NCBI GenBank assembly: GCA_035577085.1
Contig: DATLVW010000883.1
Coordinates: forward strand, 1-31,282
Length of the DNA stretch: 31,282 nt
DNA from: Thermoanaerobaculia bacterium
Lineage (GTDB): Bacteria; Acidobacteriota; Thermoanaerobaculia; Gp7-AA8
Direction of reading: 5' to 3'
Within the stretch, counting starts at the first letter, position 1; each line of letters opens with the position of its first letter. Below the pieces are notes generated by a model that did no database searches, was not told the origin of the DNA, and saw only the letters and a program-made list of their open reading frames with translations. Positions 1 through 31,282 of the stretch are shown here, in pieces. A program made the translations under genes and the position numbers.

Positions 1-999
1 CTGGATCGTCAGCGCGATTCCGTGGTCGGCATCGATCACTCTCCAGGCCCTGGTGCAGACATCATTGCCGCACCCTCCCTGCCACTCGTGGTCGTTCGGT
101 GAGACACGGCGAGGATCCTTGGACGTCATCTCGAGCTGGAGTGCGCTCTCTTTGAGGCCGAGCGCCTTCGCCAGCGCGATCTGCGTCTCTACCGATGCCG
201 CGCCCGGTTTGCGGGAGATCACTTCCAGCCCGTCGAGCGGTTGGAGATCATGACGCAGCGCGTAGTCGGCGATGCCCTCGGCCACATCGTGGCGATTGGG
301 GATTGCATCGAGGGGATGGCGATGCAATTCGTTGAGGAGCGCTTTGATCAGCGGCTCCGTATCGCTGTGATAAGGCGGACTCGGGAACCCATCGATGAGC
401 TCTTCCGGCGTTGCTGTCGACGCGCGCGCCGGAAATTCATCGAGGCGCTTCCGTTGCAGCTCGCCGCGCAGCGCTCGATAGTCAGCAAACCTGCCATTCG
501 ACACTGCCAGCGCGATCAACGGCCCGATGCCGTCCGCCGTCTGCGGGCCGTTCCTCCGGAGATAGGAAAGATCGCCCGTCAGCTCGAAAATGGGCCCGGC
601 CATCCGTCCGAAGACCGCCGGATCGTGCAGGAGTCTGGCGTATGCCGAAAGAACGTCGCGCTGGTCCCGCTCCGGCAATTCCGCCCAGTGGAAGAACCCC
701 GCACGGGCAAAGGCATTCGGCGGATCTTTGCGCTCCGGCGCGAGGCGCGTGGCGTGATCGTAGGCGGCGTGCCAGAGCATCACGCGCTTGTCCGTTCTGG
801 CGTCGAGCGCGACCTCCGTCAGCGCGCTTGCCGCCGCCCAGTCCGTCGGGTGGTGCGCGATGCGTGTCGCCAGCAGGCGCACGTCCGGCTGCGTTTTCAC
901 GTCGCCCATCTCCGGCGGCCTGACGACAAACGCCGCCGCCGCTGCCAGCATCGTCACGGCCACGGCGATCAGGAGCACGCGCGATCCGAGGATGGTCAC
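1..999 (-). CDS. hypothetical protein with N-terminal signal/membrane anchor (3' end runs off the window)
   Basis: Absent from the ORF track. GTG at 999-997 overlaps the GT4 stop (GTGA). Manual translation begins MTILGSRVLLIAVAVTMLAAAAAFVVRPP and I found no stop before position 1. The 241..1056 + ORF is its antisense shadow. Confidence 0.75.
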   Translation of the reverse strand, partial: MTILGSRVLLIAVAVTMLAAAAAFVVRPPEMGDVKTQPDVRLLATRIAHHPTDWAAASALTEVALDARTDKRVMLWHAAYDHATRLAPERKDPPNAFARAGFFHWAELPERDQRDVLSAYARLLHDPAVFGRMAGPIFELTGDLSYLRRNGPQTADGIGPLIALAVSNGRFADYRALRGELQRKRLDEFPARASTATPEELIDGFPSPPYHSDTEPLIKALLNELHRHPLDAIPNRHDVAEGIADYALRHDLQPLDGLEVISRKPGAASVETQIALAKALGLKESALQLEMTSKDPRRVSPNDHEWQGGCGNDVCTRAWRVIDADHGIALTIQ

Positions 1000-2126
1000 G
1001 TCAGCACGTTCTCCCACGCTGCCATTGCGATCGGCGGCGCGTACATCGTTTCGTAGAGCGACCGGCCGCGCTCGCCCATCGCCCGTGCGCGTTCGGGATT
1101 CGTGGCCAGCTCGCGGACGCAGCGCGCCAGTCCGGCGCCGTCGCCGGATTCGACAACCATTCCGCAGTCATGTGTATTGATGATACGCGCCAGCTCGCCA
1201 TTCGCGCTTCCGGCGAACAGCACGGGACGGGCGACGGCGAGAATTCCGTGGAACTTGCTGGGGACGACCAAACCCTCGAGCGATGGCTGCTGCGTGACGA
1301 GATGCGCGTCCACTGCCGAGAGGCTCTCGCTCAATTGTTCGCGTGGCGCGTACTCGGCGAAGCGGACATTGGGGAGATGTTCCCTCCGAATGACGTCGAG
1401 CTGCGCGCCGCCTCCCGTGACGAGGAACTCGATCGTGCTGTCGTCGCGCAACGCACGCATCGCGGCGAGCATGGTGCTCGCGTCGTGTGCGCGCCCGAGG
1501 TTGCCGGAATAGCCAACGATGAACCGGTCGTGCCGGTCATCGACCGGACAGAGCGAGGCGTCCGCCCAGTTGTGAATGACCACAGCGTTCGGAAGCCGCG
1601 CCGCCATCGACTCGCTGATGGCGACATTCGTTCTTGCGCGCCGCAGCGACCAGTTGCGGATGCCGCGCAATACGCGCAGTGCCCTCATGCCGAGCGCCTC
1701 GGCTACTTCCGGGAAGAGATCCTGCGTCCAGTTGACGAGTGTGGCTCGCCGCAGCATCGCCGCGATCGCCGCGACGACGGAGATCAGAGGCGGATCGGTC
1801 AGCGCGACGATTACCGTTTCCCGCCGCGCTTTCCGGAACAGCGCCACGAATGCGCTCAAGTAGAACGTCGCGTAATCGATGGCCCGGCCGGGAAGGAAGC
1901 TCCGCCCAAACCGCGTGGACCAGACGCGGTTCACGGCGACTCCCTGCACTGTTTCCCGCGGCGAAAGTCCAGCCGCCGCATCCCCGTAGCGCTGCCTGCT
2001 CGTGACGACTTCCACCCGCCACCCCCGCGCAGCCAGATGAAAAGCGAGGTCGGACAACATCTGACTTGTTGCAGAATGATCAGGATGGAAGAAGCGATTC
2101 ACGAAGATGACGTGTCGCGCGCACAT
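996..2126 (-). CDS. glycosyltransferase family 4 (WbuB-like)
   Basis: N-terminal IFVNRFFHPD, central WTQDLFPE, C-terminal YSGNLGRAH and VVPSKFHGILAVARPV, typical of GT4 GT-B fold enzymes. Confidence 0.9.
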   Translation of the reverse strand: MCARHVIFVNRFFHPDHSATSQMLSDLAFHLAARGWRVEVVTSRQRYGDAAAGLSPRETVQGVAVNRVWSTRFGRSFLPGRAIDYATFYLSAFVALFRKARRETVIVALTDPPLISVVAAIAAMLRRATLVNWTQDLFPEVAEALGMRALRVLRGIRNWSLRRARTNVAISESMAARLPNAVVIHNWADASLCPVDDRHDRFIVGYSGNLGRAHDASTMLAAMRALRDDSTIEFLVTGGGAQLDVIRREHLPNVRFAEYAPREQLSESLSAVDAHLVTQQPSLEGLVVPSKFHGILAVARPVLFAGSANGELARIINTHDCGMVVESGDGAGLARCVRELATNPERARAMGERGRSLYETMYAPPIAMAAWENVLT

Positions 2127-2215
2127 GCGGATGCGGACATTATGCGGCCCCCGTCCTGGCGGCGACTGGAGTCTTCGCTAGTCCCCATTTCTCGTCCGTT
2201 TACGCGACTCCCTCA

Positions 2216-3189
2216 CATCGAGCGCCTTCTCCCCCCGGGCTTTTTCGGGGGGAGAAGGTGCCGAAGGCGGATGAGGGGGGCGTTGAGAAATGCGATACGT
2301 ACGTTCTTTCCGAGAGCCGTGAGCAATGCCGCGATAGTCAAACGCCCCCTCATCCGGCCTTCGGCCACCTTCTCCCCCACAAAAAGCGTGGGGGAGAAGG
2401 CGCTCGATAGAACGATGCTGCCAAGGAATCCCTACAAGTGTGAGAAATCCAAGCTAGGTCGTATTTCTCACAGTTCTCAGCGACTCCTTCACATCGAGCG
2501 CCTTCTTTCCCCGGGCTTTTTCGGGGGGAGGGTCCGACGGCCTGCGGCCGACCGCCGTGGACGAAGATTGCACCCGCGGCTGAATACACGCACAGCGAAC
2601 CTACTGAAGGTTCGCGCTCACGCAAAATGTCTGCGACTAAAACGTCGCAAAGGGGGACAAACATTGTACTTGCGCCTGAAAACGATGTCCACCCACCCAC
2701 GCGATCTTCAGAGCAGAAGGTGCCGAAGGCGGATGAGGGGGGCGTTGAGAAATGCAATAAGCACGTTCTTCCCGAGAGCCCTGAGCAACGATGCCGCGAT
2801 AGTCAAACGCCCCCTCATCCGGCCTTCGGCCACCTTCTCCCCCACAAAAAGCGTGGGGGAGAAGGCGCTCGATGGAAAGATGCTGCCGAGGAATCTCTGC
2901 AAGGGTGAGAAATGCAGGCTGGGTCGTATTTCTCACAATTCTCAGCGACACCTTCACATCGAGCGCCTTCACAATTCTCAGCGACTCCTTAACATCGAGC
3001 GCCTTCTCCCCCCGGGCTTTTTCGGGGGGAGAAGGTGCCGAAGGCGGATGAGGGGGGCGTTGAGAAATGCGATAAGCACGTTCTTTCCGAGAGCCGTGAG
3101 CAACGATGCCGCGATAGCCAAACGCCCCCTCATCCGGCCTTCGGCCACCTTCTCCCCCACAAAAAGCGTGGGGGAGAAGGCGCTCGATG
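2216..3189. repeat. composite REP/BIME-like array: three ~276-279 bp units, each with two inverted palindromic arms
   Basis: Arm CATCGAGCGCCTTCTCCCC...GGGGAGAAGGTGCCGAAGGCGGATGAGGGGGGCGTT starts at 2216, 2492 and 2993 (partial 36-bp duplicate at 2957). Each is followed by its near reverse complement AACGCCCCCTCATCCGGCC...GGGGAGAAGGCGCTCGAT. Confidence 0.92.
2529..2714. other. 186-bp hairpin-rich insertion interrupting repeat unit 2
   Basis: The arm sequence GGGGGG|AGAAGG is split at 2528/2529 and resumes at 2715. The insert holds stems GCGAACCT/AGGTTCGC, TGCGAC/GTCGCA and GTCC(G)ACGGC/GCCGTGGAC. Confidence 0.8.
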
Positions 3190-3265
3190 GAAAGATGCTG
3201 CCAAGGAATCCCTCTAAGGGTCATAAATCAACGCTTCTCCAACCACCACCCCCGGTCGCCCCCCA

Positions 3266-5011
3266 ATGATCATCCTCGGAATCAACGCCCATCACGCCGA
3301 CGCCTCGGCGGCCATCGTCGTTGACGGGAAACTCGTCGCCGCCGCCGAGGAAGAGCGCTTCCGCCGCATCAAGCACTGGGCCGGTTTCCCGTCCGTCGCT
3401 ATCCGCTACTGCCTCGACGAAGCGCGTGTCGATCTGAACGACGTCGACCACATCGCCGTCAACCGCGATCCGAATGCGCGGCTCTTTCAGCGCGCCAAAT
3501 TCATCCTGGCCAAGCGTCCCTCGATCGGAGCCATTCGGAAGCGTCTCGCCAACCGCGCGAAGATCGTCAGCATCGACGACGAGCTGCGGCAGGCCTTCAG
3601 TGTCGAGACGCTGAAGCCGGTTCTGCATCACGTCGAGCATCACCGCGCGCATCTCGCCTCGGCATACTTCGTCGCGCCGTTCGACGACGCCGCAGTGCTC
3701 TCCGTCGATGGCTTCGGTGACTTTGTCAGCTCGATGTGGGGCGTCGCGTCGCGCAACAAGATCGAGGTGCTCGGCGAGATCGGATTCCCCCACTCCCTCG
3801 GCATCTTTTACACCGCCATGACCCAATACCTCGGCTTCCCTCACTACGGAGACGAGTACAAGGTCATGGGCCTGGCGCCGTACGGCAAGCCTGCGCAGAT
3901 CGGTGCGATGCGCGACATCGTTCACGTGCAGAACGACGGCACCTTTCGGCTCAACCTCGATTACTTCACCCATCACTCCGCGGGCCTGGACATGGTCTGG
4001 CAGGGAGGAATGCCCGTCATCGGTCCCGTCTATTCGCAGCACCTCATCGACCGCCTCGGCCCGATGCGCGCGCCTGACGATCCGATCGAGCAGCAGCACA
4101 AAGATCTCGCGGCGTCGATGCAGGCCATGTTCGAAGAAGCCTTCTTCGCGCTGGCGAACGCGCTCTACGAAAAGACGAAGAATCCGCGCTTCTGTCTGGC
4201 CGGCGGTTGCGGCTACAACAGCGTCGCCAACGGGATGGTCTTCGACCGCTCGCGGTTCCGTGACCTCTATATCCAGGCCGCTGCCGGCGACGCCGGAGGC
4301 GCGATCGGCGCCGCGTACTGGGTCTGGAACGAGATCCTCGGCAGCACCAAGTCGTTCGTGATGACGCACGCGTACTGGGGTCCGGAGTACGACGACGTGG
4401 CCATCGACGAATCGATCGAAGCGCGGCGCGCCGATCTTGACGCCGCCGGCTGCACGATCGAGCGCGTTAGCGACGAACGTGAACTTTGCCGCCGCACCGC
4501 CGCACAGATCGCGGAAGGCGACGTGGTCGGCTGGTTCCAGGGGCGCATGGAGTGGGGCCCGCGCGCCCTCGGCAACCGCTCCATCGTCTGCGATCCGCGC
4601 CGCGCCGACATGAAGGACATCCTCAACAAGAAGATCAAGCGCCGCGAGTCGTTCCGCCCCTTCGCTCCGTCGGTGTTACGCGAAGCCGTCGGCACCTGGT
4701 TCGAGACCGATTACGACGTCCCCTTCATGCTGCAGGTCTACCAGATCCGCGAAGAGAAACGGGCGCTGATTCCGGCAGTCACGCACGTCAACGGATCGGG
4801 ACGTCTGCAATCAGTCGACGAAGATCAGAACGCGCGCTACCACCATCTCATCGAAGCCTTCCGCGATGTCACCGGCGTTCCGCTCGTGCTCAACACTTCG
4901 TTCAACGAGAACGAGCCGGTCGTCAACACCCCGGCCCAGGCTCTCGACTGCTTCCTGCGCACGAAGATGGACCTGCTGGTGATGGGCGACATAATGATCC
5001 GGCGGCAATGA
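3266..5011 (+). CDS. carbamoyltransferase, NodU/CmcH family
   Basis: ILGINAHHADASAA, EEERFRRIKH, HHRAHLASAY, SVDGFGD, EYKVMGLAPYG, GRMEWGPRALGNRS, KRRESFRPFAPS, LNTSFN motifs. Confidence 0.95.
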   Translation: MIILGINAHHADASAAIVVDGKLVAAAEEERFRRIKHWAGFPSVAIRYCLDEARVDLNDVDHIAVNRDPNARLFQRAKFILAKRPSIGAIRKRLANRAKIVSIDDELRQAFSVETLKPVLHHVEHHRAHLASAYFVAPFDDAAVLSVDGFGDFVSSMWGVASRNKIEVLGEIGFPHSLGIFYTAMTQYLGFPHYGDEYKVMGLAPYGKPAQIGAMRDIVHVQNDGTFRLNLDYFTHHSAGLDMVWQGGMPVIGPVYSQHLIDRLGPMRAPDDPIEQQHKDLAASMQAMFEEAFFALANALYEKTKNPRFCLAGGCGYNSVANGMVFDRSRFRDLYIQAAAGDAGGAIGAAYWVWNEILGSTKSFVMTHAYWGPEYDDVAIDESIEARRADLDAAGCTIERVSDERELCRRTAAQIAEGDVVGWFQGRMEWGPRALGNRSIVCDPRRADMKDILNKKIKRRESFRPFAPSVLREAVGTWFETDYDVPFMLQVYQIREEKRALIPAVTHVNGSGRLQSVDEDQNARYHHLIEAFRDVTGVPLVLNTSFNENEPVVNTPAQALDCFLRTKMDLLVMGDIMIRRQ

Positions 5012-5048
5012 GCTGCTCCGGAACAAATGCGCGGGCGCGCCCGCGGGG

Positions 5049-5069
5049 TCAGATCTCACCGCGCTTCAC
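5049..5069 (-). pseudogene. N-terminal stub of a MazF/PemK-like toxin (MKRGEI*)
   Basis: GTG overlaps the antitoxin stop (GTGA) and reads GTG AAG CGC GGT GAG ATC TGA, like the usual MxRGEIW start of PemK/MazF toxins. Downstream sequence is not toxin-like. Confidence 0.55.
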
Positions 5070-5287
5070 CTGCGGTCCTCATGACTGAGTGCTGATTCCC
5101 ATTCAGACAGGCCTGCCTCCGTCAGAGTGTTTTCATCCGGACTGGTCTTCGATAAACGGGCAAGGTCCCAGCGCAAAGGATCCGGGCGGCGCACGAGAAC
5201 GATCCCTACGCGCTCACCCGGGCGCAATGGTAGGCGGCGCATCGGACGAAGCACGCCATCATTGAACTCCGCTTCGATCACTTCCAT
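5066..5287 (-). CDS. antitoxin, DUF104/AF2212-like family
   Basis: MEVIEAEFNDGVLRPMRRLPLRPGERVGIVL matches the DUF104 pattern (IEAxxxxGVLxP..L..G..V.I). Start moved to ATG 5287. Confidence 0.8.
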   Translation of the reverse strand: MEVIEAEFNDGVLRPMRRLPLRPGERVGIVLVRRPDPLRWDLARLSKTSPDENTLTEAGLSEWESALSHEDRR

Positions 5288-5361
5288 CCAGTCAAACGGT
5301 AACACGGAAGTTGAGGTTGATAAGGAAAAGGAACGACAGATCGGGCGACTATCGCTGAAAT

Positions 5362-5391
5362 GCGCGGGCGCGCCTTCGGACGCGCCCGCGC
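5362..5391 (-). terminator. GC-rich hairpin downstream of the 189-aa gene (terminator or REP-like)
   Basis: GCGCGGGCGCGCC-TTCG-GACGCGCCCGCGC with only a weak U-tract. A loop-less relative (GCGGGCGCGCCCGC) lies at 5031-5044. Confidence 0.5.
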
Positions 5392-5418
5392 GGACTACTT
5401 CTTACTGCACGACACCAG

Positions 5419-5988
5419 TTACTTGGTCTTCGGATTGGTCGTCGATGACGATGCCGTCACCGCCGAGGTCTCCGTAGTCGTAACCGGGGTTGCCGCCTTC
5501 GGGGCCGGCTTGGACTTGGAATTCCGTCCGCGGCGGCCGAGTGCCTTGCTCATGTCTTCGACATGGGGAAGGAGATCGGCGGTCTCGGGACGCTTGGCCA
5601 GAAGACGCGCCATGGCGTAGGTAGTGAGCGCGGAGCTCCCCACCTCGCTTTTTGCCACGGCCACGCTGTGGCGGACGAAGTGAGCCTGTGCTTCCAGCTC
5701 ATCGGCCACCGGGGCGTAAGCCTCGGCATAACTCGTCCTATCGCGGTCCTGCTCCAGATCCTGGCCGGACTGACGAACGAGTGGCGCGCTGTTTCTGACG
5801 GCAACGGCCGTCAACTCCACGAACTTCTTCGGAACCGAGGCGGTAGCGATCAGCCGCTGGCCGGCCCCTTTGGAAGTGGGAATCACAAGATTCGGAATCT
5901 TCTGCACGATGGCGCGGATCTCTTCGATGCGCGCCTGCGCAGAATCAGTGTGGGACTGCTCAGGTGTAACGGGTACTTCGGTAGACAA
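5419..5988 (-). CDS. hypothetical helical protein (189 aa) with basic/Thr-Ser-rich tail
   Basis: TTG start with strong SD AAGGAG (plus-strand CTCCTT 5995-6000), protein-like composition, followed by a hairpin. No family recognised. Confidence 0.8.
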   Translation of the reverse strand: MSTEVPVTPEQSHTDSAQARIEEIRAIVQKIPNLVIPTSKGAGQRLIATASVPKKFVELTAVAVRNSAPLVRQSGQDLEQDRDRTSYAEAYAPVADELEAQAHFVRHSVAVAKSEVGSSALTTYAMARLLAKRPETADLLPHVEDMSKALGRRGRNSKSKPAPKAATPVTTTETSAVTASSSTTNPKTK

Positions 5989-6025
5989 TGTGTTCTCCTT
6001 TATCTCTCATTGCAAACTGCTGTGA

Positions 6026-6778
6026 TCAGAGCGAGCAGGTTGAAACGAGCGGAGGAGCACGGCCTCGGAAGATCCGTCTTGAAGCCTCGACGACGGTCAG
6101 ACAAACAGACCGTCGACGAGCAGGAATGCAGGGAGCGTCGTTGCTTTCGAACGGGAACCAATTGGGTGGCCGCAGCGGCGGCGGAATCAGCCGGATGGGA
6201 ACGCGCTTACCCGCATTCGCACCCTGCTCCTCGATAGGGATCGCAATGCTGCCGCCCATCACTCCGTCGAACAGCCACGTCGAGGTGTCCTCCAGCCGCT
6301 TGGAAAAAGCGGCCAGTTGTCCAGCGGCCTTCATCCACTGTACGGACACCTCGGCCAGCTTTGCCGGCGCGTCGAGGGCAAGCTCCGGCGACTGCGCCGC
6401 GCGGTTCCTTGTCTTACGCAGACCAGCCGCTGCGCAGTCGAGTTGTTTCAAGGCCCGGTCCAGCCAGCCCGAGGCGATCTGGATCCGGCGCGCTGCCCGG
6501 ATGGGACGCTCTGCCGCCAAACTCTCTGTGGCCTCGATGACGCGGCGGCAGGCGCTGATCAGGTCGAGCGAAGATTCGATGGCCCGCCGCGTGCGCCGGA
6601 ACGGACGAGTCCACGACTTGCGCCGGTCCCGATCCGATCCGCACGAGCGCAGCCCGGCTCGCCGCGAATGGTTCGCGTTCCTTTGGGAGCCGGATCTGTT
6701 CTCTGCGGTTGCCACGTTTTTTTCCTTCACATCTCTTAGACGCATGAGGTTGGCGAAACTCGCTCGTTTTTCGCCCAA
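6026..6778 (-). CDS. Arg-rich hypothetical protein ending in RGRAPP (candidate ribosome-arrest leader)
   Basis: ORF with a helical core and C-terminal RRIFRGRAPPLVSTCSL. Start uncertain: TTG 6778, ATG 6745, or GTG 6715 preceded by AAGGA. Confidence 0.6.
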   Translation of the reverse strand: MGEKRASFANLMRLRDVKEKNVATAENRSGSQRNANHSRRAGLRSCGSDRDRRKSWTRPFRRTRRAIESSLDLISACRRVIEATESLAAERPIRAARRIQIASGWLDRALKQLDCAAAGLRKTRNRAAQSPELALDAPAKLAEVSVQWMKAAGQLAAFSKRLEDTSTWLFDGVMGGSIAIPIEEQGANAGKRVPIRLIPPPLRPPNWFPFESNDAPCIPARRRSVCLTVVEASRRIFRGRAPPLVSTCSL

Positions 6779-6794
6779 TTGTGGAAACTCAGAA

Positions 6795-6842
6795 AAGATT
6801 TTACAAAGATTTTACAAACATAAACACCAATTTTGTCATTTC
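6795..6842 (-). promoter_or_regulatory. AT-rich putative promoter region with 11-bp tandem duplicate
   Basis: AAGATTTTACA twice (6795-6816), giving two TAAAAT hexamers on the minus strand, directly upstream of the RAPP ORF in an otherwise GC-rich context. Confidence 0.45.
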
Positions 6843-6867
6843 GTCATCGAAATCGTCTTCGTCGTTC

Positions 6868-7098
6868 CCAAAATCTGGCTAACGACAACCAGATTCTGGT
6901 CATCAACAACCAAGTTCCGGTCATCAACAACCAGATTCTGGCTATCAACAGCCAGATTCTGGTCATCAACAGCCAGATTCTGGTCATCAACAGCCAGATT
7001 CTGGTTATCAACAACCAGATTCTGGTTATCAACAGCCAGATTCTGGTTATGAACAACCAGATTCTGGTTATCAGCAACCAGATTCTGGTTAACGACTG
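6868..7098. repeat. 11 tandem copies of a 21-bp unit with an internal palindrome
   Basis: Consensus CCAGATTCTGGT(C/T)ATCAACA(A/G), units starting 6868, 6889 ... 7078. The core CCAGA-T-TCTGG is a dyad. Confidence 0.95.
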
Positions 7099-7112
7099 GA
7101 GCGAAAGGCGGG

Positions 7113-8225
7113 TTACGGCGTGATCACAACCTTCATCACCCCATCCGCGCGCTCGCCGAAGAGTTTGTAAGCTGCGTTGATATCGGCAAGTTTGAAGCGG
7201 TGGGTGAGCAGGGGAGTGAGGTCGAGTTTGCCGCGGCGGACCATCTCGATGAGGCGGCGCATGCGCTCTTTGCCGCCCGGGCAGAGGGTCGTGACGATGC
7301 GGTGGTCGCCGAGGCCGGCGGCGTAGGCGTCGTAGGGGACTTGCAGATTATGCGAATAGACGCCGATTGACGACAGTGTTCCGCCCGGTCTGAGCACCCG
7401 CAGTGCGTTCTCGAAGGTTGCTTGCGTGCCGAGGGCTTCGATGGCGACGTCCACACCGCCGCCGGAGAGTTTGCGGATTTCTGCGATGACGTCGGTGGTG
7501 CGATAGTCGAGCACGATGTCGACGCCCATTTTTCGCGCGGTGGCGATTCGATTATCATCGCCGTCAACACCGATCACGACGGCGGCGCCCATCAGCTTGG
7601 CGCCGAGAGCGGCGCAGAGACCGATTGGGCCCTGTGCGAAGACGGCGACCGAATCGCCGATTTTGACGCCGCCCGATTCCGCGCCGCTGATGCCGGTGGA
7701 CGCGATGTCGGTCAGAAGCACTACCTGGTCGTCGGTCACGCCATCCGGGATTTTCGCCAGGTTGGCCTGCGCGCTCGGCACGAGGAGATACTCGGCCTGC
7801 GCGCCGTTGATCGTGTTGCCGAAACGCCAGCCGCCGATCGCTTCGTATCCGCTGCCATGTCCGCACTGCGAGAGGTTGCCGGAGAGGCAGGCATTGCACT
7901 GGCCGCACGGTGTGATGGCGCCGACGATGACGCGGTCGCCGATTTTGTAGCCGGTCACGCCGGCGCCGAGCTCTTCGATCACGCCGACCGGTTCGTGTCC
8001 GACGATGAGGCCCGGTTTGACGGGATACTCGCCGCGCAGGATGTGCAGATCGGTGCCGCAGATCGTGGTCATCGTGACGCGGATAACGGCTTCGCCCACG
8101 CCGGCGCGCGGCCGCGGGACATCCTCGACGCGAATGTCATCGACGCCGTGAAACACCGCAGCTCGCATCGTTTCGACGTGCGTCGTTCGGATGACTTCTT
8201 CTTCGGCCGCAAAGGTGGTGCTCAT
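7113..8225 (-). CDS. zinc-dependent alcohol dehydrogenase (MDR family)
   Basis: CGTDLH, GHEPVG and the structural-Zn motif CGQCNACLSGNLSQC. Start set to ATG 8225 behind a purine-rich SD. Confidence 0.93.
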   Translation of the reverse strand: MSTTFAAEEEVIRTTHVETMRAAVFHGVDDIRVEDVPRPRAGVGEAVIRVTMTTICGTDLHILRGEYPVKPGLIVGHEPVGVIEELGAGVTGYKIGDRVIVGAITPCGQCNACLSGNLSQCGHGSGYEAIGGWRFGNTINGAQAEYLLVPSAQANLAKIPDGVTDDQVVLLTDIASTGISGAESGGVKIGDSVAVFAQGPIGLCAALGAKLMGAAVVIGVDGDDNRIATARKMGVDIVLDYRTTDVIAEIRKLSGGGVDVAIEALGTQATFENALRVLRPGGTLSSIGVYSHNLQVPYDAYAAGLGDHRIVTTLCPGGKERMRRLIEMVRRGKLDLTPLLTHRFKLADINAAYKLFGERADGVMKVVITP

Positions 8226-8283
8226 AGGAGTTCTCCCCTTCACTGATGATTGCTGCGGCCGCGGATTGCCGCCGCATCGCACG

Positions 8284-8310
8284 CCACATCGGACTGTGCG
8301 CACGATCACC
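8284..8310. promoter_or_regulatory. CRP/FNR-like motif between ADH and DUF488
   Basis: CCACA-N6-TGTGC-N6-TCACC. The right box matches TGTGA-N6-TCACA at 8/10. Confidence 0.5.
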
Positions 8311-8334
8311 AGGGAGCTGTGCTAGTTTTTCGCG

Positions 8335-8739
8335 ATGTCGTTGCGGACGTATCAGGCAGGCTCGCCTCGAAAGCCGGGCGAAGGGCTTCGGATCGGTACC
8401 GTCCGATTTCCACCGCGCGGCGTGCGCAAGGAAGACTACGCGCGGCTCGATTTCTTCGACGTCTGGTTTCCCGTTGTCGCGCCGTCGCGCGAGCTGCTGG
8501 CCTGGGTGAAGAAGCACGACATCGCCAACGATGCTGCGTCGATGAGGACGTTTCAGAAGCGCTACGCGCGCGAGTTGGAGAGCGATCCTGCGGCGCGGTA
8601 CTCGGTGCTGCTGCTTGCGGCGTTGGCGCAACAGACGGCGATCTCCATCGGATGCTTCTGCGAGGACGAGAACAACTGCCACCGTTCGATCCTGAAGACA
8701 GTGATTGAGAAGGCAGCGGCGGCGCTGCCGGAGCGATGA
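8335..8739 (+). CDS. DUF488 (YeaO-like) family protein
   Basis: GLRIGTVRFPPRGVRKE, VWFPVVAPSRELL, FQKRYARELE and CFCEDENNCHRSIL motifs. Confidence 0.85.
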   Translation: MSLRTYQAGSPRKPGEGLRIGTVRFPPRGVRKEDYARLDFFDVWFPVVAPSRELLAWVKKHDIANDAASMRTFQKRYARELESDPAARYSVLLLAALAQQTAISIGCFCEDENNCHRSILKTVIEKAAAALPER

Positions 8740-10214
8740 GAGGCGGCATGCTGCGCCGCCTCTACTTCGGTCTCGCGCTTCTGGCTCTGGCTCCGATCTG
8801 GAGCGCGTCTTACTTGCCGACCTCGGATGGTCCTTCCCACCTTTACAACTCGTGGGTTCTGCAGCAGCTCGTGAGGGGAAGTCATGGTCCGGTCGCGGAT
8901 TGGTATGCCATCGACTGGAGGCCGCTTCCGAACTGGCTCGGACACGCGGTGATGGCGCTGTTGATGATGGTCGTGCCGCCGCTGATCGCTGAAAAGCTCC
9001 TCGTCAGCGGCATCGTGCTCCTCTTTCTCTACGCGATCTGGAGATACGCCGGCGCGGCCGATGAATCGCGTCAGCTGTTTGCCTTCCTGGCGTTTCCGTT
9101 CGCGTACAACCTTCTTCTGCAGCAGGGCTTTTACAACTTCTGCATCAGCGCGGCCCTCTACTTTCTCGTGCTCGCCGTCTGGTGGAAGCGCCGCGACACT
9201 CCGGACGCACGCACGATCGCCGTCGTGGCTGGCCTGCTGCTCCTTTGTTACTTCTCGCATCCGATGTCGACGGTCCTCGCGATCGGATCGATCGGCATTC
9301 TCTGGCTGGCGACGTTGCGTGGCCGGCCGCTTGCGATCCACGCGCGGCACCTCGTTGCGCTGCTTCCGGTTCTGCCGCTGCTGGCGTGGTTCTTTCGCGT
9401 GCAAGGCGTTTCGCTGGCGCGGGCGCCGGTCAGCGCGGCCGGTCTCTTCAGCTACATCATGAGGATGTGGGTGCTGCTCACGTTCGACGAGTTTCAAGCG
9501 AAGCTCGGCTTCGCGCTCTTCCTCGCTCTGGCCGGGTTGATCATCATTACTCTGATTCGCCGGCGATGGCGTTGGAGCGAAGGAGATGCGTTCATCCTCG
9601 TCACGCTCGCCCTCGTTGTCGTCTACGCGCGCGCTCCGGCAGCATCGTCGGGAGGGACGATGATCATGGAGCGGATGGCGCTTTTCGTCGTCCTTTCGCC
9701 GATCGCCTGGCTGGCACCACGCCTGCCGCGACGAGCCACGATCGCACTGGTCATCGTGCTTTCCGTAGTTTCCGTCGCATACACCGGATATCTCGTTCGG
9801 CGCTACCGCGGCCTCTCGCGGCGCGTGACGGAGCTTGTACGCAGCGCGGATGCGATCGGGCGCGGGACGGCTTTCGTTCCTCTGATTCGCGAGGTCCGTC
9901 CGCACGGATCGTTCGTTGCCGTGCAGATGCACGCCATCGATTACGCGGCGATCGAGAAGGGCTCCGTCGACATCGCCAATTACGAAGCCGCCGCCGGATT
10001 CTTTCCCATCCGATACCGATCCGGCATCGCGCCACCCGACACGAACACAGCCGGCCCGAGGGCGAGCGAAGTCGATCTCACCGCATACCTCGCCCGCGTG
10101 CCTTACGTCTTCCTCTGGCATGTTCCCGATGACGCACCGGTGATGTCGCAACTCGCCACGTGTTGCGAACGTGTCGGCGCGTCAAACGGTGGCCGCGTGT
10201 ATTTGAAACATTGA
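8736..10214 (+). CDS. polytopic membrane protein, possible GT-C-fold glycosyltransferase
   Basis: Many hydrophobic segments, an N-terminal loop PTSDGPSHLYN and a soluble C-terminal domain. ATGA overlap with DUF488. Function is inference. Confidence 0.7.
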   Translation: MRGGMLRRLYFGLALLALAPIWSASYLPTSDGPSHLYNSWVLQQLVRGSHGPVADWYAIDWRPLPNWLGHAVMALLMMVVPPLIAEKLLVSGIVLLFLYAIWRYAGAADESRQLFAFLAFPFAYNLLLQQGFYNFCISAALYFLVLAVWWKRRDTPDARTIAVVAGLLLLCYFSHPMSTVLAIGSIGILWLATLRGRPLAIHARHLVALLPVLPLLAWFFRVQGVSLARAPVSAAGLFSYIMRMWVLLTFDEFQAKLGFALFLALAGLIIITLIRRRWRWSEGDAFILVTLALVVVYARAPAASSGGTMIMERMALFVVLSPIAWLAPRLPRRATIALVIVLSVVSVAYTGYLVRRYRGLSRRVTELVRSADAIGRGTAFVPLIREVRPHGSFVAVQMHAIDYAAIEKGSVDIANYEAAAGFFPIRYRSGIAPPDTNTAGPRASEVDLTAYLARVPYVFLWHVPDDAPVMSQLATCCERVGASNGGRVYLKH

Positions 10215-10264
10215 TTGGGCCCGGCACCGGGGAAAGCTCTTCGGTGCCGAGCCGGTATGGAACG

Positions 10265-10717
10265 CTACCGCTGGCCCATCCCGCCCATCGCGTGCGGATG
10301 ACGGAACGCCTTGCCGGCTGCCTGCAGCGCTTCGAATTTCGTCTTCTGGTCCGGCGTCAGGGTGGCGACGAATTTTGCTTCCGAATCGCCGGCCAGTGCC
10401 CGGATGGCCTGGCGCGCCGCGCGAAGGGACAGCGTCAGTTTACCGACCGTGGCCGGATCAGGAGGTGTGGCCTTCATCGCGGTGTCGAGCTGGTCGCGGA
10501 GGTCGCGCGCGTTCTGCACGAGCGGCTTCATCGCCGTTGCCTGCGCTTCCCGCAACTGCTTCCAGGTTGCGAGCTGATCGGGCGTCGGCTGCAGAACCTG
10601 CACGAGCAGGGCGCCCATCCGTCCACCGCGTTGCGGTGGCGCGCCTGCCAGTTGTGCCGAAGCGATTGCTGCGACGAGCAGCGCGATTGCCATGAGTGGA
10701 ATCCATCGTTTGTTCAT
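10265..10717 (-). CDS. Spy/CpxP-like periplasmic helical protein (LTXXQ-type motifs)
   Basis: Signal peptide MNKRWIPLMAIALLVAAIASA, PTPDQ and LTPDQ motifs, SD AAGGAAG before ATG 10717. Confidence 0.8.
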   Translation of the reverse strand: MNKRWIPLMAIALLVAAIASAQLAGAPPQRGGRMGALLVQVLQPTPDQLATWKQLREAQATAMKPLVQNARDLRDQLDTAMKATPPDPATVGKLTLSLRAARQAIRALAGDSEAKFVATLTPDQKTKFEALQAAGKAFRHPHAMGGMGQR

Positions 10718-10797
10718 CGTTTCTTCCTTTCGGTTGTCTCTCTGCTTCAACGAGAAGACGGACTCGATACGATTACGCGTACAGCGATCCAGCGATG

Positions 10798-10824
10798 CGT
10801 GATGGCCGTCGCATGGCGATGTGA
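10798..10824. promoter_or_regulatory. CRP/FNR-like motif upstream of the Spy-like gene
   Basis: CGTGA-N6-TCGCA-N6-TGTGA. Confidence 0.5.
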
Positions 10825-10841
10825 TGTCTCTGATCTGTGTA

Positions 10842-10900
10842 CATCTGCGTCATCTGCGGACAAAGGGTTCATCCGCAGATGACGCAGATGGGACGCAGAT
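10842..10900. repeat. nonamer-periodic hairpin (CGCAGATGA type)
   Basis: Perfect 19-bp inverted repeat CATCTGCGTCATCTGCGGA (10842-10860) / TCCGCAGATGACGCAGATG (10872-10890). Confidence 0.85.
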
Positions 10901-10909
10901 CAGAATCGA

Positions 10910-12145
10910 TCAGCCGACCGCGGCGGTGACGTGCGCCATCGCCTGCGTGAGGTCGGCCAGCAGATCGTCGAGGTCTTCGCATCCAACCGAGAGACGCACG
11001 AGACCGGCCGTGATTCCCTGCCGCCGTTGTTCGGACTCAGGCACGCTCTTGTGCGTCATCGAAGCGGGATGTTCGATCAGCGATTCGACGCCGCCGACCG
11101 ACACCGCGAGCGTGATCATGCGGACGCTGTTCATCAGGATGCTGCCCGCGGTGACGCCGCCGCGCATTTCGAACGCGATGATCGATCCCGGTCCGTCCAT
11201 CTGCTGCTGCGCGAGCTTGAACTGCGGATGGGACGGCAGGCCCGGGTAGCGGACCCACGCCACCTGATCGTGATCTTCGAGCCAGCGGGCGATGGAGAGG
11301 GCGTTCGTCTGCGCACGCTCGACGCGCATGCCGAGGGTGCGGATGCCGCGCAGGAGGAGCCATGATTGATGCGGGTCGATGGTGAGGCCGAACATGATCG
11401 CGGCGTCGCGCAGCGTCTTCAGCATCGACGGATCGCGCGCGACGACGACGCCGGCGATGACGTCGCTGTGGCCGTTCAGCGATTTGGTGGCCGAGTGCAG
11501 AACGACGTCCGCGCCGAGCTCGATGGGACGCTGCAAGTACGGTCCGGCGAAGGTGTTGTCGACGACGAGCGGAATGCCGGCGCCGCGCGCGGTGGCGGAG
11601 GCGGCGATGAGGTCGACGAGATCGAGCGTCGGATTGGCTGGCGTCTCGACGTAGATGAGACGTGTTTCGGGACGAATCGCCGCGGTCAGCGCCGCCGCGT
11701 CGGTGGCCGGCACGAAGGTCGACGTTACGCCGAGTCGCGAGAAGTAGCGCGTGAGCAAGCCGCGGGAAGCGCCGTAAAGCGGATCGGTGGCGACGACGTG
11801 ATCGCCGGCTCGCAACAGGGCAAGAAAGACGGTGCTGATGGCAGCCATGCCTGTGGCCGTGGCGACCGCGCCGCATCCGCCTTCGAGATCGGCGACGCAT
11901 TCTTCGAGCGCGTGCACGGTGGGATTCCCCATCCGCGTGTAGATCGGGCCGTCGGAGGTGCCGTCAAAACGGGCGGCGCCTTCTTCGGCGGTGGGAAAGG
12001 CGAAGGTCGAGCTCTGATAGATCGGCACCGATACCGCGCCGCGATGCGCCGCCGGATCGAGACCGCCATGAATTGCTTTGGTGTGCAGACGCTTCGCTTG
12101 GTTCGCCATGCGAAGAATGATCGCGTCGGGGTGGACCGGCCGCAC
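10910..12145 (-). CDS. PLP-dependent trans-sulfuration enzyme (cystathionine gamma-synthase/lyase, methionine gamma-lyase family)
   Basis: PIYQSSTF, YTRMGNPT, VVDNTFA, HSATKSLNGHSD (PLP lysine), GLVRLSVGCE. Alternative start ATG 12109. Confidence 0.92.
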   Translation of the reverse strand: MRPVHPDAIILRMANQAKRLHTKAIHGGLDPAAHRGAVSVPIYQSSTFAFPTAEEGAARFDGTSDGPIYTRMGNPTVHALEECVADLEGGCGAVATATGMAAISTVFLALLRAGDHVVATDPLYGASRGLLTRYFSRLGVTSTFVPATDAAALTAAIRPETRLIYVETPANPTLDLVDLIAASATARGAGIPLVVDNTFAGPYLQRPIELGADVVLHSATKSLNGHSDVIAGVVVARDPSMLKTLRDAAIMFGLTIDPHQSWLLLRGIRTLGMRVERAQTNALSIARWLEDHDQVAWVRYPGLPSHPQFKLAQQQMDGPGSIIAFEMRGGVTAGSILMNSVRMITLAVSVGGVESLIEHPASMTHKSVPESEQRRQGITAGLVRLSVGCEDLDDLLADLTQAMAHVTAAVG

Positions 12146-12155
12146 ATGTCGCGCA

Positions 12156-12182
12156 ACACACGATCATGTGATGTTGCGCACG
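12156..12182. promoter_or_regulatory. CRP/FNR-like motif upstream of the PLP enzyme
   Basis: ACACA-N6-TGTGA-N6-GCACG. Confidence 0.5.
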
Positions 12183-12199
12183 GGCTCAGAAAACCATTC

Positions 12200-12256
12200 A
12201 CCACGGAGACACTGAGATCACAGAGGGTTTCTCTGTGACCTCTATGTCTCTGTGGT
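12200..12256. repeat. nonamer-periodic hairpin (ACCACAGAGAC type)
   Basis: ACCACGGAGACACTGAGATCACAGAG ... CTCTGTGACCTCTATGTCTCTGTGGT, imperfect inverted repeat. Confidence 0.8.
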
Positions 12257-12270
12257 TGAATTGGTTCTGC

Positions 12271-12591
12271 TCAGTGCTTGGCCAGGCCGCGGATGAAGGC
12301 GACCAGCGAGCTGACGTCAGCAACGCTCAGCTTGGTTTTGTACGCGGGCATTTTGCCCTTGCCGTCCGAGATGATCTTCTGCAGGTCGGTATCGGACTGT
12401 TTCTGCACGTCGGCCGAGCTCAGATCGCGGATCTTCATCGACTTGCCGATCGAGGTGGCGCCTTTGCCGTCGGGGCCGTGGCAGGTCGCGCACTTTGACT
12501 TGTAGGTGTCGGCCGCGCCGGGGCCGGCAGCGAATGACACCGAGGCGACGAGGAGGGCGAGGATCATGATGGACAGTAATTTTCGATTCAT
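12271..12591 (-). CDS. class I monoheme cytochrome c (c6/c553-like)
   Basis: Signal peptide, CATCH heme motif, distal Met in KGKMPAY, SD GAAGGAG before ATG 12591. Confidence 0.92.
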   Translation of the reverse strand: MNRKLLSIMILALLVASVSFAAGPGAADTYKSKCATCHGPDGKGATSIGKSMKIRDLSSADVQKQSDTDLQKIISDGKGKMPAYKTKLSVADVSSLVAFIRGLAKH

Positions 12592-12658
12592 CTGTTTCTC
12601 CTTCAATTCAGTTGAGCATCATGCTGCTGGAATGCCAGGCAGCGCAATCTGAGCCTAC

Positions 12659-12690
12659 AAAAAAAAGGGTGGCGGCCGAAGCCGCCACCT
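12659..12690 (-). terminator. Rho-independent terminator of the multiheme cytochrome gene
   Basis: Minus strand GGTGGCGGC-TTCG-GCCGCCACC followed by C and a T8 run. Confidence 0.88.
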
Positions 12691-12712
12691 TCACAAAGCT
12701 ATATGACGACGA

Positions 12713-15700
12713 TCACTGCTTGGCCGGGATCGTGGTCGGGTCGTTGGTTTTCATGTCGATCAGAGATGCCGAGGAGAGAACGTTCGTTCCCTTCAGCACG
12801 GTGACGGTCGCGAAGCCCCAATCGAGGTCCGGCGCGTTCGCCCGGTTCTTGAACGGCTCGAGATCCTGCACGCCGCTGCCAACCGGAACGGTCAGGTTGT
12901 AGCTCGTGAGCGACTTGCCATTCGCATCGAACAGATTGATCGCGACCTGCGCTTCCGTTTTCCCGCCGTTGGTGACGACGAGGTTCGAGCGGTAAGCGTC
13001 CGTCTTCTGGCGGAGTCCGATCAGGCTGATCGTCTGGCCGACGGTGTAGCCGAGGTCGGCGACGCGGCCGTCGTAACTCTGGCCGTATGTGCCGTTGTCG
13101 GCCTGGTTGAAGATGCGGGTGGCCACGAGCAGCGGACGGTCGGAGCAGACTTCCAGCGCGCCGATGTTGCTCGGTCCCATGATCGCAGTCAGGTCTTCGA
13201 AGGCCTTCTGCGAATTGCCGTTGACCGTGCCGGTGGCTTCGAGATCGCCGCTGGCCTGGTGAAGGATGAAACGAAGCGACGCGGTCGACGACTCGAGGTT
13301 GCGCGCCACGAGATCGGTGCGCCACTGGCTGCCGGCCTGGCCTGCCGTGTGGCCGACCATCTCGCTCCAGTAGACGTAGTTGCTCTTGCAGGAGACGGCT
13401 CCTGCACCGTTGCCGAGTCCGCCGCCGATCGCGCTGTTGTTCACGCTGCCGGGGCCTGGTGTTGCGGTGGCCGAGGCGTTGAACGAGCTGACGGCGAAGT
13501 TCGAGATGTCGAGTGCTGAATTGACGAAGGCCGGGTTGTGAACGCCCATGCTCTTGTCGGCCAGCACCATGAAGTAGTTCCAACCAGCCTTGGCGATCGA
13601 CGGATCGGCGACCGAGTAGAGCTCGACGGCTGTGCCGCCCGGACGAACGATCTTCACCGTGGCCAGCGAGAGGTCACTGACTTTCGTTCCGCCGGTCAGC
13701 GTAACGTTGACTCCCTGGCGGCCGTGGCTGGAGATGAATTCGACGCCGGAGATGTCGGAGGCGTTCTTGATCGTCTTGAGGCCATTGAGGTCGATGGAGT
13801 TTCCGGCGCGGATCTGGGTGACCATCAGGTTCTTGATGGCGGTTTCCATCTGGGCCTTGAGCGTATCCATCTTCGCTTGCACCGGCGCCTGCACGGTGTC
13901 TTTGGTGATGTTGGTGTGGCACTTGTTGCAGATCGTGTCGCTGGCGGCGAACGCGTGGTTGGTGCCAACGTAGGAGCCGTCGGCATTCTGGAGCGCGAGC
14001 GCGGCTGGCGGATCGGTCGATTCCATGTGACACGACACGCACGAGTCCTGAATCATCGAGTGAAGTCCGCGCGTACCGACCTTCGTGAAGTAGAGGTTCT
14101 GGCCCATCACGATGTCGGCCTGCGGCCCTTCGTGCGGCGCGCGCGTGGCGTCGGCGACGGTGAAGTGTGAGTCGTCGCGAAGGTCCCGGCGGCCGTTGTG
14201 GCAGGTCATGCAGACCGCGCCGGTACCGACGCTCGTTGCTTTGAAGCCTGCCATCAGCAGGGGCGTGGTGCCCGTTACGCGGACTTTGGCGTTGGTGTTT
14301 TTGTCGCTCGAGGTGGTGCCGACGTCATGAGGATCGTGGCAGGCCGCACAGGTCTGCGGTTGGACTTCGTCCGCGGTCCAGGTGACGTTCAGATTGGCGG
14401 TGCTGAATCCGGTGTCCTGCCAGGCTACGAATCCCTGCGCGCTATGGCATTTCGAACACGTGGGATCCATCCCCTCGGCCACTGCGGTCGGGAAGTCGGC
14501 GTGCTTCGACAATTGCCACTGCTGGTAACGCCCGTGACGTGTCGGTTCTCCGTGACAGGAGCCGCATACGTCGGACGAGAGCGACATGCGCGAGCCGTCT
14601 TTCTTCATGTGGGCCACGCTGTCCTGCGGTCCATGACAGTTTTCGCACTGGATGTTCGCCATGCGCGCGGTGGCGGGGTAGTTGGCGAGAATCGTCGTCC
14701 AGTTCGTTGGCGTTCCGACGGTGAGCAAGGTGGTGGCGAGGAATGCCTTCCAGTCGGACGCTTCATCGATGCCGTTGTTCTGCACCGGTTTGGCGTTGAA
14801 GCCGACGGTGTGGCAGGAAAGACACGAGGAGGAGTAGTGACCGGCCGGCGTGGTGACGTTCTGCGTGAAGATCTCGGCGTGGCCCGACTTCGCCCACGGC
14901 GTGAAGAGATCGAAGTGCGGCGTGTTCTTGACGTGGCATCCCATGCACGCGGCATCGGCCACGGGACGGCCTGTCGCATCCTGTCCGGTGATGATGCCTT
15001 TCCATGTGCCGGCGTGAACGGTGATGGTGACCGGCTTCGCGGTCGCCAGGTCGAGAATGGTGAGCTGATAGGTGCCGGCGACGTCGGGCGTGAACTCGGG
15101 GTTCTGCGACGTCGGATCGAGCAGCGTGGCCGTCGATCCGGTGGGACCGGAGAGCGACCAGTTGTACTGCGCCTGCGTCTTGCCGTGCAGCAGCACCGGC
15201 AGCAGAATGGGGACGTTGCGTGTACCGGTGGCAGTCGACCACGGCGTGTTGCCCGCGACCGTTGCGGCGAAGTGATAGGTACCCGAGGTCGTCGTCACAG
15301 TGACGTCGAACTTGACGGCCGCGGAATCGGCCAGCGCGTGCGGCGATACCGAGGCAACCGTGAAGCGGTTCTGAAGGCCGCCTTCGAACGGGGTGACCGG
15401 GATATTGGCCGGATACTGCGAGTCAGCGATCGGCGCCTCTTCCAATGCCGTCAGCAGCGCCTCGCGGAAGACTTTCCTATCGGGAAGCGCGACGGTGACG
15501 GTGTCGGTGCCTGTGTTACTGAGCGTTGCCGCCGGGCCGCCGTTCTGGGTCCATTTGATGCTGACGAGCGACGATCCGTCGTTGATGACGACGTTGGCTT
15601 TCGCCGTGACCGTCGCACCCGGCACAGGATCGCCGGTGATTGCGGTGGTGACGGTAACGGGTGCAGCGGCCCATGCGCCGCCCGCGACTCCCAGAATCAG

Positions 15701-15757
15701 AATCCCCGCCAGCAATACGAGCAGAATGCGGTGATGACGATGTTTCCCTGTCTCCAT
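12713..15757 (-). CDS. secreted nonaheme c-type cytochrome with N-terminal Ig/PKD-like region and C-terminal beta-rich domain
   Basis: Sec signal peptide ending AWA; nine CxxCH motifs (CMGCH, CLSCH, CENCH, CGSCH, CSKCH, CAACH, CMTCH, CVSCH, CNKCH); heme-free C-terminal ~220 aa ending DMKTNDPTTIPAKQ. Confidence 0.9.
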   Translation of the reverse strand: METGKHRHHRILLVLLAGILILGVAGGAWAAAPVTVTTAITGDPVPGATVTAKANVVINDGSSLVSIKWTQNGGPAATLSNTGTDTVTVALPDRKVFREALLTALEEAPIADSQYPANIPVTPFEGGLQNRFTVASVSPHALADSAAVKFDVTVTTTSGTYHFAATVAGNTPWSTATGTRNVPILLPVLLHGKTQAQYNWSLSGPTGSTATLLDPTSQNPEFTPDVAGTYQLTILDLATAKPVTITVHAGTWKGIITGQDATGRPVADAACMGCHVKNTPHFDLFTPWAKSGHAEIFTQNVTTPAGHYSSSCLSCHTVGFNAKPVQNNGIDEASDWKAFLATTLLTVGTPTNWTTILANYPATARMANIQCENCHGPQDSVAHMKKDGSRMSLSSDVCGSCHGEPTRHGRYQQWQLSKHADFPTAVAEGMDPTCSKCHSAQGFVAWQDTGFSTANLNVTWTADEVQPQTCAACHDPHDVGTTSSDKNTNAKVRVTGTTPLLMAGFKATSVGTGAVCMTCHNGRRDLRDDSHFTVADATRAPHEGPQADIVMGQNLYFTKVGTRGLHSMIQDSCVSCHMESTDPPAALALQNADGSYVGTNHAFAASDTICNKCHTNITKDTVQAPVQAKMDTLKAQMETAIKNLMVTQIRAGNSIDLNGLKTIKNASDISGVEFISSHGRQGVNVTLTGGTKVSDLSLATVKIVRPGGTAVELYSVADPSIAKAGWNYFMVLADKSMGVHNPAFVNSALDISNFAVSSFNASATATPGPGSVNNSAIGGGLGNGAGAVSCKSNYVYWSEMVGHTAGQAGSQWRTDLVARNLESSTASLRFILHQASGDLEATGTVNGNSQKAFEDLTAIMGPSNIGALEVCSDRPLLVATRIFNQADNGTYGQSYDGRVADLGYTVGQTISLIGLRQKTDAYRSNLVVTNGGKTEAQVAINLFDANGKSLTSYNLTVPVGSGVQDLEPFKNRANAPDLDWGFATVTVLKGTNVLSSASLIDMKTNDPTTIPAKQ

Positions 15758-15926
15758 GACCTTTCTCCTTTTGTTCGTTCCGGAGGATGGCGATCACAGC
15801 GGGCCATGAAGGCAAACGCCGTCGCGCATCGATGGAGACACTCTGGATTCGCCGCGGACAGAAAGCTGTCCAGCCGGTCACCGTACCCACGTACGGAAAA
15901 TCACAGGTGTGCATGTCGGGAGAACG

Positions 15927-15958
15927 TCACCGACATGGGTGATGTCAACTTCTTCACG
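15927..15958. promoter_or_regulatory. CRP/FNR-like motifs upstream of the multiheme cytochrome
   Basis: TCACC-N6-GGTGA (15927-15942) immediately followed by TGTCA-N6-TCACG (15943-15958, 8/10 to the CRP consensus). Confidence 0.5.
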
Positions 15959-16162
15959 CGAAGCGGCTCTGAGGCAACAAAGGGATGATCGGCTAAACTG
16001 GCTCCCTCAGGGTAGACACGCCAACAAGCGCTCTCGGCTCACCGCTGTCTTCCATGGGCATTGCACACACCTGACTCACACAAACTAAGTGCTTGTCACC
16101 AACGTCGCGCTCGGTCACACTAAGCAGATCAATCGCTACTGAAGTGTGGTTTGGGAGGCTTC

Positions 16163-19120
16163 ATGCAGAAAACCGATGCCCCCGGTGTGGCTTTGCCTGC
16201 TGATCTGACGGGGTGGTTGCCGGCTGCGCAACGTTTTATCGAATGGCTAGTCGAGTTCAAGCATTGGAACACCCCCGAAGCGTGGCTCGCCCGCGGGGTC
16301 ATCTGGGTCGTAGTAGTTTACAGCCTGCTGCGCCTGATTCGCGGCGTACTCGAACTGCTTGTCCAGTTGAAAACCTATTGGACTGGTCTAGGTTGGAAGG
16401 TTCGACGCCTGACAGAGGAAGAGCGCGCCCAGCTTAACCGACGACAGCGATTCGCTAGGGTATTAAGCAGTGATCTCTCCAACATGGCGAAGGTAGAGAA
16501 CTGGAATGATCAATTCTATACCGACCTAGAGGCGCAGATCGAAGCCGAAGGCCGGTTCTACGCGACAAATTTCGACCGCATCATCCGACGAGCCTCGGAA
16601 GGCTTACGAAGAGTATCTTCACTGGTACGAGCGATCGAATCTAGCGCTGAGCAGTTTTTGCTTCTTATCGGCGAGCCCGGCAGCGGCAAAAGCATCGCTC
16701 TGCGCCATCTGGCGCACCAACTCGCCGAATCTGCGCTCACTTCCAAAGCCAAAATGGTGACAATTCCATTGTATGTCAATCTAAAGGAGTTGCCATCACC
16801 GACGTCCGGTGACCCCAACAGTGACTACATCAAGGCTTTCGTCCTTGAAAACGTGCGCCGTGGCGACGCAGATACCGCGGAATACATCCGTGACAATTGG
16901 GCAAAGCACCGCGACGATGGCTCGTGGCTCTTCCTCTTTGACTCATTCGACGAAATTCCAGCTGTTCTTCATTCTCCCTCCGGGAGCCGCGCCGCCACCC
17001 TTTACTCTGAAGCAATTCGCCAATTCCTCTCCACGATGGGCAGTTGCCGAGGCGTTGTTGCTTCACGCGAGTTCAAAGGCCCGCGCAATTTCGGATGGCA
17101 TCGCTTGCGAATTCTGGCAATGAATGAGGATAAACAGGCATTGCTCGTGGCGAATTCGTATCTACCATCCGAAAGGCGTCGGATGGTAATGCAACACATT
17201 GCAACTTCCGAATCCACGATGCTTCAGAACCCGATGTATCTCACACTCCTCTGTCGCTTTGTCCGTGACGCGAATGCACTTCCACGAAATGACCAGGAGG
17301 TATTAGAGCGTCACATCGTGCGACTAGCCGAGCGTGACGCCGACCACGTCGGCATGAAGTACGCGCTTACGACCAGACAGCTCTTGCAAGGTGCTAGCAC
17401 ACTCGCACGGCTGTTTGCCGAGCAACAGGATTTGAGCCTTGCTCCAACGATTACAGATATTCGGTTAGCGTTGTCGGACTCGGATGTCCCCGGCGGAAGC
17501 ATCGACAATGTAATCGGGGCTCTCGTGGACGTAAAGATCGGACGATCTGACGTTCCTGAGGCGAGAATTGGCGATAGACGTTTCACGTTCGCTCACAGAC
17601 GATATCAAGAAACTTTGTTTGTCCAATTTCTTGCTGCAAATCCAGATTACATCGCGCCGAAACGTCTCCTAACCGAAACACGGTGGCGTGAATATGCGGT
17701 CACTTTCCTGCAAACGCAGCCAGTCGAAACGCTCCAGTCTCTGATCCGTGGCGCCATTGACCTACTAAAGGAGTACGACAAGCGGCAATCGTATGTTGCT
17801 GTTCTGCCTGAATACGGAAGCACCGCCGTTTACCATCGTTGGGATGATGCGATTCCGCGACTGCTCGGTCTTCTGGAGGAAGGTCTTGCGGGTCGACCAA
17901 ATGATGTCCCGGCAGATCTTCGGGCGGCAGTTGCTGCTGTTCTAATGCCACGCTGGCATGACGGCGATTTTATGGATCGTCGGAATGTGCTTCGAATCGC
18001 TGGTCTCTTGCCGCCGGAGTTGCTCACAGAAATACTAGTTGAAACTGTGCGCGGTGGCTCGCATGACACTCTTGATATTGCTCTGCGCAAGACGGTTTTT
18101 CTGTCGAATATTCCGCCGGAATTGTCGCGATGGATTCAAAGGCGCCTGAGTGATGATACTCTCGATGCGGAAAACGATAGTGAGATAACCCGCCTCGAAG
18201 CGCTGGCCGCACGTCTTCCGCAGTCGGTACGCGCCGCGTTCATTGTTAGTAACTGTAAACGGCTGCGCCGACGCATGATCTTATGTACAATACCGATGTT
18301 TTGGCCGAACGTGGCGCTGCTGGCGCTGATCACCGTCTTGTTGGACAAGTCCGTACGGGCTGCGCGACGCCGCGCCGAGCAAGTGATGACAGAGATGGCG
18401 GTGCTTAACGCAATTGTCGCTGTATCTGCGTGCGCGGTTGTGGTTGTTGGTATTTGCTGGCGTATGCGCGGCGGCGCGACGATTGCCAGCGCGGTGCACT
18501 TCACGTCGGCGATCGCATTGATCTATGGTCTCGTGGGCCTCGTCGTGTTAGCGCAGTACAGCTCTCGCGCTTCCGGTAAACACATTAGCCCTCGAGCTTG
18601 CCTTAAGGCGATGGTTGGGCTGTCGAGTGAGATGCGAAGGCCCGGTCAGGTTGCAAAGGGGGTAGTGTTTCTGGCGACTGGCGTGATGTTCGGAATGATG
18701 ATTTTGGATATCTCACTCGTCGGTCTATGGGGTAGTCGCGGTTGGCTAACGGCACTCGTAGTGTTCGTGGTCATGGTGGCAATAGAGCCTGCGATTATTG
18801 CTATTCGCCGTCGGCGGTTTCGGCAAGCGTATTCAGTTTATGCCGTTTCAAAACGATGCCCAGTTGCTGTTGCGCTTCACGCGACTTCTCTTCGAGCGCT
18901 AGTTGACTGGACCAAGCAAGAGACACTCCTGCGTTCGGTGCGCGACGTCAGGTCGTTAGGTCGAATATTACGCTGTGAACCACTCACTGGCATAAAACCG
19001 AAGTGCAAGCATCCTATCAGGGTGCAGTTTTTGTCCGAGGAGCGCGAGTTCGATCTCCGTGAAATTGGCGCGAGACTCAACCACCTTGCGGATCGTCTTA
19101 CTAAGGCCGGTAGACCGTAG
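16163..19120 (+). CDS. NACHT/STAND P-loop NTPase with N- and C-terminal transmembrane segments
   Basis: Walker A LLIGEPGSGKS, Walker B LFLFDSFDEI, NPMYLTLL, FTFAHRRYQE. SD GGGAGG before ATG 16163. Visibly lower GC than flanking genes. Confidence 0.88.
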   Translation: MQKTDAPGVALPADLTGWLPAAQRFIEWLVEFKHWNTPEAWLARGVIWVVVVYSLLRLIRGVLELLVQLKTYWTGLGWKVRRLTEEERAQLNRRQRFARVLSSDLSNMAKVENWNDQFYTDLEAQIEAEGRFYATNFDRIIRRASEGLRRVSSLVRAIESSAEQFLLLIGEPGSGKSIALRHLAHQLAESALTSKAKMVTIPLYVNLKELPSPTSGDPNSDYIKAFVLENVRRGDADTAEYIRDNWAKHRDDGSWLFLFDSFDEIPAVLHSPSGSRAATLYSEAIRQFLSTMGSCRGVVASREFKGPRNFGWHRLRILAMNEDKQALLVANSYLPSERRRMVMQHIATSESTMLQNPMYLTLLCRFVRDANALPRNDQEVLERHIVRLAERDADHVGMKYALTTRQLLQGASTLARLFAEQQDLSLAPTITDIRLALSDSDVPGGSIDNVIGALVDVKIGRSDVPEARIGDRRFTFAHRRYQETLFVQFLAANPDYIAPKRLLTETRWREYAVTFLQTQPVETLQSLIRGAIDLLKEYDKRQSYVAVLPEYGSTAVYHRWDDAIPRLLGLLEEGLAGRPNDVPADLRAAVAAVLMPRWHDGDFMDRRNVLRIAGLLPPELLTEILVETVRGGSHDTLDIALRKTVFLSNIPPELSRWIQRRLSDDTLDAENDSEITRLEALAARLPQSVRAAFIVSNCKRLRRRMILCTIPMFWPNVALLALITVLLDKSVRAARRRAEQVMTEMAVLNAIVAVSACAVVVVGICWRMRGGATIASAVHFTSAIALIYGLVGLVVLAQYSSRASGKHISPRACLKAMVGLSSEMRRPGQVAKGVVFLATGVMFGMMILDISLVGLWGSRGWLTALVVFVVMVAIEPAIIAIRRRRFRQAYSVYAVSKRCPVAVALHATSLRALVDWTKQETLLRSVRDVRSLGRILRCEPLTGIKPKCKHPIRVQFLSEEREFDLREIGARLNHLADRLTKAGRP

Positions 19121-19436
19121 CGCGGAGTTTTTCCGCAACGGCTTTCAAAGTGGACCTAGGTGGGTTTATGGCCGGCTAGTGGCGAGTGTTGCGCCCGAGA
19201 TCGGACCGGCAGTTTTGGTTGCATTCGGTTGGCGAGCGTTCCAGTCCCCCCCCCCCCGCGGAAGCCGAACGCCAAATAGCGCCCCGCTCGGAGAGCAATA
19301 GCGTGTCGTCGCTCCAGTGGGGTCACACCAGGGTCACACCTTCGTATGTTTGACGTCCGAGTCATTTGCGAGCCACGGGAGTCGAGTCGAGAGAGCGCCT
19401 AAGGCGCCCCTTGTTTCTCCGAAGGCGGTCAACGTT

Positions 19437-19753
19437 TCAGAAGAGCTCCTCGGCCAACGCGACGATGATGCCCGCAGGGCTTCGCATGCAGCAGAGTCTG
19501 TACTTGTTTTTCGTATTGGGCCACATCACAACTAGCTAGCTCGGCGCCGTAGGCGCGCGACAGTGTCGTCGACGCTTTCGACCGTAAACATGACGCTCCG
19601 GAGGCCCAGCGAGTTCGGCGGTGAGATCGCCGATTCGATCTCGATGAGCTTCGGATTGGTAAACTTCGTCAGCTCGAGGCCCGTGCCCAACACGATCGCG
19701 GCTGTCAGATCGTCGACGGCGACGCTGGCGTGGTCCAATCTCTTGATCGTCAT
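19437..19753 (-). pseudogene. degraded VOC/glyoxalase family gene
   Basis: MTIKRLDHASVAVDDLTAAI joins directly to LELTKF..LGLRSVMFTVESVDDTVARL (internal deletion). The C-terminal KYRLCCMRSPAGIIVALAEELF* lies in another frame after a stop. Confidence 0.8.
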
Positions 19754-19818
19754 GTCGCTTGTATAGCAGAGGCCGTGCCTCCGCGGTCAATGCCGGCACT
19801 ACAAGTTAGACTTCGGCA

Positions 19819-20247
19819 ATGAATGACGTAATCAAGGTTGCCGAGTCCGACGCTGAGATCGACTCCTGCTTTCCTGTCATGTCGCTGCTTCGTCCGCATG
19901 TGCAGCGTGCGGAGTTTGTGCGGCTCGTCCGAAAGATGGAGACGCAGGGATATCGTCTTGCCTACCTGACCGCGGACGATCGCATTCAGGCAGTGGCCGG
20001 GTATCGCATCATCGACATGCTGCGCACGGGTCCGATGCTCGAAGTGGATGATCTGATCTCCGCCGCCGACGCGCGATCGAAAGGATACGGAAAGCAACCG
20101 CTCGATTGGTGCTACGACCTGGCCCGCCGCAGCAGCTGCAGCGTCGTGGAGCTTGATTCCGCGGTACACCGCGCCGATGCCCACCGGTTCTATTTCCGGG
20201 AACGGATGCACGTGCTCGCCTTTCACTTCAGCCGGACGGTGGTGTGA
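19819..20247 (+). CDS. GNAT family N-acetyltransferase
   Basis: VDDLISAADARSKGYGK acetyl-CoA motif A and ELDSAVHRADAHRFY. Confidence 0.9.
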   Translation: MNDVIKVAESDAEIDSCFPVMSLLRPHVQRAEFVRLVRKMETQGYRLAYLTADDRIQAVAGYRIIDMLRTGPMLEVDDLISAADARSKGYGKQPLDWCYDLARRSSCSVVELDSAVHRADAHRFYFRERMHVLAFHFSRTVV

Positions 20248-20250
20248 TGT

Positions 20251-20305
20251 TCTCCACGTCTCCGCGTGAAATCTGAAAGTGTGATTTCACGCGGAGCGCG
20301 AGAGA
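20251..20305. repeat. nonamer-family hairpin between convergent genes
   Basis: CTCCGCGTGAAATC / GATTTCACGCGGAG, perfect 14-bp inverted repeat. Confidence 0.8.
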
Positions 20306-20309
20306 CGAC

Positions 20310-20729
20310 TCACTTCGACTTCGGCCGCACGGACATGCGCTCGAGCGGCTGCAGCATGCTGGCGCGGTTGCCTTCGGTGTCGAAGAAGGCCACGTATTTG
20401 CCGACGCCGGGAATGTCCATTGGATCGCCGAGGACTTTGCCGCCGGCGTCGGAGACGGTCTTCATTGATTGCTGGATGTCGTCGACCGCAATCACGACCG
20501 CTGGATACTGCGCGGGCCTTTCGCTGCTCTTCGGATAGAAGCCGCCGTTGATGGCGCCGGCTTTCTTCGGGCCGTTGTCGTCGGATTCGGTCGTCGTCAC
20601 GACAACGTAGTCGCCCATGTCGGGGCCGAGCAATTGCGCCTGCCAGCCGAACGCTTTCTGGTAGAAATTGGCCATTCGTTTGCGGTCTTCGGCGGGCATT
20701 TCGAAGTGGACTACGGGATTCATGGTCAT
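20310..20729 (-). CDS. VOC/glyoxalase/bleomycin-resistance family protein
   Basis: MNPVVHFEMPAED, GAINGGF, VAFFDTEGNRASML. SD GGAGG before ATG 20729. Confidence 0.9.
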   Translation of the reverse strand: MTMNPVVHFEMPAEDRKRMANFYQKAFGWQAQLLGPDMGDYVVVTTTESDDNGPKKAGAINGGFYPKSSERPAQYPAVVIAVDDIQQSMKTVSDAGGKVLGDPMDIPGVGKYVAFFDTEGNRASMLQPLERMSVRPKSK

Positions 20730-20809
20730 CGAACACCTCCTCGTTTCGTGGGATGCAGTGATCGTTCCTATCGTGCCGGTCGGTTCGGCTTTTTTCGCAT
20801 GAGAATGGT

Positions 20810-20836
20810 TCACGCCGAGACGCGGAGGACGCGGCG
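20810..20836. repeat. nonamer-family half element
   Basis: TCACGCCGAGACGCGGAGGACGCGGCG, similar to 21282-21314. Confidence 0.65.
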
Positions 20837-20850
20837 TTACTATGGTTTTG

Positions 20851-21276
20851 ATGAAACGGATCGCGCTGCTTTCGCTGCTTATGTTCGCCTGCCGCGATAC
20901 GCACCAGCACGGTGTGACGATCGCGCGGAGCGGGAAGGCTGCGGCGCGGATCGTCGTGCTGACGATCGGTGTGGCCATCAAGGAGACGGGGCCGGCAGAG
21001 ACGGTGAAGAAGTTCGGCGAGGTGTACGCGTTCTCACCCGAGGTGTTTGCGGTGCGGCGCGATCAACCGACGGAGATCGTGTTCTGGAACCTGCAGCCGG
21101 ACGACGAGCACGACTTCATGCTCACCGATCCGGCGAACAAGGTCCTGTTGCAGACGAAGTTTCCGCCGCTATCGAAGACGTCCTTCGTGATGACGTTTCA
21201 CGATGCGGGCGTTTTTCCGTTCTACTGCACGATGCATCAGCCGGCGATGTCGGGGCAGGTTATTGTTTCGCCGTAA
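20851..21276 (+). CDS. cupredoxin-domain protein (type 1 copper), probable lipoprotein
   Basis: MKRIALLSLLMFAC signal with Cys; EHDF and FYCTMHQPAM copper-ligand pattern (H...C..H...M). Confidence 0.8.
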   Translation: MKRIALLSLLMFACRDTHQHGVTIARSGKAAARIVVLTIGVAIKETGPAETVKKFGEVYAFSPEVFAVRRDQPTEIVFWNLQPDDEHDFMLTDPANKVLLQTKFPPLSKTSFVMTFHDAGVFPFYCTMHQPAMSGQVIVSP

Positions 21277-21281
21277 ACCTG

Positions 21282-21314
21282 TTTCACGCGGAGACGCGGG
21301 GGACGCGGAGGAGA
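21282..21314. repeat. nonamer-family half element
   Basis: TTTCACGCGGAGACGCGGGGGACGCGGAGGAGA. Confidence 0.7.
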
Positions 21315-21315
21315 A

Positions 21316-21948
21316 TTGCGGGCAACAATCGCAGTAACGATTGCGCTGATCGCGCATACGGGTTTCGCCGGTACGGTCAAACGTTGCGGCGTTTCGTTCG
21401 TTCTGCCGGCAAAGTGGACCGCTGTCGAAAAGGTGTCGCCCGACTATCCCGATGAGACGGACATCCAATGCCGCGTCGCGTTGCGGCCCGAGGGCTGGAG
21501 CGCACGAGCGAAAAGGTCGCGATGGGACGCGAGCGATCCACCCGTGTGGCTTATGATCTTTGGTGCAGGCACGTCGTTCGAGGATGCGCTCGATGGGGCC
21601 GGATTCGAGAACGAATTCGAGGAAGGAGGCGGCAGGCTCGGCATCCCCGGCCGGTTCGGATTCTCGGAAGCGGAGCCTTACTCAGCCGGCCGCTTCTCCG
21701 GACTCGTCGTGCGTCCGACCTTCCGCGGGTTCATCCGCGACGTGTCGACGCTGCGCGAAAACGAGTCGGGCCTCTCCACGCGCGACAACGAATCAGTCGT
21801 GATGAAAGAGCCCTCCGGGCGCATCATCGGGTTCGCGTCTGACGGAGGAACGCCTGATGAACCGATCGACCGCGATGCGATCATCGCCGGCATCGCGCAG
21901 ACGCTGGTTTTCGAAGCGCCGAAAAGCAATGAACCACAGAGACACTGA
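21316..21948 (+). CDS. hypothetical exported protein
   Basis: TTG start behind GGAGGAG, signal-like N-terminus, high-GC3 codons. The last codons and stop fall inside the following repeat. Confidence 0.65.
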   Translation: MRATIAVTIALIAHTGFAGTVKRCGVSFVLPAKWTAVEKVSPDYPDETDIQCRVALRPEGWSARAKRSRWDASDPPVWLMIFGAGTSFEDALDGAGFENEFEEGGGRLGIPGRFGFSEAEPYSAGRFSGLVVRPTFRGFIRDVSTLRENESGLSTRDNESVVMKEPSGRIIGFASDGGTPDEPIDRDAIIAGIAQTLVFEAPKSNEPQRH

Positions 21949-21988
21949 GATCGCAGAGTGACCTCCGTGACCTCTGCGTCTCTGTGGT
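21932..21988. repeat. nonamer-periodic hairpin (ACCACAGAGAC type)
   Basis: AACCACAGAGACACTGAGATCGCAGAG ... CTCCGTGACCTCTGCGTCTCTGTGGT, close to the 12200 copy. Confidence 0.85.
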
Positions 21989-21996
21989 AACCGCTT

Positions 21997-22443
21997 CTAC
22001 GAAACTGCCGGCGCAGCCGCCGGCCTCCGGCTCCAGTACGACACCGCGAGGAGAAAGTCGGCGACGTTGGTTGAGGCGAAGGTGGGGGCGAGATCCGACG
22101 GGGCGACGATTCCGACGACATGGCCGGCGTCGTCGACGACCGGCAGGCGGCGGACCTGCCTGGCTTCCATCAACTGGATCGCTGCGTCGACTTCCTCATC
22201 CTGATGGATCGTAAAGACGGTCTTCGTCATCACGTCGCGGACCGCAACGGCGGCGGGGTACATGCCTTTCGCCACGGCGCGGCAGGTGACGTCGCGATCG
22301 GTAATCACACCGACGAGCTTCGAATCTTTGCAGACAGGGACGATGCCGCAGTCGTGATCGAGCATCAGTGTGGCGACCTGATCGATCTTCGTATCGGGAG
22401 TGCAGCAGACGGGAGCGGGTGTCATGACTTCTTTGACCAACAT
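21997..22443 (-). CDS. CBS-domain pair protein
   Basis: LVKEVMT, CGIVPV..LVGVITDRD, VRDVMT, VRRLPVVD..VVGIVAPSD. SD GGAGGT before ATG 22443. Confidence 0.9.
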   Translation of the reverse strand: MLVKEVMTPAPVCCTPDTKIDQVATLMLDHDCGIVPVCKDSKLVGVITDRDVTCRAVAKGMYPAAVAVRDVMTKTVFTIHQDEEVDAAIQLMEARQVRRLPVVDDAGHVVGIVAPSDLAPTFASTNVADFLLAVSYWSRRPAAAPAVS

Positions 22444-22588
22444 GATCGGTACCTCCATTCGGGACCTGTCATGTGAATACGTCCTGTCGTCGCCGCGAAC
22501 AAGGAGAGGCGTCACTCCTCTGTTGTATGAGTGAACACTGAGTTGAGTGTCTGCGCGCTGAGCACGTGTTCTTCGGCACGCCCTCCCA

Positions 22589-22652
22589 ATCGAGCGTCCT
22601 TCTCCCCCACGCTTTTTGTGGGGGAGAAGGTGCCGAAGGCGGATGAGGGGGC
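22589..22652. repeat. solo copy of the REP arm found at 2216-3189
   Basis: ATCGAGCGTCCTTCTCCCCCACGCTTTTTGTGGGGGAGAAGGTGCCGAAGGCGGATGAGGGGGC just downstream of gltA. Confidence 0.9.
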
Positions 22653-22669
22653 TGTTCTAAGCAGAGAAG

Positions 22670-23950
22670 TTACGCAGTCGTCAAAACAAGCTCTTCGTTC
22701 ACTTCGCTCAGCTCGCGAACCTTGCTTCCAACGTACAACTGGCGCGGGCGGTTGATCCTGGTCTTGTCGTCGTCGACCATTTCTTTCCACTGCGCGATCC
22801 AGCCCGGCAGGCGGCCGAGGGCGAACATGACGGTGAACATGTTCGTGGGGATGCCCATGGCGCGGTAGAGGATGCCGCTGTAGAAGTCGACGTTGGGATA
22901 GAGCTTGCGGTCGATGAAGTACGGATCCGACAGCGCGATCTGCTCGAGCTCCGTCGCCGTCTGCAGGAGAGGATCGCGTTTGCCGAGGGCGGAGAGAACG
23001 TCGTCGGCGGCGCGTTTGAGGATCGTGGCCCGCGGATCGAAGTTCTTGTAGACGCGGTGGCCGAATCCCATCAGCTTGAAGCCGGAGTCCTTCTGCTTGG
23101 CGCGCTCCACGAACGTCCTGGCGCTCTGGCCGGACTCGCGGATCTGCTGCAGCATCTCGATGACCTGCTGGTTGGCGCCGCCGTGCAGCGGTCCCCACAA
23201 CGCGCAGATTCCGGCGGAGATCGACGCGAAGAGATTCGCGCCACTGCTGCCGACCATGCGCACGGTGGATGTGCTGCAATTCTGCTCGTGGTCGGCGTGC
23301 AGGATCAGCAGCAGGTTGAGCGCGCGGTCGATGGCCGCGGTCACCTTGTAGCCTTCCGCCGGCACCGCGAACATCATGTGCATGAAGTTCTGCGTGTAGC
23401 TGAGGTCATTGCGCGGGTAGATGAAAGGCTGGCCGATCGACTTCTTGTACGAGAACGCGGCGATCGTCTTCGCTTTCGAGAGGAGGCGGATGATGTTCAG
23501 TTCATTGTCGTTTTCCGGGTAGTAGGCGGAGAGCGACGCGATCATCGCCGAGAGAATCGCCATCGGATGCGCGGACGGCGGGAAGCCTTCGAAGAACTTC
23601 TTCATGTCTTCGTGGATGAGGCTGTGCCGCGTCAGCTTTTCATTGAACGCGTCCAGCTCCTGGGGAGACGGAAGCGTCCCGTGAATCAGCAGATAGCAGA
23701 CTTCGACGAAGGTGGCTTTGGCGGCCAGCTCTTCGATCGGATAGCCGCGATAGCGAAGAATGCCCTTCTCGCCATCGATGAACGTGATCGCGCTGGCGCA
23801 CGAACCGGTATTGCCATAGCCCGGATCGAACGTGACCGCGCCCGTCTTCGTGCGGAGTGAGGTGATGTCGATCGCGGTCTCACCTTCCGATCCTTCCATC
23901 ACCGGGAGCTCGTATTCTTTTCCCTTCAGCAACAGCGTGGCGGTGCTCAT
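22670..23950 (-). CDS. gltA: citrate synthase (type II-like)
   Basis: TFDPGYGNTGSC, LHADHEQNCST, GPLHGGAN, MGFGHRVYK, YPNVDFYSG. SD AAGGAG before ATG 23950. Confidence 0.97.
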   Translation of the reverse strand: MSTATLLLKGKEYELPVMEGSEGETAIDITSLRTKTGAVTFDPGYGNTGSCASAITFIDGEKGILRYRGYPIEELAAKATFVEVCYLLIHGTLPSPQELDAFNEKLTRHSLIHEDMKKFFEGFPPSAHPMAILSAMIASLSAYYPENDNELNIIRLLSKAKTIAAFSYKKSIGQPFIYPRNDLSYTQNFMHMMFAVPAEGYKVTAAIDRALNLLLILHADHEQNCSTSTVRMVGSSGANLFASISAGICALWGPLHGGANQQVIEMLQQIRESGQSARTFVERAKQKDSGFKLMGFGHRVYKNFDPRATILKRAADDVLSALGKRDPLLQTATELEQIALSDPYFIDRKLYPNVDFYSGILYRAMGIPTNMFTVMFALGRLPGWIAQWKEMVDDDKTRINRPRQLYVGSKVRELSEVNEELVLTTA

Positions 23951-23978
23951 GAACCTCTCTCCTTTCGATTGTTGGTGG

Positions 23979-25310
23979 TTACAACTTCGCCGTTCCGGCA
24001 AGGCCGGCATTCCTGGCAGTTTCTGCGACCGTCGCCGCGACGGCCTGATGAACGTTCCGATCGAGACACGACGGCACGACGTCGCCGGGCTTGGCTAGCG
24101 ACGCAATCGTTTCCGCGGCGGCGATCAGCATCTCGGTGGTAATCGCGCAGCTTCGCGCTTCGAGCGCTCCGCGGAAGAGCCCCGGGAACGCCAGCGCGTT
24201 GTTGATCGATCTTCCATCCCCCGCGAACGCCGCACCCGCCGCCCTCGCCTCGGATGGCAGGATCTCCGGCTTCGGATTCGTCAGCGCGAAGATGACTTGT
24301 CCGTTGTGAATGTCACTTGCGTCGATGAGGCCTGGCCGTCCGGTGGCGGCGATGACGATGTCGGCGGTGGCCATGATCGTGGCGGCATCGGAAGCGATGG
24401 CTCCTGCGCGCTGCACGCGGCTGACGGCGTCAGGGTTAATGTCGCTGACGAGCACTTCGCCGACGCCGTACGAAACGGCGAGCATGGCGATGGCGCTGCC
24501 GGCTGCCCCGAGTCCGATCATGCCGACGCGCGAGCGTTTCAGATCGCGCCCGGTGATCTTGCAGGCGTTGATGACCGCGGCCAACGTGACGGTGGCAGTG
24601 CCGTGCTGATCGTCGTGCATCACCGGTTTGCAGAGTCGCCGGCGCAGCTCATCTTCGATGACGTAGCAATCGGGGATGCGGATGTCCTCGAGGTGAATGC
24701 CGCCGAACGTGGGGGAGACGCGCATCACGGTCTCGACGAACTCGAGGGGATCGAGCGTGTCGATCAGGATCGGCGTCGCGCTGATGCCTACGAGCTCGTC
24801 GTAGAGCACGGCCTTCCCTTCCATCACCGGCATGCTTGCCAGCGGGCCGATGTTGCCGAGCCCGAGGACGCGGGAACCGTTGGTGAAGATGCCGACGGAG
24901 TTGCCGACCGACGTCAGATCCCAGGCCCGGTTCGGATCCTTGACGATGGCTTGCGACACGCGGGCGACACCCGGCGTGTAGATGCTGCGCATGTCGGCGA
25001 GCTGGTCGAGATGCACGCGGCTGGTGGAGTGGAGCTTGCCGCCGCGATGCGCTTCGAAGACGCGGTCGGTGGACTCGACGACATCGACACCGTCGATCTC
25101 GCCGATGCAGCGGACGACATGAATCGTCTGCGCTTCGTCGATGGTCTCGATGGTGACGTCGCGCAGAGTGGCGGTCTCGCCGACCTGGATCGTGGAGACG
25201 TCGCCGATCAATCCCCCCGCTTCGGCGATGGTGTTGGCGAGGCGCGCGAGCTGACCGGCACGGTGCTCGACACGCACGCGCAGGACAGTGTCGATGACGT
25301 GTTCGCTCAT
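23979..25310 (-). CDS. NAD(P)-dependent malic enzyme with N-terminal ACT domain
   Basis: ACT-like HRAGQLARLANTIAEAGGLIGDV, YTPGVA, TNGSRVLGLGNIG, MEGKAVL, MHDDQHGTA, NNALAFPGLFRG. Confidence 0.93.
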   Translation of the reverse strand: MSEHVIDTVLRVRVEHRAGQLARLANTIAEAGGLIGDVSTIQVGETATLRDVTIETIDEAQTIHVVRCIGEIDGVDVVESTDRVFEAHRGGKLHSTSRVHLDQLADMRSIYTPGVARVSQAIVKDPNRAWDLTSVGNSVGIFTNGSRVLGLGNIGPLASMPVMEGKAVLYDELVGISATPILIDTLDPLEFVETVMRVSPTFGGIHLEDIRIPDCYVIEDELRRRLCKPVMHDDQHGTATVTLAAVINACKITGRDLKRSRVGMIGLGAAGSAIAMLAVSYGVGEVLVSDINPDAVSRVQRAGAIASDAATIMATADIVIAATGRPGLIDASDIHNGQVIFALTNPKPEILPSEARAAGAAFAGDGRSINNALAFPGLFRGALEARSCAITTEMLIAAAETIASLAKPGDVVPSCLDRNVHQAVAATVAETARNAGLAGTAKL

Positions 25311-25356
25311 GAAACGCGAATCTGCCCGAAGCGAAGGCGAATGCCCATCGCGTACG

Positions 25357-25383
25357 TCACACTCCTGCGCGTTCTACGTCACA
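25357..25383. promoter_or_regulatory. two TCACA half-sites 22 bp apart upstream of the malic enzyme
   Basis: TCACA at 25357 and 25379; minus strand reads TGTGACGTA twice. Confidence 0.4.
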
Positions 25384-25415
25384 TGGGAGGGGTAAGACCC
25401 GAAGTTGGAAGTGGA

Positions 25416-25474
25416 ACCACAGAGACACAGAGGACACAGAGAAAAACACTCTGTGCTCTCTGTGTCTCTGTGGT
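25416..25474. repeat. nonamer-periodic hairpin (ACCACAGAGAC type)
   Basis: ACCACAGAGACACAGAGGACACAGAG-AAAAACA-CTCTGTGCTCTCTGTGTCTCTGTGGT. Confidence 0.88.
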
Positions 25475-25519
25475 GAAGTCTCGTCACTTTCGGTTTCGAT
25501 CGCAAAAAGACCCTTTCGC

Positions 25520-25555
25520 AAAAAAAAGACGCGGCAGCAAACGCCGCCGCGTCTT
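25520..25555 (-). terminator. Rho-independent terminator after Hsp20
   Basis: Stem AAGACGCGGC/GCCGCGTCTT with an A-run on the plus strand (U-tract on the minus strand). Confidence 0.75.
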
Positions 25556-25576
25556 CTCCGGAACTGCCGCAGCGAC

Positions 25577-26041
25577 TCATGCGGCTTTGGTGAGGAGCTT
25601 CTTCGGTTCGACCTTGATGGTCTTCGGTTTCGCTCCTTCCTTCTTCGGTAGCTGCACCTCGAGCAGTCCGTTGGCGAACGTCGCCGCGGCCTTCTCGGCA
25701 TCGATGTTCACCGGCAGCGTGAAGGAACGGAAGAACGTGCCGTAGTCGCGCTCGATGCGGCGATAGCCTTTCTCTTCCAGTTCCTTTTCCGCGGTCCGTT
25801 CACCTTTGATGGTGAGAACACCGTTCTCGATCTGGATGTCGACATCCTTCTCGTTCATGCCGGGAAGCTCCGCGCGAAGCACGATGTCATTCGTGGTTTC
25901 GATGACGTCGGTCTTCGGCGCCCAATCCGCCAGCGGCGTCTTGTCCTGGGTGAGCTGCGCCCAGAGACGATCCGTCCGTCCGCGAAGCGTCTGCAGCTCC
26001 TCGAAGGGATCCCATCGCTCAAACCTGGTGAGGAAATTCAT
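25577..26041 (-). CDS. Hsp20/alpha-crystallin small heat-shock protein
   Basis: APKTDVIET, RAELPGM, LTIKGER, RIERDYGTFFRSFTLP, NGLLEVQLPK. SD GGAGG before ATG 26041. Confidence 0.95.
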   Translation of the reverse strand: MNFLTRFERWDPFEELQTLRGRTDRLWAQLTQDKTPLADWAPKTDVIETTNDIVLRAELPGMNEKDVDIQIENGVLTIKGERTAEKELEEKGYRRIERDYGTFFRSFTLPVNIDAEKAAATFANGLLEVQLPKKEGAKPKTIKVEPKKLLTKAA

Positions 26042-26173
26042 GGTGTACCTCCTGTTTTTCATTGCCGCGTGCTGCGGCAATCAGAAGATAGGTCCGTGAT
26101 GGGATTGCGCAATTGTCAGCGGTCACCAATCGATACGTACGCTTGTCTCGGTACTGTGTGATTGCGGCTAAAC

Positions 26174-26219
26174 GAGAGCGCAGAGGTTCTCTCCGCGCCC
26201 TCCGCGTCTCCGCGTGAAA
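26174..26219. repeat. nonamer-family element
   Basis: CTCTCCGCGCCCTCCGCGTCTCCGCGTGAAA, near reverse complement of 21282-21314. Confidence 0.7.
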
Positions 26220-26249
26220 CGCTTTTCCTGCACCAGAGGAGACTGAGGT

Positions 26250-26441
26250 TCAGGCCAGATGGTGTTTCAGCACGTCATCTGTATTCCGTGAGAAATAGAT
26301 GACCACCACGGAGCCAAAGAGAATCGCCCACTTCCATGGCTGGACCTCGGGGAGGTCTTGCGAAATGTAGATCTGGATGCCGTAAATCACCGGCAACGCG
26401 ATCAACAGAATCCAACTGCACCAGAAGAGTGTTTTGCGCAT
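26250..26441 (-). CDS. small two-helix membrane protein
   Basis: 63 aa with two hydrophobic segments and a purine-rich region before the ATG. Confidence 0.65.
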   Translation of the reverse strand: MRKTLFWCSWILLIALPVIYGIQIYISQDLPEVQPWKWAILFGSVVVIYFSRNTDDVLKHHLA

Positions 26442-26512
26442 GACGGGTCTCCTTACGTCCCGATCTTGCGTCCCGAAATCTCCTCGGGGCGATGCGACGC
26501 GTTACGCTCGGA

Positions 26513-26539
26513 ATTGACGCACGTCACGCGTTGCTGTGA
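26513..26539. promoter_or_regulatory. CRP/FNR-like motif upstream of the small membrane protein
   Basis: ATTGA-N6-TCACG-N6-TGTGA, includes TTGAC-N4-GTCAC. It overlaps the last SCO codons. Confidence 0.45.
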
Positions 26540-27249
26540 CGTTGCGGCGGCGCAGCGATCGACGGCCGTCCCGCTCCAGGCGGACGAGCTCCGAAGAGCG
26601 TGAAGAGATGGACCGCGGAGAGCGCGCAGACGAGGAGGAGGATGGCCAGCACCCATCCGCCCGATTGCGCGATCCAGTCGCGGCCACCGCGGGCGATGTT
26701 GAGCGCTTCATCGATCTCGCCTCCGCGATACGTCGTGCCGGCCAGGTACTTCGCCGTTTTCAGATCCGGCGTCAGTGCGACTACGACGTTAGGGTGAGCC
26801 AGGAGTCCATTCGCATCGCCGACGCGGTATCCGATCGCGTCGAGCAATCGCCGCGTATCCGCCGGCTTCGCCATCACCACCGTCCAGGCGAGGGGGAGGT
26901 TGTGGCGTACGCGAAATCGGTGCAGATCAGCGGGTGTATCGCGCGCATCGAACGAGAAGATGACGACGCGATAGGTCGACGGATCTGCCGATGATTCGGC
27001 GGTGCCGCTCTTGAGACCCTGAACAATGAGGGGGCAAGCAATCGGACACCGCGCATACATCGGCGCGAGGATCGTCGGCGTACCGCGCCACTCGGCGGTC
27101 GAGCGCGTGCGGCCGGTGTCGTCGATCAGGTCGATCGTCGGAATCGTTGCGCCGACGGGAAACTCTTGCGCAGCGCTCACACGGCCGCCCGCGCGTAGCG
27201 TGACGGCCGCACCAGCGAGGAGAAGAGCGATTACGAACGAACGTCTCAT
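26524..27249 (-). CDS. SCO1/SenC copper chaperone
   Basis: CPIAC (CxxxC) motif, VVIFSFDARDTP, conserved His (LAHPN). ATG 27249 overlaps the subunit I stop. Confidence 0.9.
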   Translation of the reverse strand: MRRSFVIALLLAGAAVTLRAGGRVSAAQEFPVGATIPTIDLIDDTGRTRSTAEWRGTPTILAPMYARCPIACPLIVQGLKSGTAESSADPSTYRVVIFSFDARDTPADLHRFRVRHNLPLAWTVVMAKPADTRRLLDAIGYRVGDANGLLAHPNVVVALTPDLKTAKYLAGTTYRGGEIDEALNIARGGRDWIAQSGGWVLAILLLVCALSAVHLFTLFGARPPGAGRPSIAAPPQRHSNA

Positions 27250-28946
27250 TTTCGCAGTGCGACAGGACTGGCAGGGGAGTACCGCGGCGCACCTTCGTAG
27301 CGCGCTTTCGCGAGCTCGACGAAAGGCATCGTGTACGCGACGATGAGCAGGATGACTGTTGCCACGAGCCACGGCCGGAGACTCTGCAGCGCCACGATGT
27401 CCTCGTCGTGATAGGGCTCAGTCACCGGCAGCTCGAGCACGCCTGCCGACGATTTCTTTCGCAACAGCGTGCCGAAGAAGATGACGAAGTAGAGCAGCAC
27501 CGTCAGAAACATGATCACGCCGCCGATCGTGCCGGCCACTCTCGCCACATTCCACGATGGTTGATAAAGCGGCGAAGCGGGATTCGTGTACGACAGGCCC
27601 ATGTTCGTCCGGCGCGGCTCGCCTGCGATGCCGCCGATGAACAGGCCGGTCGAGAAGACCATGATGCCGAGGGTCCAGAGATACGGAATCCAGACGTTCA
27701 GCCGTTTGAGCGCGATCTCTTTTCCGCCGAGCGTCGAGATCAGCAGGAGGCTTCCGCCGATGAATGCCAGAAACACAGGCCCTGCAACCGTCTGATGAAA
27801 GTGTGCCGGCATCCAGGCCGTGTTGTGCACGACGTTGTCGAGACTGTACGACGCGTTGATGATGCCGGTGATGCCGCCGAAGATGAAGATGAACAGGCCG
27901 CAGAAGAGATAGGCGAACATCCAGCGATCGGTATCGAGCCACGGCAGCTTCTTCCACCAGCCGAACAGCCCCGTGCCGCCGCTCTTCCGCGCACCATGCT
28001 CCATCGACGCAGCCAGCGTGAATGCCGTGACGAGGCTAGGAATCGCCACCAGCATCGTGAAGAACGCGTGGACGAACTTCCACGTCGTGCTGATGCCCGG
28101 CTCCGTGTATTGATGATGAATGCCGATCGGTGCTGAGAAGGCGATCAGCCACATGAAGGTGAAGCGCCCCGCGAAATCGGAGTAGAGCTTCCCGCCGGTC
28201 AGCTTCGGCAGCATCGTGTAGTACATGACGTACGCCGGCAACAGCCAGAAGTAGACGAGCGGGTGGCCGAAGAACCAGAACAGCATGCGCGCCAGCGGCA
28301 CGTTCACGGTCTGCGTCCAGCCGAGGGACCAGGGGATGAGGAGGACGATGATCTCGATCGCGACGGGGATGGTGGCGATGAACCAGACGATGAACGTTGC
28401 GAAGACGCCCAGCACTGCCAGCGGCATCTTCGTCGCCGGATTCTCGCGCTTCCACTTCTGAAAAACGGGAATCCAACTGAAGAAGGCGACCCATGATCCG
28501 ATCACGAGAAGGACGAGCCCAATGTAGAACGCGGGATGGGCTTTCAGCGGCGGATAGAACGTGTAGAGCACGCTGGCGCTGCCGGTCAGCATCGGAATCG
28601 CGGCCATGATCGTGCCCCCGGTCATCAGAATCAGCGACCACCAGGCGGCGCCGAGGAGGAGCGGCTTGCCGGTGTAGAAGCGAATGACCGCGTGGCCGAA
28701 TGCAACCGCGAAGAACGTCGTGAAGACGATGGCGTTGATCGCGCCGTGCAGCGTCAGCCCCTGGTAATAGTTGATGCCGAGGAAGCTCTGTGACTTGATG
28801 ATACCGGCGCGAAAGAGCACCTGCAGAAGACCCATCGTGATCCCCAGGATGAGAAGGATCATCGGAAACACGATCTCGAAAAGGATGATCTTCGTCAGGC
28901 CTGGCTCGACATCCGTTCGCGAATACGGCTGCACCGCTGATTTCAT
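27246..28946 (-). CDS. cbaA: heme-copper oxidase subunit I, B family (ba3-like)
   Basis: YYQGLTLHG, WFFGHPLVYFW (no D-channel Glu), GIHHQY, PAHFHQTV. Confidence 0.93.
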   Translation of the reverse strand: MKSAVQPYSRTDVEPGLTKIILFEIVFPMILLILGITMGLLQVLFRAGIIKSQSFLGINYYQGLTLHGAINAIVFTTFFAVAFGHAVIRFYTGKPLLLGAAWWSLILMTGGTIMAAIPMLTGSASVLYTFYPPLKAHPAFYIGLVLLVIGSWVAFFSWIPVFQKWKRENPATKMPLAVLGVFATFIVWFIATIPVAIEIIVLLIPWSLGWTQTVNVPLARMLFWFFGHPLVYFWLLPAYVMYYTMLPKLTGGKLYSDFAGRFTFMWLIAFSAPIGIHHQYTEPGISTTWKFVHAFFTMLVAIPSLVTAFTLAASMEHGARKSGGTGLFGWWKKLPWLDTDRWMFAYLFCGLFIFIFGGITGIINASYSLDNVVHNTAWMPAHFHQTVAGPVFLAFIGGSLLLISTLGGKEIALKRLNVWIPYLWTLGIMVFSTGLFIGGIAGEPRRTNMGLSYTNPASPLYQPSWNVARVAGTIGGVIMFLTVLLYFVIFFGTLLRKKSSAGVLELPVTEPYHDEDIVALQSLRPWLVATVILLIVAYTMPFVELAKARYEGAPRYSPASPVALRK

Positions 28947-28962
28947 TTTGCTCCTCGGTCAG

Positions 28963-29730
28963 CTACTTGACTGTCTTGATGAATTGAATGATCGCGCGCA
29001 TCTCCGCGGGAGGGATCGTGGTCTCCGGCATCAGCGGATCGAAGCCCTTGACCGTCTTCGCGTTCGGTTTCTCGATCGATTCGAGCAGGTAGGCGTCATC
29101 AGCAACGGCCGTCGTGCCGTCGGCCAACGTGCGTTTGCTCCCGTAGAGGCCCTTGAACGTGGGTCCGGGCATCGGGCTGCCATCGAGTGAGTGACACGCG
29201 GTGCAGGCGTATTTGTCGAGAAGCTCCTGTCCGCCCAATGCCGCCTCGGCGACGGGTGGCGGAGGCGGCGCGGCTGCACGATCGGTGACATGGATTCGCG
29301 CCGCCATCTGGTGATGCTCGATTCCGCAGTACTCATTGCAGACGACGAGATACTCGCCCGGCTGATCGAACTTCACACGCGCGTAATTCACGGCGCCGGG
29401 GACGGCCATCAGGTTGATGTTTGTGCCGATGATCTGCATGCCGTGCGTCACGTCGGCGGTGCTCAGATAAATGTCCGCAGTCGATCCCGGCGGAATCGAA
29501 ATATCGGCCGGCTCAAATCGCCACATACGGGCGAGATAGTGAACCTCATAACGCTTCGGCGCCTGCGTAATGACTTTGCCATCGCGAAAAGGGCGCACAT
29601 CGGTCAGACAGGTAGGCAATCCGAAACCGAAGACCTTGACCGACATGGCGATGACGCCGGTGAGCGTGAGGACAAACAGCGCCGCGGTGACGACGATGCG
29701 CTTTTCGATGCCGATGGTCGCTGTGGTCAT
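28963..29730 (-). CDS. cbaB: heme-copper oxidase subunit II (CuA) fused to a C-terminal cytochrome c
   Basis: Single N-terminal TM helix, DVTHG and CNEYCGIEHHQM CuA ligands, then CTACH...GPTFKGL...LMP. Confidence 0.92.
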   Translation of the reverse strand: MTTATIGIEKRIVVTAALFVLTLTGVIAMSVKVFGFGLPTCLTDVRPFRDGKVITQAPKRYEVHYLARMWRFEPADISIPPGSTADIYLSTADVTHGMQIIGTNINLMAVPGAVNYARVKFDQPGEYLVVCNEYCGIEHHQMAARIHVTDRAAAPPPPPVAEAALGGQELLDKYACTACHSLDGSPMPGPTFKGLYGSKRTLADGTTAVADDAYLLESIEKPNAKTVKGFDPLMPETTIPPAEMRAIIQFIKTVK

Positions 29731-29733
29731 CGC

Positions 29734-29850
29734 TCAGCCTCGCGACACCATGACAAACATGAGCAGCAACCAGAACGCGGCGTAGAACACGACCATCGCG
29801 GCAAAGAACGCCACTGCGCCGCGCGGGAAGAAGGGAGTCTCGTCGTCCAT
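29734..29850 (-). CDS. cbaD: ba3-type oxidase subunit IIa (38 aa)
   Basis: Below the ORF-track cut-off. MDDETPFFPRGAVAFFAAMVVFYAAFWLLLMFVMVSRG has the P-x-GA...FW...RG pattern of subunit IIa; SD AAGAGG; first gene of the operon. Confidence 0.8.
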   Translation of the reverse strand: MDDETPFFPRGAVAFFAAMVVFYAAFWLLLMFVMVSRG

Positions 29851-29868
29851 AGGTGGTTTACCTCTTTT

Positions 29869-29945
29869 GCGGGGGTCGCGGGTCGGGAGTCGGGGGTCGG
29901 AGCGGCAGTGTCTACGACACCCGACCCCCGACCGGCGACCCCCGC
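29869..29945. repeat. hairpin built from 7-bp tandem units (GGGTCGG-like)
   Basis: GGGTCGC GGGTCGG GAGTCGG GGGTCGG ... CCGACCC CCGACC GGCGACCCCCGC, with terminal inverted repeat GCGGGGGTCGC/GCGACCCCCGC. Confidence 0.8.
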
Positions 29946-29972
29946 ATTCAACAAGGGCTCGCTACACGACGC

Positions 29973-29999
29973 GGTGCCGCCCGTCACATCAGAATGTGA
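29973..29999. promoter_or_regulatory. CRP/FNR-like motif in the oxidase/hydrogenase divergent region
   Basis: GGTGC-N6-TCACA-N6-TGTGA, with a perfect central TCACA-TCAGAA-TGTGA. Confidence 0.55.
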
Positions 30000-30134
30000 T
30001 CTCGCGAGTTGCGCACACATCGCTCTGTGCGGATTCGCACAATGACTCGTACGCCAGCGCACATCAGCAAGCGAGCGGGACGCCTACATTCCACCGCGTG
30101 CTCACAGAGTGCCGTGAGCCCGAAGGAGGGCGCA

Positions 30135-31262
30135 TTGAGCTTGCCACCTACCATCGCGCAACAAATGAAGCGGTCCGGAACCAGCCGGCGTGACTTCATG
30201 ACCCTTTGCGGCAAATTGATGGTTGCCGCGCCATTCGGATTAGCGCTGACGAATTTCACGAGTCCCAACGCAGTCGCGGCCGTGATCGGGCGAGCCAGAC
30301 GGCCCTCCGTCATCTGGTTGCACATGCAGGACTGCACCGGATGCACGGAAACGCTCCTGCGCACCTCGGAGCCCGCACTCGACACCCTCCTCTTCGACAT
30401 CATCTCGCTCGACTATCACGAGACCGTGATGGCAGCCTCGGGCGCGGATGCCGAAGCAGCGCTGCACGACGCGATGACGCAGAACGACGGCAAGTACGTG
30501 CTCGTGGTCGAGGGATCGATTCCGACCAAAGAGAACGGCAACTACCTGAAGATCGCCGGGCGCAATGGCATCGACATGCTGAAGGATGTGGCCAGCCACT
30601 CCGCAGCGGTCATCGCCATCGGCTCCTGCTCTTCGTGGGGCGGTGTGCCGTCGAGCGGCCCGAATCCCACCGGCGCGACCGGCGTCGACTCGATCATCAA
30701 GGACAAGCCGGTCATCAACCTTCCGGGCTGTCCGCCCAATCCGTACGTCTTCCTGGCTACAGTGCTCGAGTATGCAACGGCGGGGAAAGTGCCGAAACTC
30801 GATTCCCAGGGACGGCCGAAATTCGCATACGACCGCCTCATTCACGACCATTGTCCGCGCCGCGCCCACTTCGATAATGGCCGCTTCGCCGCGCAATTCG
30901 GCGACGCCGGGCATATTCAGGGCTATTGCCTCTACAAACTCGGCTGCAAAGGTCCGGTCACGCACGCGCCGTGCTCGACCCGCCATTTCAACGAAGTCGT
31001 GGATTGCTGGCCGATCGGCATCGGCGCTCCCTGCGTCGGCTGCACGGAAAAGGACATCGCCTTCAACGTTCCCATTTTCCAGACTGCGGACATGAAGGGC
31101 CAGGCGCCACCTGCCTTCTACCCGGAGGTTTCGCCCGAGCACAAAGGCATGAGCCCGATGGCGACCGGCGTCGCCGGACTCGTTGGCGGTGCCCTGGTCG
31201 GTGCCGGATACATCGCGTCACGGAAACTCGACAACACCAGCGGCGAACAGCCGAAGGAGTAA
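30135..31262 (+). CDS. hybO: [NiFe]-hydrogenase small subunit, HybO-like (group 1, probably 1c)
   Basis: TTG start behind AAGGAGG, Tat motif SRRDFM, CTGC, GSCSSWGG, PGCPPNP, HDHCPRR, CLYKLGCKGP, WPIGIGAPCVGC, C-terminal TM helix. Confidence 0.9.
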   Translation: MSLPPTIAQQMKRSGTSRRDFMTLCGKLMVAAPFGLALTNFTSPNAVAAVIGRARRPSVIWLHMQDCTGCTETLLRTSEPALDTLLFDIISLDYHETVMAASGADAEAALHDAMTQNDGKYVLVVEGSIPTKENGNYLKIAGRNGIDMLKDVASHSAAVIAIGSCSSWGGVPSSGPNPTGATGVDSIIKDKPVINLPGCPPNPYVFLATVLEYATAGKVPKLDSQGRPKFAYDRLIHDHCPRRAHFDNGRFAAQFGDAGHIQGYCLYKLGCKGPVTHAPCSTRHFNEVVDCWPIGIGAPCVGCTEKDIAFNVPIFQTADMKGQAPPAFYPEVSPEHKGMSPMATGVAGLVGGALVGAGYIASRKLDNTSGEQPKE

Positions 31263-31265
31263 GCG

Positions 31266-31282
31266 ATGGGCACGGACCGGCG
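31266..31282 (+). CDS. 5' fragment of the next hydrogenase-operon gene (possibly a HybA-like ferredoxin)
   Basis: ATG GGC ACG GAC CGG CG (MGTDR..) 3 bp after the small-subunit stop. Identity is inferred only from hyb operon order. Confidence 0.4.

Follow-up and report, generated by a model that had tools for sequence, protein, structure and literature searches.

A putative RAPP-type ribosome-arrest leader whose arrest codons pair with the Shine-Dalgarno sequence of the downstream gene in a Thermoanaerobaculia bacterium

Organization of the locus

The window (the whole stretch of 31,282 nt analyzed here) carries two co-oriented open reading frames on its minus strand, an upstream Arg-rich frame (ORF A) and a downstream frame (ORF B), with a tandem repeat array ahead of them (Table 1). 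ORF A ends in ...RGRAPPLVSTCSL before its stop codon; the end taken from minus-strand reading and the ORF list is RRIFRGRAPPLVSTCSL. Both sources confirmed what the preliminary description had reported here, namely a RAPP motif near the end of the Arg-rich frame, an AAGGAG Shine-Dalgarno (SD) sequence, a weak TTG start and a gap of 37 nt between the leader stop and that TTG. The leader length, given there as ~230-250 aa, holds at its upper value for the longest ORF, and the shorter form starting at GTG is favored. B start codons are mostly ATG or GTG family-wide, with TTG being exceptional. The GC-rich inverted repeat beyond the B stop, read from the sequence, is possibly a terminator of the cassette; the terminator scan did not report it.

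Table 1. Coordinates of the features of the A-B locus
Feature	Position	Strand	Basis or remark
ORF A (leader), 250 aa from first TTG	6026..6778	-	Longest ORF; ORF list and direct reading
Probable GTG start of ORF A	6715	-	229 aa; gene caller and homologue alignment
Stop codon TGA of ORF A	6028..6026	-
RAPP (CGT GCT CCT CCG)	6061..6050	-	7 residues ahead of ORF A stop
RGRAPP (CGA GGC CGT GCT CCT CCG)	6050..6067	-	Sole invariant residues of the tail
Proposed arrest codons	P site CCT 6055..6053; A site CCG 6052..6050	-	Geometry from PMC10951233
Conserved C-terminal segment, ~24 residues, RRxR...EAxRR[VI]xRGRAPP	6050..6121	-	Per-codon conservation with synonymous variation
Predicted three-helix bundle of A	6254..6667	-	Residues 17-154 of the 229-aa form; AlphaFold2
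Anti-SD strand, GUG and CUCCU (Arg, Ala and first-Pro codons)	6053..6060	-	MFE and centroid fold; partner AGGAG..CAC of the B ribosome-binding site
Inner hairpin (final 7 codons of A plus first part of spacer; loop contains the stop codon)	6006..6049	-	Folding and compensatory pairs
Shine-Dalgarno AAGGAG of B	5995..6000	-	6 nt ahead of the start codon
ORF B, 189 aa	5419..5988	-	TTG start 5988..5986
Array of ~10 tandem 21-bp repeats	6885..7091	.	Upstream of A; TRF: period 21, 9.9 copies, 90% match
GC-rich inverted repeat	5361..5394	-	~25 nt past B stop; read from sequence; weak T-run

The A-B pair belongs to a multi-copy cassette (array - A - B) in which each copy has its own repeat array. The A protein family is present in 10 of 18 congeners at 6-9 copies per genome; of two relatives with complete single-contig genomes, one carries at least 7 cassettes. 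The B family, a large one in this Acidobacteriota lineage, has 42 matches in the same genome and >540 in the database, with homologues labeled by NCBI as 'MAG TPA ... Thermoanaerobaculia bacterium'. In all 46 cassettes, B is co-oriented with A and starts 18-54 nt past its stop, and A is a protein of <300 aa with RAPP within ~20 residues of its C-terminus, 7 residues before the stop in the window copy. Arrays with differing unit sequences lie upstream of almost every paralogous cassette (TRF period of 20-23 bp in 38 cassettes, dimer units of 42-43 bp in others). The sequencing runs matching the locus were soil DNA metagenomes only, with no RNA or ribosome-profiling data among them. That the array - A - B unit recurs in Acidobacteriota abundant in soil suggests an uncharacterized, lineage-specific gene system with control of translational output.

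Proteins encoded by ORF A and ORF B

AlphaFold2, run with a 38-row alignment, predicts A to be a soluble antiparallel three-helix bundle (pLDDT >90 over residues 17-154) followed by a disordered tail. The conserved C-terminal segment of ~24 residues is likewise predicted to be disordered (pLDDT <50), and its length would suffice to occupy the exit tunnel of an arrested ribosome. Neither hydropathy analysis (median maximal 19-aa hydropathy of 1.02) nor the AlphaFold2 model revealed a signal peptide or transmembrane segment in A. Because A appears cytosolic, pulling by Sec/YidC would not apply to it, and since it lacks the export signal typical of RAPP leaders, no release mechanism is evident.

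B is a helical protein with a disordered tail rich in Lys, Pro, Thr and Ser, and is uncharacterized. Searches of Pfam, NCBIfam and PHROGs assigned no named family to A or B, the family scans of the two yielding only a sub-threshold DUF6439 (for A, in Pfam), a dsRBD and one PHROG hit. Fold searches returned generic helical-bundle matches for A and nothing above background for B, including no Sec/YidC-like fold, and the protein atlas matches of B were all hypothetical Acidobacteriota clusters. The earlier view of the downstream 189-aa gene as uncharacterized and unrelated to Sec/YidC is thus upheld.

A prediction of the A + B complex (A 14-165, B 1-152) scored 0.00, a value with no bearing on binding either way. 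A role of A as an array-specific reader was considered and is unsupported, as the similarity of array units does not follow that of the A bundle (rho 0.04); its correlation with B is weak (rho 0.26).

Conservation of the RGRAPP motif

The hexapeptide RGRAPP is unchanged in every genomic paralogue (46/46, at 29-82% identity), these paralogues being non-independent samples in which gene conversion may inflate nucleotide conservation, as well as in 37/37 aligned metagenome homologues and 95/95 database homologues, while GRAPP is retained in a second genus. Conservation of RAPP among homologues had been named beforehand as a point on which the proposal of an arrest leader could fail, and RAPP proved to be invariant in ~140 sequences from two genera. 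Among the last 40 codons of A, no other residues are invariant. Across copies, the first Arg is encoded by CGA, AGA, CGG, AGG or CGC and the Gly by all four of its codons, and the differences at all six RGRAPP positions are synonymous only. The alignments indicate selection on the motif at the peptide level; given that the invariance of Ala-Pro-Pro is confounded by the anti-SD nucleotide constraint described below, only Arg-Gly-Arg provides a clean peptide-level signal.

The residue directly past the second Pro is the most variable of the tail, with 11 different amino acids, a pattern that fits a nascent chain ending with the A-site Pro while the ribosome is arrested. None of the ~140 sequences has a frame shift across the anti-SD, and shifts occur right afterwards; in five copies, the frames after RAPP are shifted and the nucleotides are still similar. 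From these comparisons, the tail after RAPP, which covers the inner hairpin region, appears to be conserved as RNA and not as peptide.

This pattern bears on the proposal that RGRAPP and the tail, with its conserved Cys, act at the C-terminus of the A protein in a way unrelated to stalling, for example in partner binding, sorting or modification. A Cys four residues past RAPP does occur in 40/46 genomic copies and 38/38 aligned homologues. However, the three base pairs that its UGC codon forms at the apex of the inner hairpin are nearly invariant, the five frame-shifted copies keep the nucleotides at the expense of the peptide, the tail in the second genus consists only of LF before the stop, and no sorting motif was matched in Pfam or NCBIfam. 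Such a peptide function is therefore considered highly improbable.

An mRNA stem masking the Shine-Dalgarno sequence of ORF B

In the window copy, the GCU-CCU-CCG codons of A are complementary to the AAGGAG of B, and both the MFE and centroid folds pair GUG-CUCCU with AGGAG..CAC; with a z-score of -0.9, this copy alone is no better than chance. The pairing of CUCCU with the SD, proposed in the preliminary description from the window, accordingly draws its support from the family: codon bias, per-copy folding, compensatory changes and arm swapping all favor it. The Ala codon GCU and the first-Pro codon CCU are each used in 42/46 copies, against backgrounds of 11-15% and 6-12%, respectively. In per-copy folding, the probability that the SD pairs with the Ala-Pro-Pro codons exceeded 0.5 in 42/46 copies and averaged 0.85 for native sequences versus 0.30 for codon-usage-weighted synonymous encodings.

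MAFFT alignment of 41 spacers followed by RNAalifold recovered hardly any consensus structure, owing to the poor alignment of the intergenic part; the structure was assessed instead by folding each copy, by swapping arms between copies and by aligning the copies with a covariance model. In the covariance-model alignment, 91.6% of cells are paired (95.5% in helix 1), 12 of 19 base pairs have changed on both sides, compensatory pairs are present in helices 2-4, and the covariation score of 0.243 exceeds that of shuffles (0.114; 0/500) and slid controls (0.02-0.05). When arms were swapped among copies, cognate arms folded at -23.95 kcal/mol versus -21.02 +/- 0.38 kcal/mol for permuted ones (0/5000). 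Rfam returned only spurious miRNA-like matches on the palindromic array. These comparative data show a conserved, co-varying RNA structure that masks the SD of B.

A masking stem is also compatible with plain translational coupling without functional arrest, in which any ribosome finishing A opens the stem, Ala-Pro-Pro is fixed by the in-frame anti-SD GCUCCUCC, and Arg-Gly-Arg is kept for the function of A. Neither the stem nor its covariation needs an arrest, the codon bias shows that the Ala and first-Pro codons are constrained as nucleotides, and in a published system a non-arresting P127A leader still opened its stem partly (PMC10987492). Nevertheless, an anti-SD could be encoded without RAPP, for example in another frame or by Ser/Leu codons, yet its frame never shifted in the ~140 sequences despite the shifts right after it. 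Moreover, the Arg-Gly-Arg beside Ala-Pro-Pro is kept through synonymous changes that cross codon boxes, in a segment predicted to be disordered. RAPP is also reported to rank among the most excluded bacterial tetrapeptides owing to stalling, and it is avoided elsewhere in this genome: observed/expected ratios in long ORFs of the same genome are 0.36 for RAPP and 0.17 for RGPP, versus 1.48 for AAPP. Genome-wide, ORFs with a C-terminal R[AG]PP are mostly spurious GC-rich shadow ORFs, with one further credible case examined. Taken together, coupling without arrest is regarded as a minority explanation, with perhaps a modest chance of being correct.

Geometry of RAPP relative to the B start and modeled unmasking

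The distance from the second Pro codon to the B start is 54-63 nt in 40/46 copies irrespective of the position of the A stop, and 62 nt in the second genus; the spacing between RAPP and the SD, which the preliminary description had proposed for comparison, is thus conserved. In a RAPP-arrested ribosome, helix 1 would consist of nucleotides 2-3 of the P-site codon and nucleotides 1-2 of the A-site codon. With nucleotides -12 to +15 around the P site blocked, the modeled energy needed to open the ribosome-binding site fell from 8.9 to 5.8 kcal/mol (mean drop 3.1), and from 9.7 to 5.1 kcal/mol in the window copy. The probability of a paired SD, 0.94 on free mRNA, fell only to 0.57 in the modeled stall. 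A stalled ribosome is therefore modeled to disrupt the SD-masking stem, with a predicted switch strength that is moderate.

Arrest at RAPP might instead act mainly on transcription or mRNA fate, with a stalled lead ribosome shielding the transcript from Rho or nucleases and SD masking being secondary. A precedent is CruR, whose C-terminal RAPP prevents Rho-dependent termination ahead of the next gene (PMC9426467), and the 37-nt spacer together with the C/U-rich A tail could serve as a Rho loading region. On the other hand, the conserved, co-varying stem joins the SD specifically to the arrest codons, the distance from RAPP to the start is tightly maintained, and the spacer is short and purine-rich, with no intrinsic terminator between A and B in the terminator scan. 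A predominantly CruR-like mode is hence deemed improbable, although it and SD unmasking are not mutually exclusive.

Proposed mechanism

Based on the above evidence, ORF A probably encodes a ribosome-arrest leader of the RAPP type, which would control the translation of ORF B. In the off state, the SD of B and the spacer up to the start codon would be held in a long nested stem on free mRNA, whose outer helix would pair the SD GGAG with CUCC from the Pro-Pro codons of RAPP and whose inner hairpin would contain the A stop codon in its loop. At RAPP, peptide-bond formation would stall, as it does in ApdA, ApdP, CruR and the Streptomyces RAPP peptides. The anti-SD nucleotides would then be enclosed by the decoding center, and the mRNA channel would melt helix 2 and the base of the inner hairpin, so that the SD, ~45 nt downstream, would stay single-stranded throughout the stall and allow 30S initiation on B. 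Once the stall is resolved, termination seven codons further on would let the stem re-form.

That the RAPP of A arrests its host ribosome is presumed by analogy with other RAPP peptides (PMC10951233, PMC12992588), and we infer that the arrest is long-lived and boosts B output. Every translating ribosome would transiently open the stem, so coupling could also occur without a long arrest. In the proposed arrest leader, P- and A-site codons that are themselves the anti-SD would make arrest and unmasking physically one event.

What would cancel the arrest of a soluble leader without a translocon is a question raised by this arrangement. The helical part of A may be the sensor, as the preliminary description had suggested. 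One speculative answer, to which we assign a rather low likelihood, is a cytosolic 'monitoring substrate', in which the emerged bundle and the Arg-rich N-terminus of A bind a cassette-specific partner that sets the duration of arrest, the partner being B or a nucleic acid, for instance the cassette's own 21-bp array directly upstream on the same DNA. If this were true, each array-A-B cassette would autoregulate B in cis, and the use of arrest codons as anti-SD would represent a new minimal design in which the switch strand is held by the decoding center. The ~140 natural variants offer a ready mutational scan of the tunnel segment.

Comparison with known systems

RAPP and RGPP cause robust, EF-P-refractory arrest across varied sequence contexts and are found close to the C-terminal ends of small proteins encoded ahead of genes with many different functions (PMC12992588); RAPP arrest peptides were recently shown to be widespread. 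The strength of RAPP arrest depends on species and context: ribosomes of Bacillus and Streptomyces were stalled by several Streptomyces peptides to which E. coli ribosomes hardly responded (PMC12992588). Described RAPP leaders are almost all secreted or membrane proteins, with one of seven S. lividans arrest peptides lacking a localization signal (PMC12992588), and the founding RAPP peptides have no detectable SD-masking structure.

ApdA, ApdP and the RAPP/RGPP peptides of Streptomyces lividans (Sakiyama 2021, PMC7897499; Morici 2024, PMC10951233; Fujiwara 2025, PMC12992588) resemble A in that a protein of <300 aa has R-A-P-P shortly ahead of its stop, with the motif conserved in homologues and a co-oriented gene close downstream. 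These leaders mostly have signal peptides or transmembrane segments, whereas A is a predicted soluble three-helix bundle, its downstream gene encodes an uncharacterized helical protein, and each genome has 3-9 copies of the unit. ApcA, ApdA and ApdP showed no SD-sequestering hairpin, whereas in A the arrest codons themselves form the anti-SD.

CruR (DUF2946) of Bordetella pertussis (Roy 2022, PMC9426467) offers an analogy, as its C-terminal RAPP is needed for expression of the downstream gene and its leader senses copper, i.e., not secretion. In contrast to A, CruR is exported, carries a CxxC sensor at a fixed distance (~45 residues) before RAPP and acts via Rho-dependent termination. The DUF2946 Pfam model was not reached by A, its homologue alignment contains no conserved CxxC, and an SD-masking stem is present. 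Separately, the same genome contains a CruR-like ORF (L059:1531-1893), a RAPP uORF of the classical kind that precedes an outer-membrane efflux gene.

In SecM-secA, MifM-yidC2, VemP-secDF2 and uDF_RQH-secDF2, arrest near the C-terminus of the upstream ORF, 4-7 codons before its stop, opens an SD-sequestering stem-loop, as is modeled for A-B; arrest-dependent SD unmasking has been demonstrated experimentally for SecM-type leaders and uDF_RQH (PMC10987492). Unlike these systems, A-B has no Sec/YidC gene downstream and A has no export signal, so that a pulling force able to cancel the arrest is not apparent. The anti-SD strand in these known systems follows the arrest codons or is separate from them, whereas that of A lies in the P- and A-site codons. 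A is thus probably a variant of the known RAPP leader class, operating as a non-secretory device of the SecM type.

Organization and distribution of the A-B locus

The preliminary description had placed a RAPP motif near the C-terminus of an Arg-rich leader (ORF A), with AAGGAG as the next gene's (ORF B's) Shine-Dalgarno (SD) sequence and a TTG start 37 nt after the stop of A, and all of these can be read on the minus strand as described (see table). An alternative start for A, the GTG at 6715 (229 aa), is favored by the protein-database gene caller and by homologue alignment. After its Arg-rich N-terminus, A is predicted with confidence (pLDDT above 90) to form an antiparallel three-helix bundle over residues 17-154, followed by about 75 disordered residues including the conserved tail; a hydrophobic segment was looked for in A, and none was found. 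B is predicted to be helical with a Lys/Pro/Thr/Ser-rich disordered tail, and family scans and fold searches returned no informative family or fold match for either protein.

Coordinates of the features described (window positions unless a locus or contig is named)
Feature	Coordinates	Strand	Details
ORF A	6026..6778	minus	250 aa counted from first TTG; C-terminal end ...RRIFRGRAPPLVSTCSL*
RAPP codons CGT GCT CCT CCG	6061..6050	minus	within ORF A
AAGGAG (SD of B)	6000..5995	minus	
ORF B	5419..5988	minus	189 aa; TTG start at 5988
ORF with AF2212-like antitoxin-type domain	5066-5305	minus	79 aa; Pfam PF01954, E = 2.9e-7; just 3' of cassette
11-bp direct repeat TTTGTAAAATC	6792-6819		2.3 copies; AT-rich stretch from array to A start
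Close B paralogue without A	own-genome contig C469, 291-782	minus	immediately preceded by about 17 tandem 21-bp repeats
Second, classical-looking RAPP uORF	L059:1531-1893 (own-genome contig C36)	minus	120 aa; hydrophobic N-terminus, CLAC, end ...DDARGRAPPAC*
Outer-membrane efflux gene	L059:186-1484	minus	Pfam OEP, E = 4.4e-56; 49 nt 3' of RAPP uORF
Distant A-like ORF ends QGRAPPLF* and LGRAPPLF*	L061:2077-2100 and L063:2119-2142		genome G078 (different genus, same family)

Both ORFs are genuine genes and belong to a cassette that is multi-copy and lineage-restricted. Their own genome contains 8 matches to A and 42 to B; of 18 congeners, 10 have A and 16 have B. Neither was detected in 22 genomes from the other genera in the class; a phylum-wide sample of 150 genomes yielded one extra genus with matches, from the same family. 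The order A then B, with a spacer of 18-54 nt, occurs at no fewer than 46 places. Database homologues are unnamed proteins of soil or peat metagenomes, a few labelled as 'Thermoanaerobaculia bacterium' MAGs at NCBI, and a protein atlas places the family in Acidobacteriota. Neighboring genes vary from copy to copy, with HicA/HicB (HicAB) adjoining another cassette.

Pairing between the RAPP codons and the SD

Folded alone, the window copy (6075..5975) pairs GUG-CUCCU with AGGAG..CAC around an enclosed inner hairpin; its folding energy is ordinary (z = -0.9), and this copy by itself therefore proves nothing. Across homologues, the proposed anti-SD pairing of the RAPP codons is supported by per-copy folding, codon bias, covariation and arm swapping. 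In 42 of 46 copies, P exceeds 0.5 for pairing between the SD and the Ala-Pro-Pro codons (mean 0.85), against a codon-usage-weighted expectation of 0.30 over all 64 synonymous encodings; the overall P(SD paired) is 0.94. Ala is GCT and the first Pro CCT in 42/46 copies each; family-wide and in the genome's long ORFs, these account for only 11-15% of Ala codons and 6-12% of Pro codons, respectively.

Ten copies and a structure drawn by hand were used to build a covariance model, which recovered 39 of 41 loci. In the resulting alignment, 91.6% of cells are paired (83.8 +/- 0.6 in shuffles), and 12 of 19 pairs contain both-side changes (59 cells). Covariation scores 0.243, compared with 0.114 in shuffles (0/500) and between 0.02 and 0.05 when partners are slid, in an alignment whose fitting to the model favors this structure. 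In an alignment-free arm swap, in which every copy's 5' arm was combined with all other copies' 3' arms, native arms reached -23.95 kcal/mol and permuted sets -21.0 +/- 0.4 (0/5000).

Helix 1 (CUCC:GGAG), in which CUCC comprises nucleotides 2-3 of the first Pro codon and 1-2 of the second, is near-invariant and 95.5% paired. Helix 2 is formed by the codon directly past RAPP, with compensatory changes in all three pairs, which explains why the corresponding residue is the most variable position (11 different amino acids). In the second genus (G078), where Ala-Pro-Pro is coded GCT CCT CCT, the inner hairpin sequence differs and the pairing of GCU CCU CCU to the SD is retained; according to the translations, the in-frame TGA reported inside each G078 match closes the RAPP frame and is thus the ORF stop. 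The 14-nt inner-hairpin loop, UCGCUCUGAUCAC (window 6017-6033), is unpaired yet at least 90% conserved across paralogues and holds the UGA stop of A; possible reasons include protein or rRNA contact, termination context, or gene conversion.

Peptide-level conservation of RGRAPP

That RAPP is conserved in homologues, a check proposed by the preliminary description, holds throughout: RGRAPP is kept in 46/46 genomic copies (29-82% identity to the A of the window), in 37 aligned metagenome homologues and in 95/95 database matches. The 6 x 46 codons compared contain zero non-synonymous differences, with first Arg codons distributed as CGA 20, AGA 8, CGG 7, AGG 10 and CGC 1, and all four Gly codons in use, a pattern that shows selection on the peptide. 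RGRAPP provides the sole invariant residues among the last 40 codons of A, and an upstream block, RRxR...EAxRR[VI]x, is kept with its third codon positions free. Such conservation would be expected for a nascent chain ending at the A-site Pro and touching the tunnel over about 24 residues. Past RAPP, nucleotides are kept and the peptide is not, the tail lying in another frame in 5 copies and reading LF* in the second genus; since tail conservation is thus that of RNA, a C-terminal peptide motif of A is unlikely.

The main rival is translational coupling of the ordinary kind, in which the RNA would fix Ala-Pro-Pro. This rival is judged rather improbable and leaves unexplained the peptide-level Arg-Gly-Arg conservation beside Ala-Pro-Pro, the never-shifted frame, and the use of a tetrapeptide that the genome otherwise avoids. 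In favor of stalling at RAPP in this organism, its long ORFs contain fewer RAPP and RGPP motifs than expected (observed/expected 0.36 and 0.17, vs 1.48 for AAPP). The same under-representation has been found across phyla including Acidobacteriota and put down to stalling risk; these motifs support EF-P-refractory arrest in differing N-terminal contexts, and 7/7 S. lividans RAPP/RGPP proteins showed arrest, one without a localization signal (Fujiwara et al. 2025, PMC12992588). A further point in favor is that the window's own genome carries a second RAPP uORF upstream of an outer-membrane efflux gene (see table), whose GGAGG is preceded by a C/U-rich stretch.

The first Arg of RGRAPP is a rare CGA, AGA or AGG codon in 38/46 copies, with a purine third base in 45/46 (window 6062-6067). 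Together with the Gly codon it forms GAGG or GGGG, an SD-like element ending 7 nt 5' of the P-site CCU at initiation-like spacing, which might steady a paused ribosome or form a competing mini-hairpin with the anti-SD (some MFEs show the latter).

Modular organization of the cassettes

Nearly every cassette carries, 80-350 bp 5' of A, a tandem array of 5-17 units that are 21-22 bp long (or 42-43 bp dimers), as seen at window 6885-7091 and 5' of each A gene in loci L017-L056. The unit sequence is private to each cassette, many units contain a short palindrome, and unit similarity tracks B identity weakly (rho 0.26) and not that of A's bundle (0.04); the arrays resemble iteron- or centromere-like binding arrays co-diversifying with B. 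Some cassettes (L047, L050, L040, L051 and others) share A bundles at 91-94% identity and B proteins at only 56-60%, suggesting that cassettes exchange A through module shuffling or gene conversion. A appears to be an optional module: a close B paralogue lacks it (see table), and the same genome has about 43 B-like genes, more distant, that lack it too, some with tandem repeats upstream. Given the B-only cassette with its array, the mismatched A/B identities and the rho values, A looks like an exchangeable regulatory module positioned between a B gene and the array belonging to it. An 11-bp repeat similar to that of the window occurs in rotated form (AATCTTTGTAA, 2.5 copies) at the orthologous locus L017. 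The element may function as a promoter or operator; promoter calling gave no sigma-70-like match.

Proposed switch and comparison with known arrest leaders

A is probably an arrest leader of the RAPP type in which the arrest codons double as the anti-SD, such that a ribosome stalled on RAPP would leave the ribosome-binding site of B open. The RAPP-to-SD distance, which the preliminary description had proposed to compare among homologues, is conserved: wherever A stops (12-36 nt past RAPP), the end of the second Pro codon lies 54-63 nt from the B start in 40/46 copies, and 62 nt in the other genus. An arrested ribosome would hold the anti-SD in its decoding center, and helix 2 plus the first 4-6 inner-hairpin pairs would fall inside the mRNA channel. 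When such a ribosome was modelled by blocking nucleotides -12..+15 around the P site, P(SD paired) fell from 0.94 to 0.57 and opening the stretch from SD to start cost 5.8 instead of 8.9 kcal/mol (5.1 instead of 9.7 for the window copy), and a ribosome modelled 10 codons upstream left pairing unaffected (0.93). In these models, the switch is real but moderate. A Rho-dependent mode like that of CruR, a RAPP uORF of Bordetella pertussis, is less likely still than coupling and might operate in addition. With 67 residues between the bundle end and the first Pro of RAPP, the bundle is probably too far outside the tunnel at arrest for its folding to pull the chain; speculatively, the emerged bundle could bind a partner and so affect arrest.

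SecM, MifM, VemP and uDF_RQH are established cases of SD unmasking that depends on arrest (PMC10987492). RAPP leaders ahead of non-secretory genes are also already known. For ApcA, ApdA and ApdP, a masking hairpin was looked for and none was found, whereas in A the proposed arrest codons themselves are the anti-SD. What is new here is this identity of arrest codons and anti-SD, together with a soluble leader and a multi-copy cassette.
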